A stretch of DNA of 64,000 bases from Verrucomicrobiota bacterium (GCA_047947115.1 CP170459.1:3904001-3968000), one strand, 5' to 3'; counted from the first letter of the stretch, positions 1-64,000 are shown. Numbers and translations: made by a program. Notes: generated by a model from the letters alone, not told the origin.

Positions 1-714
1 AAGCCTACTATTCGAGAGGCATGGGTGCTATTTTCGGTTGCTGCGGTCCTCCTGGTTTTAAAATCCCTTTTACTGCATTACCTTGGTGCTCCGTTGGATA
101 CGACGATGCATCTGAATTTCCTTCTGCTGAATATCTTTTTCAAAACCGGATCGATGGTGTCCATGGGGTGGATGGGAGTTGCGAGTTTCTTGAAGTTCAC
201 CCTGATGGCTTACATCTGGTTGTGGGTGTTGTGGAGGATCAGCCGGAAGGATTCCGCTGAGCAGTTGGTCGGCAGCCTCAAAGCGGGACTCGGCTTTGTC
301 GGAAGAATGCCCATGGTAGTTCAACCCATTTTATTGATACTTTTCGGGATGATTGGGTGGTTTCTTGTCGGGTTATCCTTCGGAGCCTTTGGAGTGTTGC
401 CGACATCGATTCCTTTGCCTCTACTGATCTGGCAGGCCTTTTGGATTTCCATCAGCGCCTGGGTGGGAGTTTATTGGATGATGCTTCTTATAATGATCGT
501 TTACCTTCTTCACAGTTACGTCTATCTGGGAAGTTGGGAAGGCTGGGATTGGATTGAAGGGATGGGGGATCGTTTGCTTCTGCCGCTGAAGAAGTTGCCG
601 TTGCAGTGGGCGCGCATTGATTTTGCGCCTCTATTGTTTTTGCTGCTGAATTGGCTGGTTTACTCGGCTTTTGTTCGGTTGATTCTTCACGGTTATCAGT
701 GGCGGCCGTTTTGA
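1..714 (+). CDS. Polytopic membrane protein with C-terminal YggT-like segment (5'-truncated by window edge)
   Basis: Frame is open from base 1. Several hydrophobic helices; C-terminal 'RLLLPLKKLP..ARIDFAPLLFLLL' resembles the YggT 'DFSP' motif. Confidence 0.55.
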   Translation, partial: KPTIREAWVLFSVAAVLLVLKSLLLHYLGAPLDTTMHLNFLLLNIFFKTGSMVSMGWMGVASFLKFTLMAYIWLWVLWRISRKDSAEQLVGSLKAGLGFVGRMPMVVQPILLILFGMIGWFLVGLSFGAFGVLPTSIPLPLLIWQAFWISISAWVGVYWMMLLIMIVYLLHSYVYLGSWEGWDWIEGMGDRLLLPLKKLPLQWARIDFAPLLFLLLNWLVYSAFVRLILHGYQWRPF

Positions 715-802
715 TTCAACTGATATTCCTCCCGTTTTTTCGAAAAAGTATTGGCAATGTCGGGTGGCTGTGCGCATTTTGGTGCACTAAAGCGATTGCT
801 TC

Positions 803-2359
803 ATGAGTAAAACGTTCTATCTGACAACTGCTATCGACTACGTCAACGGGCACCCACACCTGGGGCATGCCTATGAGAAGGTCATCACCGACGCCATCGG
901 CCGAGTTCACCGGAGCCTGGGGGAATCCACATTCTTTCTGACAGGGCTGGACGAGCACGGTCAAAAGGTTCAAAAAGCCGCCATGGAGCAGGGAAAAGGC
1001 TCACAGGAATACTGCGATGAATTGGCGGCAAGTTGGCAATCGTTTGTCGGTATGTTGGGACTGGATCATCGCGATTTCATTCGCACCACGCAGGACCGAC
1101 ATAAGAAAGTGGTGCAAACCATTCTCTCCAAACTGCATGCCGAGGACCATTTCTACAAGGCAACTTACGAAGGTTACTATTCGGCCAAGCAGGAAACCTT
1201 CCTGACAGAAAAGGATCGACATGAGGATGGTTCCTTCGACGAGATCTATGGTGAAGTGGTCCGCCTTGTGGAGGACAATTATTACTTCAAACTTGGACGT
1301 CATCAGCAGTGGCTGATCGATTACATCGAAGCCAATCCGGATTTTGTATATCCTGATAACCGGCGCAATGAAGTGCTGGGTTTTCTGAAGAACAACACAC
1401 TGGAAGACCTCTGCATCTCGCGTCCGAAATCTCGCTTAAACTGGGGAATACCGCTTCCTTTCGATGAGGACTATGTCACTTACGTGTGGTTTGATGCACT
1501 CACAAACTATGTCACGGTGCCTGCCTCCATGGGCGATCCGGCCTTGCCTGGATTCGACTTTACATCCGACAACCCACCCAGTTTGTGGCCTGCGGACATG
1601 CACATGATTGGCAAGGACATCCTGAAATTTCATGCTGTTTACTGGCCCATCATGCTCAAAGCCGCCGGATTCCAGCTGCCGAAACAAGTTTGCGTCCATG
1701 GTTGGTGGCAGAAGGATGGGCAGAAGATGAGCAAGACCACGGGTAATGTGGTGGATCCGGTCGCGGTGATTGACGAATGGGGTGTGGATGCTTTCCGGTA
1801 TTACATGCTGCGTGAACTGGATATTGGGCCGGATGGAAACTGGACAGATGACGGATTTCAATCGCGTTATGCAGCCGAGTTGGCGAATGGTATCGGAAAC
1901 CTTGTCAATCGGTCGCTTTCCATGCTCAATCGTTACCGCAACGGAGAAGTCCCGGCGATCTGCAATGAACTGGAGGATGAAGTCAATAATGCAGCACAGG
2001 AAGTCATCGACTTGTCGTGTCAGCACAAATTGCAGGGTGCTTTGAAACGGACGTGGGAACTGATTGCCCGCATCAACCAGTATATTGATCAGACAGCCCC
2101 GTTCAAACTGGCAAAAGATCCGGATCAGGCCGGTCGGCTAGGAGGGATCCTCTATACCTTGGTTGAATCCTGCCGTGTTATTGCTGTTTTGTTAAACCCT
2201 TATCTTCCTGGGACATCTGCTAAGATTTACGATCAATTGGCTCTGAAGGATACACCCGATCTCTTCAAGAAATCTAAGTGGGGAGGCATGCAGGCAGGTC
2301 ATGTCGTTGGCAAACCCGAGCCTCTGTTTCCTCGGAAAGACTTGCCGCCGAAAAAGTAG
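803..2359 (+). CDS. metG: Methionine--tRNA ligase (short monomeric type)
   Basis: FYLTTAIDYVNGHPHLGH (HIGH), GLDEHGQK, YVWFDAL, IGKDILKFH, KMSKT (KMSKS). Confidence 0.97.
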   Translation: MSKTFYLTTAIDYVNGHPHLGHAYEKVITDAIGRVHRSLGESTFFLTGLDEHGQKVQKAAMEQGKGSQEYCDELAASWQSFVGMLGLDHRDFIRTTQDRHKKVVQTILSKLHAEDHFYKATYEGYYSAKQETFLTEKDRHEDGSFDEIYGEVVRLVEDNYYFKLGRHQQWLIDYIEANPDFVYPDNRRNEVLGFLKNNTLEDLCISRPKSRLNWGIPLPFDEDYVTYVWFDALTNYVTVPASMGDPALPGFDFTSDNPPSLWPADMHMIGKDILKFHAVYWPIMLKAAGFQLPKQVCVHGWWQKDGQKMSKTTGNVVDPVAVIDEWGVDAFRYYMLRELDIGPDGNWTDDGFQSRYAAELANGIGNLVNRSLSMLNRYRNGEVPAICNELEDEVNNAAQEVIDLSCQHKLQGALKRTWELIARINQYIDQTAPFKLAKDPDQAGRLGGILYTLVESCRVIAVLLNPYLPGTSAKIYDQLALKDTPDLFKKSKWGGMQAGHVVGKPEPLFPRKDLPPKK

Positions 2360-2442
2360 TGCTTAAATTTGGCAGGTAATCCGGTTGAACTGTGTCCGGT
2401 GAGTAATCGTCACAACGTGTGATTCAAAAATTACGTGGGCGC

Positions 2443-3153
2443 TCAAGGTTTTGAGATACTGAAATTGAAATAAGTATCCGGGTAGGGTTCATTGTTCAGC
2501 GTAAAATGCCACCATTCCACCGCATAGTTCCGGAAGCCGTGTTTTTCCATTAATTGTTTTAACAGCAATCGGTTGGAGCGATGTTGCGGAGGAATGTCTT
2601 TATATGGAATACCCGCTTCTTCACCGAAAAAATCAAATGGAGTCCCCATGTTCAGAGGCTTTACTTTGCCATTTTTCCTGATGGAGCAAATGGTGAGATC
2701 GATGGTGCTGCCTCTTGAGTGACCTGACCGGTCCGCGATATAGCCTTTGGGGAAAAGTTCGGATTTTCTTAGTTTCGGAAAGAAACGGCGCCTGATTGCG
2801 TCATCCGTGTTTGGGGTTTTAGCCCATTCGACAAAGCATTCCACGGCATGCTGGGGACGATAAGCATCAAATACCAGCAGCGAGAGTCCCATCGAAGACA
2901 GCTCCGATTGTACTTTTTTCAAGGCCTCGGCGGCATCTTTGGTGATGAGGCATTGACCGCCCCGGTAGCCAGTCACGACATTGCCGGTAAAATTATCCGA
3001 AGTGGCGTATTTCAGCTGCAGTTGAATCCCTGGTATATGCTCTGTTAAAACGACAAAATCATCGGGCCGCGTGTCCGGATCGATATTTGAACGATCCGTA
3101 GCAACAGCAGTCAAACACATCAGTATCAGCGCAAGTTGCAGGGAACCCTTCAT
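2443..3153 (-). CDS. ddpX: D-alanyl-D-alanine dipeptidase (M15D, VanX/DdpX family) with signal peptide
   Basis: LKYATSDNFTG, FDAYRPQ, SGHSRGSTIDLT, MGTPFDFF and EWWHF motifs. Start could be 3189. Confidence 0.9.
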   Translation of the reverse strand: MKGSLQLALILMCLTAVATDRSNIDPDTRPDDFVVLTEHIPGIQLQLKYATSDNFTGNVVTGYRGGQCLITKDAAEALKKVQSELSSMGLSLLVFDAYRPQHAVECFVEWAKTPNTDDAIRRRFFPKLRKSELFPKGYIADRSGHSRGSTIDLTICSIRKNGKVKPLNMGTPFDFFGEEAGIPYKDIPPQHRSNRLLLKQLMEKHGFRNYAVEWWHFTLNNEPYPDTYFNFSISKP

Positions 3154-3367
3154 GGTTCTTCGTGCGATGGTTCTTAGAGGATGCATCATGAGCGAAGACT
3201 ATGTAAGAAATGAGCGGCGGGCAAGTTGTCGTTGCATCCTTGTATTTACGTCGTATGATGCTGTTAGGGATTCCGCCGGTTGTTTGCTGCGACATGTAAG
3301 TCATTAAGTGCCAGTTGGAACCTTCGAGAGGGTGCGGGTTGTGATAGAGAACGAATGAATAACGATC

Positions 3368-4741
3368 ATGAAAAATCATTCTGAACAAATCCTGATTTTA
3401 GGTGGTAGTATTTTTTTGGTGGGATTGATCATTGCAGATGTCCTGATACAGCGAAGTGCCCCCAAGGACAATCCTTCCATTCAAATGGCACAGGCAAGTG
3501 CCAAGGCAGCGAGTCCAGGTCATCCTGTTGATGTTGACACGAAAGATGTGGATCAGGCAGCTCCTGAGACGGACATCTCCGACGTGACCGATGAAATGCT
3601 CCCAAAAGTGGAGGAACAGACATCCATCGCAGTGCCATCAACCTTGCCGAATCAACCCGAAAGCAACCCACCCGGAGTCATGGCTGCATGGGGAGTTGAA
3701 AGCGCACCACCCCATCCTGTTCAAAAAGCCCCTCAGGAAATGCCGAAGGAAAGCCTTCATGATGCCTCCGGCGAACGGGTTGCGTGGTATCAATCCAACA
3801 CCTCCAATATTTCCCCGGCTCAGTTCAATGTATTTTTCAATGCCCTGCGTCCTTATGGCCGTTGGTTCAAGCATAATAATCACGGAGCGTGCTGGATCCC
3901 TCAGGTGAGTCAGGGGGATGCTCAGTGGCGTCCCTATCTGAGTGGTGGGAGGTGGGCCTATCAGGATGGGGCTTGGCTTTGGGTGTCGGATTACCGCTGG
4001 GGAAGTTATCCGTTCCATTACGGTCGCTGGTTTCACACTTCAAAAGGCTGGGCATGGAAGCCGGAAGGGCATTGGAGCGCTGCTTGGGTGAGTTGGCGAA
4101 ACAGTGATGCCTATTGTGGGTGGTCTCCATTGCCGCCTACCGATCAGGAGGTCGCCGCAGCCGTGGCTTCCACGCTGAACCATCGGATCAATACGAAGGA
4201 TCTAACCGCCGATCATTATGTATTTCTTCGCAAAGAACATCTGCTGGATCCGGTACCGACAGGTGAGCTATTGGATGCTCAGAAGGCCAAGCAGGCATTT
4301 GAAGAATCGACTCAAAGCGATCATTTTTATGCGGACAAGGGAAGCAGATGGTTTAACAAGGGGATTCCGGTTCAGGATGTGATGTCAAAGATTAAGATGG
4401 CGGAGTCCGCTCAAAAGACCGGAGCAGGGCATCAGACTCTGAGTCATTCGAATCAACAGGGCCCGGGGGGCATGACTCGCGGTTTGACGGGGATTCGCCA
4501 GGTGAGTGTGGGCACAGGCTTTACCCGGCAGCAAGGTCAAACCGGGCGTGCAGGAACGACAGCTATTCCGAGCCCATCCCTCGGTGCAAGCCCATCGCAG
4601 CAGGGACTGGCGCCACGACAGGTCCATACCACCACGCGCAGCGTGCAGGTGCAAAACTTGATGCGTGCCGAGCAAGCACCCAGCGTTGCAAACTACAACC
4701 GCGTTCAACCATTGAGCGTCCGGCAAAACGTTTCGCGCTGA
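3368..4741 (+). CDS. Membrane-anchored DUF6600-like Trp-rich domain protein
   Basis: N-terminal TM helix, Pro/Ser linker, then LRPYGRW..WRPY..GRWAY..WLWVSDYRWG..PFHYGRW..WSAAWVSWR..CGWSPLPP. Confidence 0.75.
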   Translation: MKNHSEQILILGGSIFLVGLIIADVLIQRSAPKDNPSIQMAQASAKAASPGHPVDVDTKDVDQAAPETDISDVTDEMLPKVEEQTSIAVPSTLPNQPESNPPGVMAAWGVESAPPHPVQKAPQEMPKESLHDASGERVAWYQSNTSNISPAQFNVFFNALRPYGRWFKHNNHGACWIPQVSQGDAQWRPYLSGGRWAYQDGAWLWVSDYRWGSYPFHYGRWFHTSKGWAWKPEGHWSAAWVSWRNSDAYCGWSPLPPTDQEVAAAVASTLNHRINTKDLTADHYVFLRKEHLLDPVPTGELLDAQKAKQAFEESTQSDHFYADKGSRWFNKGIPVQDVMSKIKMAESAQKTGAGHQTLSHSNQQGPGGMTRGLTGIRQVSVGTGFTRQQGQTGRAGTTAIPSPSLGASPSQQGLAPRQVHTTTRSVQVQNLMRAEQAPSVANYNRVQPLSVRQNVSR

Positions 4742-4786
4742 AGGTGGTGCTTTTCATGACCGGAAAAACCGGTTAATCATCTTCCT

Positions 4787-5485
4787 ATGTGCGGGCGCTA
4801 TTCTTACACTGGCAATCCGAACCATGTGACTACACGGTTAGGGATCAAATCGATCCCAAGCCAGGCCCGTTACAATATAGCTCCCGGACAACATGCGCCC
4901 GTTATCCGCAGTGTGGAAGGGCATCCGCCGATGATGGATCAATTGCAGTGGGGCCTGGTTCCTTTCTGGGCCAAAGATCCTTCCATTGGGTTCAGGACGA
5001 TCAACGCAAGATCAGAGAAAGCCGAGACAACCGGAAGTTTTCGTGCGCCCTTTCGCTATCGACGGTGCCTCGTGCTGGCGGACGGATTTTTCGAATGGAA
5101 AAAAATCGGTCGAGACAAGCAGCCCTGGCGTCTGTTGATGTCTGATGAATCCACTTTTGCGATGGCCGGTTTATGGGATCATTGGACGCGACCGGATGGG
5201 GCGGTGCTGGAGACCTTTACAGTATTGACTACGGAAGCGAATGAACTGGTTCAAGAAGTGCATGACCGAATGCCAGTGATCCTGGAACCCGAAGCCTGGG
5301 CGCCTTGGTTGAGCCAAAAGGTCAACCAGCCAGCGTCGGTCCGCCCCTTTTTAAAACCTTATCCTGCGGACAAGATGAAATCGTATCCGGTTTCAAATCT
5401 GGTGAATCGTGTTTCAAACGACACAGCCAAATGCATTGAACCCGTCGCGGTTCCGCCAGAACAGACCGAGCTGTTCTCGTTTTGA
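4787..5485 (+). CDS. SOS response-associated peptidase (SRAP/YedK/HMCES family, abasic-site protection)
   Basis: N-terminal MCGRY (catalytic Cys2), RYNIAP, WGLVPFW, INARSE, RRCLVLADGFFEW, HDRMPVIL. Confidence 0.95.
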   Translation: MCGRYSYTGNPNHVTTRLGIKSIPSQARYNIAPGQHAPVIRSVEGHPPMMDQLQWGLVPFWAKDPSIGFRTINARSEKAETTGSFRAPFRYRRCLVLADGFFEWKKIGRDKQPWRLLMSDESTFAMAGLWDHWTRPDGAVLETFTVLTTEANELVQEVHDRMPVILEPEAWAPWLSQKVNQPASVRPFLKPYPADKMKSYPVSNLVNRVSNDTAKCIEPVAVPPEQTELFSF

Positions 5486-5498
5486 ACCCAACACCCCC

Positions 5499-6047
5499 AT
5501 GAACCATCCAAGTCCTTCTGCCGGGCAAAATCTATGTCGATCCTGTGGGCTTTGCTGCGATGGAAGCCTTTTCTTTTTTACCCCCATTGGCGACTGTAAA
5601 AAGGACGATAAAAACCAAGGAAACATCCATTCCCGAAAGGAAGAAGTATTACCGCAGCCTTGTGTGCATCACGGAATGGAAAAAGGATGTTCCATCTATG
5701 CCACGCGACCAAATGTCTGTCGCAAGTTCAAGTGCCAGCTTTTGAGGGATCTTGAGGAGAACAAATCCACCATAGAGGAAGCCATGAGAGTGGTTGAGCA
5801 ACTGAACATATTACGGACAAGGCTCCTGGCGACGGTCAGAACGCATGTAGGCCACGTTGAAACAGAGCCCCTGTTCGTGTGCTTTGATCGTTTTCACACT
5901 CTTCAACGGCACAATCATTCAGATCATTTTCGTGAGAATGCCGAATGGTATCTCGATTGTATTGCTTTCATTCAACTTGTCAGAAAACGACTGTTGTCTG
6001 ACTTTATGAAAGTGGATGGCGATGCTGAATCGCAACACACTGCCTGA
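5499..6047 (+). CDS. YkgJ-family cysteine-cluster (Zn/Fe-chelating) protein
   Basis: CRSCGLCC...PCVHH..GCSIYATRPNVCRKFKC pattern; ATG at 5499. Confidence 0.8.
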   Translation: MNHPSPSAGQNLCRSCGLCCDGSLFFFTPIGDCKKDDKNQGNIHSRKEEVLPQPCVHHGMEKGCSIYATRPNVCRKFKCQLLRDLEENKSTIEEAMRVVEQLNILRTRLLATVRTHVGHVETEPLFVCFDRFHTLQRHNHSDHFRENAEWYLDCIAFIQLVRKRLLSDFMKVDGDAESQHTA

Positions 6048-6057
6048 TCGGATCCTC

Positions 6058-6076
6058 GCTTACATTTTTGTAATGC
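6058..6076. promoter_or_regulatory. Candidate CopR/CusR-type response regulator box
   Basis: gcTTACA-tttt-TGTAAtgc palindrome (TTACA-N4-TGTAA) about 90 bp upstream of degP. Confidence 0.5.
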
Positions 6077-6161
6077 AGCCGAAAGGTTGTGGATAGCTTC
6101 GTGTGTTTAGTTATGGGTGTCAGTTAAAACAATACGACATTCCATAGAGAAAGGGATACAC

Positions 6162-7664
6162 ATGAAAAAAACCATAGCGATTATTTGTTCAAAGGCGCGC
6201 CTCGGATTGATGGGCGCATTGTTGGTGGCAGTGGCTGCCTCGGCTGCGACCGGTTGGATGAAGGATATCAAAGGCTCAGGTGACCGTCCCAAGGCGACCC
6301 TGAACATCAATGACAAACCTCTGGAACGGGATGGACGCATGTCCGTCAGCTTCGCGCCCGTTATCCAGGAAATCTCTCCCAGTGTGGTGACCATTTCCAC
6401 GACAACAGAGGTCAAGACCCGTAATGGTTGGGACAACAACGGTTGGGAACAGTTCTTCGGCCGCAACTTTCCTGGTTTCAGATTTCCAGAAATGCCGGAA
6501 TCAGAATCCCGAAGCGGTCTGGGGTCCGGTGTGGTGGTGTCTCCAGAAGGATATATCCTGACCAACAACCATGTCATAGAAGGTAGTGACGAAATCAAGG
6601 TCATCCTGAGCCCCGACAACGAAGAACACATTGCCGAGGTGGTCGGAGTGGATCCCAAATCAGATGTTGCCGTACTCAAAATTGATGCCGATGGTTTGCA
6701 ACCTATCGAACTGGGAGACAGTGATCAGATTCTAGTCGGGGATATTGTGCTTGCCCTGGGAAATCCTTTTGGAGTTGGACAGACCGTCACGATGGGAATG
6801 GTCAGCGCCAAAGGTCGCGCTCACATGGGATTGGACTATGAGGATTTTATTCAAACCGACGCAGCCATCAATCCTGGCAACTCCGGTGGCGCACTCGTGG
6901 ATGCCCAGGGGCGTCTGGTGGGGATCAACACCGCCATCCTGAGCCGGTCGGGCGGCAACCTGGGAATCGGGTTCGCCATTCCAATCAATCTCGCCCGCAG
7001 TGTCATGGAAAGTCTGATCGATCATGGACAGGTGGTCAGAGGCTTCCTGGGGGTAAATATCCAGGACGTGAATCCAACGATGGCTCGTTACTTTGATCTG
7101 GACAGCAATGCAGGCGCGGTGATCGCGGACGTAGTCGCCGATAGTCCGGCTGAGGCTTCCGGGTTGAAGGCTGGAGATGTGGTCGTCAAATTTGACGGTA
7201 AAACGGTAAAGGACAGCCGTCACCTGAAGCTTCTGGTCGGTCAAAGCGTTCCGGAAAAAGATTACTCAGTGGAAGTTGTGCGTGGGGGCAAAATCAAGGA
7301 ACTGGACGTGGCCCTGGGCACCCTGGATTCCGACACACCCAAATGGGCCTCTCGTTCCTCGAAATACTCCAATCAGGAATGGCCCAATGACATGCGCCTT
7401 AGTGAACTGAATCCTGAGTTGCGTCGTGAGTATGATATTCCGGGCAGAGTGGACGGATTGCTGGTGACCGGCGTCAAGCAAGGCAGCGAGGCATGGAATG
7501 CAGGTATTCGACCAGGAGCGGTGATTGAGGAAGTGAACCGTGTTACCGTGGAATCATTCAAGGATCTGGGGAAGGTTGATTTCGCCGGTGATGAAGTGCT
7601 GGTTCGAGTCTGGATGGAAGGGAATTATGTTTATCGTGTGTTGAAAGATGGTTCGATGGGTTAG
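6162..7664 (+). CDS. degP: Do/DegP/HtrA-family periplasmic serine protease with two PDZ domains
   Basis: GSGVVV, LTNNHV (His), DVAVLKI (Asp), IQTDAAINPGNSGG (Ser), PDZ-like C-terminus, signal/TM segment. Confidence 0.93.
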   Translation: MKKTIAIICSKARLGLMGALLVAVAASAATGWMKDIKGSGDRPKATLNINDKPLERDGRMSVSFAPVIQEISPSVVTISTTTEVKTRNGWDNNGWEQFFGRNFPGFRFPEMPESESRSGLGSGVVVSPEGYILTNNHVIEGSDEIKVILSPDNEEHIAEVVGVDPKSDVAVLKIDADGLQPIELGDSDQILVGDIVLALGNPFGVGQTVTMGMVSAKGRAHMGLDYEDFIQTDAAINPGNSGGALVDAQGRLVGINTAILSRSGGNLGIGFAIPINLARSVMESLIDHGQVVRGFLGVNIQDVNPTMARYFDLDSNAGAVIADVVADSPAEASGLKAGDVVVKFDGKTVKDSRHLKLLVGQSVPEKDYSVEVVRGGKIKELDVALGTLDSDTPKWASRSSKYSNQEWPNDMRLSELNPELRREYDIPGRVDGLLVTGVKQGSEAWNAGIRPGAVIEEVNRVTVESFKDLGKVDFAGDEVLVRVWMEGNYVYRVLKDGSMG

Positions 7665-7678
7665 TTCAAAAACATGAG

Positions 7679-7718
7679 AGTTGGGCGGTGTTTGAATCAA
7701 GCGCCGCCCAACTTTTTT
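7679..7718 (+). terminator. Intrinsic terminator after degP
   Basis: agttgggcggtgttt-gaatc-aagcgccgcccaact stem-loop followed by a T run. Confidence 0.85.
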
Positions 7719-7887
7719 CCCATTGCCTATCCTAAACCAGGGGACATTCAAGCATTGATTGAGACTGAAGGCGCTGACCAGCAACAGAGTCCTCAATAGG
7801 GGGGGGCAAGCTGCCGCAGACCAAAGGCATTGCCCGGTGCGGTGATCTGTATTAGGTTCCAGCCAGCATAAACATAACAAACGATCC

Positions 7888-8556
7888 ATGCGCATACTTG
7901 TAGTAGAAGACGATAAGAAAATTGCCTCATTCCTTGAAAAGGGTTTGAAGCAAAGTGGGTTTGCCGTGGATGTGTGTCACGACGGAGAGGACGGGCTCGA
8001 TATGGCTCGGGGTTTTTCGTATGATGCAGCTGTTTTTGACCGTATGCTGCCGGGTATGGATGGCTTGGAAATGATCCGTTTGCTCCGTCAGGAAGGAGTT
8101 CACATTCCCGTGTTGGTGTTGAGCGCCAAAGCCTCTGTGGATGATCGTATTGAAGGGCTTCAGGCTGGGGGGGATGATTACCTGACCAAGCCCTTTTCCT
8201 TCACAGAGCTGCTGGCCCGCATCCAGGCCCTGATCCGTCGATCCAGTCATAGTGCCGAACCAACCCGACTGGATGCCGGTGATCTCCGAATGGATCTGTT
8301 GACTCGGGACGTTTTCAAGGGCGAAGAAAAAATTGAATTGCAGCCCAAGGAATTTGCATTGTTGGAATATCTGATTCGGCAACAGGGCAGGGTGGTCACC
8401 AAAACCATGATCCTGGAGCACATCTGGAACTACCATTTTGATCCTCAGACCAATGTGGTGGACGTTCTGGTGTCCCGTCTGCGAAACAAAGTCGACCAGG
8501 AGAAAGAGCGCATTCATACCATCCGAGGTGTTGGTTATGTCCTTAAAGCCCGTTAG
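7888..8556 (+). CDS. OmpR/PhoB-family response regulator (CusR/CopR-like)
   Basis: MRILVVEDD, FDRMLPGMDG, GGDDYLTKPFSF, LQPKEFALLEYL, FDPQTNVVDVLVSRLR, HTIRGVGY. Confidence 0.93.
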   Translation: MRILVVEDDKKIASFLEKGLKQSGFAVDVCHDGEDGLDMARGFSYDAAVFDRMLPGMDGLEMIRLLRQEGVHIPVLVLSAKASVDDRIEGLQAGGDDYLTKPFSFTELLARIQALIRRSSHSAEPTRLDAGDLRMDLLTRDVFKGEEKIELQPKEFALLEYLIRQQGRVVTKTMILEHIWNYHFDPQTNVVDVLVSRLRNKVDQEKERIHTIRGVGYVLKAR

Positions 8557-9994
8557 CCAGTACTTACGTACCTTCGGATTCCGTCTGAATCTTTGGTATG
8601 CCGCTATCTTCACACTCAGTGGGGCGGCGTTGTTTTACTTTGTATACTGGATGCTGGCCAACGCGGTGGTGCAAAAAGATCTGGAAGCACTGCAACACCA
8701 GCTACGCGATTACTCTCGCATTTATCGGGATGGAGGGACCTTGTCGCTTCAACGCTGGCTTGAGGAGCGTAAACGAACCGGCGAGCTGAAATCCTTTTTC
8801 GTGCGCATCACCACTCCCGCGGAACGTGAAGTGTTCCTGGAAGCATCGGAAAACTGGTTGAAATTTGATGCTTACCAATGGGGTCCCCTGGTTCTGAAGA
8901 GTCGAGATTACCTGCGAATTCCGGAGAACGAGGAAAAGGATCTGCTTTTGGTTTCGTCCCAGCTATGGAATGGAAACATCCTCATGGCTGGAAAAAGCAT
9001 GGACAACCGGGAGACTTGGTTGAAGCCATTTCGACGTGTGTTTTTGGGAGCGATGATTCCGGTGGTGTTGATTGGTTTTCTAGGAGGTGGTTTTCTGGCA
9101 TGGCGCAGTATGAAACCCGTGCGCCAGATGAGTTCCGCAGTGCAGTCGATCATTGATACTGGAAATCTGGACAAAAGAGTTGACCTGCCCAAAACCGAGG
9201 ATGAGCTCACACAATTGGGGCGCCAGTTCAATCAGATGCTCCAGCAAAACCAGCAGTTGATTACCTCCATGCGCGAATCCCTCGACAACGTTGCACATGA
9301 CCTGCGCACTCCGCTAACCCGTTTGCGCAATGCCGCTGAATCCGCATTGAGAGAAGAACCTCTGGGGATGGATCGAGCTTCGGAAGCTCTTGCGGATTGT
9401 ATGGAAGAATCGGATCGGGTGCTGACCATGCTGCATACCCTGATGTCGGTGGCCGAGGCCGAGGCCGGGGTGATGAAGCTCAATCTGGCTCCAACCGATT
9501 TCGACGCATTGGTGCGTGAATCGGTGGATCTGTACGAACATGTGGCTGAGGACAAATCCATCCAAATCGAAGTTGTCTCCACACCCAATTCCATCGGCGT
9601 TGTGGACCCCCAACGCGTGCGTCTTGTGTTGGCCAATTTGTTGGATAATGCCCTTAAATACACTCATAACGGCGGGCATGTGCGGATCATGGTGGATCGT
9701 ATGGACGGCATGATGGTGGTTCAGATTGAAGATGACGGCATGGGAATTGCCCTGTCCGATCTGGACAAGATATGGGACCGGTTATATCGCGCCGACAAAA
9801 GCCGTTCACAACGCGGACTGGGATTGGGACTCAGTTTGGTCAAGGCCATCGTGGAAGCCCATCGAGGCGTGGTCAGAGTTAAAAGCGAACCCGGCAAAGG
9901 TTCCATTTTCATGGTCGCCTTCAAAGCCAGCGGTTTTTCCGAAGAGCCCACCAGACTCCCAGGCCCATCATCAACATCAAACCACAAAGGATAA
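8537..9994 (+). CDS. HAMP-domain sensor histidine kinase (CusS-like)
   Basis: Two TM helices, HAMP, VAHDLRTPLTR (H-box), NLLDNALKYT, DDGMGI, GLGLGLS. ATG 8537 overlaps the regulator 3' end. Confidence 0.93.
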   Translation: MSLKPVSQYLRTFGFRLNLWYAAIFTLSGAALFYFVYWMLANAVVQKDLEALQHQLRDYSRIYRDGGTLSLQRWLEERKRTGELKSFFVRITTPAEREVFLEASENWLKFDAYQWGPLVLKSRDYLRIPENEEKDLLLVSSQLWNGNILMAGKSMDNRETWLKPFRRVFLGAMIPVVLIGFLGGGFLAWRSMKPVRQMSSAVQSIIDTGNLDKRVDLPKTEDELTQLGRQFNQMLQQNQQLITSMRESLDNVAHDLRTPLTRLRNAAESALREEPLGMDRASEALADCMEESDRVLTMLHTLMSVAEAEAGVMKLNLAPTDFDALVRESVDLYEHVAEDKSIQIEVVSTPNSIGVVDPQRVRLVLANLLDNALKYTHNGGHVRIMVDRMDGMMVVQIEDDGMGIALSDLDKIWDRLYRADKSRSQRGLGLGLSLVKAIVEAHRGVVRVKSEPGKGSIFMVAFKASGFSEEPTRLPGPSSTSNHKG

Positions 9995-10895
9995 AGAAAG
10001 CATGTTGATTGTCCGCTCCAGGAATGCCACCCACATTCACGCCCAGCAATCCGGTGACCAGCCCAAGGGGAAGGAATATGGCAGTGATGATCGAAAGCAG
10101 ATACATGGTTCGATTCATACGTTCCGTCGATTGATGACTCCAGGCTTCCTGGGTGATGGCAGCCCGGTCTCTGGCCGAATCCAGATCTTCTATGAGGCGG
10201 GAGGTTTTGTGTGTGAACTCTTTCAATGGGGCTTTGAGTTTGGATTTAAGCCAATGCGGGAGTTCGGATTCAAGGTTGGAGAACAACTCACGTTGGGGGG
10301 CCAGGTGTCGTCGCAGTCGGACGATGCTGCGCCGGAGGTCTGCAAAGTCCTCTTTGGTGTGTCGATCTTCCGGACCGAGAACCGTTTCCTCCATTTCGTC
10401 TACTTTGTCATCGATGTTTTGGACAACCTCGTGAGCCAGGTCCAACATGCGTTGAATGCATTGGATCAGCCAATCGGGGATATCTTTGGGGCCCTCACCT
10501 GTATCGAGTCTGCGGATGATTTCCTGAGCGGCCATCACCCTGCGGTGACGGAGAGTGATGATCAGCCCTTCCTGAATCCAGATCCTCAGTGCCACCATGT
10601 CTTCGGGATTCGATTGAGGATTCAAATTAACCCCGCGCAGTATCACCAGGAGCCCTTGTTCGGTGGAAAGGCATCTGGGTTTGGGGTTTGCATCGATCAA
10701 TGCCCTGGAAACCAATGGAGACAGTTTCAATTTCTCAGCAATCCATCCCCGGATTTCGTCATTTTGATAGTCTCCATGGAGCCAGGTTGGCTTGTCGGAT
10801 GTGGCCGCGGCTGGTTCAAAATTATAAGGGGGCGGAGAGCCCGTTCCGTTTCCGGTCAATTGAGTCGTAAAAACCCAAGGATCGCATGCTGTCAT
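9921..10895 (-). CDS. zntB: CorA-family zinc transporter, ZntB-like
   Basis: LVILRGVNLNP..PEDMVALRIW, LRRHLAPQR, MNRTMYLLSI, FLPLGLVTGLLGVNVGGIPG (GVN signature). Confidence 0.88.
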   Translation of the reverse strand: MTACDPWVFTTQLTGNGTGSPPPYNFEPAAATSDKPTWLHGDYQNDEIRGWIAEKLKLSPLVSRALIDANPKPRCLSTEQGLLVILRGVNLNPQSNPEDMVALRIWIQEGLIITLRHRRVMAAQEIIRRLDTGEGPKDIPDWLIQCIQRMLDLAHEVVQNIDDKVDEMEETVLGPEDRHTKEDFADLRRSIVRLRRHLAPQRELFSNLESELPHWLKSKLKAPLKEFTHKTSRLIEDLDSARDRAAITQEAWSHQSTERMNRTMYLLSIITAIFLPLGLVTGLLGVNVGGIPGADNQHAFFILCGLMLMMGLGVWWALRKNRWL

Positions 10896-11016
10896 AACGA
10901 TATTATGCCCAGTGAATTGAGGAAATCCATCGAAAAACAAGCCGGTTATGAGAATCCGTATCACCACAACTAGATGAAAAAATGGAACCAGCACCGCTAA
11001 AAAAAGCCAACACGCA

Positions 11017-11046
11017 TTGACTTGGAGGGTGCGGTCTTTCTAAGGT
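11017..11046 (+). promoter_or_regulatory. Candidate sigma70 promoter
   Basis: TTGACT-N18-TAAGGT ending 22 bp before the ATG at 11068. Confidence 0.4.
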
Positions 11047-11067
11047 GAATGCCTTCAAGGAAATTTC

Positions 11068-11790
11068 ATGTTGGATGTCATAGAACAACTATTGGTATTG
11101 CAGGATCGGGACCAGAAAATCATGCGTCTGGAAGAAGAACTTGCACGTGTCGAACCCGAGCGGAACGCATTGTTGGGGAATGCGGACAGCTCGAAAAACG
11201 CCCTGGAGCAGGCACGCAAAGCTGCCCAACAGGTGGAATCCCAGCGCAAAGATCTGGAACTGGAGGTGGAATCCAGGAAAAAACAGATTGACCGATATGC
11301 TTCCCAGCAACTGGAAACCCGTAAAAATGAAGAGTACCAGGCCTTGAGCAAGGAAATTGAAAACTGCAAGACCGCCATCGAAGCTTTGGAGGATCAGGAA
11401 CTTGAACTGATGGAGGCCTACGATGTCAAATTGAAGGAAGTAGCCGAGGCGGACAGAGTGGCCAAGGAAGCTCAAGCCCGGGCGGATGAACAGGTGGTCA
11501 AGCTGGAGGAACGCGAATCCAGTCAGAAGAAAGAAAAGGCCGAAGTGGAAGCCGAGCGTGCCCAACTGGCCACCAAGGTCGATGAAGCGGTGCTTTCCAG
11601 GTACGACCGATTGCTGCAGCGCAAACGCAACAAAGTCGTCGTCGGGGTAAACCGTGGTGTCTGCGGAGGCTGTCACATGTCGCTGCCAACCCAAATACAG
11701 GTGCAGTGCAAGGCTCAGAAGGAAATTGTCAACTGCCCGAATTGTGGCAGGATTGTTTATTACACACGGGACATGGAATTGACCGTTTAA
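11068..11790 (+). CDS. Coiled-coil plus C4 zinc-ribbon protein (DUF164 / CT398 / HP0958 family)
   Basis: LLVLQDRD start, long coiled coil, CGGCHM...CPNCGRIVY. Confidence 0.9.
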   Translation: MLDVIEQLLVLQDRDQKIMRLEEELARVEPERNALLGNADSSKNALEQARKAAQQVESQRKDLELEVESRKKQIDRYASQQLETRKNEEYQALSKEIENCKTAIEALEDQELELMEAYDVKLKEVAEADRVAKEAQARADEQVVKLEERESSQKKEKAEVEAERAQLATKVDEAVLSRYDRLLQRKRNKVVVGVNRGVCGGCHMSLPTQIQVQCKAQKEIVNCPNCGRIVYYTRDMELTV

Positions 11791-11816
11791 GAATAGGGAA
11801 AAGTAAATCAGATCAT

Positions 11817-12617
11817 ATGAATCAGGTGAAGATGATACAAATGTTCAAATACTCGATACAGTGTTTCCTGCTGGTTTCCGTGCTGGTGGGATGTACTACT
11901 GTGCCGGAAACCGGACGCAGGCAGTTCATGCTTCTCTCACCCCAACAGGAAATGCAACTTGGTTTCAGCAGCTTTGAGACCATGAAATCCAATGTGCCTA
12001 TCAGCAATGATCCTGCCAAAAACGCCCTGTTGAAAAGAGTGGGAGAGCGCATCGCCGCAGTGGCCAAGCTTCCGAACGCACAATGGGAATTCGTTTTGTT
12101 CGACAGTCCAGAAGCGAATGCCTTTTGTTTGCCTGGGGGGAAGGTGGGGGTTTACACCGGCATTCTGCCCATCACACTTAATGAGGCAGGGTTGGCAACC
12201 GTCATCGGGCACGAAGTGGCTCACGCGGAAAACCGGCACGGTGGTGAACGAGTTTCCCAGGGTATGATTCAACAATTGGGGGGCACCTTGCTTCAATCCG
12301 GAATGGCTGCCCAGGGCTACAAGACGGAAACCCAGGCCGTGGCTGCGACCGTTTACGGCATGACTTCCCAACTTGCCTACACACTCCCCAACAGTCGCGG
12401 ACAGGAGAGTGAAGCGGATTACGTCGGACTGCTTCGCATGGCGGAGGCCGGCTACAATCCCGAGGAAGCGGTGAAATTTTGGGAACGGTTCAGAGCCTAC
12501 AACAATCAGGCCGGCGGTGGTGAGACTCCTTGGTTCTTGCGAACCCACCCCATGGATGAAAAGCGCATCGCCGATCTCAAGAAGTGGATTCCTGAAGCTA
12601 AAGCCAGGATGCGATAG
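11817..12617 (+). CDS. M48-family metallopeptidase lipoprotein
   Basis: Lipobox LVGC, TGRRQ, NAFCLPGGKVGVYTG, HEVAH (HExxH), ESEAD, FLRTHP. Confidence 0.92.
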   Translation: MNQVKMIQMFKYSIQCFLLVSVLVGCTTVPETGRRQFMLLSPQQEMQLGFSSFETMKSNVPISNDPAKNALLKRVGERIAAVAKLPNAQWEFVLFDSPEANAFCLPGGKVGVYTGILPITLNEAGLATVIGHEVAHAENRHGGERVSQGMIQQLGGTLLQSGMAAQGYKTETQAVAATVYGMTSQLAYTLPNSRGQESEADYVGLLRMAEAGYNPEEAVKFWERFRAYNNQAGGGETPWFLRTHPMDEKRIADLKKWIPEAKARMR

Positions 12618-12707
12618 GAAACCAACCAGTTGGAGCTTTCAAGTCATTAACATCAAAGCAGCCACCTGAAAGTGGCGCTACATGTATCAGCATTAATTGA
12701 TCAATAT

Positions 12708-13697
12708 ATGAATACGGGAATCAGTGCCATCAACGAAGAAGTCAAGGAAGCCAGCGCTTTCCTCCAACCTTTGTTCACGGAAATCAACAAGGTCGTCATC
12801 GGGCAGAAATACCTGGTGGAACGTCTTGTTGTCGGCATGTTGGCGGACGGGCATGTGCTGTTGGAAGGTGTGCCTGGATTGGCCAAAACCACCTCGGTCA
12901 AAGCGCTCGCCAATGGGTTGAATGTGAATTTTTCTCGGATCCAGTTCACCCCTGACATGTTGCCGGCGGATGTGATCGGAACCCAGATTTTCAATCCGCA
13001 GTCCGGCGACTTTTCCACCCGCAAAGGTCCGGTGTTCGCCAACATCGTGCTGGCCGACGAAATCAACCGTGCCCCAGCCAAAGTACAAAGTGCCCTGCTG
13101 GAAGCCATGCAGGAACGACAGGTCACGATTGGTAACGAATCTTACCCCCTCGCCGAACCCTTTCTGGTGCTCGCTACCCAAAACCCCATCGAGCAGGAAG
13201 GAACCTATCCGCTGCCGGAAGCACAGGTCGACCGTTTCATGCTCAAGTTGAAAATCGATTACCCCACCCGTGAGGAGGAGCGACAGATTCTTGAACTGAT
13301 GGCGCGCACGGGCAGTTCTCCATCGGCACAACCGGTTGTGCAGGCGGAACAGATCATACGGGCACGTCAGGTGATCAACGACATTTACATCGACGACAAG
13401 GTGAAGGATTACATCGTGGATCTGGTGTGCTGTACGCGCAATCCTGAGGCCTACAACATGAATCTGAAAGAGCTGATTCAACTCGGAGCATCACCGCGTG
13501 CTACAATTTCTCTGACGCTTGCCGCAAAGGCATACGCTTTTCTTAAAGGGCGTGGATATGTGACGCCGCAGGATGTGAAGAGCATCGGATTGGACGTGTT
13601 GCGTCACCGAGTTGCGGTCACATTCGAGGCCGAAGCGGAAGAGCGCGACAGCGAATCCATCGTGCAGGAGATCTTTGACGCCTTGCCGGTGCCCTGA
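12708..13697 (+). CDS. moxR: MoxR-family AAA+ ATPase
   Basis: HVLLEGVPGLAKT, RIQFTPD, LADEINRAPAKVQSALLEAM, ATQNPIEQEGTYPLPEAQVDRF. Confidence 0.96.
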   Translation: MNTGISAINEEVKEASAFLQPLFTEINKVVIGQKYLVERLVVGMLADGHVLLEGVPGLAKTTSVKALANGLNVNFSRIQFTPDMLPADVIGTQIFNPQSGDFSTRKGPVFANIVLADEINRAPAKVQSALLEAMQERQVTIGNESYPLAEPFLVLATQNPIEQEGTYPLPEAQVDRFMLKLKIDYPTREEERQILELMARTGSSPSAQPVVQAEQIIRARQVINDIYIDDKVKDYIVDLVCCTRNPEAYNMNLKELIQLGASPRATISLTLAAKAYAFLKGRGYVTPQDVKSIGLDVLRHRVAVTFEAEAEERDSESIVQEIFDALPVP

Positions 13698-13771
13698 TTC
13701 GGGGTTCCTGGTTTTGATCACGCAGAGAATTCAGGCAGATCACACCATCAAATCGAGATTCTCAACACGGT

Positions 13772-14728
13772 ATGATACCCAAGGACATTCTTAAGAAGAT
13801 TCGTCAAATCGAGCTCCGGACCAAGCGTCTGGTAAGCGAGACCATGGCGGGGCACTATCATAGTGTCTTCAAGGGGCAGGGGATGCACTTCGACGAAGTC
13901 CGTGAATATCAGCCCGGTGATGATGTGCGCACGATCGATTGGAATGTCACCGCCCGCATGAATCATCCGTTCATCAAGAAGTTCGTGGAAGAACGTGAAC
14001 TGACCTTGATGCTCGTCGTGGATCTTAGCGGTTCCGGATTGTTCGGGTCCGGCGATCAGTCAAAGCGGGAACTTGCCGCGGAGATTGCTTCTGTTCTGGC
14101 ATTTTCTGCGATCCGGAACAACGACAAGGTGGGCTTGATTCTGTTTACCGACGAGGTTGAGAAATACATTCCTCCCAGGAAAGGCCGATTCCACGTTTTA
14201 AGAGTCATACGCGAAATCCTGTTCCATGAACCCACCCGCCGGGGAACGGATATCAACCGGGCACTTGAATTCCTGAGCCGGGTGACCACTCACAAGGCCA
14301 TTGCTGTGGTCATATCGGATTTCATCGGGCAATCCGCCCCCACTCAGCGCGATATCTCCGCGCATCTGATGCGTGAAGTGGTCCTTTCCGACGTGTTGAA
14401 ATATGCTTCCGTGACGGCATTGCGCCAGGCGAATCGACGTCATGACGTGGTCGCTGTTCAGGTGATGGATCGTTTCGAGATGCATCTGCCGGCGATTGGT
14501 CGGGTGCTGTTGAAAGACGCGGAAACCGGCGAAGTGATGGAAGTCGATACCGGAGATGCACGCAAAAGGGCAGCCTTTGCCAGTAAACAGAAACGGGCGC
14601 AGCACGAGTTGGGACGTTTGTTTCGATCGGTTGGGATTGATTCGATCCAGTTGACAACCGATGAGGATTATCAATTGGCCCTCGGGCAGTTTTTTGAAAC
14701 TCGGGAAAAGAGGAGGATGAGAGGATGA
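13772..14728 (+). CDS. DUF58 protein (MoxR partner)
   Basis: GHYHSVFKGQGMHFDEVREYQPGDDVRTIDWNVTAR, DLSGS, ISDF. Confidence 0.93.
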   Translation: MIPKDILKKIRQIELRTKRLVSETMAGHYHSVFKGQGMHFDEVREYQPGDDVRTIDWNVTARMNHPFIKKFVEERELTLMLVVDLSGSGLFGSGDQSKRELAAEIASVLAFSAIRNNDKVGLILFTDEVEKYIPPRKGRFHVLRVIREILFHEPTRRGTDINRALEFLSRVTTHKAIAVVISDFIGQSAPTQRDISAHLMREVVLSDVLKYASVTALRQANRRHDVVAVQVMDRFEMHLPAIGRVLLKDAETGEVMEVDTGDARKRAAFASKQKRAQHELGRLFRSVGIDSIQLTTDEDYQLALGQFFETREKRRMRG

Positions 14729-15360
14729 CCACGAACAGTCCAGCACTCATCGTTCCGGATACCAGCTCGGCTTCCACGAACAGTATCCCATCCGAGCTCC
14801 ACGATATCCGTCCGGCGATGGAGATCGTGTCGGTCTGGGAATATGTTGGGTGGGTTGTGGGAGCCTTGGTGTTGGTCCTGGTTGCTTATTTCCTGGCGCG
14901 ATATCTTCTTAAGAAACACCGTGAGACTCAGGCTATCGAGGCCACCCGTCCGGCTGTTCCCGCCCATGTGTTGGCACGCCAACGACTGGATGCTTCACTC
15001 GATCAGCTTCATGATCCGCGCGCTTTCTGTATTCTGGTGTCGGACGCCATCCGCTACTATCTGGAAGATCGGTTTGAATTGAAAGCACCGGAACGCACGA
15101 CGGAGGAGTTTCTGGAGGAACTGCAATCATCGTATTCCCTGAACTTTGAGCACAAACAAACTCTGGAAGCCTTCCTGCAACAATGTGACATGGCCAAATT
15201 CGCCAAGGCGGACATGTTGGGTCAGGAACTGAAATCCCTCTACGATATCGGAGTTCAATTCGTGAGGGAAACGGAACCGGAAGCCGTGTCGGCCCCGGGA
15301 GCGAAAGTCTCAGCGCCTTCGGAAACGGACACGGATCATTCAGAAAGAGGAGGAGCATAG
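14725..15360 (+). CDS. Single-TM protein of Bat operon (DUF4381-like)
   Basis: LHDIRP followed by a TM helix; APERTTEEFL and CDMAKFAK motifs; ATGA overlap with the DUF58 gene. Confidence 0.7.
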   Translation: MTTNSPALIVPDTSSASTNSIPSELHDIRPAMEIVSVWEYVGWVVGALVLVLVAYFLARYLLKKHRETQAIEATRPAVPAHVLARQRLDASLDQLHDPRAFCILVSDAIRYYLEDRFELKAPERTTEEFLEELQSSYSLNFEHKQTLEAFLQQCDMAKFAKADMLGQELKSLYDIGVQFVRETEPEAVSAPGAKVSAPSETDTDHSERGGA

Positions 15361-15365
15361 GCCCA

Positions 15366-16367
15366 ATGACGTTCAATTTCGGTCATCCTTATTTTCTGTT
15401 GTTGCTGTTGTTGCTGCCTTTCCTTGCCTGGTTGCGAAACCGCAAGGTAAAGGAGTCGGCTTTTCTGTATTCCTCGGTGACGCTGCTACGCGGCGTCGCA
15501 AACCTGCAGCGTTCCAGCGCCCGCGCAATGTTGATTCGCATGCGTTGGTTGATCCTCATTCTCTGCATTCTGGCGATGGCTCGCCCTCGTTTGAGTGAAG
15601 GGAAAACATCGGTCAAAGCGAGTGGTATCGACATCGTGGTTGCCGTGGATCTCAGCATGAGCATGGCCGCGATGGATTTTGAGCGGAATGGCGAACGGGT
15701 CAATCGGTTGGAAATCGCCAAGGACGTGCTCGAAGGATTCGTTGAAAAACGCACCAACGACCGTCTGGGACTGGTGGCCTTTGCAGGCAGGGCTTACATC
15801 GCAGCTCCCTTGACCCTGGATCATGATTTTTTTCGGATCAATCTGGATCGACTGGATCTTGGGATTGTGGAAGACGGCACGGCCATCGGGTCCGCACTCA
15901 TTGCCGGATTGGAACGACTGCGTGACGTGGAGTCCAAAAGTCGTATCGTGATCCTCATGACCGATGGTCAAAACAATGCGGGCAAGGTGCCGCCCCTGAC
16001 AGCTGCCGAAGCCGCGGAAGCATTGAACGTCAAGGTTTACACCATTGGAGTCGGCACCAAAGGCACCGCCCCATATCCTCAAAAGGACCCGTTTGGCAGA
16101 ACCGTCTTCGCTCAAATGAAGGTCGATATCGATGAGGATACCTTGAAGGGAATCGCCGAGAAAACCGGAGGCAAATATTACCGCGCCGACAACAGTGAAG
16201 CGTTTCGACAGATTTACGAGGAGATCGATGCCCTGGAAAAGACCGAAGTCGAGATGCAACAGTATACGCGGCATGAAGAATTGGCAGCATGGTTTATGCT
16301 TCCGGCATTGGTTCTGTTGCTTTTGGAAATGATTTTGAACCACACCATCTGGAGGAAATTACCCTGA
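15366..16367 (+). CDS. batA: BatA-like VWA domain membrane protein
   Basis: DLSMSM MIDAS, DRLGLVAFAG, APLTLD, GTAIG, LMTDGQNNAG, VYTIGVG. Confidence 0.9.
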   Translation: MTFNFGHPYFLLLLLLLPFLAWLRNRKVKESAFLYSSVTLLRGVANLQRSSARAMLIRMRWLILILCILAMARPRLSEGKTSVKASGIDIVVAVDLSMSMAAMDFERNGERVNRLEIAKDVLEGFVEKRTNDRLGLVAFAGRAYIAAPLTLDHDFFRINLDRLDLGIVEDGTAIGSALIAGLERLRDVESKSRIVILMTDGQNNAGKVPPLTAAEAAEALNVKVYTIGVGTKGTAPYPQKDPFGRTVFAQMKVDIDEDTLKGIAEKTGGKYYRADNSEAFRQIYEEIDALEKTEVEMQQYTRHEELAAWFMLPALVLLLLEMILNHTIWRKLP

Positions 16368-16370
16368 CCC

Positions 16371-17435
16371 ATGGATGATCGTTTTCAATTTGAAGAAGTG
16401 CGCATGCTGTGGTTGATGTTGATCACAGTGCCGATCCTGATCGCTTTTTTATGGTGGGCCTGGCGGCGGAAGAAAGTCCTGATCTCTGAATTCGTTAAAT
16501 CGAGATTGCTGGCATCCCTGACTGTCGGGGTTTCCTGGAAAAAGCAGAATATCCGATCCGTTCTGTTGACCCTGGCCGTGGTGCTTTTGTTTGTGGCGCT
16601 TGCTCGACCTCAATGGGGTTTTTCCTGGCAGGAAGCCACTCAGCGAGGTCTTGACATAGTCGTGGCCGTGGATACATCCAAAAGCATGCTGGCCTCGGAT
16701 CTCGCTCCCAGTCGCCTGGAACGCGCGCGTCTGGCTGCACTGGACCTGATGGATCTGGCCAAACAGGATCGTCTCGGGTTGGTGGCCTTTGCCGGGAGCG
16801 CTTTTCTGCAATGCCCGCTGACTCTCGACAACCAAGCCTTTCAACAAAGTGTCGAGATACTTGATCCCAACGTCATTCCCCAAGGGGGCACTTCGCTTTC
16901 GGAAGCGATAGAAAGCGGTTTAACTGCTTTTGACGAAGAAAACAATAATTACAAAGCCATCATCATTCTTACCGACGGGGAAGATCATGATGAGGGTGCG
17001 GTCGAGGCCGCTGAAAAGGCGCGTGATGCCGGATGTCGTGTCTTCACAGTGGGATTGGGAACTCCCGAAGGTGAACTGATCCAGATCGTCGATGACAACG
17101 GGCAGCGCACTTTCATCAAGGACGACGCAGGGAACACCGTTAAGTCCAGATTGAACGAAACCTTGCTGCGGGAAGTAGCCGACGCAGGAGGCGGTTCCTA
17201 TATTCACATGCGGGATGCGGCCACTTTGGCAACCTTATACCGGACCAACCTGGAGCCATTGCCGAAAGCCGAACTTTCCACACGTCTGGTCCGGCAATAT
17301 ATCGAACGATTTCAGTGGCCTTTGGGGCTGGTCATTATTCTGTTGATGTGTGAGATTTTCATATCCGATCAGCGGAAAGTGCCGCGTCCCTCCAGCGCTA
17401 TTCGATCAGGAAATGTCATTGGAACGTCCAGGTGA
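16371..17435 (+). CDS. batB: BatB-like VWA domain membrane protein
   Basis: ALARPQWG, DTSKSMLASDLAPSRLERA, CPLTLD, LTDGEDH, SRLNETLL. Confidence 0.9.
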   Translation: MDDRFQFEEVRMLWLMLITVPILIAFLWWAWRRKKVLISEFVKSRLLASLTVGVSWKKQNIRSVLLTLAVVLLFVALARPQWGFSWQEATQRGLDIVVAVDTSKSMLASDLAPSRLERARLAALDLMDLAKQDRLGLVAFAGSAFLQCPLTLDNQAFQQSVEILDPNVIPQGGTSLSEAIESGLTAFDEENNNYKAIIILTDGEDHDEGAVEAAEKARDAGCRVFTVGLGTPEGELIQIVDDNGQRTFIKDDAGNTVKSRLNETLLREVADAGGGSYIHMRDAATLATLYRTNLEPLPKAELSTRLVRQYIERFQWPLGLVIILLMCEIFISDQRKVPRPSSAIRSGNVIGTSR

Positions 17436-17499
17436 GACAGGTGACGAATTGAAAATCAGTCTTATTTGTGGCAGAACGTAAGCAAATTCGAATCAAACA

Positions 17500-18465
17500 A
17501 TGTTCAGATTTAGCAACAGAAGCGGTATGGCAAGTAACCAAATGAACCGGGGTGCTGTGGTTTTGTGTTTTCTCTGTTTGAGTTGTTGGTTGGGCTTGCA
17601 AGCGGATACGCCACGCAAAGCTCGCCAATACATGGAGCGGGGGCAATACGCGGATGCGATGCGGATTTATGATGAACTGGCTGTGAAGCATCCGAAGGAC
17701 AGTCGATATTACTACAATGCCGGTGTCGCGGCCTACAAGGCCATGAAGTTTGCCGAAGCCCAGGAGTATTTCGATGCCGCGAGTCTCTCCGAGGATCTGG
17801 ATCTTCAACAACAATCTTTCTATAATCGCGGCAATGCCCTTTTCAAAGCTGGTGAAGAGGAGGCCAATTTCGAACGCAAGACCCAGATGTGGAAAGAAGC
17901 GATCGACCAGTTTGATCATGCGGTGAATCTCAACGAAACGGATCAAATGGCTCAGGATAATCTTCAATTCGTGAAACAGCAGTTGGAGAACTTGCAGCAA
18001 CAGCAACAAGATCAGAATCCTGACCAGAATTCCGACGAGAATAAGGACGAGGAAAGCGAACAGGACAACGAACAACAGAACGACCAGAACCAGTCTGAAC
18101 AAGATCAACAGGATCAGGATCAACAAAACCAAGACCAACAGCAGCAGGATCAAAACGATCAGGACCAACAGCAGAACTCATCCCAAGACCAGCAAAACGA
18201 GCAGCAGGACGAGCAGAATTCACCATCCGAGGGTGAATCGTCCGAAGAGGAACAGCAAAACCCATCACAACCCCAGGATGGCGAACAGGAAGAGCAAGAA
18301 CAGAATGCTCAACCACAGGAAGGGGAACCAAGCGAAGACATGCCGCAAACCACCATGTCACCGCAGCAGGCCATGCAATTGCTGGATTCTGAGAGGGGTG
18401 AGGCCAAATCATTGATATTTCGCCCCCCCGACAAGCGACGCCCCAAGCAGTTTAAAGATTGGTAG
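17500..18465 (+). CDS. batC: BatC-like TPR protein with Gln/Asp/Glu-rich linker
   Basis: YYNAGVAAY and YNRGNALF TPRs, low-complexity Q/D/E tail, MSPQQAMQLL..KDW C-terminus. Start may be 17527 or 17542. Confidence 0.82.
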   Translation: MFRFSNRSGMASNQMNRGAVVLCFLCLSCWLGLQADTPRKARQYMERGQYADAMRIYDELAVKHPKDSRYYYNAGVAAYKAMKFAEAQEYFDAASLSEDLDLQQQSFYNRGNALFKAGEEEANFERKTQMWKEAIDQFDHAVNLNETDQMAQDNLQFVKQQLENLQQQQQDQNPDQNSDENKDEESEQDNEQQNDQNQSEQDQQDQDQQNQDQQQQDQNDQDQQQNSSQDQQNEQQDEQNSPSEGESSEEEQQNPSQPQDGEQEEQEQNAQPQEGEPSEDMPQTTMSPQQAMQLLDSERGEAKSLIFRPPDKRRPKQFKDW

Positions 18466-18482
18466 GGCACGATCATTAAAGA

Positions 18483-20348
18483 TTGAATGCGATGTTTATG
18501 TTTCGATCAGCTAATTCAGAGATGCTTCAAGGCGGAGTAAGGATTCTGCGTCATTCGAATTCATCCGGGATGGTGTTGTTCAACGACCCTCTTTGGAAGG
18601 AGTGGCGGAACCTGATCATATGCCTGATGTTGATGTGCCTGGCTGGTGGAAGCCATGCTTTGGCTGCTCAGATCGGGGCGGTGGTTTCGCCTAACCCGGT
18701 GGCTGCGGGTGAGTCAACGGTGTACCAACTTCAAATCGCCAACGCCAAAGCCGATCAATTGCCTGAATTTCCGGATATCGATGGATTGGAAGTCAGTTAT
18801 GCCGGACAGAGCTCCAACTCCAGGACCGTCTTTTCGGGAGGACGCATGCAGGCGTTCAATACATTGATCTACCAATGGCGTATCGTACCGCAGAAGGAGG
18901 GGGTTTATCTGATCCCGCCACTTGAGGTGGTGGTGGATGGCATTAAGCAGCAGACAAGTTCTGTTCAACTGCGCGTTTCCAAGGCGGTTGATTACAGTCA
19001 ATACGCGTTTATTCAAATGAATCTTCCCAAGAAGCAGTTTTATGAAGGAGAACCTTTTGCCTTTTCCATTGATCTCTATGAATTGAACGCAAACGTCCAG
19101 CAGGCTCCTGACCTGGTTTCCGACGGATTTGTTGTGGAACGGATTTCTGATAACCTGCGCCAGACCCGGCAGGTGATCAATGGCAGGACCTATAATGTGT
19201 GGAGTCTCGATTATATCGCACGTCCTGTTCGTAATGGAGAGCTTCAGTTGGGACCAGTCAGTTGGCCTGCCAGTCTGGTGTTTCGTCAGCAGTCGAGATC
19301 TCGAGGGATCTTTGATTCTTTCTTTGACGATTTTAACGCCAAACGTCGGGATGTGACCTTGACGGCTGAGGGTGAAAGCCTGAAAATCCTTTCGCTCCCC
19401 GCTGAGAATCGACCGGACTCATTTAATGGCGCGATTGGGAACTACACAATGGATGTCAACGCCACCCCCACCGAACTCACCACAGGCGACCCCTTGACCA
19501 TTACCATTCGCATCAGTGGAACCGGTCCGTTGGATGCGGTTCCCATGCCTCCCATCGACCATTGGGAGGGATTCAAAACGTATCCACCCAATGCCACGAC
19601 GGAAGCTGTGGATAAAACTGGCTTGAAGGGAGTTCGTATTTTTGAACAAGTGATTATCCCTCAAAGCAGCGACATCAAAGAACTGCCCGCCTTGGAGTTT
19701 TCCTATTTCGATACGACCAAAAGCATTTACGAAACTCTCACGGAACCTGCCATTCCATTGATGATCAAGGCCAACCCCAATGCTCCTTCCATGCCCACAC
19801 AATCCCTGGAGATTACCGGTGAATCCGGCCTGCCAAAGCCAAAGGCCAAGGATGTGGTGCCGATCAAACCCTTTTTGGGAAACGTGGTGATCAGTCAAAC
19901 GCCTTGGTTGATGAACCCCGGTTTTTATTGGCTGCAGTTGACGCCACTGGCTTTGTTGGGTGTGGCCTGGGGGATCCGGCAGTTGAGTGACAAATCCAGT
20001 AAGGATGTCCATGGACGCCGCAAACGGAAGGCCGATCAGTTTATTAAATCGAAACTGCCCGAACTGGACCGTCTGGCTCAGTCCAATGACAGCGACGCCT
20101 TTTTCGAATTGATGTTCAGATTGATCCAGGAACGGCTCGGACAATGCCTGGACCAACCGGCCAGTTCCATTACCGAATCGGTTCTGGAACAGGCTGACAA
20201 AATCCAGGGACTGACGGAAGAGGATGTCGAGCAGTTGCATGCTCTGTTCCAGGCCTGCAATCAGGCACGCTACGCACCGGTTCGATCCTCCGAAGCGTTG
20301 GCTGAATTCGCTGGAAAATGCCGTTCTTTGGTGACCCGAATCGGTTGA
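18483..20348 (+). CDS. batD: BatD-family protein
   Basis: Ig-like repeats, LPAENRPDSFNGAIG, GDPLTITIRISGTG, FKTYP, FSYFD, late TM helix. True start is probably downstream of 18483. Confidence 0.85.
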   Translation: MNAMFMFRSANSEMLQGGVRILRHSNSSGMVLFNDPLWKEWRNLIICLMLMCLAGGSHALAAQIGAVVSPNPVAAGESTVYQLQIANAKADQLPEFPDIDGLEVSYAGQSSNSRTVFSGGRMQAFNTLIYQWRIVPQKEGVYLIPPLEVVVDGIKQQTSSVQLRVSKAVDYSQYAFIQMNLPKKQFYEGEPFAFSIDLYELNANVQQAPDLVSDGFVVERISDNLRQTRQVINGRTYNVWSLDYIARPVRNGELQLGPVSWPASLVFRQQSRSRGIFDSFFDDFNAKRRDVTLTAEGESLKILSLPAENRPDSFNGAIGNYTMDVNATPTELTTGDPLTITIRISGTGPLDAVPMPPIDHWEGFKTYPPNATTEAVDKTGLKGVRIFEQVIIPQSSDIKELPALEFSYFDTTKSIYETLTEPAIPLMIKANPNAPSMPTQSLEITGESGLPKPKAKDVVPIKPFLGNVVISQTPWLMNPGFYWLQLTPLALLGVAWGIRQLSDKSSKDVHGRRKRKADQFIKSKLPELDRLAQSNDSDAFFELMFRLIQERLGQCLDQPASSITESVLEQADKIQGLTEEDVEQLHALFQACNQARYAPVRSSEALAEFAGKCRSLVTRIG

Positions 20349-20360
20349 TTGGTTGAAATT

Positions 20361-21359
20361 ATGATGATCAAGTTTGTCAAAATATGGGGTGACCCCATCA
20401 AGGTTTGGGCAATCTGCGTCTGCCTGATTGGATCAAGTGGTGCGGTGGCCCAGCAAGAGCCGGTGTCCCGGGCGACATCCGAAGATGTTGAGGCGGAAGA
20501 TCCGGTAGCCCGGTCATATCGACAATTGCTTGAACTCGATGATGCGGCCTTGACCGAAGTGGATGAGTGGATTCGCAAGGCCAATCAGACTCAGGACGGT
20601 GTCAACGATCCTTCGCTGATCAACCTTCCCGCCAAGATCGAGCAACGTCTGAAACCCGTTCGTAAAGCTTACGATGAATTTATTGAAAAGCATCCCGAAC
20701 ATGTGGGAGTGCGTTTGGCTTATGCCAGTTTTTTGACGGATAGGGGAGATGAAATGGCTGCAGTCCCGCACTTGACCAAAGCCACTGAATTGGATCCCGA
20801 TAATCCCGCTGCATGGAATAATCTGGGCAATCACTATGGTCACATGGGACCGGTGAAGAAAGCCTTTGAATGCTACCAGAAAGCCATTCAATTAAACCCT
20901 GATGCCGCCGTTTATTACCATAACTATGGAACCACGGTCTATTTGTTCAGAAAGGATGCAAAAGAACATTTCAGCATTTCGGAGGAGGAGGTGTTTGATA
21001 AGGCTCTGGAACTCTATGCCGTAGCACTTAAGAAAGACCCGAACAACTTTGATCTCGCAGAGGACATCGCCCAGACCTACTACGGCATTCGTACCCAAAC
21101 ACCTCCCAGAAAAATGGCACGTCCAAAAGAAGCGCTGGAGGCATGGGATTACGCCCTCAAGATTGCTCCCGGGGAAAATGAAAAGCAGGGGGTTTACATA
21201 CATCAAGCGCGCATATTACTGGGATTGGATCAAGTGGCTGAGGCGCGCCAAGCGTTGGACAAAGTGAACCTGCCTGTCTATCAAGGACTCAAAGAACGTA
21301 TTCTCGGCAATGTAAACGAACGGACGGACGAAATCCTTCCACCGGCCGTTTTGAGGTAG
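20361..21359 (+). CDS. Exported tetratricopeptide-repeat protein
   Basis: Signal peptide, then ELDPDNPAAWNNLG and AIQLNPDAAVYYHNYG TPR motifs. Confidence 0.8.
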   Translation: MMIKFVKIWGDPIKVWAICVCLIGSSGAVAQQEPVSRATSEDVEAEDPVARSYRQLLELDDAALTEVDEWIRKANQTQDGVNDPSLINLPAKIEQRLKPVRKAYDEFIEKHPEHVGVRLAYASFLTDRGDEMAAVPHLTKATELDPDNPAAWNNLGNHYGHMGPVKKAFECYQKAIQLNPDAAVYYHNYGTTVYLFRKDAKEHFSISEEEVFDKALELYAVALKKDPNNFDLAEDIAQTYYGIRTQTPPRKMARPKEALEAWDYALKIAPGENEKQGVYIHQARILLGLDQVAEARQALDKVNLPVYQGLKERILGNVNERTDEILPPAVLR

Positions 21360-21552
21360 CCCACCCCGGTGGGGTCCACAGCATCCGTATTCAAGAAAGA
21401 GCGAGAGAACCGTCTGGGAATTCCTTGCGATTTGCACACCTGCTTCCGGAGGATCGGCAACTTTTCCCTGCCTGCCCAAAACGTTACACTGTTCATTTGG
21501 TATTGTGCGTGTGGTTGGTTTCCCTTAGTTTTGCTGGATCAGGTTACATTTT

Positions 21553-22737
21553 ATGAAACGCACAAAAACCACCTTTCAGACCCTGCTGCGGGTTTGCACC
21601 TTGGCTGCCATTTCGCTGCTTGTTCAAACTGGCAATGCCGAATCGTTTAACAGCACTGAATTGTTGGAAAAAGCAGGTGACAACGCAGCTCAGATTCAGT
21701 CCGCACTGGACAAGACCCCAGCCTCTCAGCGGGAAGGGATGGAGTTTCTGTTGACCTACATGCCTGAACACGATTTGAAATCACTCTCCTCGGATTTTTT
21801 GGTGGAACATGTGGCTTATGCCTACAAGGCATGGCAGGAATCTCCCTGGAAATCGGAAGTGCCCAAGGATATTTTTCTGAACAACATTCTGCCTCACGTG
21901 AGTATCAATGAAAGACGTGATGCCTGGAGAAAGTCATTTTACGAACGTTTCAAACCGATGGTGGAAGGCATTACCTCTCCAGGGCTGGCGGCGGCGCGGT
22001 TGAATCAGAAAATATTTCCTCTGTTGGGTGTCAAATACTCAACCAAGCGCAAGAAAGCGGATCAAAGCCCTTTCGAAACCATGGAATCGGGTCTGGCCTC
22101 CTGCACCGGGCTGTCCATTCTGCTCATCGATGCCTGCCGTGCCGTGGGTATTCCGGCCCGGTTTGTCGGAACACCCCTTTGGTCGGACGGCAGCGGTAAT
22201 CATTCCTGGATCGAAGTGTGGGACAATGGCTGGCATTTCACCGGCGCAGCAGAACCTGCAGGCGACAATCTGGACCAGGCCTGGTTCATTGGTCGTGCGG
22301 CCAAGGCCGATCGTGAAAACCGACGTCACGCAATTTACGCGGTTTCCTATCAAAGCACGCCTCAACCCTTTCCGATGGTCTGGAAACGCGGCGCTGATTT
22401 TGTGTCCTCCGTCAATGTCACGGATCGTTACACCGACTTGGGCAAATCACTTCCGGATGGTTTCATCAACATGATGTTTAGGATTGTTGATGGGGTGTCC
22501 GGTGATCGCTGTTCGGCACCGCTTCAATTGCAGGACGACAAGGGACAGCTCGTCTTCGAAGGAGCTTCGAAGGATGAACGATTCGACTCCAATGATCATT
22601 TGACCGTTCCCGTCAAGGAAGGTGTCACCTACAAGTTGAAGGTGCCTTCCGAGTCCGGTCAGGAGATCATCCGGACCGTGAAAGCCGAATCAGATGGGCA
22701 GTTGGTGGATCTGAAACTTCCGGCCGAGAAGGAATGA
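21553..22737 (+). CDS. Exported transglutaminase-like domain protein
   Basis: Signal peptide; ASCTGLSILLIDACRAVGIPAR...NHSWIEVWDNGWHF (Cys/His motifs). Confidence 0.88.
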   Translation: MKRTKTTFQTLLRVCTLAAISLLVQTGNAESFNSTELLEKAGDNAAQIQSALDKTPASQREGMEFLLTYMPEHDLKSLSSDFLVEHVAYAYKAWQESPWKSEVPKDIFLNNILPHVSINERRDAWRKSFYERFKPMVEGITSPGLAAARLNQKIFPLLGVKYSTKRKKADQSPFETMESGLASCTGLSILLIDACRAVGIPARFVGTPLWSDGSGNHSWIEVWDNGWHFTGAAEPAGDNLDQAWFIGRAAKADRENRRHAIYAVSYQSTPQPFPMVWKRGADFVSSVNVTDRYTDLGKSLPDGFINMMFRIVDGVSGDRCSAPLQLQDDKGQLVFEGASKDERFDSNDHLTVPVKEGVTYKLKVPSESGQEIIRTVKAESDGQLVDLKLPAEKE

Positions 22738-22762
22738 CCGTTCAAATGTTGCTATCGATACC

Positions 22763-24013
22763 ATGAGTTTTTTAAGGATTTCTCTCTTCCTGCCGGCGAT
22801 CGTTGCATTGACCTCAGCCTGTGCCACGGGCGATACGTTCAATGAACAATCACAAATGGCGATCCATCATTTGGAAACAGCATTGAAACAGGAGACAGTG
22901 GATTGGCAGGTCGTGTCTGGATCAACCTATGCCACGGTGCCGCTTTCCGGCAATGACACCGAGCAGGCCATGAAATTGCTGGGCGAAGCCTATACAAGAC
23001 AATTGCGCTTGGAACGTCAGGCCGAGATGGATGCCCAGACCCTGAAGCATGGTGAATGGTCTATGCGCTTTTTCACGAAAGTGTTTGGCGAAGCTCCGGA
23101 AGGTGGGAGGAGCCTTTTCATTTCCATGCACGGAGGTGGCAATGCCCCGGCACGGGTCAACGACCGACAATGGGAAAACCAGAAGGGATTGTATGAGCCT
23201 GAAGAAGGTGTTTACGTGGCTCCTCGTGCCCCAACGGACACCTGGAACCTTTGGCATCAGGACCATATAGACTGGTTCTTCGAGCGGCTTATCCAGAACA
23301 TGATCGTTTTCCACCATGTGAACCCGAATCGTGTTTACCTGATGGGTTACTCCGCCGGTGGAGACGGGGTGTTTCAATTGGCTCCACGCATGGCCGATTA
23401 CTTCGGAGCCGCGGCCATGATGGCTGGGCATCCCAATGAAACCTCTCCTCTAGGGTTGAGGAATCTTCCATTCGCTTTGTTCATGGGGGGTAAAGATGCT
23501 GCTTATAAGAGGAATCAAGTGGCCGCCGAGTGGAAGGTCCAGTTGCAGGAACTTCAGTCCAAAGATCCCCAGGGATACACCCATTGGGTTGAGATCTTTC
23601 CGGATCATGCGCATTGGATGCAGAAGGATGATGCCGTCGGAGTTCCCTGGATGCATCAATACAACCGTCGGCAATATCCAGAACGCATCGTCTGGAAACA
23701 GGACGACGTTTGGCATGATCGGTTTTACTGGCTGAAGATTCCCGAAAGCGTCAAGAAGGATCGGGCGGAAACCATCGCGTCGGTCAACCAACAGACTTTT
23801 CATATCGACAAAGCTGAAACGGCCAAACTCAGTATTCTGCTGAATGACTCACTGGTGAATCTTGATCAACCCGTACGTGTCGTGCAGGGAGAGAGGGTCT
23901 TGTTTGAAGGCAAGGTAAGGAGAACCATTCAAAATCTGATCAGTTCACTGCTCGAACGAGGCGATCCTACCTACATGTTCAGCAGTGCCATTGAACTGGA
24001 ACTGGACGAATAG
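22763..24013 (+). CDS. Alpha/beta hydrolase (esterase-like) lipoprotein
   Basis: Lipobox LTSAC, SMHGGG oxyanion motif, NPNRVYLMGYSAGG nucleophile elbow, MGGKD, HAHWM. Confidence 0.82.
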   Translation: MSFLRISLFLPAIVALTSACATGDTFNEQSQMAIHHLETALKQETVDWQVVSGSTYATVPLSGNDTEQAMKLLGEAYTRQLRLERQAEMDAQTLKHGEWSMRFFTKVFGEAPEGGRSLFISMHGGGNAPARVNDRQWENQKGLYEPEEGVYVAPRAPTDTWNLWHQDHIDWFFERLIQNMIVFHHVNPNRVYLMGYSAGGDGVFQLAPRMADYFGAAAMMAGHPNETSPLGLRNLPFALFMGGKDAAYKRNQVAAEWKVQLQELQSKDPQGYTHWVEIFPDHAHWMQKDDAVGVPWMHQYNRRQYPERIVWKQDDVWHDRFYWLKIPESVKKDRAETIASVNQQTFHIDKAETAKLSILLNDSLVNLDQPVRVVQGERVLFEGKVRRTIQNLISSLLERGDPTYMFSSAIELELDE

Positions 24014-24026
24014 GATTCAGGTGCAC

Positions 24027-24581
24027 ATGGATAATTTGCAACATACCGTTGATGAGCTGAGACGCATGTCAGAAGCTGAGCTTGCCGGTGTTGGCGAGGA
24101 TAGCTTGAAAATGCGTCTGCACGAACAGGGGGAGGAAGCAAGGGGTAAGTATGGAAAACTATCCGCCGGAAATCTGGAGTCGTTTTTATCTGATCCTGAT
24201 TGCGTCCGTTACCCGACAAGGTTGGTTTTGGAATACGGAGAAATGGGGATGCATCAATTTGCCCATCCGGATCTCGATATCCGGGATGAATCCGGTCGCG
24301 GACGAGTGATATACATACGGCCCATGCTGGGGAAACGCCCTGACCTTTTGGCTCTGGCCGTTTCTTACGTGATTCCCGTGATTAACTATGGTGAAATCAT
24401 TGGAGATGAACACTGTCAGGTCTACGGAGCGTCTTTGATGAACATGAGCGAAGGGGAATATTATGACGCCATCTGTCATTTGGCTGATTTTGTAGGAGCG
24501 GAAGAGCGGTATGCTGAGGAGGAATCAGGCGCTTCATCTTCATGCGGCATGGGGGGCGGCTGTGGTTGTCACTCTGATTGA
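24027..24581 (+). CDS. Hypothetical protein with Cys-rich C-terminal tail
   Basis: Clean ORF 14 bp after the hydrolase stop, ending SSCGMGGGCGCHSD. Confidence 0.7.
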   Translation: MDNLQHTVDELRRMSEAELAGVGEDSLKMRLHEQGEEARGKYGKLSAGNLESFLSDPDCVRYPTRLVLEYGEMGMHQFAHPDLDIRDESGRGRVIYIRPMLGKRPDLLALAVSYVIPVINYGEIIGDEHCQVYGASLMNMSEGEYYDAICHLADFVGAEERYAEEESGASSSCGMGGGCGCHSD

Positions 24582-24638
24582 GCACTCTTTGACGCACAAC
24601 ATGTAAAGGACCATTACCAACAGAATTCACAATTGCCA

Positions 24639-25472
24639 ATGATTCGAGTCAGCACCATCAAAATGTTCGTTTTAAACAAAGTCAGTTTCGCCGTCTGGTT
24701 CGCGATCCTTTCGTTCTTCATCGACAGTCAATCCCAAGCAGACCAGGAGCAAAAGCCTGTATTGCTTTACAGCCGGTATTACAATGCGGAGGGGGAAACG
24801 CGATATCTTCCGGATGGAACTTATAGGGACATACTCGCTTCATTAGGTGAGGAATTTGACGTAAGAGTTCACCCCGAACGACCCAGTAAAAAGGTGTTGA
24901 AGGATGTGGATGTCATCCTGATCTCCAACCCCAGCCTGAACGCCGTCAATGATCATCCGGCCCCTGCACACCTGGATAAAACCGATCAGAAGGTGTTGCT
25001 CAAGTTTGTCAAGCAGGGCGGGGGGGTGATCGTGATGGGGAACCAGGAAAATCACAATCTGGAAACGGAAAACGTGAACCAGTACCTGTCACATTTCGGG
25101 ATGCGGTGGGCCGACGTTTATACGGATGCCAAGGGACTGGTCATTCCGGAAGAAACGCCTGTCGTCGGCGGATTGAAATGGGGGTACTATACGGGAAATC
25201 AGATTCAACTGACCCATGCCCGTGGGGTGCAACGATGGGCTGTTCTCAATGATTTGAACCAAGCCCCTCCAATAGGCAAACGCGATGCCGTGGGTGTGCT
25301 GCTGGCAGGGGCACAATATGGAAGAGGGCGATTGGTGGCGGTTACTGATTCGGGATGGATAATCAATTCGGTACTGGATGGGAAAGGTCTGGGAGGGGTT
25401 GTTATCCAGAATGATGATAATTTGGAAATGATGAAACGGCTCTGTCGTTGGGCGGCAGGAGAGTCAGAATAA
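24639..25472 (+). CDS. Exported class I glutamine-amidotransferase-fold / DUF4350-like protein
   Basis: Signal peptide; LKDVDVILISNP, LLKFVKQGGGVIVMG, YGRGRLVAVTDS, LCRWAA pattern. Confidence 0.6.
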   Translation: MIRVSTIKMFVLNKVSFAVWFAILSFFIDSQSQADQEQKPVLLYSRYYNAEGETRYLPDGTYRDILASLGEEFDVRVHPERPSKKVLKDVDVILISNPSLNAVNDHPAPAHLDKTDQKVLLKFVKQGGGVIVMGNQENHNLETENVNQYLSHFGMRWADVYTDAKGLVIPEETPVVGGLKWGYYTGNQIQLTHARGVQRWAVLNDLNQAPPIGKRDAVGVLLAGAQYGRGRLVAVTDSGWIINSVLDGKGLGGVVIQNDDNLEMMKRLCRWAAGESE

Positions 25473-25542
25473 TCCTTGTTTTTGATTGCAGATTGGGTTG
25501 CTTGGCGAAGTTTTTTCGAGTTGACCGAACTGATATTCAATC

Positions 25543-25752
25543 ATGCTTAAATTTTTAAAAACGAATTGGCCTTTGCTGTTACTGGCGTTGATCGCTTCCT
25601 TGATCATGGACAGGATCCTGGAAATCCGGAGAACCGACCTTCCGGGCATCAAACGGCTGGAGCAAGAAGAAGAAAACCGTAATCGTCCCACTCAATCAAC
25701 GCGCCCGCATGAAAAAGAATCGGGGGCGCGTCCACAACCTCCGTCTCAATAA
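25543..25752 (+). CDS. Small single-TM hypothetical protein
   Basis: NWPLLLLALIASLIM helix; ends 14 bp before the next start codon. Confidence 0.5.
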   Translation: MLKFLKTNWPLLLLALIASLIMDRILEIRRTDLPGIKRLEQEEENRNRPTQSTRPHEKESGARPQPPSQ

Positions 25753-25766
25753 ACCAGTCTTCGTTC

Positions 25767-28700
25767 ATGAATCAATCCATGCGTTTAGTCCTACCGGTTC
25801 AGTTTACTGGCTACAGTTTGCTGATTGCTTGTGCATCGTACTTTTCAACGATGGCATTGAGTGCAGCCGAAGACCCTTTCAGTGCGGGTGTCCGACCGAC
25901 CGACCCGTTGACACCCAAGCAGGAAAAAGCTGCTTTTCAATTGCCACCAGGTTTTGAAATAGAGCTCGTTGCATCAGAGCCGGACATCGCGAAACCCATG
26001 AACATGGCCTTTGATCATCAGGGCAGACTATGGGTAACGGATACCTTGGAATACCCGTTTCCCGTAACGTTGGATCAGGAAGGACGGGACTCGATCAAGG
26101 TCCTGAACGATACCAATGGCGACGGTCAATATGATGAGGTCACCACGTTTGCCAGCGGATTGAATATACCAATTGGATTGTATCCTTACAAAAACGGAGT
26201 ATTCGCGTGGAGTATTCCCAACATATGGTGGATTGAGGACACGGACGGTGATGGGAAAGCCGATAAGAAAGAAAGGCGATACGGTCCACTCGGATGGGAA
26301 CGGGACACGCATGGGATGAACTCTTCCTTCACGCGTGGGTTCGACGGGTGGATGTACGCGACACACGGATTCAACAACAACACCACTATCCGCGGTAGTG
26401 ATGGAAGTGAAATTGTCATGAACTCCGGCAACACCTATCGCGTTCGACTGGATGGAAGCCGTGTCGAACAGCACACGTTCGGGCAGGTGAACCCGTTCGG
26501 AATGTGCCTGGATCCGCTCGGTAACTTTTATACGGCCGATTGTCACAGCGCGCCTGTTTATCAGTTACTACGGGGCGCTTACTATCCGAGCTTCGGAAAG
26601 CCGCATGACGGATTGGGGTTTGCTCCGGCACTCATGACGCATGCACATGGATCCACCGCCATCTGCGGGATTGTCTTCTACGATGATGATCAATGGCCGA
26701 TGGAATATCGGGAAAATGTGTTCATCGGCAACGTGATGACCAGCCGTTTAAATCGCGATATCCTGCTTGCGAAAGGATCCTCCCGTCAGGCAGTGGAAAT
26801 GCCGGATCTGGTCAAGACCAGCGATCCCTGGTTTCGTCCCGTCAATCTTCAGCTGGGTCCGGATGGGTCACTTTACATAGCGGATTTTTACAACAAGATC
26901 ATCGGACATTACGAAGTGCCCCTGAAGCATCCCGAGCGAGATCGCGAACGGGGCCGCATCTGGAAGCTCACCTACAAAGGCGCTCCCGGCAGGACTGCCG
27001 ACGGGCATGGATTGTTAAACTTGACCACCATGCCGCTGGCCGGGGTGATCGAACAATTGGGGCATCCGAACATCACCCGACGTATGCTGGCGACCCACTA
27101 CCTTGCGGATCATCTGGGTGAAACTGCCGGTCGCAGATTGCGCCGCATGTGGAATCAGGGAGAGATGAAACAGTGGCGGCAGCGGGTGCATGCGCTCTGG
27201 GTAATGGAACGGTTGGGGATGGCGGGGAACGAGATCGTTGGCGACGCAGTGCATGATGCGTCCATGGAGGTGCGGACGCATGCGATGCATTTGTTGGCTG
27301 AAAGAAAACGTTGGTCTCCTGACCAGGATAACTGGGTGGTGCTGGCGTTGCAGGACGATGATACCAATGTGCAGCGCGCTGCGGCCGATGCATTGAGTCT
27401 GCATCCTTCGTTTGACCATATTCGTCCTTTGCTCAAAGTGCGCGAAACGCCTTCAATGGATGACCCTCAATGGCTCCACGGCATGCGTTTGGCTCTGCGG
27501 AATCAATTGAATGCTCCGCATGCCTGGCAGCGGGTGGCGCAATTACGTTGGACGGCCGATGAGCAGCAACGTCTGGCTGATGTGGCTCAGGCGGTTCAAC
27601 ACGAGGGAGCGGCTGATTATTTGATTCGATTAGCCTCAAACATGGATTTGAATGAGACTCTCTTGTTGAACGGGTTCAAACATGCCGCCCGCTATGCATC
27701 GGCTGCGGGGCTGGATCAACTGGGTGAATTGGTTCCCGTCAAATACAAGAGTGATCCCGACCTTCAATTGGAATTATTTCAATCCGTAAGACAAGGATTA
27801 CAGGCCAGGGGAGTTGAATTGACGCCTTCCATTCGACAGTGGGGTACTCATCTTGCCGAACAATTTCTGCAGGCAGACGAAGAAGGGCAGGGAGTCTGGA
27901 GTTTTCGTCCGATTCCCAAGCGGAAACGCACACCGAACCCCTGGTTCCTTCAAACTCGCTCCTCTGCGGATGGCGATGAAGCATCCGTCTTTCTCTGCAG
28001 TTTGCCTCCAGGCGGGGAAAGCTATACGGGCACCATGGAGTCTCCGGAGTTTGAAGCGCCAGGTCGGCTGGAATTCTATTTGGCCGGTCATGACGGATAC
28101 CCTGACCAACCACGGAAAAAGAAAAATGTCGTGCGTTTGCTGGATGTTCAGACGGGGCAGTTGTTGAAGCAGGCTTTTGCGCCACGCAATGACACCGCAC
28201 AACGTGTCGAATGGGATTTGAGCGATGTTCACGGAACACGGGTGAGGTTGGAAATTGTGGACGCCGATCGGGGTGATGCATATGCCTGGCTCGCCTTTGG
28301 GAGATTGAAACCCGAAATCATCCCGCTTCCCCATGCCTCTCCGAAAGATCTCGGTCAAAGGCTGTCGGTGGCAGCTCAACTTGCCGGGAATTTGAAGTTG
28401 AATCATTTGAAACCGATGCTGAAGGAATGGATCGTAGGAAACGCACCCGATTCAGAAGTGATGATCGCTGCAGCTCGAGCTTATTGTGCGATGAGTGACC
28501 CGAATCCGGCCGAGCGATTGATCGGTTTCCTTTCCAATGAAGAGATTCCAGAGGGAGCGAGACATCTCATTGCCAAGGCAATCACTGCTGAGGAAGGCCG
28601 GCATGTCTCGGAACATCTGGTTTCAATGGTGTCGATGTTGTCACTCAAACAACAGCAGGAGATGGTCAACGAAATGAGTACACGCCCGGATGCCGCCAGG

Positions 28701-29312
28701 TTGGTGGCAGGTTGGATTGTATCGGGATCAATCTCTGCCATGACGCTTCGAAACGACAATGCTTTGCAACAAATAAAAACGGCGGTGTCGGAGGAAATAT
28801 TTGCCAAACTTTTAAGCAACTTGAGAGCTCTGCCTCAACCGGATGAAAAGATTCAAGACCTCATTGACCAGCGTGTGTCCGCTTTTGACACCGCAGAGGC
28901 TAATCTGGCAAACGGCAAAACACTGTTTGAACAGGCATGCAGTGTCTGCCATCAATTCAACCGACAGGGAGCCTTGGTTGGACCCCAGCTCGACGGTGTA
29001 GGGAGCAGGGGACTCGCCCGGATCACGGAGGATATTCTTGCGCCCAGTCGCAACATGGATCACGCATTTCAGCCGACCCGTCTTATTCTCAAGGATGGTG
29101 AAATAATTTCGGGTTTGCTCAGAAGGGTCGAAGGTAATGTCCAAATCCTGGTGAACGCCGCCGGACAGGAGCTTGCGGTGGACCGATCACAGATTAATGG
29201 ACAGGAGCTTCTGACAACTTCCATTATGCCGGACAATTTCGGTGAGTTGTTCGATGAGCAATCTTTCCGCGATCTGGTCGGGTTCCTGCTGCAATCCAAG
29301 CCTGATCAATAA
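25767..29312 (+). CDS. PVC-type membrane-bound dehydrogenase / heme-binding CxxCH protein
   Basis: FQLPPGFEIELVASEP, DTDGDGKAD, WFRPVNLQLGPDGSLYIADFY propeller, HEAT repeats, CSVCH and VGPQLDGVG cytochrome domain. Confidence 0.9.
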   Translation: MNQSMRLVLPVQFTGYSLLIACASYFSTMALSAAEDPFSAGVRPTDPLTPKQEKAAFQLPPGFEIELVASEPDIAKPMNMAFDHQGRLWVTDTLEYPFPVTLDQEGRDSIKVLNDTNGDGQYDEVTTFASGLNIPIGLYPYKNGVFAWSIPNIWWIEDTDGDGKADKKERRYGPLGWERDTHGMNSSFTRGFDGWMYATHGFNNNTTIRGSDGSEIVMNSGNTYRVRLDGSRVEQHTFGQVNPFGMCLDPLGNFYTADCHSAPVYQLLRGAYYPSFGKPHDGLGFAPALMTHAHGSTAICGIVFYDDDQWPMEYRENVFIGNVMTSRLNRDILLAKGSSRQAVEMPDLVKTSDPWFRPVNLQLGPDGSLYIADFYNKIIGHYEVPLKHPERDRERGRIWKLTYKGAPGRTADGHGLLNLTTMPLAGVIEQLGHPNITRRMLATHYLADHLGETAGRRLRRMWNQGEMKQWRQRVHALWVMERLGMAGNEIVGDAVHDASMEVRTHAMHLLAERKRWSPDQDNWVVLALQDDDTNVQRAAADALSLHPSFDHIRPLLKVRETPSMDDPQWLHGMRLALRNQLNAPHAWQRVAQLRWTADEQQRLADVAQAVQHEGAADYLIRLASNMDLNETLLLNGFKHAARYASAAGLDQLGELVPVKYKSDPDLQLELFQSVRQGLQARGVELTPSIRQWGTHLAEQFLQADEEGQGVWSFRPIPKRKRTPNPWFLQTRSSADGDEASVFLCSLPPGGESYTGTMESPEFEAPGRLEFYLAGHDGYPDQPRKKKNVVRLLDVQTGQLLKQAFAPRNDTAQRVEWDLSDVHGTRVRLEIVDADRGDAYAWLAFGRLKPEIIPLPHASPKDLGQRLSVAAQLAGNLKLNHLKPMLKEWIVGNAPDSEVMIAAARAYCAMSDPNPAERLIGFLSNEEIPEGARHLIAKAITAEEGRHVSEHLVSMVSMLSLKQQQEMVNEMSTRPDAARLVAGWIVSGSISAMTLRNDNALQQIKTAVSEEIFAKLLSNLRALPQPDEKIQDLIDQRVSAFDTAEANLANGKTLFEQACSVCHQFNRQGALVGPQLDGVGSRGLARITEDILAPSRNMDHAFQPTRLILKDGEIISGLLRRVEGNVQILVNAAGQELAVDRSQINGQELLTTSIMPDNFGELFDEQSFRDLVGFLLQSKPDQ

Positions 29313-29357
29313 GACGCATCCGTCAGTCGTTAAGGACTGTCAAGGTGTGGAGGAGGT

Positions 29358-30794
29358 ATGACAAGTATGATGAAAAACATGTTTAAACGGGGTATCAGTT
29401 TATTGTTGATCGCGCAAATGGGCTGGGTCTCTTTCGCGCAAACGCTGACTGTATCCATCAAGGATTTGGGTAATCAAAACATCCGCCTGGAATGGCCTGA
29501 TATGGGCGATGGTTTTGAATACACGGTGGAATTTTCGGATGCATTGAATCCGGGGGACTGGAAACCCCTGCCCCATGGTGACGGTTGGCCGGATCGTATT
29601 CTTGGTTTGACCGATCATCTGAGTGATGGCCTGTCACAGCGGTTTTACCGGATCATCGCCACGCCCCCAATGTCTGAGGGGAATCGCGGCCGTTTGATTT
29701 CATCCGAATCCATCGCCACCGTCAGCGCGCTACAATTGAACTTCGTTCTCGCCATTGCCGGCATCGAAACCATTCAAGCAAAGCAGAGCGCACGCGTCTT
29801 CAAAGTGGTTTATGAAACCTTTGATGCTCAGGGAAACTCGGTGCAGGCATCCGGTCAGGTGTCTTTTCCTGCCGATGCAGGAAATCCTGTCCCCATGGTC
29901 AGTTACCAGCACGGCACGGTGGTCGATCGCGACGATGTGCCGTCTCGATACGCGTTGACCCGATTGGAATCGATCGTACCGGTCATCATGGCATCCAATG
30001 GCTATCTTGGTGTCGCTCCGGATTATCTTGGATTGGGTGACTCTTCCGGTTTTCATCCATATATCATCGCCAAACCATCCGCCACCTGCGTGGTTGATCT
30101 GATCCGGGCGGCCAAAGCTCTTGCAGAACAGGAATCATATACGCTGAATGACCAACTCTTTCTTTTTGGTTACTCAGAAGGAGGGTATGTCACCATGGCA
30201 GCGCACCAGGAGTTGGAGGCACTTCACGCCGAGGAATTGCCAGTCACTGCTTCGATTCCCATGGCGGGGCCTTACGATGTATCGGGTGTGCTGGTCGATA
30301 CAATGTTGAGCGATCAACCGTATTCCAACCCGTTTTATCTGATGTATGTCATTCTGGCTTATCATGAGGTATATAACCTTTTTGACGATCCTGCTGAAAT
30401 CTTTTCGGCAACCTATGCGACTCGTGTGCGGGAGTACCTTAAAGGAAGCATGACGCTGGATGAGTTGCAGAACCAAATGCCAAAAGTTCCAAAAGCCATG
30501 CTGAATACGGAATTTGTGGAGGCGTTCTCGACCGATACGAATCATCCCTTCCGGGAATTGCTGCGCCAGAATGACCTGATACAATGGGCTCCGCAGGCAC
30601 CGATGCGGCTGATTCATTGTGGTGGGGATTTAACCGTGCCCTTTGAAAATTCCCAACTGGCATACGATCATTTTACAAAATCGGGCAAGACCAACATCGA
30701 ACTGATTGATCCGTTTGCACTGGCGGACCACTCACAATGCATTCTTCCGGCATTGCAAATCGCCAAATCCTGGATGGACGAATTGAAAGAATGA
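29358..30794 (+). CDS. Secreted lipase-like alpha/beta hydrolase (LIP family)
   Basis: Signal peptide; SYQHGT, APDYLGLG, GYSEGG, MAGPYD, DLTVP and DH catalytic motifs. Confidence 0.88.
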   Translation: MTSMMKNMFKRGISLLLIAQMGWVSFAQTLTVSIKDLGNQNIRLEWPDMGDGFEYTVEFSDALNPGDWKPLPHGDGWPDRILGLTDHLSDGLSQRFYRIIATPPMSEGNRGRLISSESIATVSALQLNFVLAIAGIETIQAKQSARVFKVVYETFDAQGNSVQASGQVSFPADAGNPVPMVSYQHGTVVDRDDVPSRYALTRLESIVPVIMASNGYLGVAPDYLGLGDSSGFHPYIIAKPSATCVVDLIRAAKALAEQESYTLNDQLFLFGYSEGGYVTMAAHQELEALHAEELPVTASIPMAGPYDVSGVLVDTMLSDQPYSNPFYLMYVILAYHEVYNLFDDPAEIFSATYATRVREYLKGSMTLDELQNQMPKVPKAMLNTEFVEAFSTDTNHPFRELLRQNDLIQWAPQAPMRLIHCGGDLTVPFENSQLAYDHFTKSGKTNIELIDPFALADHSQCILPALQIAKSWMDELKE

Positions 30795-30810
30795 AATGAT
30801 GCTGGGAGAC

Positions 30811-30856
30811 AAAAAGCCAACAACACATCGTCTGGGCAGAATCCCCGGCCGATGTG
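30811..30856 (-). terminator. Probable terminator hairpin between convergent lipase and PUR genes
   Basis: cacatcg-tctggg...cccggc-cgatgtg stem; U-rich tail on the minus strand. Confidence 0.45.
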
Positions 30857-30878
30857 GGTACGTGATGTGGTGAGGCGA

Positions 30879-31154
30879 CTATTCGTCGATGCCACCTTCT
30901 TCAGGAGGCATTTCCAGATATGTTTCACACATGTTCTGAAGCACTTGTGTGAAATCTTCAAGGCCAGTAGCCGGAAGGATGATGGTGTCACGTCGACCTC
31001 CGACATCCTCAGTGATGCGCAAAAAACGACCTCTAGGATTCTCCTTGAGGGTGAAAATAAATGTCTTGCGCTCGACCTGGATTTTCTCGGTCCGTAGAGT
31101 GTCTTCGTCTACACGAGGCTTGCCACCGTAGGATGGGTTATCGTTAGAGCTCAT
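30879..31154 (-). CDS. PUR-family (PurA-like / DUF3276) ssDNA/RNA-binding protein
   Basis: LRTEKIQVERKTFIFTLKENPRGRFLRITE..RRDTIILPATGLEDF matches one PUR repeat. Confidence 0.85.
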   Translation of the reverse strand: MSSNDNPSYGGKPRVDEDTLRTEKIQVERKTFIFTLKENPRGRFLRITEDVGGRRDTIILPATGLEDFTQVLQNMCETYLEMPPEEGGIDE

Positions 31155-31227
31155 GATTTTTTCTCCCAATTATCCCGGTAAACCTGTTTGATGGGATGGG
31201 CTACTCTCATTGATGCTCAAAATTTTG

Positions 31228-31758
31228 TCAACCGCGAAATTGGTACATCCCGAGCTCCCTGTAACTGGAATGGCGTTGGGTGACAGACATCAGGTGCGAA
31301 AATGAGCCGATCACCACAAACAAATGCACAAAATGAAATCCCGTTTTCCACATCCGATAGGCCCGAGCCCCTTCTTGAAGGTCTTGTTGAGTGGCAGAAG
31401 GTCGATAGGCTCTGAGGTGTTGTTGTGTCATGGACGGAAAGATCACCCACTTGATCACCATGTTGACAACCACCAGAGTCAGCAATACGCCCATCTTCAG
31501 TTGGAAAACCGGACGTCCGGCATACCATTGCTCGGCCCAATGTTGGCCCATTGCGACCAAAGAGCAAATGGTTAACAAGGTAAGGTAACTGCCCAACAGA
31601 ACGTGCATGGAAGCTTCCGAAAATGGGTGAGGTACCAGACGCATCAATTCTTCGGACTGAAACACACCCCGAATACAAACCAGAAAAAACAGAGAAGCCC
31701 CAAACCACAAGGCGGCATTTGCGATTCCAATGATGCGCAAAAAGGGTAACACACCCAC
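31228..31758 (-). CDS. Four-TM membrane protein (DUF4149/TMEM205-like)
   Basis: ALWFGASLFF start and four hydrophobic helices. Confidence 0.6.
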   Translation of the reverse strand: MGVLPFLRIIGIANAALWFGASLFFLVCIRGVFQSEELMRLVPHPFSEASMHVLLGSYLTLLTICSLVAMGQHWAEQWYAGRPVFQLKMGVLLTLVVVNMVIKWVIFPSMTQQHLRAYRPSATQQDLQEGARAYRMWKTGFHFVHLFVVIGSFSHLMSVTQRHSSYRELGMYQFRG

Positions 31759-32007
31759 ATTCTAAGTAGCCTTGTCTGCGAACTCAAGAACCGTTTTTCA
31801 CTTATCGAGGGGTGAATTTGATCGTGTTTCAGCAGCGAATTCCAGTAGATGCGCCTTACGAGAGCAACAAGCTATTGATCTCCTCATGGTCTGCTCCAAA
31901 AGCTTTGCAGAATGGAGCCAAATGCTTATCGTTTCATGAGCCGGGAATCATCACGCGTCTCCACATTTAAAACATCACCATTGCAGTAAGGACTCAGATA
32001 GTGTTGA

Positions 32008-34701
32008 ATGTCTCAAACTCCCAGGATAATCCAGATCATGATTTCGTATGTTTGTCTCAACAGCCGGATCTACAGGTGGTTTGCAGCCTGTCTGATGTTT
32101 TTTTCGGCGCTGTCTTTTCCAATGTTTGCAGTGGAATCGGCCGTGAAGGAATCCCGCGCACTCACCTTCGAACGGGATGTGCGTCCCATTTTCAAGGCGA
32201 TGTGTTTTCATTGCCATGGCGAGGACGATATCAAGAAAGGTGATTTGGACGTCCGTCTGGTGCGTTTGTTGAAGCAGGGTGGCGAATCAGGGGAGGTCAT
32301 CTCACCCGGCGCCCCGGACAAGAGTCTTTTATGGGACCGCATCAGGACGGATGAAATGCCTGATGGTGAAAAGAAGCTGACGCAGAAGGAAAAAAACATC
32401 ATCTTTCAGTGGATTCAACAGGGCGCACAAACCGCCCGTCCGGAGCCGGAGAATGTTGAGGACGCGAGGTATACTTTTGAAGAACTCAACCATTGGTCGT
32501 TCAAGCCTGTTTCCAGACCGAACATCCCCAGATCAAACCATTCGGCAAGCGAGCATCCAATTGACGCCTTCATTCAGGAAAAACTGGAGCAAAAAGGAGT
32601 GGGTTTTTCGGTTGAAGCAGATAAACGCACCTTGATCAGGCGTTTGAGTTACGATTTGAGAGGTTTGCCACCGCTCCCTTCCGAAATAGACGCTTTCCTT
32701 GGAGATGAAAGTGCCGAAGCATGGGGGAAGCTGGTTGATCAGTATCTGGCTTCCGCTCAATTTGGTGAACGGTGGGCCCGGTATTGGCTGGACGCCGCTG
32801 GCTATGCTGAGAGTGATGGAGGCACATTGAACGATCCGGTTCGCCCATATGCGTGGCGTTTCAGAGATTACGTCGTGCAATCTTTCAATCAAAACAAACC
32901 GATCGATGAGTTTTTCATGGAACAATTGGCAGGGGATGAATTGATTGATGGAGAGATTGATATCTTCAATCCCCGGCATGAAGAACTGCTTGCCGCAACC
33001 GGGTTCCTCCAAATGGCCCCTGATGCCACCCGGACAAGCAATACCCTGATGGATCGCAACAACGCGGTGGCGGAGTCATTGAAAGTTGTCAGTTCCGCCA
33101 TGTTGGGTCTTACGGTAGGATGCGCTCAGTGTCATGATCACAAGTACGACCCTATTGGCATTGATGATTACTACCGGTTCAGAGCCTTTTTTGACCCCGC
33201 ATTTCCCTTGGAGAAGTGGCGCACCCATGATGCGAGGTTGGTGGATCTGACTCAACCCGATGTGATGGAGGAAATTGATCGGATTGAAGCCGAAGCCAAA
33301 AAACTGGAAGACGACATCAAAGCTCGACGCGAGCAGGTGGCTTTGGAAATTCAGGAGAAAAAACTGGCGGACGTACCCGAAGAATTCCGTGAATTGCTGA
33401 GAGATGCAGTCCGCCATCCTCAGAAAGAGCGAAACGACCAACAAAAGGAATTACTGGACGTTTATCCCATGGTGAAACCTACCTCCACCATCATCGGACT
33501 TCTGGTCGAATATGACGCACCCTCGTACCGAAAATTTGAAAAGGAATTCGAGAAGGTAGCCGCCATCCGAGCCGCCAAACCAGCCCGGAAAATGATCCTC
33601 GCCACGACCGAACAACCAGGCCAGATACCGGTCAGCAAGGTGTTTTTCCGGGGGAACCCAGAAAGCCCTGATAAAACAGTTCACCCCGGTGAACTGACCG
33701 CGCTCAGAATGAATGGCCTGGAAGCCAACTTCACAGCAGATGACCCGGATCTCAAAACCACCGGACGCCGACTGGCTTTTGCCCGGCATATCACCAGTGG
33801 AGAACATCCACTGACAGCTCGAGTCTTTGTGAATCGCGTCTGGATGCATCTGCTTGGAAGAGGAATCGTCACAACACCTGGAGATTTTGGAATTTCTGGC
33901 GAGCTTCCATCGCACCCTGAACTCCTCGACTGGTTGGCCAGGGATTTTATGGAACACGGATGGGATCAAAAACGATTGATCCGACAAATCCTGATTTCCA
34001 GAACCTATCGGCAGACTTCCGTGCATCGACCCGAGCTGCATCACATTGATCCTGAAAACAGCTTATTTGGCCGGGCCAACATGAAACGCCTGGATGCCGA
34101 ATCGTTACGAGACACCTTGTTGGCGGTGTCGGGACTGATGAGCACCGAACTTGGAGGGGCCAGTCTGCCGGTCACGGAAAATCCCGAAGGAAAGACCGTC
34201 ATCGGTGTGCGGAAAATCAAGGATGGATTGAAAGCCGGTGTGGATGGAGGGCAGAATGGCATGCATAGGAGAAGTATCTACGTGCAGATGCAGCGAAACA
34301 AACCTTTGAATATGTTGGCCACATTTGATTTGCCCATCATGACCCCCAATTGTGAAGTGAGGCGGCACACAACCGTGGCGACCCAGTCTCTGTGGTTGAT
34401 GAACGATGATCAGATGATAGAATGGGCGCAATCATTGGCGACCGTCATTTGTCGGGAAAGTGAGGATCTGGACTGTTGGGTCCGCAGTTTATACGAGCGA
34501 CTTTTTGCGGATGAGCCCACCGCGGTGGAAATGGAACTTTGCCAATCCTTCTTCCATGAACAGGCCGAGCATTTTCAAAAAGATCCGGATGAAACTTGGC
34601 AGAAGGCCCTGAAGGAGCATCCTGACAAAGTTCAGCAACGCGCACTTGCCGCCCTGGGACAAACACTCCTGGCCTCGAATCGATTTTTGTACATCGAATA
34701 A
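32008..34701 (+). CDS. Planctomycete-type cytochrome c with DUF1549/DUF1553 (PSD1) domains
   Basis: FERDVRPIF..CFHCH, HWSFKP, HPIDAF, GERWARYWLD, CAQCHDHKYDP, ARVFVNRVW, PSHPELLDWLA, RRSIY. Start may be slightly downstream. Confidence 0.93.
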   Translation: MSQTPRIIQIMISYVCLNSRIYRWFAACLMFFSALSFPMFAVESAVKESRALTFERDVRPIFKAMCFHCHGEDDIKKGDLDVRLVRLLKQGGESGEVISPGAPDKSLLWDRIRTDEMPDGEKKLTQKEKNIIFQWIQQGAQTARPEPENVEDARYTFEELNHWSFKPVSRPNIPRSNHSASEHPIDAFIQEKLEQKGVGFSVEADKRTLIRRLSYDLRGLPPLPSEIDAFLGDESAEAWGKLVDQYLASAQFGERWARYWLDAAGYAESDGGTLNDPVRPYAWRFRDYVVQSFNQNKPIDEFFMEQLAGDELIDGEIDIFNPRHEELLAATGFLQMAPDATRTSNTLMDRNNAVAESLKVVSSAMLGLTVGCAQCHDHKYDPIGIDDYYRFRAFFDPAFPLEKWRTHDARLVDLTQPDVMEEIDRIEAEAKKLEDDIKARREQVALEIQEKKLADVPEEFRELLRDAVRHPQKERNDQQKELLDVYPMVKPTSTIIGLLVEYDAPSYRKFEKEFEKVAAIRAAKPARKMILATTEQPGQIPVSKVFFRGNPESPDKTVHPGELTALRMNGLEANFTADDPDLKTTGRRLAFARHITSGEHPLTARVFVNRVWMHLLGRGIVTTPGDFGISGELPSHPELLDWLARDFMEHGWDQKRLIRQILISRTYRQTSVHRPELHHIDPENSLFGRANMKRLDAESLRDTLLAVSGLMSTELGGASLPVTENPEGKTVIGVRKIKDGLKAGVDGGQNGMHRRSIYVQMQRNKPLNMLATFDLPIMTPNCEVRRHTTVATQSLWLMNDDQMIEWAQSLATVICRESEDLDCWVRSLYERLFADEPTAVEMELCQSFFHEQAEHFQKDPDETWQKALKEHPDKVQQRALAALGQTLLASNRFLYIE

Positions 34702-34904
34702 AGCAGACGCCGGATGGAAGGCATCTCCAATGAGTTTCGTCGCCTGGTTCCGGTTTTATTGCAAGCCCCCGGGGGGCGATTTTGCGCGCAGTAAATTTTT
34801 TTCAAATATATGGACCGCGTGCTTGCATTCGATCTTGCTTATAGCCATTCTCCAGCGAGGTGGCGCCTTCTTTTTACACACGCCCCTTATAGATCATATT
34901 GAAC

Positions 34905-36944
34905 ATGAGCAAACCTGACGCAACACCAAAGCTTGATTTGGATTTGGAATCGGCCTTCTTGCCGGCTTGGGCACAAAAATCTGCAGAAGAAAACCCTTAC
35001 TCCAAGTACGAAGGACGAGACAGAGATTTTGATTCTGGTGACAGAAGAGGAAGACAACGCCGAGATGATTTCGGGGGGCCACCCCGTCGACGCGATAAAA
35101 ACAGTCCACAGGGCAGGGGGCGACAGGATGGAGGAGCCCGGCGCGATCAGGGAGATCGCCGTGGGCCTCGTGAAGGCGGTGCCGGCACTGCTCCTGGAAA
35201 TGGGGATCGCACACAGCAGCGCAACCGTCCCCAGGGCGCAAGAGGTCAGGGACGCAATTTTCAGGGTAAAGGAGGACCACGACGTGATCGTCCCCGTCGA
35301 AGCCGTCAGGAAATCCTGGCTTCCTTACCCCAGCTCAAGACTCAAATCATTCCCGAGGCCAAAGGCGTGGCGTTACTGGCCAGACGCATTCGCTTGCAGG
35401 GAAGAGCTTATCCATTGTTTGATATTGCCGGACTGATTCTTCAGAGTCCTGATCGATATCAGATTCGTTTTACCACCCAAAACGCGCCGAAGGACCAGCC
35501 TCAGCAAAAAATCTGGCTATGCAAGATTGACAGCACCGTGTGGCTTGATGAGTCCGAAGCGATCCAGCACATTCTCCAGAAATATCTGGAAAATTACTAT
35601 TCCTCGGAACGGACAGAGGCCGAACCGCCTAAGGGTAACTTCAGTTTTGTTGCTCAGTGTGGCATCTCAGGGATTGTGCTGGGACCCCCAAACTACCACG
35701 GATACCAGACCAAATTGCGGGAGGTTCATGGCGAACGATTTGCCCGGATGGATTTTGAACATTGGAAATCCAAAGTAAAAATCGTTCACGAAGAAGAAGT
35801 CGTTAAAAAATGGCTCGAAGAGCAGAGTTGGACCATCGAGTATGCCGATAAGGCTAACCCCGAAGCGGACAAGATCCACTCTTTGGAGGAAGTCGAATCA
35901 CATTTTCGAGAGCACCACCTTGCTGAAGCTTTGGAATGTGTGAATTCTACTCAGGTTTCAGGCGACCTTCAGAAGCAGGTTTGCAGACCGATTCGCGAAC
36001 TGATCCGATTCCATGTTGAGGATCAGAAGCGCTTTCCGTTGCAATTGGCAACCGAACTGAGCCAACAGTTTACCCGTCAAGGCCTGCAGTTTTTCAAGGT
36101 GAATAAAACCGTCACCCATGTGTCTGTTTCACGTCCACATTACTTGAACCTTGAAGCCACACCGGTATCTGAAACAGTCAAGAAAATCGTTCAGTTCATT
36201 GACGAAACACCAGACTGCACCCGCGCCAAAGTGATGGATGCCCTGGCTCCGGCTCCAGCGAAAGCTGAGACGGACATCAAAGCCACGGAGGAGGCTCCAG
36301 CCGCCATTGAGGTGCCCCCCATAGAGGAAGCGGCTCAAGCCCCCGCAATTTCCGACGGTCCTGAGACCGGTGCAGAGGCGGTTTCAGGCGAAACAGCGGC
36401 AAGTGAAGCAGCTGCCAGTGCCGAACCGGAAGTCAAGGAAAGCGAAGCAGTCAAGACTGAGCCATCCATGACTCCTCAGCAAGCAGCTGTATCGACCGAC
36501 CTTCATTGGCTGATTCACCAGGGTCATGTGATTGAGTTCTCCAACGGTAAAATGGAGACCGCTAAAAAGCCCAAGGAACAGCCTCCCAAGAAAAAGAGCA
36601 AACCCGCTGCTGAAAAGCCTGCCGCGAAAGAAACTGGAGAAGCCCAAGCTTCCACAGCCGAGGCGTCCGGAGCTGACAAAAGCTCTGAACCCACAGCGGA
36701 ATCAGTCGCTGGAGCGGCTCCTGAGCAGGAAGCCAGCGGAAGTCCCGAAACGGTTGAAGATGAGGTGAAAGCATTGTCGGAACCGGTATCCGCTGAAACT
36801 TCCACAGAAGAAGCCAAAACCGAGGAAGCAACACCCGTTGCTGCCGAAGAAGCGGCTGAAGCAGCAACGCCGGAACCGGAAAGCGCCTCCAATGTGGCAG
36901 AGCCTGAAGCTCCGTCCACCGAAGAGAAACCTTCCAATAGCTAG
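34905..36944 (+). CDS. Hypothetical protein with Arg/Gly-rich N-terminal and acidic C-terminal disordered regions
   Basis: Long ORF ending 2 bp before purM; globular-looking core (RAYPLFDIA, LGPPNYHGYQ, DLHWLIHQGHVIEF). Confidence 0.8.
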   Translation: MSKPDATPKLDLDLESAFLPAWAQKSAEENPYSKYEGRDRDFDSGDRRGRQRRDDFGGPPRRRDKNSPQGRGRQDGGARRDQGDRRGPREGGAGTAPGNGDRTQQRNRPQGARGQGRNFQGKGGPRRDRPRRSRQEILASLPQLKTQIIPEAKGVALLARRIRLQGRAYPLFDIAGLILQSPDRYQIRFTTQNAPKDQPQQKIWLCKIDSTVWLDESEAIQHILQKYLENYYSSERTEAEPPKGNFSFVAQCGISGIVLGPPNYHGYQTKLREVHGERFARMDFEHWKSKVKIVHEEEVVKKWLEEQSWTIEYADKANPEADKIHSLEEVESHFREHHLAEALECVNSTQVSGDLQKQVCRPIRELIRFHVEDQKRFPLQLATELSQQFTRQGLQFFKVNKTVTHVSVSRPHYLNLEATPVSETVKKIVQFIDETPDCTRAKVMDALAPAPAKAETDIKATEEAPAAIEVPPIEEAAQAPAISDGPETGAEAVSGETAASEAAASAEPEVKESEAVKTEPSMTPQQAAVSTDLHWLIHQGHVIEFSNGKMETAKKPKEQPPKKKSKPAAEKPAAKETGEAQASTAEASGADKSSEPTAESVAGAAPEQEASGSPETVEDEVKALSEPVSAETSTEEAKTEEATPVAAEEAAEAATPEPESASNVAEPEAPSTEEKPSNS

Positions 36945-36946
36945 AG

Positions 36947-38002
36947 ATGCCGCCAAAAAGTGCATACGCCAAAGCGGGTGTGGATATTGACCTGGGCAAC
37001 CAGGTCAAGCAGACACTACCGGAATTACTGGCATCCACGCACCGTCGCGAGGTGTTGGGAAAGGTCGGCGGATTTGGTGGTCTCTTTGCCGCAGGATTCA
37101 AGGGGTACAAAAACCCGGTTCTGGTATCCAGTGTCGACGGAGTGGGAACCAAATTGAAAGTCGCTTTCATGACCAAGCGGCACGACACCATCGGCGAGGA
37201 TTTGGTCAATCATTGCGTCAACGACATCCTTGTGTTGGGAGCTGAGCCACTTTTCTTTCTCGACTATGTTGGAGCTGGAGTTTTGAAGCCAAAAGTATTC
37301 GACTCCATCATTCGTGGTTTTGCGCGTGGGTGCAAAGCCAACGGATGTGCGCTCATCGGTGGGGAGACAGCCCAGATGCCCGGTTTCTATCAAGCGGATG
37401 AATATGATGTCAGCGGCACCATTGTCGGCGTGGTAGACAAAGGTTCGATGTTGGACGGCAAGAAAACCAAAGCCGGGGATGTGGTGATAGGGATTGCCTC
37501 CAATGGTCTTCATACCAACGGGTATTCACTGGCTCGCAACATTCTTTTTGATAAAGCCGGTTTGAAACCTTCGTCCAAGTTGGCAGATCTGGGATGCAGG
37601 GTCGGAGATGCCTTGCTGGCCGTCCACCTCAGCTATAACAAAGCGATTCAGCGATTGTTGAAACGGTTCAACGCCAAAGGTAAAACACCTGCCATTCAGG
37701 CTCTTGCACACATTACTGGCGGCGGGTTTCAGGACAATATCCCCAGAAACCTTCCAGCGAAACTGGATGTGCGGATTGAAAGGGGTTCCTGGGAAATTCC
37801 ACCTCTGTTCCAATACTTGCAGAGGGAAGGCAAGGTCAGCGAATCAGAAATGTTCCACGTCTTCAACATGGGAATCGGCATGACCCTGACGGTTCGTGCC
37901 AATCGCGCTGATGAAATTCTCAAGGCCTTGCGCCGAACCGAGCATTCTGCTTGGATCATTGGCGAGGTCGTCAAGGGAACCGGGACGGTCTCCCTGCATT
38001 AA
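36947..38002 (+). CDS. purM: Phosphoribosylformylglycinamidine cyclo-ligase (AIR synthetase)
   Basis: YAKAGVDI, GGFGGLF, DGVGTK, VNDIL..GAEPLFFLDY, GGETAQMPG, SNGLHTNGYSL, AHITGGG, FNMGIG. Confidence 0.97.
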   Translation: MPPKSAYAKAGVDIDLGNQVKQTLPELLASTHRREVLGKVGGFGGLFAAGFKGYKNPVLVSSVDGVGTKLKVAFMTKRHDTIGEDLVNHCVNDILVLGAEPLFFLDYVGAGVLKPKVFDSIIRGFARGCKANGCALIGGETAQMPGFYQADEYDVSGTIVGVVDKGSMLDGKKTKAGDVVIGIASNGLHTNGYSLARNILFDKAGLKPSSKLADLGCRVGDALLAVHLSYNKAIQRLLKRFNAKGKTPAIQALAHITGGGFQDNIPRNLPAKLDVRIERGSWEIPPLFQYLQREGKVSESEMFHVFNMGIGMTLTVRANRADEILKALRRTEHSAWIIGEVVKGTGTVSLH

Positions 38003-38067
38003 GCAGCCCCGGGATGTTCCTGCGCAGCGAACGAACTCGGACAAGGTTCTGTTTTGATGTTCTGAAT

Positions 38068-38138
38068 TCCTTCAATGCCGCAGCGGGATGGTAGCGTGTT
38101 TCGCGTTCATCCCACGCTGCGGAGGAAAAATTGAAAGG
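38068..38138. terminator. Long hairpin between convergent genes (bidirectional terminator or REP-like)
   Basis: ccgcagcg-ggatg...catcc-ca-cgctgcgg (38078-38122), flanked by ccttcaat/attgaaagg. Confidence 0.55.
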
Positions 38139-38140
38139 GT

Positions 38141-40336
38141 CTACTTCAGGAAGCCGTGGTATAATCCCATGTAATAGGGCAATAGGTAAACGGTCCCACT
38201 TGCCAGCACAGTCCCATTACCGCCGTAGTCCAATGTCCACGGATCGGTGTTCCAATGATTGAAGTGACGGTTTTCAATAGGCAGAACTTTTCCGTCGACA
38301 AGATAACCGCGAGCACGTTGATCGCGATCAAGCAAATCAATGGTGTTTGATTCGGGGAGGGGGACCAGGTCAAGACGATGGCTGTTCTGACTCGACCAAT
38401 TGAGCCGGTCCAGCGGGAATCCTTTCAATGTTAAGAGCGAATCCTCCAGCCAATCGGTTCCCGGATCGATGGAGTGACTTCCCCAGGGATCATTCACCTC
38501 ACGTCCCCGGGCATGAGCGGCGTAAGCGAAGTGGAAGAATGGGTTCATTTCCGGTGATTCGTTCAACCAGGCAGCATAGAATGATAACAGGATGCGGTCC
38601 TTCAGAGGGCCGTCCGGGGTGTAACGCAGCAGGTTGTAGTAACACATGAATGCCATCTCATCGTCCGATTGATTGCCTGATCCAATTCCCCGATGGATTT
38701 TGTAAATCAAGGCATTGGTATCGAATGCATGATCGCGTATCAACTCCTTCTGACGATCCAGGTAGCGTGTTTCCCCGGTGATATGCGCCGCCACCGCCAG
38801 ATAGGAAAGCATGCTCAGCGATTTCAAACCACGCTCCGCCCACCAGTTTGGATCATGGTTGACCGCTTCCGGCGAATAAACGCCCCAGCGTGTCACCGTC
38901 CCGGTATGATCGACAAGATTATAGCCGTGAACGATCAAGTGATCGGTCAGATCCCTGACAACATCCCGGACCGCTTCTCTTTGCCCTTCAGTTTCGGCTA
39001 CCAAATCATAGTACAAAGGATAGAAGAAATAATGACCGTCCAGTTCGTCTGAGCTGGTATCGCTTTTCCAGTACCATTGACCATCCTCGCTGATGGGCCA
39101 GCGGGGTTCATAAGCTTTCCAAAGCGAATCGTGTTCATCCCGTGATCGGATGTCCTGTTCCAACCGTCCCTCGTTCGGATCAGGCAATGAAGTCGACAGG
39201 ATGGTACGTGCCACATAGCCCTTGGGTGCCGGGTGGGATCCTGATTGAGTGACGGTTTGAAGGAATTGAAGTGCCTTGAATGCCTGGTGAGCGCGTTGTT
39301 TGGCTTGGGGATTTTCCGTAGCTGCATAATCAAAACACTCACCCGCACCATACATGGCGGTCCATAAACCATCATTGTCACTGTCGTGGTAGTGGATGCC
39401 ACTCTTGTCACCAGGTGACCCCAACGTCACTTCGGAAACATAACCGTAAGGGGTTCGTTTGATGTATTGCTCAATTTCCTTCTCGTACATTTCGGCCTTT
39501 TCAGCGAAGGTCATTGGAACCCGGCGAATCACGCCCACACCTTTTGAAGTTGCCACCCAGACATGACCTGAAGGATCTACGGTCAGATCGTGAACATCGT
39601 CATCAGGCAACCAGCGCTTTCCCTGGCGATAGGCCCATTTGCCGGCCTGCCACCTAATGAGTCCCTTTTTGGTTCCAAACCAGACCTCTCCATCGGGTCC
39701 GGCCGCAAACTGCGTGAAGTCATTGTAAGGCAAGCCATCATTCCCTTCGTAAAACTTCCACCCGTCCCCTGTGAAACATGCCAATCCTGCCAATGTGCCA
39801 AACCAAAGTTGTGATTGCTCATCCACGACCACACCGCGCACATCACTGGCTCCCCAGATCCTTCCCAAGCCGTCTGAAACGTTCCATGGTTCCAGGTGAT
39901 CACCTGATTGAATCAACAATCCATTCGAACTGCCCACCACCCATCTGCCATCTGCCAGTTGTGCTGATTGAGTTGTCTGAGCATCGGTAGTCCTGAGCAA
40001 TTTGTCGGGGATGCTGGAAACTTCAACATCCCGAAGCTCTGTAGTTATTTTTTCCCAGGCATCACCTGTCCATCGACACAACCCGGCATCAGTGATGACC
40101 GTCATTTGACCGTTCTCATTCAAATAAATGGAGTGCACCTCATTGGACGGAAGTCCATGGGTCACGTCATATGACGAAGCAATCTCCTGAGTGAACATAG
40201 CCGCTCCCTGCAAAGACACGGAGACAAGGCAGAGCCAGGCGGGGATCATCCCAAGGCGAATGGAAGGCAGATTCTTGCAACAACGGCGAAACATGAACGA
40301 AGAGCGGAAAGAACGTTGAATAGAATACATGAACAA
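38141..40336 (-). CDS. Exported protein: regulator-type beta-propeller fused to an unassigned helical domain
   Basis: GLPSNEV, DGLPYND and WLPDDDV propeller repeats; acidic/aromatic C-terminal domain (DSDNDGLWT, WKSDTSSDE). Start is probably downstream of 40336. Confidence 0.7.
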   Translation of the reverse strand: MFMYSIQRSFRSSFMFRRCCKNLPSIRLGMIPAWLCLVSVSLQGAAMFTQEIASSYDVTHGLPSNEVHSIYLNENGQMTVITDAGLCRWTGDAWEKITTELRDVEVSSIPDKLLRTTDAQTTQSAQLADGRWVVGSSNGLLIQSGDHLEPWNVSDGLGRIWGASDVRGVVVDEQSQLWFGTLAGLACFTGDGWKFYEGNDGLPYNDFTQFAAGPDGEVWFGTKKGLIRWQAGKWAYRQGKRWLPDDDVHDLTVDPSGHVWVATSKGVGVIRRVPMTFAEKAEMYEKEIEQYIKRTPYGYVSEVTLGSPGDKSGIHYHDSDNDGLWTAMYGAGECFDYAATENPQAKQRAHQAFKALQFLQTVTQSGSHPAPKGYVARTILSTSLPDPNEGRLEQDIRSRDEHDSLWKAYEPRWPISEDGQWYWKSDTSSDELDGHYFFYPLYYDLVAETEGQREAVRDVVRDLTDHLIVHGYNLVDHTGTVTRWGVYSPEAVNHDPNWWAERGLKSLSMLSYLAVAAHITGETRYLDRQKELIRDHAFDTNALIYKIHRGIGSGNQSDDEMAFMCYYNLLRYTPDGPLKDRILLSFYAAWLNESPEMNPFFHFAYAAHARGREVNDPWGSHSIDPGTDWLEDSLLTLKGFPLDRLNWSSQNSHRLDLVPLPESNTIDLLDRDQRARGYLVDGKVLPIENRHFNHWNTDPWTLDYGGNGTVLASGTVYLLPYYMGLYHGFLK

Positions 40337-40373
40337 ACTTTAAGCAGGCATGTTTATTTGTCCATTTGAAAGA

Positions 40374-40448
40374 TGGTGCGCGATACTGGGTTCGAACCAG
40401 TGACCCCCACAGTGTCAATGTGGTGCTCTACCACTGAGCTAACCGCGC
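40374..40448 (-). tRNA. tRNA-Val(GAC)
   Basis: Reverse complement GCGCGGTTAGCTCAGTGGTAGAGCACCACATTGACACTGTGGGGGTCACTGGTTCGAACCCAGTATCGCGCACCA: cloverleaf, GAC anticodon, TTCGAA T-loop, encoded CCA. Confidence 0.97.
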
Positions 40449-40562
40449 TTTAATCTTGCGGGTGGGTATTTATTCAGAGTATTTGATCATTTGGCAAGTC
40501 CTTTCCGTTGGAATTTTCATAGCTTTTTTCTAAAAAGTCTGCATGCTTTCTTTTCATTACCT

Positions 40563-41735
40563 ATGGATTCCTGTTCTCAGCGTATTGAAGATCACCCATC
40601 GATTCAACTGGCCAGTCAATTGATTGCCTGTCCGAGTATTTCCCCAGAGGATGCCGGGGCTCAACCCATTCTTCGTAACCGGCTGACAGCATGCGGTTTC
40701 AGAGTGAAGTCTCTTGATGTGGACGGGGTGACAAATACTTGGGCCGAGCATGGTGAGAAGGGCCCGTTGTTTGTGTTTGGTGTGCACGCAGATGTGGTTC
40801 CTTCCGGAGATGTTTCGGATTGGACTTCTCCCCCATTTGAACCGACCATTCGCGATGGCTTCCTTTACGGTCGCGGTGCAGCGGATATGAAAGGTCCTTT
40901 GGCCGCCTCGGTGATCGCTGCGGAAAATTTTATCAAAAAACACCTGGGTAATTCCCCAATGAGGGTGGGGTTTATCATTACGGGTGATGAAGAACCGGTC
41001 AATAATCACGGAACCCAGGATGTGCTGGATTGGCTGGCAAGTGAAGGAAAGACCATTGATTATTGTATCGTTACCGAACCCACATCGGCTTCCACATTCG
41101 GGGATACAGTCAAGGTTGGGCGCCGAGGTTCGATCAATGGTTTCCTAACGATTCATGGAAAACAAGGGCATGCCGCCTATCCTGAGCTGGCATTGAACCC
41201 TGTGCATCGGGGGTTGTGGGTATTGCATACTTTGGCGGAGCGTTTGTGGGATCCGGGTGATGCGCATTTTCCCGCGGCAGGATTCCAAATCACCAACGTC
41301 AAAGCGGGAACAGGAGCGGCCAATGTGATTCCCGGAAAGTTTGAAGTGCAGTTCAATATCCGACACGGCACCGGATTGACGGTGGAAGCCGTTGACAAGC
41401 TCGTCTCCGAGGCATTGTCCCAGGCTGGGTTGAGTTTTGACCTGAAGTGTGCCAGTGATGCACTGCCTTTCATGACCCGGCAGGGAAGGCTTGCTGATAT
41501 TTGTTGTGAGGTCATTCAGGAATACGCCGGCATCCAGCCTGCAAGGGCGACAGGCGGAGGGACTTCGGACGCTCGCTTCATCGCTCCTCATTGTGGTGAG
41601 CTGATTGAATTTGGGCTGGTTGGCGGAACCAGTCATCATGTGGACGAACATGTTTCCGCAGAGGATCTGATTCGCTTGACGGATGTGTATGAGAGAGTTT
41701 TGGATCGCCTTTCAGTCTCCATTGAAGGTGAGTAG
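40563..41735 (+). CDS. dapE: Succinyl-diaminopimelate desuccinylase (M20)
   Basis: HADVVP, LYGRGAADMKG, TGDEE, EPTS, VKVGRRGS, GKQGHAAYP, NVIPG, TGGGTSDARF, HHVDE. Confidence 0.88.
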   Translation: MDSCSQRIEDHPSIQLASQLIACPSISPEDAGAQPILRNRLTACGFRVKSLDVDGVTNTWAEHGEKGPLFVFGVHADVVPSGDVSDWTSPPFEPTIRDGFLYGRGAADMKGPLAASVIAAENFIKKHLGNSPMRVGFIITGDEEPVNNHGTQDVLDWLASEGKTIDYCIVTEPTSASTFGDTVKVGRRGSINGFLTIHGKQGHAAYPELALNPVHRGLWVLHTLAERLWDPGDAHFPAAGFQITNVKAGTGAANVIPGKFEVQFNIRHGTGLTVEAVDKLVSEALSQAGLSFDLKCASDALPFMTRQGRLADICCEVIQEYAGIQPARATGGGTSDARFIAPHCGELIEFGLVGGTSHHVDEHVSAEDLIRLTDVYERVLDRLSVSIEGE

Positions 41736-42725
41736 ATCAATCAGGTCCAACGCTGTCTTCGATAGTTGGAATTCCGTTCCCTTGCGGGATAGCAATCGTC
41801 GGCATTTGAAGGGATCATATAAATTCCCATTGACCTGAATGAGTTCTACATCCAGGGGTTCCGATTTGTTCCATACGGTTGGACTCAGTTGGTAAGGCAT
41901 TCCATATCCGTTGAAATGTACGATATATCCCGTTTTGCGTGCATCGTTCACTTCCGGGGCCTGAACAATGAGGGGTTTGTATCGTTTCGTCCAGGGGAAG
42001 GATTTCTTCGGAATGTAAACCGAAAAGTATGACTCTTGTCCCTGGATGTAATCCTTCAGACTGAAGTCTTCTCCTTTTCTGATTTGTTCCATGAAAATCT
42101 GCTCAGGATCCAGGCCGAGAAAGTTCCGGCCGTTCCAGGGACCGTGATCATTGGTTTGGCCTGGAGAGTTAATTTCAAACCATTCGGCGTAACCTTCATT
42201 GATGGCCAGAGTGATTTCAAAGTGAAGGTGGGCACGGAAACGCGCGATGTTTCCCGCATTGGAAGTGCGCCCCATGGTGCCAATGCGGGCTCCGGCTTCC
42301 ACTTTTCTGCCCGGCACCACGCCATCGGCAATCTCGCTCAAGTGCGCATAGATGCTGAATATTTCCAGCCCTTCTATCTGGTGCCCGATGATGATGTAAT
42401 TCCCGAAATTGGACAGTCCGGGTTGTTGGTTGGTATAGCAGACGGTTCCGCCGGCGGTCGCGAAAATGGGATCTGTCGGTTCACCGCTTTTGTCTTGTTG
42501 AGTGAACTTGATGTCGATGCCTTCGTGGAACTGCCAGCCGGATGTGCGGGTGCATCCGTAGCGGCCGGTTTCCCAATGCCCTGACTGGGTGGGGGCGAAA
42601 AACGATTCCGCAGCCGACGTCTGTCCGTCAAACAGGGTCAGGTTCGGTGTAGGCATGCGAAAAGCCGGTTGTGCGCTTATCTTGAGCGCGATATTCAATG
42701 CCATCAAGCAAAGCAATGTCCGCAT
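41712..42725 (-). CDS. M23-family metallopeptidase, exported
   Basis: FHEGID (HxxxD), YAHL, HLHFE, signal peptide. Confidence 0.88.
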   Translation of the reverse strand: MRTLLCLMALNIALKISAQPAFRMPTPNLTLFDGQTSAAESFFAPTQSGHWETGRYGCTRTSGWQFHEGIDIKFTQQDKSGEPTDPIFATAGGTVCYTNQQPGLSNFGNYIIIGHQIEGLEIFSIYAHLSEIADGVVPGRKVEAGARIGTMGRTSNAGNIARFRAHLHFEITLAINEGYAEWFEINSPGQTNDHGPWNGRNFLGLDPEQIFMEQIRKGEDFSLKDYIQGQESYFSVYIPKKSFPWTKRYKPLIVQAPEVNDARKTGYIVHFNGYGMPYQLSPTVWNKSEPLDVELIQVNGNLYDPFKCRRLLSRKGTEFQLSKTALDLIDLLTFNGD

Positions 42726-42752
42726 AAGAAAAAACAAAAGGTATGACTGGTG

Positions 42753-43268
42753 CTAAAACACGTAGGGTTTGGCCAATTCCTCCGCAACATTGTTGATTCC
42801 TTCAACAATACGGTCTGCTTCTTCCCGGGTGGCATCCGGAGTGAAAACAAAGACGCCATCGTGCACCGTTCGATCAATGGTGGGAGCACCCAGCCATCGG
42901 GAATCATCAAAATTGGAATAAATGGCGATGCGGCGTCCGCGATTTTGAGTGGTGATGGACTGAAACCGTTTGGTACCTATTTCGTTGAACTGTATACGAA
43001 TACTGAATCCCCCGATAGCTTCCACCACACTGGCTTGTGCCACGTATCCCACATCGAGGAAAGCTTCTTTGGAGACGCAGACCTGCACGGGAGCTGCCCG
43101 ATAGATGGGGACGTAGCCGGTTCTGCCTGATTCATCGGGCGGCATTTCCAGATGAAAATTCATCAAGCTATATTTTTTGTCCTTTTTGCTGCCGGTGGAA
43201 CTGCATCCGATCGAAAGCAGCAAAAGTGCCGTGAAAATGATGTTGATTGATTTCCTCAGAGTATTCAT
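42753..43268 (-). CDS. Lipoprotein with SecD/SecF P1-head-like domain
   Basis: Lipobox LSIGC; IRIQFNEIGTKRFQSITTQNRGRRIAI..APTI..REEADRI resembles the SecDF head subdomain. ATG at 43268. Confidence 0.65.
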   Translation of the reverse strand: MNTLRKSINIIFTALLLLSIGCSSTGSKKDKKYSLMNFHLEMPPDESGRTGYVPIYRAAPVQVCVSKEAFLDVGYVAQASVVEAIGGFSIRIQFNEIGTKRFQSITTQNRGRRIAIYSNFDDSRWLGAPTIDRTVHDGVFVFTPDATREEADRIVEGINNVAEELAKPYVF

Positions 43269-43271
43269 AAT
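43243..43271 (+). promoter_or_regulatory. Candidate sigma70 promoter for the small basic ORF
   Basis: TTGATT-N17-CATAAT, about 40 bp before ATG 43311. Confidence 0.45.
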
Positions 43272-43310
43272 CTCGATTTCTTGTTTCGAAACATCAAAAA
43301 CAATAAAACT

Positions 43311-43403
43311 ATGGGACAACAACTTAATAAAGTTCAAAAACGCAAACGCCGCAAGGCATACAACAAACGCAAGAAGGAACAGGCCAAAGAATCGGCCAAG
43401 TAA
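43311..43403 (+). CDS. 30-aa small basic protein (not in ORF track)
   Basis: MGQQLNKVQKRKRRKAYNKRKKEQAKESAK*; A-rich leader, candidate promoter upstream and hairpin downstream. Confidence 0.7.
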   Translation: MGQQLNKVQKRKRRKAYNKRKKEQAKESAK

Positions 43404-43428
43404 ATCCAGCTTGTTCGCTTGATCCATT

Positions 43429-43485
43429 CCGGCTGTGCAGCGCGTTTTGGCGCTGGTCAGCCGGGTGGCCTTTCTTCCTTTTCCC
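43429..43485 (+). terminator. Probable terminator after the small basic ORF
   Basis: ccggctg-tg-cagcgc-gttttg-gcgctg-gt-cagccgg stem (43429-43464) followed by a pyrimidine tract. Confidence 0.55.
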
Positions 43486-43540
43486 TTCTTCCTTTTTCCC
43501 TTCTCCCTTATTCCGTTCCCCCTTATTCCGTTCCCCATTC
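43472..43540. repeat. Degenerate 15-bp tandem polypyrimidine repeat (about 4.5 copies)
   Basis: ttcttccttttccc / ttcttcctttttccc / ttctcccttattccg / ttcccccttattccg / ttccccattc. Confidence 0.8.
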
Positions 43541-44032
43541 AAGATCCTTCCGCGTTACAATGCGTTGGATCAACCACTGACTGCGTTCTCCCTTGCGCCA
43601 GTGGAATTCCAGGATACGGACCATCGGGTCCGGAGAATTTCCCGTTTGTGCCGTTACAGTCGCGATGCATGTCATCGTTCCATCCCCGCTTGATTCAAAG
43701 ATGGGATCGGTGATGCGGACTTCCAGTCCCTGAGGTTCCTGTTGTCTGGCCGACAGCACAGCGGTTTTTATTTCATCCCGTCCATTCAGATTCCAGGTTC
43801 CAACATCGGTTCGTATATTTAATTCGGCCTTGGAATCAAACATTTCCTGAATGGAACCCGCCGCGGCCAAATGCGCCAGAGGTGAAGTGGATGGTCCATA
43901 AGAAACCAGAGACTCAAGTCTGGTCAACTTACGTTGAATGCGTGTGGTGTCATCCGGAAACAAGAATTGGAAAAATCTCCACCCCAACCAGAGGACAGCC
44001 AGGCAGACTGCGATACGAGTGATTGTTTTCAA
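43523..44032 (-). CDS. Single-TM hypothetical protein, possibly NTF2-like fold
   Basis: N-terminal TM helix, LNGRDEI and FHWRK..WLIQRI pattern; TTG start overlaps the lepB stop. Confidence 0.6.
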   Translation of the reverse strand: MKTITRIAVCLAVLWLGWRFFQFLFPDDTTRIQRKLTRLESLVSYGPSTSPLAHLAAAGSIQEMFDSKAELNIRTDVGTWNLNGRDEIKTAVLSARQQEPQGLEVRITDPIFESSGDGTMTCIATVTAQTGNSPDPMVRILEFHWRKGERSQWLIQRIVTRKDLEWGTE

Positions 44033-44571
44033 AACAATATTTTACCGACCAATCTGGACAAATGAACTTTCCCGAACTCACTGATGGCCCTGTTGTCACC
44101 AATGGCCCAATATTCGTCCGGGCCCAGCAGGATTTCACGAGATCGCCAGCCGCCCTCCTGCCGGATGTATGCTTCTTCTTGTAGTTCACCGTTGATGAAC
44201 ACCTTGCCGTTTCGCATGCGGATGCGTTCACCGGGCAGGCCCAGCAGACGTTTCAACACCGTTACTTTTTCTCCGGTGGTCTTGATGACGACGATATCCC
44301 CACGTTGCGGGCGGGACCAGAGGTAGGACATACGATTGGCATAGTTGATCTGCCCGTCACGGTAGGTGGGAAACATGCTGTGTCCGGTGATGCGAATCGG
44401 GAGCAGCACCAGTTTGAACGTTACCACGGTCAAAGTGGCCAGACACACGATCCGGTACCATGTGCGTCCCGGGTAATGGCCTGCAGAACGCTTCCACCAA
44501 GGTTTGGAAGCAGGAGGAGGCACCCATGCGTCTAATTCACTGTCCGGGTTGTTTGGGGTTTCCGTGTTCAT
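44029..44571 (-). CDS. lepB: Signal peptidase I
   Basis: TM helix, ITGHSMFPT (Ser), PQRGDIVV, LKRLLGLPGE (Lys), GDNR. Confidence 0.9.
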   Translation of the reverse strand: MNTETPNNPDSELDAWVPPPASKPWWKRSAGHYPGRTWYRIVCLATLTVVTFKLVLLPIRITGHSMFPTYRDGQINYANRMSYLWSRPQRGDIVVIKTTGEKVTVLKRLLGLPGERIRMRNGKVFINGELQEEAYIRQEGGWRSREILLGPDEYWAIGDNRAISEFGKVHLSRLVGKILF

Positions 44572-44667
44572 TCTGATAATGAGATCGATAAATGACTTCA
44601 ACTGTTCAAACTCCGCAAAACGAAACGGGTTGCGACTGTATTTCCATGCAACACGCAGATGTTGTCA

Positions 44668-45261
44668 TCAAACTTTCTCAGGGTCGTTGTTGGCGGGCAC
44701 GTACCAATGGAGCGCTTTGGGGGTGGATTGACAATGAAACACGCATAATCCGCACCCGACACAAGCGCTCTCATCCAATTCGGGAAAACGTTCGCCCATC
44801 GTGATTGCACGAATATCCGATGGGCAGTACATGACGCAGGTGTCACAATACATATCCTCCGCATTCAGGCATTGTTCCTGATTGAGCCATACTTTGCCGA
44901 TGGGAAGGACTTTGTTGTCGGCGGGCATGGAAAGAGCGTCGGAAGGGCAGGCATGGACGCAGTCCATCGTGCCGCACCAATGACATGGGTCCTGTGAGAG
45001 TTTAAGCACCGGTGTGCCTTCTCCATCACCCGCCAAAGGACCCAGGATATGAATGATGTCGAAAGGACAGGCATCGGCACAGGCGTGGCAGCGAGTGCAG
45101 GTTTCCAGGAAAGCAGTCTCCGAAGGGATAGCTCCAGGCGGCCGGATACGCACTTTTGGGGCGATTGCCTTGCCAATCTCTTTGGATGCTTCCCCCCAGG
45201 CAGATGCCATATCGCGAATGCGCAGCCTGAAAAGGTTTCTTCTGGAAAATTTCTCGCTCAT
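44668..45261 (-). CDS. NapG/MauM/NapF-like 4Fe-4S polyferredoxin
   Basis: SRRNLF twin-Arg-like start, IRPPGA..FLETCTRCHACADACP, PCHWC..CVHACP, CDTCVMYCP, CVGCGLCVFHC. Confidence 0.88.
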   Translation of the reverse strand: MSEKFSRRNLFRLRIRDMASAWGEASKEIGKAIAPKVRIRPPGAIPSETAFLETCTRCHACADACPFDIIHILGPLAGDGEGTPVLKLSQDPCHWCGTMDCVHACPSDALSMPADNKVLPIGKVWLNQEQCLNAEDMYCDTCVMYCPSDIRAITMGERFPELDESACVGCGLCVFHCQSTPKALHWYVPANNDPEKV

Positions 45262-45586
45262 GCCCGTTCCGGATCGGGCTGTCACCCGAACCTTGTTTTG
45301 TCAGCATACAGACGTGAAATCCAAAAAATCAAGTCAACGTCCCAACGCGTTGGCACTGATTGAGCAATTGGAGAGCCGCCACCCGATAAGCTTCGCTCAT
45401 GGTGGGAAAGCTCAATGTGTTTTCCTGGAAGAAACTGACTTCATTTCCGTTCAGCAAGGCGACTTCACCTACTAACCTGCGAGCGGGCTTGAATGAAACT
45501 GAGTTGGTAGCGATTTTTAACGAAATGAACTCCTGCGATATGGGGTGCTTGCCTTCTTCTGGTGCATACGATTATAGTTCGCGGAT

Positions 45587-46891
45587 ATGTTGGATATTCG
45601 CTGGATCAGGGAAAATAAGGAAGAAACTGAGAAACGATTGGCGTCCCGTCACGGGGGAGATGAAGCCAAGGTGGATCAGTTGCTCCAACTGGATCAGAAA
45701 CGTCGGGCCTTGCTGACGGAAGTTGAACAATTAAAATCAGATCGAAAGGCGGTTTCCAAGGAAATCGGCGCTTTGATCGGACAGAAGAAGCTGGAAGAAG
45801 CCGAAGCAAAGAAAGCGGCCACAAAGGAAATAGGTGATCGCATTGCGGAGCTTGATCAGCAAGCGAACCAAAGCACCGAGGAGCAGCAGGACATTCTGCT
45901 CACCTTGCCGAACCTCCCGCACGAAACGGTCCCCGCCGGAGTATCGGAAACCGATAATCCGGAAATCCGGCAGTGGGGTGAAAAAGTCTCCCATCCATTC
46001 CCACCCAAAACCCATGTTGAACTTTGCGAACAACTGGGGCTGATTGATTTTGCGCGAGGAGCGAAGCTGGCCGGAAGTGGCTTCCTGTTGTACACCGGAT
46101 GGGGCGCCAGGTTGGAACGGGCCTTGATTCAATTCCTGTTGGATCTGCATACCAAGGAACATGGATACACCGAGGTGTCGCCTCCCTTTGTGGTCAATCC
46201 GGATTGCATGACCGGAGTTGGACAGTTTCCAAAATTTTATGATCAAGCCTATGCGGTTCAGGAAGGACAGGATTCCTCCACATTGGGAAAATTGTATCTG
46301 ATCCCGACCGCTGAAGCCCCCGTCGCCAACATACACCGGGAAGAACTCCTCAGGGAAGACCAGTTGCCCATTTATTATTGTGCATACAGTCCATGTTTTC
46401 GGGCAGAAGCAGGCGCTGCCGGAGTGGGGACGCGCGGGATGATTCGGGTTCATCAGTTCGACAAGGTGGAAATGATTAAAATTGTTCCAGCCGACCAAGG
46501 CTATGCTGAACTGGATGCCATGGTTGGAAATGCAGAGAAAGTGTTACAACTACTGGATCTGCATTATCGCGTTATTTTACTCTGCACGGGGGATATGGGA
46601 TTTGCCAGTGCCAAAACTTTTGACATCGAAGTGTGGGCGCCCGGACAGGGGAGCTTTCTGGAGGTGTCGAGCTGTTCCAACTGCGAAGATTATCAAAGCA
46701 GGCGCATGAATCTTCGATACAAAAACAAGGACGGGAAAAACGTGTTCCCTCACTTGTTGAATGGCAGCGGAACCGCACTCGCACGTTTGTTTGTAGCCTT
46801 GATTGAGACACATCAACAGGAGGATGGATCCATTAGAATACCCAAACCACTCCAGCCATACCTGGGAGCGGATATCATTCCGGCTCCCTGA
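45587..46891 (+). CDS. serS: Serine--tRNA ligase
   Basis: MLDIRWIR, LPNLPH, YLIPTAE, CFRAEAG, RVHQFDKVE, EVSSCSNCEDYQSRR, LNGSG. Confidence 0.97.
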   Translation: MLDIRWIRENKEETEKRLASRHGGDEAKVDQLLQLDQKRRALLTEVEQLKSDRKAVSKEIGALIGQKKLEEAEAKKAATKEIGDRIAELDQQANQSTEEQQDILLTLPNLPHETVPAGVSETDNPEIRQWGEKVSHPFPPKTHVELCEQLGLIDFARGAKLAGSGFLLYTGWGARLERALIQFLLDLHTKEHGYTEVSPPFVVNPDCMTGVGQFPKFYDQAYAVQEGQDSSTLGKLYLIPTAEAPVANIHREELLREDQLPIYYCAYSPCFRAEAGAAGVGTRGMIRVHQFDKVEMIKIVPADQGYAELDAMVGNAEKVLQLLDLHYRVILLCTGDMGFASAKTFDIEVWAPGQGSFLEVSSCSNCEDYQSRRMNLRYKNKDGKNVFPHLLNGSGTALARLFVALIETHQQEDGSIRIPKPLQPYLGADIIPAP

Positions 46892-46946
46892 ACCAGAAAT
46901 CGGTCCAGACTTGTTTCCAAACCCAATCTACTTTTGACCAGATATC

Positions 46947-48404
46947 ATGAGAATCATGCAAGCCAGCGGGGAGTGCTTTCCCTATTCGAAAACGGGAGGA
47001 CTCGCCGATATGGTGGGAGCCCTGTCCAAAGCACTTGCAGCCAAAGGGAATGAAGTTCAGCTGGTGACGCCTCTGTATCGCGGGATTCTCGAGAAGTATC
47101 CGGATATCAGGCCTCTGGAATGGGACCTTGATTTGTCGCTGGGCGATCGGACGGTATCAGGCAGTGTTTATTGCCTGGATCCGGTTAAAAACCTGACCAT
47201 TTATTTCATCGATCAACCTGATTTTTTTCATCGACCGGGTATTTATGGGGAAAAAAGCGAGGATTACTCGGATAACGCAGAGCGGTATATGTTCTTTTCA
47301 AAGGCAGTGGTGAATCTGGCAAGATATCTTCCGGAGCCTCCTGACATCCTTCATGCCCATGACTGGCAGGCCGGGATGGTGCCTGTTTATGTTCAACACG
47401 AACATTTTCGTGGAGGATGGCACCCTGCTCCAAAGACCTGTTTCACCATCCATAACCTGGCCTACCAGGGGAATTTCCCTTCAACGGCCTTTGAATTGGC
47501 GAACTTGCCAGGTGATTACTTTTCTCCCCATGGTGTGGAATTCTATGGGCAACTGAGCTTTCTAAAGTCTGGACTTGTTTTCGCGGATCATCTGACGACC
47601 GTCAGCCCTCGTTATGCAAGGGAAATACTGACGGAAGAATATGCCTGCGGGATGGCTGGTGTAATCCAGGCGCGTGCGAAGCAGTTGACGGGTATTCTGA
47701 ACGGTGTTGATTATGAAGACTGGAATACCACGTCGAATCCTCATCTGGATTATCCCTATGATGCTGCGCATTTGGACGGCAAGGATCGCCAAAAGAAGAA
47801 GTTGTTGAAGCAAATGGGATTGCCATCCAACCGAAAAGCTCCGCTGCTGGGAGTGGTGGGGCGGTTGGTGGATCAGAAGGGTGGGGATTTGTTGTTGCCC
47901 GCTCTGCATGCCACGCTGGATCTGGGATATCAGTTTGTGCTGCTTGGAAGTGGTATGCCACACTATGAAGAAGGGTTTCAGCGTCTCGCCAAGGATTATC
48001 CGAAACAAGTCGCTGTCCAAATAGGGTATGACAATGCCTTGGCACACAAAATAGAGGCTGCCTCTGATTTTTTTCTCATGCCTTCCAAGTTTGAACCTTG
48101 CGGTTTGAACCAATTATACAGCCTTAAATATGGAACTATTCCGGTCGTGCGAGCAGTCGGCGGACTGGATGATTCGGTGGTTGGATTGGAAGAAGATCCT
48201 GCCAGTGCAGATGGTATCAAATTCAGCGAATACGGGGTCACCGCCCTTGAGAGCGCCATCCGCAAGGCGGTTGAAGTTTACCAGGATACTGTTTTGTTCA
48301 ATCAGCTCAGACAAAACGGCATGGCCAAAGATTTTTCCTGGGAACGTACCTCCGAGGAATACATGACTTTTTACCAAGGATTGCTGAATCCACAGCGCCA
48401 GTGA
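46947..48404 (+). CDS. glgA: Glycogen synthase
   Basis: PYSKTGGLAD, HAHDWQ, TIHNLAYQG, TTVSPRYA, GILNGVD, RLVDQKG, MPSKFEPCGLNQ. Confidence 0.96.
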   Translation: MRIMQASGECFPYSKTGGLADMVGALSKALAAKGNEVQLVTPLYRGILEKYPDIRPLEWDLDLSLGDRTVSGSVYCLDPVKNLTIYFIDQPDFFHRPGIYGEKSEDYSDNAERYMFFSKAVVNLARYLPEPPDILHAHDWQAGMVPVYVQHEHFRGGWHPAPKTCFTIHNLAYQGNFPSTAFELANLPGDYFSPHGVEFYGQLSFLKSGLVFADHLTTVSPRYAREILTEEYACGMAGVIQARAKQLTGILNGVDYEDWNTTSNPHLDYPYDAAHLDGKDRQKKKLLKQMGLPSNRKAPLLGVVGRLVDQKGGDLLLPALHATLDLGYQFVLLGSGMPHYEEGFQRLAKDYPKQVAVQIGYDNALAHKIEAASDFFLMPSKFEPCGLNQLYSLKYGTIPVVRAVGGLDDSVVGLEEDPASADGIKFSEYGVTALESAIRKAVEVYQDTVLFNQLRQNGMAKDFSWERTSEEYMTFYQGLLNPQRQ

Positions 48405-48444
48405 TGGGGCTAATCACACGCAGCGCCAAAGGTTGGGAACAGTC

Positions 48445-49038
48445 CTAGATGTTCTGCTCCTCAACTTGTGCCGGGGCAGGGGGTGGGACCTTGTGATCCA
48501 ATTGGGGAGGGGGTTGCATTCCTGGTAATGGCCCGCCTTCCGGGCCTTGATCGGGGCCTCTTAACGGTGGATGAGGACCGTCCCCTCTGGGGCGTTGGTG
48601 GTTCGGATCCTGACCGCGATTTCCGCGTCCACGTCCTGGGCCGCCAAAACCGCCCCTTCCTCCCTGACGACGCCTTTCCATGATACTTTCAAATTGGTTT
48701 TTTTGTTCGTCGGTAAGCAGCTCCTTGATTTCGCCGTTCACTCGTGAGAACTCTTCGCGAATGGGGTCCTGCATTTCCTTCATCAGAACGTCCATGCGTT
48801 CCTGGCCTGTTTGCAATATCTGCGTGATATTCGTTCGCTGCTGATCAGAAAGATTGAGTTCATTTCCAAAGCGTTGAATAAAATCATGCATCCGAGGCCC
48901 TCGCGGAGAGGAAGGATCCCGCCGGGTTTCCCCATTGCGACGGGGTGATTCGCGCAAATCAGTCAAATAGGTTCCAGTGACAAGTCCGGCAATATAAATG
49001 ACCAGAGTCGCGACGATGATTTTCCAAGAAGTAACCAT
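48445..49038 (-). CDS. Spy/CpxP-like periplasmic helical protein with Gly/Pro tail
   Basis: TM/signal segment; ELNLSDQQR and LLTDEQKNQF (LTxxQ-like) motifs. Confidence 0.65.
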   Translation of the reverse strand: MVTSWKIIVATLVIYIAGLVTGTYLTDLRESPRRNGETRRDPSSPRGPRMHDFIQRFGNELNLSDQQRTNITQILQTGQERMDVLMKEMQDPIREEFSRVNGEIKELLTDEQKNQFESIMERRRQGGRGGFGGPGRGRGNRGQDPNHQRPRGDGPHPPLRGPDQGPEGGPLPGMQPPPQLDHKVPPPAPAQVEEQNI

Positions 49039-49039
49039 C

Positions 49040-49351
49040 TTACCAAGTTTCTTCCAATGCTTGAAGCGGTTGCGTCATAGTCAGTTCCAACTCCACGGCC
49101 AGTGAATTTTCAGACGTACTTTCCGCAGAGGTCGACAGGGTCGCCCAGGTGGTGATCAGGAGCATGACGGCAACACAAGGAACGGCGGCTTTCCACAGCC
49201 CCAAGGCCCAGAGCGTGACGTTGTCAACGGGCTTCATCTGACGCAAATGCGCCATGACACGCTTTTCGAAGGCATAGGGGACCTGCTCTTCCTCCGGCAG
49301 CCGACGTGCGGCTCGGATAAGTCGATCATACATGTCTCTTCGTTTTTTCAT
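49040..49351 (-). CDS. Putative membrane anti-sigma factor
   Basis: Directly downstream of the ECF sigma; VPYAFEKRVMAHL followed by one TM helix. Confidence 0.6.
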   Translation of the reverse strand: MKKRRDMYDRLIRAARRLPEEEQVPYAFEKRVMAHLRQMKPVDNVTLWALGLWKAAVPCVAVMLLITTWATLSTSAESTSENSLAVELELTMTQPLQALEETW

Positions 49352-49405
49352 TTTCTTTCGGGTGTTAGATTTGTTTGAGTTGAAAATAATCCCTCGGTTC
49401 GGTCC

Positions 49406-49984
49406 TTATAAATATTGCTCCTGGTTCATATTCTCCAGTATCTTGCGCATTTCTTTGCGGGCCCTGAAAGCCCTTACTTTCACCAAGGATAAAGACCATC
49501 CGGTCAGTTTTGCAATTTCTTTGACGGATCGACCTTCGATGTCCAACAGTGTGATCACCATCCTGGCGGCCGGACTCAGCTGTTCCATAAGATCGTGTAC
49601 CAGCTGGGCAACGGCTTCCTGATTTTCCCGATCCGGATGCTCGCTTTCTCCAAACACATCCAACAAATCAAATTCATCCTGGGTCACATCCGAGAAATTA
49701 CTGATTTTGTTGCGTTGATGGCTTCGAAGGTAGTCGTAACAGGTGCGAACACTGATTGTCATGATCCAGTGCTCAAACGGTGCCTCACTGCGATATGTAC
49801 TCAGTTTTTTGTATGCCTTGATGAAAATTTCCTGAACGATGTCCTCCACCTCACTGTCTCGGCGGGCATACTTGCGGGCCGTTGCGAATACACGTGCTTG
49901 ATACTTCGCAATCAACTGCTCAAACGCTCCGGTGTCCCCAGCGAGGACTTCCTGAATGATATCCTGCTCTTCCGAGCGATCCAT
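49406..49984 (-). CDS. ECF-type RNA polymerase sigma factor
   Basis: GDTGAFEQL, EDIVQEIFIKAY, FEHWI, EGRSVKEIA..VKVRAFRAR. ATG at 49984. Confidence 0.93.
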   Translation of the reverse strand: MDRSEEQDIIQEVLAGDTGAFEQLIAKYQARVFATARKYARRDSEVEDIVQEIFIKAYKKLSTYRSEAPFEHWIMTISVRTCYDYLRSHQRNKISNFSDVTQDEFDLLDVFGESEHPDRENQEAVAQLVHDLMEQLSPAARMVITLLDIEGRSVKEIAKLTGWSLSLVKVRAFRARKEMRKILENMNQEQYL

Positions 49985-50138
49985 GGGGGTATTCTGGATC
50001 AAACCCACAAGGAAGCCTTTCGATAAAAATATGTTCTCAGCAACCAACACACCGCGCCTTTTTCAAAACATTTCGCATCAACATGAAGTCGGTACCCTTT
50101 CCTGGTCATGGCACCCATGTTTCTCCATTCCTTCAACC

Positions 50139-50166
50139 AGACGAGTGTTCCGGCAAGGTGGTTACA
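50139..50166 (-). promoter_or_regulatory. Candidate ECF autoregulatory promoter
   Basis: Minus strand TGTAAC-N17-CGTCT upstream of the ECF sigma gene. Confidence 0.55.
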
Positions 50167-50183
50167 CGAAGAGTTCAGAAACT

Positions 50184-53100
50184 TCACCGGCCTTCACCCA
50201 ATGTTTCGTAGTAACTGCGAACCAGATCTGAAAACTGCTGAGGCACTGGATCTCGATCGATGGGAACGACGGCTTCTTTTGATAATCGTTTTGACAGTTC
50301 GTTGTTGATCCGTTTGCGCACCTCGTAGAGAGGTTTTTCGATTTCCATCTGAACCAGATCCCATTTGGGCTCCTTGCCTTCGTTACGCATTTCACGTCGA
50401 ACGGCTTGTGCCCGGTCCCGGATGGATGCGATTTCGTTTTGTAGTTCCGGTACATCCACCATTTCTTCGACTTCGCGCAGTTGATCCGACCATTCACGAA
50501 ATCCATCACCTGTGAGAGGAGCTTGGGGGTTGGATGTGGTGGATCCGCCACCGCTTCCATTACCGTTACCGCCATTCTGGTTCATCCAGGATTGAGCGAG
50601 GGAGCTTTGCCCTTGGCCGTTACCTTCTCTCAAACCTTGTCGCTGAGGTGTAGGTTCGCCACCTTCACCACCACCTTGCCCCTGACCTTGTCCAGCTCCG
50701 GAACCTTGTCCCTGACCGGATTCATTTTGAGCAAGCTGTTCATTTTCACCGGCGTTTTGTCCTTGTCCCTGACCTTGTCCTGGGGTTTGTGAGTCACCTG
50801 AGCCTTGGCCCGGTTGATTGCCTTGCCCTTGAGCGAGCGCCGTTGGATCCTGGTTTTCCTGAGGTTCAGCAGATGATCCCTGACCTTCGCCGGGGGTGGT
50901 TTCTGAACCCTGGCCTTCTCCAGGTTGCCGGCCTGATTGGTTGCCGGTTGCCTGGGCAATTTCCTGATTCAAGTCTTCGGATAGTTCTTCAAGCAGGTTG
51001 CGTGCACGGCGTAATCCCTCGATACCGTCTCCCAGAATACTTTGCGCTGCTCGATCGATACGTTCTTCCAAGGATTCAATTTCGGGGTGAATCCGCTGTT
51101 CCAGCTCTGCCGCCCGGTCCAGCATGTTCAGGCGAGATAACTGCTGTGTCATTTCCAGCATTTCCTCCAACTGTTCCTGATCGGTCATGCGATAGGTTTC
51201 GCTCAACTGCTGGGAGAGCAGGGGTTCGGCGTCCTCAGATTCATCACTCAAACGCCTGATTTCTTCCATGATCCGAGACAATTCCTTCTTCTGTTCTTCA
51301 CTCATGTCCATGGCTTCCTGAGCCTGTGAAGAAGAGCCCAGTGATTGGCGCTGGCTGGTTCCTTGAGCCTGTGAGAGTTGTTGTTGCAATTCGTCCTGAC
51401 GTTCACTCATTTCCCGAGCGCGCTGACGAAGTTCCTTCATGGCATCCGAGAACTGGCTGGAATTACGTTGCCTGAATTCATCCCGCATCTCTTCCAGACC
51501 TTCCTGTGCTCGCGAACCGGCTGCAAGTGCGTCCGAAATTTCCTGTTGCTCAATGGATTCAGCGGCGCGTTGAGCCTGCTCGCGGATCTGATCGAGTTGT
51601 TGCATGGATTCAGCACTTTCAGGGGTCTGGTTTTCGGCCAGTCGCTGGTTCAATTCATCCATGTCTTCCAGCATTCTGCGCTGCTCATCTCTCAAGCGTT
51701 TGAGTTCGCGTTCGATTTCTTCACGCTCTTCTTCGGAATCGGCAGCATTCAGAGCAGTCTGCAACTCCTGCAATCTCTCATTCAGATCCTCCTGTCGCCG
51801 GGCCAGTTCCTTGAGCCGATTCAGATTTTGCAGGGCCTCATTCTGCTGCTCATCCTGCATGCCCTGGGCCTGGCTTTGGGTCTCATAGCGGCTTTGCTCT
51901 TCGGTCAGTTCCAGTTGATTCAGTTGTTGTTGAGAACGTCCACCACCACCGCCTCCGCCACCCCCTCCTTCAGTGACATCGGATTCGTCGGGTTGGGCTT
52001 TGAGGATCAGTTGATATGCCTTTTGTTCTTGCACCAAGGCCGTTGTCAGAGCAGGGATGGAGCGGTCATGTACCGCGTCATAGAGTGAGTCGGCAGCTGC
52101 TTCCATGGCTTCCTTGGCCTCCGTGAGCAATTCAACAGACTTGGGATCGTTCATTCGTTGCATCACGGTTTCCGCCTGAGTGACAGCTTCCTCCTGTGAG
52201 GTTAAAACAACTTCCAGATCCTCTTTGCCTTTTTCGGAAACAGCACTTCCTGACTGAGTTCTCCTAATGTTCCAGGAGGCGCTGATGATTTCTTTTTGGA
52301 GCTCTGCCAATTGCATGGCTGGGTTGCCCTGCTGCTGGCCCTGTTGCTGCTGCTGTTGTTGCTGGCCGTTCGGTTGGCCTTGGCGGAATATTTCTTCAAA
52401 TGGTCGAATCTCCCCGAAAAACATATCCGAATAAGCACGCCTCACTGATCCGTCCGGACCAATATCTTCGGCCCAAAGGTAGTAGGAAATCAGATCCCCG
52501 GGTTCCATGGACAGGTCTTCCAGAAGGAGAAGATGGGCCAGGTTGATTTTTTTCTTGGCGGGAGCTTCGTCACCGAGTTGGAGATCAACTTGCTCCTGAC
52601 CGCTGACTTGATAACCTATTCCGTGGGCTTTCAAGCCAAAATCATCCCATGTTTCACCTTCAAGCGCGACTTCTTCCAGTGCCGAAAATCGCTGGTCTCC
52701 CGCAGGGAATTTGAATTTCAGATTCGGGGGTTGATTGGTCAATACGCGCAACATAATTAGGGAAGGCGTCTTGTTGCTTCTACCATCGGCGTCTTGCAGG
52801 TTTAACTCATATCGCGTGGAATTCACCAGTACCGAAGAAAGGGTGTATACGTTGGAGCGAGTGGTATCCGCGATTAAGGAAATGAGCTCACCGTCTCGGT
52901 CCGTCAAGGTGGCGGAAGTGACCGGTTTGTTCAGATGAAACTCATAATTCAGCTTGGTTCCCTCTATAGCGGATACCCGCAATGTGTCTTTGATGGTCCG
53001 GTCTTCCTCGCCGGTATAATCGGGATAGTTCAGATGGGCATCGGCCTGTTGCAGTGCCGGATATTCGAATACCGAGAGTTTGTATGTTTCGGATTCTTTG

Positions 53101-53867
53101 CCGTCAAACTCCACGTAATAAGCCGTATCTGCATCCACGGACAGCAGGCTAGCCCCAAACAAGGGATCATCCATGCTTTTGTTCATGGTCATTTTTTTCG
53201 TCTGCCCATTGGATGGCATGATCACCAGGTTGACCTGGGTGGGAACTTTATTGCCAAAACGAGCTGTGATGACGACAGCTCCACCTCGCTCCATTTCCTG
53301 ATTGCCGGGTTCGACTTTTAATTCTCCCTTGAAAGCGGTAATGGCTGCACCCTGAGATGCCTTCTCAGGAGCCTGTTTTGTGAGGAGAAATGCGGCAAAT
53401 CCAACAACCAGCAAACTGGCAAACCTGACGATTCCTGTCATGAATACCTGTATATGGATGGGGTGATCCCAAGGTTCCTTGAGGTTGTTTTCCAAGGCTT
53501 CCCGGATGACACGTGTCTGCAGGATATGGTAATCGCCAGATGCCGGGTCAGGTTCCTGATCCAGTGCCGTGATCAAAGCCGCCTGCAATTTGGGATGTTC
53601 CTGCTCAATTTTTCGTGCGACGGAACGTACAGACTCCTTGCTGAGCTGGTGACGAATCCAAATATAAAGCGTGCAGACAACCCAAAGACCAAGGTAAAAG
53701 GGTAAAGCCAGATCATGTTGCCATCCAAAGGAATTTCTGCCCCAGGCATATAAAAGCCCCACGATGCCGAGCACAGTCCAAAGGATTGTTGTCTTTTTTC
53801 TTAACTGTTGCTGCCAATAGCCTTTGACGGCTGGCTCCAACGCGGCATTGATAATGTCGTTCGGCAT
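50184..53867 (-). CDS. Large membrane-anchored coiled-coil protein (DUF4175-like)
   Basis: Three N-terminal TM helices, Ig-like region (YPDYTG, DDFGL, YYLWAED, IRPFEEIFR), long coiled coil, G/Q-rich linker, IDRDPVP..YYE C-terminus. Confidence 0.75.
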   Translation of the reverse strand: MPNDIINAALEPAVKGYWQQQLRKKTTILWTVLGIVGLLYAWGRNSFGWQHDLALPFYLGLWVVCTLYIWIRHQLSKESVRSVARKIEQEHPKLQAALITALDQEPDPASGDYHILQTRVIREALENNLKEPWDHPIHIQVFMTGIVRFASLLVVGFAAFLLTKQAPEKASQGAAITAFKGELKVEPGNQEMERGGAVVITARFGNKVPTQVNLVIMPSNGQTKKMTMNKSMDDPLFGASLLSVDADTAYYVEFDGKESETYKLSVFEYPALQQADAHLNYPDYTGEEDRTIKDTLRVSAIEGTKLNYEFHLNKPVTSATLTDRDGELISLIADTTRSNVYTLSSVLVNSTRYELNLQDADGRSNKTPSLIMLRVLTNQPPNLKFKFPAGDQRFSALEEVALEGETWDDFGLKAHGIGYQVSGQEQVDLQLGDEAPAKKKINLAHLLLLEDLSMEPGDLISYYLWAEDIGPDGSVRRAYSDMFFGEIRPFEEIFRQGQPNGQQQQQQQQGQQQGNPAMQLAELQKEIISASWNIRRTQSGSAVSEKGKEDLEVVLTSQEEAVTQAETVMQRMNDPKSVELLTEAKEAMEAAADSLYDAVHDRSIPALTTALVQEQKAYQLILKAQPDESDVTEGGGGGGGGGGRSQQQLNQLELTEEQSRYETQSQAQGMQDEQQNEALQNLNRLKELARRQEDLNERLQELQTALNAADSEEEREEIERELKRLRDEQRRMLEDMDELNQRLAENQTPESAESMQQLDQIREQAQRAAESIEQQEISDALAAGSRAQEGLEEMRDEFRQRNSSQFSDAMKELRQRAREMSERQDELQQQLSQAQGTSQRQSLGSSSQAQEAMDMSEEQKKELSRIMEEIRRLSDESEDAEPLLSQQLSETYRMTDQEQLEEMLEMTQQLSRLNMLDRAAELEQRIHPEIESLEERIDRAAQSILGDGIEGLRRARNLLEELSEDLNQEIAQATGNQSGRQPGEGQGSETTPGEGQGSSAEPQENQDPTALAQGQGNQPGQGSGDSQTPGQGQGQGQNAGENEQLAQNESGQGQGSGAGQGQGQGGGEGGEPTPQRQGLREGNGQGQSSLAQSWMNQNGGNGNGSGGGSTTSNPQAPLTGDGFREWSDQLREVEEMVDVPELQNEIASIRDRAQAVRREMRNEGKEPKWDLVQMEIEKPLYEVRKRINNELSKRLSKEAVVPIDRDPVPQQFSDLVRSYYETLGEGR

Positions 53868-54057
53868 ATACTTGTCCGATTGCAGGTTCGGGTTCCCATT
53901 GCTGATCAGCAATCCACTTATCCATTAAGATCACTTGAAGGGAGTCGCTGACAGGCCATGATGCCCGAACAGTCTACGAAATTTCCTGGAAAATGCCCAT
54001 CTTGTTGATCTTCCTTACTTTTTACATTGAACCATGGAAAAAGCAAACGGTTTAAAA

Positions 54058-55209
54058 TCAAAATGACGACCAGCATTCCTGTGCTGGAGGACGGTAACGA
54101 ACACCAGGAACCCCCTGGATGTCATGCCACGGCATCTCATGCGCCTCCCCGACGGCTTTGCAGGTGATGGCGCCGTTCCTGACATTGATGCCGGATGTCA
54201 GGGAAGGATTGATGCTGCAGGCCCCGGCAAGTCCGTTGTCGGCTATCAATTGTATGTAGGGAAGAATGATGCTGCTCAACGCTTGCGAGGCTGTGCGGGC
54301 GTAAGCTCCCGGCATGTTGGCAACACAGTAGTGTACGACGCCTTCCTCGGTATAGACTGGATCATGATGTGTGGTGGGTTTGGAAGTCTCGGCGCAACCG
54401 CCTTGATCGATGGCAATGTCCACCAACACACTACCTGGACGCATGCGTTCCAGCATGGATCTCCTGATGAGTTTGGGGGCTTTGGCTCCGGGCACCAGCA
54501 CCGCTCCGACAAGCACATCAACTCGAGGCAGCAATTCCAATAAATGGTCTTCACTCGAATAGAGTGTGTGTGCGGCGCTGAGCGTGATATCGAGAAACCG
54601 CATGCGATCGCGATCGATTTCCATGACGGTCACATCTGCCCCCAATCCGGTTGCCATGCGTGCAGCGTTCATGCCAGCGGTACCTCCACCCAGTATCAGG
54701 ACTCTACCGGGGAGCACCCCCGGAACTCCGCCAAGCAGGATGCCGTTTCCACCCTGGTGTTTTGCCAGAAAATAACCACCAACCAAAACGCTCATGCGCC
54801 CGGCTATTTCACTCATGGGCTCGAGCAGGGGAAGGTGGCCTTTTACGGTGAGCGTTTCGTAAGCAATGGCTGTGGCACCTGATTGGATCAAGGCTTCCGT
54901 CAAATGGCGATTGGCTGCCAAGTGCAGATATGTGAAGAGAATCTGATCCTTCCCCAACAACGCGTATTCGCTGGCTTGAGGTTCCTTGACCTTGACGATG
55001 AGGTCGGCATTGCCGAACACATCATCAGCCGTCTCAGTCATTGTCGCTCCAGCATGCAAGTAGTCATCATCCGAATAACCTGAACCAATACCGGCCGATT
55101 TTTGCACCCAGACTTGATGTCCTCGCCTAACCAGCTGAGCGACGGCCCAAGGCAACATAGCAACGCGGAATTCATCGTCCTTGATTTCTTTTGGCAAGCC
55201 AATTTTCAT
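54058..55209 (-). CDS. ald: Alanine dehydrogenase
   Basis: [63 protein letters not shown]. Confidence 0.96.
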
Positions 55210-55245
55210 GGCTTCAAGATGCCTCACCTGAACAGAAAATCAAAG

Positions 55246-56679
55246 TCAGGGTGCTTCGCTCTCAGGAACAACTTCGACGCGGGTTTTCAGGGAGGCAATC
55301 ATGTTTGCACTGAAGCCTTCCTCACCCTGCATGATGCGATGCAGCATGTTTTTCAGTAACTCGGCATAGGGGGGCAATGCCAATCTGGCCTCGGCCCGTT
55401 TGACGCGGTCCTGATATCTCTTCCAGGCTAGCTCTGACATGTTGCGGTAACCTAAAGCCTGGTCTTCGTCTCCCAAGGCAAGGTAGTAAAGGAACTGTCG
55501 GATCAATCCATTCACGATCACGCGCGCTTCATTCATATTGGATTTAGCCAGATTGGCCTCAAATCGAGTCAGGGCAAATTCTTCCAGACTGATTCCTTCG
55601 GGGACGGAGTTTGGAAACAGTTTTTTAAGTTCCTGAAACCATTGGACTGCCTCGTTCAGCCGATAGTGCAGATAGTAATAGTAGGTTGCATTCTGCAGGA
55701 ATTCTGTGTGGGCGCGATCTATGGTGCTGTAATAATTGGGATCCTCCTCCTGCTGACGCATCTTTTTGAACATGGCGTGTGTGTAAGGGGCCAGGTCGAG
55801 ATTCGGGGCATATTCCAAAGTTTGGTCGGCCTCGTTTTCAAGGAGACGTCCCCGTTCAAATGCCAGATTCATCGATTGCCAGATAATACGCCGCAAAAAG
55901 TTCAGCCTTCCTTCTGTCGCATGTTCCAGTCCAAGCCAAGCCCAGTAAATGGCATGCGTTTCAGGAAGTCTCCAGTCGAAGCTGCCAAGATTTTCCTGAA
56001 TGACATTCATTCGTTTGACTTCAAGCCCGAAGGTCTCAAGCAATTCATTTCTTTTGGCGACTACATCCGGATGGGTGGAGGTTTCGATGGCGGGCAAGTC
56101 CGGATTATTCCCGAGGATTTTTCGCATTTCACCCGCCCAGCGTGCCTTGTAATAGAGGTGTTGATCATCCAGATTTCCGCCGATTTTATCCTGAAAAATC
56201 CATGCGAGTTCACGATAAATTTCCGATGATTCCGGATTGATGGGGATGGCTTCGTCTCGGAGCAACTGGATTCCGCTTTCAATCCAGCGCCATCTTTCTT
56301 CCGGTTCTTCAAACTGCTTGGAAATATTGTAGACCATGTTCCAGGACTGAAAGGTCCACACTGAGGAAAAGGTGGGTTGCAGTTTGGTGATCCAGTCTGC
56401 CAGGGACAGCGTTTCGAAGAAGCGACCTTCATCCTGCAAACGGGTGGTGCGTGCCCAGAGTGCGTTGGCGATCAATCCGCGGAAACCTCCCAGAGCAACG
56501 CTCGAAAAAGCCAACATGGGTGGAGCGTTTTCCAAAGGTTCCATTCGGGTCAAGCCCAACTCAGAACGACTCGTGTTCATCTTGTTTTGAACCAGGCCGT
56601 TGGAAACAAGTGCCACAACCATGAGCGTCACCAGGATTGCGCGCGACATGAGCTTCTCTCTGGAAAAGTTGAGCTTCAT
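55246..56679 (-). CDS. Membrane-anchored helical-repeat protein associated with ABC permeases
   Basis: TM helix, LGGFRGLIANALW, ITKLQP..VWTFQSWNMVYNIS, RWRWIESGI; 4-bp overlap with the upstream permease. Confidence 0.7.
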   Translation of the reverse strand: MKLNFSREKLMSRAILVTLMVVALVSNGLVQNKMNTSRSELGLTRMEPLENAPPMLAFSSVALGGFRGLIANALWARTTRLQDEGRFFETLSLADWITKLQPTFSSVWTFQSWNMVYNISKQFEEPEERWRWIESGIQLLRDEAIPINPESSEIYRELAWIFQDKIGGNLDDQHLYYKARWAGEMRKILGNNPDLPAIETSTHPDVVAKRNELLETFGLEVKRMNVIQENLGSFDWRLPETHAIYWAWLGLEHATEGRLNFLRRIIWQSMNLAFERGRLLENEADQTLEYAPNLDLAPYTHAMFKKMRQQEEDPNYYSTIDRAHTEFLQNATYYYYLHYRLNEAVQWFQELKKLFPNSVPEGISLEEFALTRFEANLAKSNMNEARVIVNGLIRQFLYYLALGDEDQALGYRNMSELAWKRYQDRVKRAEARLALPPYAELLKNMLHRIMQGEEGFSANMIASLKTRVEVVPESEAP

Positions 56680-58073
56680 TTATCCAGCTCCTTTCGCTGA
56701 AAAATATAAATACCCCATCCAGCCAGCAACCCGCACAATACCCCCCAGACCAAACCCAGATGAGCCAGCCAGGTTCCAGTGGGAATGCTGCGGCCAGTCA
56801 CCAATCGCTCAACGGCCGCAATGGATTTCAGCGATTCGGTAAAGTGATGAAGCGCCGTAAAAATGGGGACCATCAGCCAGTCCAGATAATTGATTGAATC
56901 GTGTCCGTCGTGCTCATGCACTGCGGAGATGGTGCCTTCGGTCGCAATGGTTTTGAATAACTGGTCTGAACTCGTCACAAGAATCAGTGTTAAAATCATC
57001 ATGGTTGCAACAGGAAGGGACGCAAAGGTGGCCGCCCAGAGTCCCAGTGCCGAAAGCAGCGTCAACCGGGATAGAATCACGACCAGGCTTTTCGCGTAGT
57101 TCATCAGGAATCCTCCGTCAGAATACAGCACCTCCAACCCATCCTCCACACGGAACACCAGACTGCTTTCGGTATAATTGTGGCATTCCACATGAAGCGT
57201 TCCATCCGCATTGATCAGGCCGGCCGGCACGGACCATTCATGTGTCATCATGGGACTGAGATTCATCTGTTTTTCCCAGCGAGTGGGGGAATCTGGATTT
57301 CCTACGATCCAAACGGTCGGGTGCTCATCCGTGTTTTCAAACCATGAGGCATAAAATTTGACCCGCAACTGAACTTGATCCTGAGCGTCTCGCCCCGCGC
57401 CGCTGCCCAGTTTCAAATTCCAGACACGTCGATGGCGCGGCTTGACCAACTGGTTCATCCAGCGTACTTCCTCGCGCAATTTTTCACGGACGTAACCAGG
57501 ATCCATCGCCGCCACATCGGCATTTTGCGAACGTTTGGCGTATAACTGCTCGATTTCAGCTTCCTCATCAGGCGGTGCCTCCTTTACGACTCTTCGGGAA
57601 GTCAGGATGGAAGCATGTAGCCGCTCCTGCTCTTCATTCGACAACCCCTTGGCATGAAGCATTAGAACTCCATAAATACATCCCCCCGCAATAGTCAGTA
57701 AAACGGTGTTCAATGCCAGAATACCGAGCCATTTACCCAGCCAGATTTCCCACCGCGCGATGGGTTTGCTGGCAATCAACACGATGTGATGCTTGATGAA
57801 ATCCTGGTTCAGAATGCCACAGGAAAGCCAGACGGTGGAAACCCCCATGATGATGGAGACAGTCATGAGTGAATAGGTTAATTGAACCTGGGCGAACATC
57901 TCGGCAGTTCCGTTGTGGGTTATCATGTAAGGGATGGTGAATACCGATACTCCCAGCATCAGGATGAGCCAGGGGATCATCCTGAATCGAAACGCGGCCT
58001 TGATGGTATGACTCGCCACCGCCATCAACCGTTGGCGTGTCAGGGCAAATGAGGATGGTTCCAATCCTTTCAT
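56676..58073 (-). CDS. ABC-2-type permease with extracytoplasmic domain
   Basis: Multiple TM helices; LIASKPIARWEIWLGKWLG motif. Confidence 0.8.
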   Translation of the reverse strand: MKGLEPSSFALTRQRLMAVASHTIKAAFRFRMIPWLILMLGVSVFTIPYMITHNGTAEMFAQVQLTYSLMTVSIIMGVSTVWLSCGILNQDFIKHHIVLIASKPIARWEIWLGKWLGILALNTVLLTIAGGCIYGVLMLHAKGLSNEEQERLHASILTSRRVVKEAPPDEEAEIEQLYAKRSQNADVAAMDPGYVREKLREEVRWMNQLVKPRHRRVWNLKLGSGAGRDAQDQVQLRVKFYASWFENTDEHPTVWIVGNPDSPTRWEKQMNLSPMMTHEWSVPAGLINADGTLHVECHNYTESSLVFRVEDGLEVLYSDGGFLMNYAKSLVVILSRLTLLSALGLWAATFASLPVATMMILTLILVTSSDQLFKTIATEGTISAVHEHDGHDSINYLDWLMVPIFTALHHFTESLKSIAAVERLVTGRSIPTGTWLAHLGLVWGVLCGLLAGWGIYIFQRKELDK

Positions 58074-58080
58074 GACAAAC

Positions 58081-59043
58081 TCAACTCAACTCCCTTTCAT
58101 CAAACAGCCAAATGGCCAGCCCCAAACTGATAACCAGAGAACCCATGACATAAAACATGCATTGAAGGAGATAGGACCAGGGGATGGATTTACCCTCCGC
58201 CAGTGCGTCCGCCATCCAGAACAGCTGCCAATTGGGGATTAAAGCGTACAAAAACTTGGCCCACAGAAGTCCATCTTCAGCGCGTTGACCGAAAAAATGG
58301 TCGGAAACCAACCCCGTCAAAAAGACACCCATGCAGACTACCAGCGTCGGAATCAAAGCCATTCGGGTGCTGCATGTGATGGCGATGCCAGCTAGCGCCC
58401 AAAGGGCCATCAGGAGCAGCCCGACCGCCTTAATCATTCGCCAGTCGATTTGTTCTCCAAACTGATTTTGAAACTGCCAGTTTTTATCCACATAATTGAC
58501 GACGACAAAAGCAATGCTCATACAGACAACTGCGGAAAAAACGGTGGGCCCGACGAAGGGGCGCATCATGAAGAAATTGATTCCGGCTCCGAAGAGTCCA
58601 GCCACCAGCAATGCTCCCCCAAAGATGAAGATGGCGGGGTAGTCCGGTGAGCCATACACATCAAAGGCCATTCGACTGGCAAGCAATGCAGCAAGGCAAC
58701 CAGTGTAGCACTGGACTAACAAAGCGCCGGCCAGTCCCGTGAACTTGGCCAGAACAAATTGAATCCGCCCGACCGGTTTGGACAAAACAGCCAGGGCGGT
58801 GCCGGTTTCCACCTCTTCTCCCACAGAAAAGGACGCGCCAAGGACCGCCACAAACAGGCCGATCAAAAAAAGTGACGCCAACACACCACTTTTTACCATG
58901 GAGGAATCCTCTCCGGTTCCGACATAATACAGGCTTGCCAGAAAAAGCATGAACACACCGGAACCGACCATCAGTACCAGATAAATGGGCTGACGAATCA
59001 ATTCCATGAACGCATTCATGGCTATGGTATTAAAAACTCTCAT
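58081..59043 (-). CDS. ABC-2-type permease
   Basis: TIAMNAFMELIRQP, EEVETGTALAVLSKPVGR..FVLAKFTG, IPNWQLF, LFDERELS. Confidence 0.85.
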   Translation of the reverse strand: MRVFNTIAMNAFMELIRQPIYLVLMVGSGVFMLFLASLYYVGTGEDSSMVKSGVLASLFLIGLFVAVLGASFSVGEEVETGTALAVLSKPVGRIQFVLAKFTGLAGALLVQCYTGCLAALLASRMAFDVYGSPDYPAIFIFGGALLVAGLFGAGINFFMMRPFVGPTVFSAVVCMSIAFVVVNYVDKNWQFQNQFGEQIDWRMIKAVGLLLMALWALAGIAITCSTRMALIPTLVVCMGVFLTGLVSDHFFGQRAEDGLLWAKFLYALIPNWQLFWMADALAEGKSIPWSYLLQCMFYVMGSLVISLGLAIWLFDERELS

Positions 59044-59110
59044 AACGTTGCCGACTGTTCGCCGGCTTGATTGACCGATCCACTGTAAATGGGAGTAGGG
59101 GAAGGGAGTT

Positions 59111-60370
59111 TTAATCCGGTAAAGGTTTACCTTTTGTCTCAGGTGCCAGCCAGATGACGATCATCCCTGCCAGATATATAAGCGTGATGACGCTGCCCAT
59201 GCGGGCGTAATCCCCGTCAAATGCGGCGACCAACTGGCCTCCGGCAATGGCTCCCATGGCCGCAAATATACGGCCCGAATTGTAACCCACCCCTTGTCCC
59301 GTCGCCCGGGATCGGGTGGGAAATAATTCAGGTAAATACAAAGGAAACCAACCATAAAATGCAGCCGTGGTCATCCCGGCCAAAAAAACCAGGAATTGGA
59401 AGGTGGTTCCATAGGCGATATCACTCCTGAAAAGGACGCCACACACCACCAAGGAAGACAGGCACAATGTGAAAAAAGCAGGGCGTCGACCAAAACGTCC
59501 CCCAATGAGGGGGCCGGACAGACAGCCAATGATGGCTCCCATGGCGCTTAACATAGTGACATCCGCCTTGGCGGTTGGCATCGATTCTCCGACCAATTGA
59601 TCCACCCAGACCGGAATCCACTGCACCGAACCCCAGGTCCCGATCAAGGCGATGGAAGAAAAGCAGATAGCAAGTAAGGTGTTCTTGATGAGATGTGAGG
59701 AGAAAACTTCTTTGAGTGGCCGGTGGTTTTTTTCCTTGGAAACCGAAGCTTTCCATCGTTCCGATTCGGGGACAAAAATCCGTATGATAAAGACCAGGAT
59801 AGCGGGCAGCACTCCGACCAGCCACATCCATCGCCAGGAATCAACCGTCACTTCTTTGGCTTTTCCAACAGCACCGACCAACAGGAAACCAAAATTGGCA
59901 GCTGCACCAATGATTCCGGCCATCAAGGGGCGAAGACGTTCGGGCCAGCATTCCATCACCAAAGCCACCCCCAAAGACCATTCTCCCCCCATTCCAAGAG
60001 AAGCTAAAAATCTGAACACAGCCAGATGCCAGGGTTCCTGCGCAAAAAATCCCAAGCCGGTGAAAACAGAATAGGTCAGAATACTGAAGGACATCGCCTT
60101 CACACGACCAATTCGATCACCTAGCCAGCCAAATACGAATCCTCCAGCTGCTGCTCCAAGGAGAAAGACGGCCGTGATCCAGCCCATCCATTGACCGACA
60201 AATTGATCCACTCCTTCTGTGGTCCCGTACATATCGGTCAGAGCTGGACGTGCCACGATAGGGAAGAGCCCCATTTCAAATCCGTCGAACATCCACCCTA
60301 AAAAAGCGGCTAATAGGACGACGAAATGGGATTTGCCAACTTTGCCGGTCGTTTTTGATTTGTTGGGCAT
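59111..60370 (-). CDS. MFS transporter (NanT/MucK-like)
   Basis: LGWMFDGFE, GWLGDRIGR, FRFLASLGMGGEW, YLPELFPTRSRATGQG, APETKGKPL. Confidence 0.92.
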   Translation of the reverse strand: MPNKSKTTGKVGKSHFVVLLAAFLGWMFDGFEMGLFPIVARPALTDMYGTTEGVDQFVGQWMGWITAVFLLGAAAGGFVFGWLGDRIGRVKAMSFSILTYSVFTGLGFFAQEPWHLAVFRFLASLGMGGEWSLGVALVMECWPERLRPLMAGIIGAAANFGFLLVGAVGKAKEVTVDSWRWMWLVGVLPAILVFIIRIFVPESERWKASVSKEKNHRPLKEVFSSHLIKNTLLAICFSSIALIGTWGSVQWIPVWVDQLVGESMPTAKADVTMLSAMGAIIGCLSGPLIGGRFGRRPAFFTLCLSSLVVCGVLFRSDIAYGTTFQFLVFLAGMTTAAFYGWFPLYLPELFPTRSRATGQGVGYNSGRIFAAMGAIAGGQLVAAFDGDYARMGSVITLIYLAGMIVIWLAPETKGKPLPD

Positions 60371-60422
60371 ATTGTTATGTTGCTTCAGTGAGGCTAAAAA
60401 GATGGAGCTTAAATACCATCTT

Positions 60423-61427
60423 TTATTTACCTTCAAAAATATTTCTTCCCAGCACCAGGTGTTCCATCTTTCGATCCGCGACCGATCTCGGCAGCATCCA
60501 AAAACCACAGTCCGGGTGTATCCACTTCACTCGATCCGCTCCGAGCACCTTGATGGCGGATTCCAAACGTTGCGCAACGAGGTCCGGAGTTTCCACCACG
60601 TTGTCTTTGATGTCCACCACACCGATGCCGAGTGCAATTTCAGGTTTCAGTCCCTTGAAAACCTCCAGTTCTTCATAGCCCCGACGTGCAAACTCCAGCA
60701 CCAAATGATCCACGTTCAGTTGATTGAAAAATTCTATCAAGCACTTCCAAAACCCTCTCTGGATGGACTGTCCCCCGTAATTGCCGAAGCAGAGATGCAG
60801 TGCTTTTTCACCTTGAATCGCGTTCAAGACCATGTTGACAGGTTCGTGGGCCCATTTGGCATCTTCCGGATGACCGGGGAGGTTGGCCTCATCTACCTGG
60901 ATCATTGGAGCATCCAGGGCGGCCACCTGGTTTGCCAGAACACGCGCAATGGCATTGGTCAAGGTTTCCAAATCTCCGTAATGCCGATCGATCAATGTCT
61001 TGGCCAGCATGTATGGAGAAGTCAGTGTGAACATGGTTGGATGGGGCGTCAGGCATTTGATGGACTGCCAGGCTTCGGGCAGATTCAGGCTGCCTTCATG
61101 GATGGACCCTGTCACCACTCCGGGAGGACGCGTCCGAAACTGCATGCCTTTTGCTTTTTGATACTGGAGCCATTCCTCGCGACTGATATGTGGACTGATT
61201 CCACCAAGTGGTCGGATGAAGTATTCAATCATTCCGTTGGTCTCAGGGTGATTTACGTCAAACCGTGAAAGTTCGCCATCGGAAATCATGTCAATCCCAG
61301 CCAATTCCTGAACTTTCAACACGGTTAACATGGCGTCCCGCAGATTGGGAGATGTTGGGTAAGCCTGCAGCCATGATGGAACAGGATAACTTCCGACCAC
61401 TTGGGTTTTGATCTGGTAATCACTCAT
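60423..61427 (-). CDS. Cobalamin-independent methionine synthase II family protein (catalytic domain only)
   Basis: VVGSYP, QELAGIDMISDGE, IQVDE, HLCFGN (Zn His/Cys), LEFA, GVVDIK, HPDCG; about 334 aa. Confidence 0.88.
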   Translation of the reverse strand: MSDYQIKTQVVGSYPVPSWLQAYPTSPNLRDAMLTVLKVQELAGIDMISDGELSRFDVNHPETNGMIEYFIRPLGGISPHISREEWLQYQKAKGMQFRTRPPGVVTGSIHEGSLNLPEAWQSIKCLTPHPTMFTLTSPYMLAKTLIDRHYGDLETLTNAIARVLANQVAALDAPMIQVDEANLPGHPEDAKWAHEPVNMVLNAIQGEKALHLCFGNYGGQSIQRGFWKCLIEFFNQLNVDHLVLEFARRGYEELEVFKGLKPEIALGIGVVDIKDNVVETPDLVAQRLESAIKVLGADRVKWIHPDCGFWMLPRSVADRKMEHLVLGRNIFEGK

Positions 61428-61493
61428 AAAACTTTGGACAAGCGGTATCCTGCGGCGACTCTTGTCAAAATCCAAGATTGTTTATGAAATGAG

Positions 61494-61521
61494 TTGACAA
61501 TACTCCGCGTTATATCAATAT
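61494..61521 (+). promoter_or_regulatory. Candidate sigma70 promoter for the riboswitch leader
   Basis: Perfect TTGACA at 61494 and an AT-rich -10 region (CAATAT at 16-bp spacing). Confidence 0.55.
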
Positions 61522-61544
61522 ATCCTGATCCGTTGATTCAACGG

Positions 61545-61667
61545 TCTCATGAAGAGTGGTTGAGGGAACTGGCCCTTCGACACCACGGCAACCGATTGAA
61601 AGCGACATGCTCCAATGACCAGGTGCCAAATCCAGCTTGAACCGGAGTCGGTTCGGGAAAGATGAGA
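61545..61667 (+). ncRNA. SAM-I (S-box) riboswitch
   Basis: ctcATgAAGAGtggttGAGGGAaCTGGCCCttcGAcACCacGGCAACC...GGTGCCAAaTCC...GAAAGATGAG matches the SAM-I core; P1 tctcat/atgaga. Confidence 0.92.
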
Positions 61668-61779
61668 TGAATCGTGTTCTGCCCCGGAGTTCTCAAAGCA
61701 TTCTGGATGAAACCGGGGAACACAAATCTCTTCTTATTTCCCTTTTCCGACTTCACAGACCCTTTTTAGAATATTTGTT

Positions 61780-63036
61780 ATGACAACAGAGAACGGTTAC
61801 ATGAAGGCGCTTAAATGTCGCGAGTGCGGCAGAGAGTATCCACTCACGGCAAACCACGTTTGCGAGTATGATTTCGGCCCGCTTGAGGTGGCGTATGATT
61901 ATGATCTTATCAGGAAATCATTCAATCGCAAAACCATCGAGTCCCGGGCTCAGAGCATGTGGCGCTACCGTGAGTTGTTGCCTGTTGCCACCGAACCCAC
62001 CGTTGGTCTTCAAGTGGGGCATACGCCTCTGATCAAGGCGGACCGGCTGGCCAAGCGACTGGGAATCCGTGAGCTATGGATCAAGAACGATACCGTCAAC
62101 TACCCGACGCTCTCCTTCAAAGATCGAGTGGTCAGCGTCGCCTTGAGCCGTTCAAAGGAACTTGGATACAAGACGGTCGCATGCGCCTCGACCGGCAACC
62201 TGGCAAATTCTGTGGCTGCCAATGCAGCATCGGCGGGACTGCGGGCTTTTGTGTTTATTCCGGCCGACCTGGAGCAGGGGAAAATTGTCAATTCCCTGGT
62301 GTATGGACCGGAAGTGATCGGTATCAAGGGGCACTACGATGAGGTGAACCGTCTGTGTGCCGAAATCGCCGGAAAATATGGTTGGGCCTTCGTTAACGTC
62401 AACATGCGTCCCTATTATGCCGAGGGGAGCAAGAGCATGGGCTTTGAAATAGCTGAACAGATGGGTTGGAAACTGCCGCAACACACCGTCGTCCCAATGG
62501 CATCCGGCTCACTGCTTACCAAGATCCACAAAAGTTATCAGGAATTCGCAAAGCTCGGCATCGTGGAAAGTTCGGGCTATAAAATCCACGGAGCACAGGC
62601 GAGCGGGTGTTCCCCAATCACTGTCGCGCATAAAGCAGGACTTGATTTTTTCAAACCGGTCAAGCCTGACACCATCGCAAAATCACTGGCAATCGGAACA
62701 CCGGCCGACGGTTTTTATGCACTGAAAGTCATGAAGGAAACCCAAGGGCATGGGGATGATGTCACCGATGACGAAATTCGTGAAGGCATTCGTCTGCTGG
62801 CGGAATATGAAGGCATCTTTGCTGAAACTGCCGGTGGTGTCACCGTTGGCGTGGCTAAAAAACTCATTGCCAATGGACGCATTCCGAAAGATGATTCCGC
62901 CGTTCTTTGCATTACCGGCAACGGATTGAAGACGCTGGATGCCGTGGTTGGACATGTCGGTAATACCAAGGAAATTCGCCCCAGTTTGAGGGAATTTGAA
63001 GCTCTGCTGAGCGCCGAAGAAAAGGCATCCGCATAA
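61780..63036 (+). CDS. thrC: Threonine synthase-like PLP enzyme (candidate O-phosphohomoserine sulfhydrylase)
   Basis: CRECG..HVCEYDFGPL, MWRYRELLP, PTLSFKDR (PLP Lys), CASTGNLA, RPYYAEGSKS, EGIFAETAGG, ITGNGLK. Confidence 0.85.
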   Translation: MTTENGYMKALKCRECGREYPLTANHVCEYDFGPLEVAYDYDLIRKSFNRKTIESRAQSMWRYRELLPVATEPTVGLQVGHTPLIKADRLAKRLGIRELWIKNDTVNYPTLSFKDRVVSVALSRSKELGYKTVACASTGNLANSVAANAASAGLRAFVFIPADLEQGKIVNSLVYGPEVIGIKGHYDEVNRLCAEIAGKYGWAFVNVNMRPYYAEGSKSMGFEIAEQMGWKLPQHTVVPMASGSLLTKIHKSYQEFAKLGIVESSGYKIHGAQASGCSPITVAHKAGLDFFKPVKPDTIAKSLAIGTPADGFYALKVMKETQGHGDDVTDDEIREGIRLLAEYEGIFAETAGGVTVGVAKKLIANGRIPKDDSAVLCITGNGLKTLDAVVGHVGNTKEIRPSLREFEALLSAEEKASA

Positions 63037-63064
63037 GATTTGAATCAACAGTAAAAAATAAATT

Positions 63065-63340
63065 ATGGCAATTACAGTAAGAATCCCGACACCTCTGCGT
63101 AAGCTAACCAACAACGAGGAATTGGTGGAAATAAACGCCTCCAATGTTGGAGAAGCGATCAATGAGTTGCAGTCCCGTTATCCTGGTATCCAGGAACGGC
63201 TCGTTGATGAATCCGGAGAAATTCGCCGGTTTGTCAATGTCTATGTGAATGAAGAAGATATTCGTTTCCTTCAAAACAAGGAAACAGCGCTGAAGGACAA
63301 TGACGAGATCAGCATCATTCCGGCCATTGCTGGAGGATAG
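63065..63340 (+). CDS. MoaD/ThiS/CysO-family ubiquitin-like sulfur carrier
   Basis: VRIPTPLR..RRFVNVYVNEEDIR..IIPAIAGG with C-terminal Gly-Gly. Confidence 0.93.
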   Translation: MAITVRIPTPLRKLTNNEELVEINASNVGEAINELQSRYPGIQERLVDESGEIRRFVNVYVNEEDIRFLQNKETALKDNDEISIIPAIAGG

Positions 63341-63367
63341 AAAGCAAACTGGTAAGCTTCGATAGTT

Positions 63368-63715
63368 ATGGCCACTCCAAAAAAAGCGAAAAAGGTTGTT
63401 GCAGCCAAAAAAACTGCCAAGCCTCGCAAGAAATCTTCCAGAAAAATGACATCATCCCCTAAGCCGGGTGGCACGCAGCAAACCCGCTTGTGGCTGATGT
63501 ATCCGCCGAAACTGATCACGCGCCCCATTATTCATGAAATAGGGGCTAAGTATAAAGTCATCCCCAACGTCAGGCAGGCTAGTGTTACCGAAGAAATTGG
63601 TATTGTGTGCCTTGAGTTGGCGGGAGAACGTCAGCAAATCAAGTCGGCAATTAAGTGGATGGAACGATTAGGAATTAGTGTAGAACCTGTGGAAATCAAC
63701 GTCATAGAGAGCTGA
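63368..63715 (+). CDS. Stand-alone NIL-domain protein with Lys-rich N-terminal extension
   Basis: LMYP..RPIIHEI..YKVIPNVRQASV..GIVCLELAG..AIKWMERLGISVEP. Confidence 0.8.
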   Translation: MATPKKAKKVVAAKKTAKPRKKSSRKMTSSPKPGGTQQTRLWLMYPPKLITRPIIHEIGAKYKVIPNVRQASVTEEIGIVCLELAGERQQIKSAIKWMERLGISVEPVEINVIES

Positions 63716-63756
63716 AACTGTGGTAATTAAGATCAAAAAAACCCATGTTTCTCGCC

Positions 63757-63806
63757 TTGACCATGCAACTTCTTGGCCTTAATGTAAATCCGTAGTTTTA
63801 AACTAC
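63757..63806 (+). promoter_or_regulatory. Candidate promoter and palindrome upstream of the HU gene
   Basis: TTGACC-N17-TAATGT followed by GTAGTTT-T-AAACTAC. Confidence 0.45.
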
Positions 63807-63839
63807 AGACAACAAAACCAAGCAACCAAGAAGAAACAT

Positions 63840-64000
63840 ATGACAAAACGTGACTTAGTTGTCCGGATAAGCAACGAAACCGGACTGATTCAGCAGGACG
63901 TCCTCGCTGTAGTGCAGCGTACTCTGGATTATATCTCCGAGGCCGTCGCTCGAGGCGAAACAGTGGAATTGCGTAACTTCGGCGTATTTGAAGTCAAAGT
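63840..64000 (+). CDS. HU/IHF-family DNA-binding protein (3'-truncated; not in ORF track)
   Basis: MTKRDLVVRISNETGLIQQDVLAVVQRTLDYISEAVARGETVELRNFGVFEVK. Confidence 0.92.
   Translation, partial: MTKRDLVVRISNETGLIQQDVLAVVQRTLDYISEAVARGETVELRNFGVFEVK

Follow-up and report, generated by a model that had tools for sequence, protein, structure and literature searches.

A SAM-I riboswitch operon of a Verrucomicrobiota bacterium as a candidate MetM/MetO-type homocysteine synthesis system with a NIL protein

Introduction

What does an operon make when a SAM-I riboswitch leads a threonine-synthase-like (ThrC-like) PLP enzyme, a ubiquitin-fold sulfur carrier and a stand-alone NIL protein? This arrangement lies at positions 61,494 to 63,715 of a 64,000-nucleotide stretch of DNA (the window) from a Verrucomicrobiota bacterium (GCA_047947115.1, CP170459.1:3904001-3968000). 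A first-pass annotation, made from the sequence of the window, had proposed that the enzyme is not thrC and that the genes form a sulfur-carrier route to homocysteine, and had pointed to a ThrC-like enzyme and carrier reported to make homocysteine in Streptomyces.

That pair is real and has been published as MetM/MetO. MetM and MetO of Streptomyces albulus, together with MoeZ and Mec, are reported to convert O-phospho-L-homoserine to homocysteine via a thiocarboxylate (Hasebe et al. 2024, Appl Environ Microbiol 90:e01247-24). The accessible text of GapMind 2026 describes MetM as a ThrC homologue, often misannotated, with MetO, MoeZ and Mec as partners, and assigns Mec a role in maturation. The same MetM/MetO assignment is given again in the available portion of a 2026 preprint. 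A paper on a Microcystis homologue mentions, in its accessible sections, a SAM riboswitch upstream of S. albulus metM and homologues in cyanobacteria; the Microcystis protein, 51.6% identical to MetM, makes threonine and deaminates threonine, and no rise in methionine was seen in vivo.

Results

The operon and its leader

The first-pass annotation had placed a SAM-I riboswitch ahead of three tightly spaced genes. The aptamer was recovered well above its gathering score and the three open reading frames lie on the same strand (Table 1), and the gaps, noted there as about 27-28 bp, measure 28 bp between the enzyme and carrier genes and 27 bp between the carrier and NIL genes. Consensus scans called no promoter and no terminator in the operon leader. 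The host genome revealed no SAM-I match besides that of the operon among the 150 of 509 candidates scored.

Table 1. Features of the operon, in coordinates of the window.
Feature	Position	Strand	Evidence
TTGACA hexamer, possible -35 element	61494..61499	+	perfect match by sequence; promoter unconfirmed by consensus scan
SAM-I riboswitch aptamer (RF00162)	61544-61668	+	73.9 bits against gathering score of 44.4, E 1.9e-15
Hairpin with pyrimidine-rich tail, likely expression-platform terminator, atypical	61674..61740	+	predicted fold, -16.9 kcal/mol for the segment
MetM-like PLP enzyme, 418 aa, predicted homocysteine synthase	61780..63036	+	ThrC fold, N-terminal Cys motif, PLP lysine K114 in SFKDR
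MetO/CysO-like ubiquitin-fold sulfur carrier, 91 aa, ends IPAIAGG	63065..63340	+	PF02597 and TIGR01687 above cut-off
Stand-alone NIL (MetN C2 / ACT-like) protein, 115 aa	63368..63715	+	PF09383, 35.4 bits against 24

The closest homologues, 78-90% identical, came mostly from Verrucomicrobiota or Limisphaerales records. A SAM-I aptamer was present 5' of the enzyme gene in all 16 related loci scanned (16 from 80 fetched), and in most of these, judged by eye, a GC-rich hairpin and then a run of T residues lie 3' of the aptamer. Downstream of the enzyme gene, the carrier was found in 64 and the NIL gene in 62 of the 72 related loci that offered 900 or more downstream bases; the other 8 of the 80 were too short and were dropped. 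Since they are kept across related loci, the aptamer and the gene order are not a product of chance. A divergent MetE-like gene upstream was rejected as a member of the operon, as it is present in 2 of 80 loci.

The operon enzyme is distinct from the threonine synthase of the host

The enzyme belongs to PF00291 and reached 277 bits on the thrC model TIGR00260 (cut-off 167). Its solved-structure matches at E<=1e-20 were threonine synthases in five cases out of five. It scored 35.5 bits on the cysteine synthase model TIGR01136, against a cut-off of 344, which sets it outside the CysK/CysM family, and 63.5 bits on the cysteate synthase model TIGR03844, below the cut-off of 324.9. The carrier had as its best solved-structure profile matches, at E about 1e-29, the CysO chain 3dwg_C and 4n6e_B.

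Two checks proposed with the first-pass annotation, a search for a second canonical thrC and a tree of the enzyme, both set the operon enzyme apart. The host carries a second thrC, in hom-thrC-lysC, which is 35% identical to the operon enzyme and outscores it on TIGR00260; the operon enzyme is thus not the sole thrC. A better-scoring second thrC was found beside the MetM-like enzyme in 10 of 10 genomes tested. In a quick tree, which includes neither S. albulus MetM nor named ThrC references and in which Nonomuraea forms a long branch, the 37 MetM-like rows (Nonomuraea among them) fell on one branch with an SH-aLRT of 99, apart from 6 thrC rows. Locus L003, whose given range contains an internal stop, was excluded from the enzyme alignments. 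Two segments of thrC, ASTGNT and N-SINP(Y/F)RIEG, which we take to have a role in phosphate binding, give way in the MetM-like enzymes to the invariant ASTGNL and NVNxRPYYAEG; these enzymes also share a conserved Cys motif at the N-terminus. With a better copy elsewhere, a separate clade and altered segments, the operon enzyme does not belong to the genome's threonine pathway as its thrC. It resembles ThrC (TIGR00260) in fold, PLP lysine motif, above-cut-off score and, likely, substrate, but differs from it in clade, in the Cys motif, in the active-site segments, in SAM control and in its low identity to the thrC of its own genome.

The enzyme of Nonomuraea gerenzanensis (L081) was 53.8% identical to that of the operon, the runner-up in the plasmid collection reaching 37.6%. 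The order of the Nonomuraea locus is SAM-I, enzyme, Gly-Gly carrier, and no NIL was seen there. Taking this homologue (54% identity, matching architecture) as a proxy, the operon enzyme is a candidate orthologue of S. albulus MetM. The separate thrC, the separate clade and the Nonomuraea locus argue well, at the level of sequence, for the proposal that the enzyme is not thrC and serves a sulfur-carrier route to homocysteine, of the MetM/MetO type.

Pathway context in the host genome

As no MoeB-type activator or JAMM peptidase lies in the window, both had been expected elsewhere in the genome, and both were found there. A MoeZ-type protein of 382 aa with a ThiF domain is encoded at G000:C1:5189860-5191008, unlinked to the operon; it gives full-length matches to MoeZ/MoeB-rhodanese models, but its scores of 515 and 550 stay below their curated cut-offs of 647 and 633, respectively. 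The host also has one unlinked JAMM protein, above the PF14464 cut-off. ThrH, a putative source of O-phosphohomoserine, scored above its cut-off (331 against 223 bits), and no ThrB-type kinase was found in the host genome. MetH is present, unlinked to the operon like ThrH, as are CysK, above cut-off, and a sulfate-assimilation cluster, identified by motif and by eye.

The genome further contains a canonical metY-metX pair, side by side; MetA was not found in it. Given metY-metX, the operon would be a second homocysteine route in this host. The first-pass annotation had counted against itself a complete canonical homocysteine pathway combined with a trio that is not conserved; such a pathway is indeed present, but the trio is conserved.

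The enzyme and MetX show a near-complementary distribution

The enzyme was detected, at 77% identity or more, in 88 of 121 genomes of the order, the host included. MetX was matched in 17 of these 88 genomes, as against 30 of the 33 genomes lacking the enzyme, and MetA in none of the 121. NIL was present in 87/88 enzyme-bearing and 2/33 enzyme-lacking genomes; together with the locus counts given above, this survey shows the trio to be conserved. In 71 of the 121 genomes searched the enzyme occurred without any MetX or MetA match. These co-occurrence counts are not independent tests, because the genomes are kin and partly incomplete. In a phylum-wide sample, the enzyme was found in 9 of 200 other genomes, with the trio in 7 of the 9 and a SAM-I match at 6 of the 9 loci.

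In two single-contig genomes (G132 and G153), which contain the trio together with MoeZ and MetE, the search found neither MetX nor MetA nor a full-length MetY/MetB/MetZ (Cys/Met-metabolism PLP enzyme). The operon is thus the best candidate that they have for making homocysteine; the MetY family search covered the host (G000) and five other genomes. TIGR03287, used here in place of an exact DUF39-pathway model, matched none of the 121 genomes of the order; being a proxy, it does not strictly exclude that pathway.

Two reduced genomes keep the enzyme and carrier

Two further single-contig genomes, G090 and G114, are reduced to 0.9 Mb and retain the enzyme, the carrier and MoeZ; the riboswitch is gone from the locus and NIL was not found in them. 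Their PALP enzymes are thrC, the MetM-like enzyme and a third, TrpB-like by score pattern, and no more. Hom, ThrB, MetK, SahH and SufS/IscS are present in G090, and the queries used found no SerA, CysK, CysH or sulfite reductase there. The retention of Hom and ThrB without SerA or CysK favours phosphohomoserine over phosphoserine as the substrate. Since neither MetH nor MetE was found in either genome, homocysteine made in these cells would not be convertible to methionine within them. From the small size of the genomes we infer that homocysteine may be exported to a host; the enzyme could conceivably give a different product in these two lineages. As both genomes and the Nonomuraea locus keep enzyme and carrier with no NIL found, NIL is dispensable in some lineages.

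JAMM genes accompany carriers with extended or fused tails

JAB-family (Mec/JAMM) matches were found in 17 of the 88 enzyme-bearing genomes of the order and in none of G090, G114, G132 and G153. The expectation that the system needs both a MoeB-type activator and a JAMM peptidase is thus borne out in the host, which has both, but does not extend to the JAMM protein as a general requirement.

The carriers of the Verrucomicrobiota loci have a Gly-Gly C-terminus almost without exception. The fusion alignment was used to retrieve 80 metagenome loci, which are short and chosen by similarity. A JAMM gene shares the locus with 1 of the 37 carriers that end in Gly-Gly, with 12 of the 36 extended ones and with 3 of the 7 fused ones. 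Loci of at least 4 kb alone gave 1/21, 8/23 and 3/5, respectively. Complete enzyme-carrier-NIL-MoeB/MoeZ-JAMM clusters occur in this set. That JAMM genes go with blocked carrier tails fits Mec as a maturation enzyme. The host carrier would need no trimming by Mec, because it already ends in Gly-Gly.

The NIL protein resembles the C2 domain of MetN

The NIL protein consists of a disordered Lys-rich N-terminus, a folded part (residues about 36-108) and a conserved EPVEINVIES tail. Its structure model is confident over the core. MetN or MetN-like C2 domains account for each of the top 10 structure matches and for all 7 profile matches. Residue N67 aligns with N295 of E. coli MetN, and 63 of 66 homologues have Asn at this position; in the accessible text of PMC6233128, the N295A change abolishes methionine binding by MetN. 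The protein has the same fold as the MetN C2 (NIL) domain treated in that source, part of the MetNI importer, and the same residues at the positions of P281, N295 and A299. It differs from that domain in being stand-alone or carrier-fused, in an invariant R at position 69 (66/66 homologues) and in its conserved acidic tail. No second NIL match was found in the host genome, which thus appears to have no MetN.

Among the best 120 of 704 carrier homologues longer than 160 aa, 97 were carrier-Gly-Gly-NIL fusions and 18 were tandem carriers. The fusions, about 170-190 aa long, were detected from the carrier side; a NIL query against proteins of 203-2000 aa returned 28 candidates, none of them significant, and NIL had no match in plasmids. 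Five fusion genes come directly after one for a MetM-like enzyme, and in these loci MoeZ or JAMM lies close by or the contig ends; one further fusion contig is too short to tell. One of ten fusions looked up came from Omnitrophota.

A complex prediction for enzyme, carrier and NIL scored 0.00 in two runs, with controls not folded, and is evidence neither way. The idea that the NIL tail mimics that of the carrier was dropped, as few tails are alike (SAIAG, GVIAG), the usual endings being VIES or TIEG. We found no link between NIL and the MetM/MetO pathway in the literature, where the primary Streptomyces report may mention NIL or the release step; the accessible parts of GapMind 2026 and PMC1779556 contain no mention of NIL, and the supplements of the Microcystis paper gave no NIL match. 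NIL had been proposed as a methionine-sensing accessory subunit, and its fold, residue conservation and fusion to the carrier fit such a role; it is not needed in every lineage.

Discussion

We consider it highly probable that the core of the operon is a MetM/MetO-type homocysteine synthase system under SAM-I control. The core chemistry is already published; the NIL partner, the carrier fusion, the Mec-free form and the exchange with MetX are a new variation on it. The S. albulus system has in common with the operon a ThrC-like PLP enzyme, a ubiquitin-fold carrier, a SAM riboswitch and a MoeZ-type activator. The present operon differs in its third gene, NIL, which the accessible accounts of that pathway do not name, in a carrier that ends directly in Gly-Gly, in the scarcity of Mec/JAMM in the enzyme-bearing genomes (17/88) and in a Verrucomicrobiota host that also carries metY-metX.

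Two other systems are close. The mycobacterial CysM/CysO/Mec/MoeZR system, as described in the accessible text of PMC3227635, likewise combines a MoeZ-loaded thiocarboxylated Gly-Gly carrier, a phospho-amino-acid substrate and a PLP enzyme of fold type II, and CysO is the best solved match of the carrier profile. The enzyme here is of the ThrC and not the CysK/M family, however, and SAM control and NIL are further differences. In mycobacteria Mec releases the product (same source), whereas Mec was mostly not found in the enzyme-bearing genomes here; how homocysteine leaves the carrier where no JAMM is found is therefore a mechanistic question that sets this system apart from CysM/CysO. The DUF39/NIL-ferredoxin/COG2122 pathway of methanogens and Desulfovibrio (PMC5764234, accessible portion) also ties a NIL domain to homocysteine synthesis, but it uses aspartate semialdehyde rather than a PLP enzyme and carrier acting on phosphohomoserine. 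PF09383 is the sole family match of our NIL protein, which has a single cysteine and, unlike the NIL-ferredoxin of that pathway, no fused 4Fe-4S ferredoxin domain.

By analogy with the published Streptomyces pathway, low SAM would let transcription read through the terminator. The MoeZ-type ThiF-rhodanese protein would convert the C-terminal glycine of the carrier to a thiocarboxylate, and the PLP enzyme, acting on O-phosphohomoserine that ThrH probably supplies, would eliminate the phosphate and add the carrier sulfur at the gamma carbon. Homocysteine would then be released, by thioester hydrolysis on the enzyme where there is no JAMM peptidase (a guess), and methylated by MetH. NIL would dimerise like MetN C2, bind methionine and damp the pathway, the enzyme, the carrier and MoeZ being possible targets.

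That NIL is a methionine sensor damping the pathway at the protein level is a proposal about evenly balanced in our estimate. We hold more tentatively, at somewhat short of an even chance, the fuller reading in which NIL is a free methionine-sensing subunit here, a carrier-NIL polyprotein is split 1:1 by JAMM elsewhere, and MetM/MetO/NIL without Mec is the main, unrecognised methionine route of the order. If true, the methionine gap of most genomes (71/121) in a widespread soil and aquatic order would be closed by a gene annotated as thrC, and the pathway, which became known in 2024, would gain in NIL a feedback regulator that can be tested.

Among the alternatives, the one that survives best keeps the MetM/MetO core and makes NIL a catalytic helper, which would bind the methionine-like S-acyl-homocysteine end of the carrier and aid release without Mec, or would act on MoeZ or a methionine transporter. 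NIL stays next to the carrier even where genes intervene between enzyme and carrier (L010, L046 and L077) and is found fused to it, a JAMM match is absent from most NIL-bearing genomes of the order, and MoeB/MoeZ-like genes often adjoin NIL in the metagenome loci. We nevertheless regard this role as unlikely: the two reduced genomes keep enzyme and carrier with neither NIL nor a JAMM match, NIL and JAMM occur together in many metagenome loci, and the loss of NIL along with the riboswitch in the reduced genomes is what is expected of a regulator.

A carrier-dependent synthase for another product, be it cysteine from O-phosphoserine (as with CysM/CysO), cysteate or a cystathionine-like compound, seems very improbable to us. 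The CysO chain as best match of the carrier is in line with it, as is the survival of the system in the reduced genomes, where no methionine synthase or CysK was found. The enzyme, however, falls far below the cut-offs of both the cysteine and the cysteate synthase models, the host has its own CysK, G090 has ThrB with no SerA found to supply phosphoserine, and both SAM control and the exchange with MetX indicate methionine. Least probable of all is a second or moonlighting threonine synthase/deaminase, with the SAM switch partitioning phosphohomoserine and the carrier and NIL as co-regulated passengers: the TIGR00260 score, the solved-structure matches and the two activities of the Microcystis homologue (accessible text) speak for it, but a switch turned off by SAM would lower threonine at high SAM, the near-complementary pattern with MetX would be left unexplained, the thrC segments are replaced, and a better thrC exists in every one of the ten genomes tested and, in 4 of the 80 metagenome loci, lies right beside the operon.

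Gene content around the enzyme, carrier and NIL genes

The carrier gene and the stand-alone NIL gene remained next to each other wherever both were in view at loci where the gene for the MetM-like enzyme is followed by an insertion. Such insertions of small genes were frequent (L010, L034, L037, L046, L050, L054, L077); judged by eye, they look like toxin-antitoxin or nucleotidyltransferase/HEPN pairs. At four further loci (L169, L173, L174, L177) a canonical thrC lies directly 3' of carrier and NIL, and in three of these four it shares one cluster with a MetM-like gene. Two reduced genomes, G090 and G114 (single contigs of 0.9 Mb each; L085, L086, L109-L154), have retained the enzyme, the carrier and the carrier loader MoeZ; the locus has lost its riboswitch in both, and no NIL, JAMM peptidase, methionine synthase or CysK was found in either.

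A genome search revealed no ThrB-type homoserine kinase in the genome containing the operon (G000), where ThrH is the likely source of phosphohomoserine. The divergent MetE-like gene immediately 5' of the riboswitch is rarely conserved in that place, as just 2 of 80 related loci have it beside the operon; G000 carries a second gene of this PF01717 type. An HU/IHF-like gene is found near the operon in 18/80 related loci, probably as ancestral synteny.

Features flanking the operon or located elsewhere in G000 (positions without prefix refer to the window)
Feature	Position	Strand	Remarks
MetE-like catalytic-domain gene	60423-61475	-	PF01717; below NCBIfam methionine synthase cut-offs
HU/IHF-like gene	63841-64000	+	starts 125 bp past NIL; runs on beyond window in G000
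tRNA gene	40377-40448	-	Rfam RF00005
ThrH	G000:C1:1956655-1957260		above cut-off
Second MetE-like gene	G000:C1:534666-535697		PF01717-type

Cyanobacteria may possess another homocysteine route, because the control genome of Synechococcus elongatus matches both TIGR03287, a proxy for the DUF39 pathway, and NIL. Such a route would bear on the conflicting Microcystis result.

Carrier duplication

Tandem pairs of carrier paralogues were observed 3' of the enzyme at eight loci (L003, L053, L058, L059, L061, L072, L079, L227); where read, the first copy is divergent, with a C-terminus of PAFAGG, PSIAGG or PAISGG. Among the 120 best long carrier homologues, 18 (within P0124-P0143) are fused carrier-carrier(-carrier) polyproteins which keep Gly-Gly internally, an arrangement resembling polyubiquitin.
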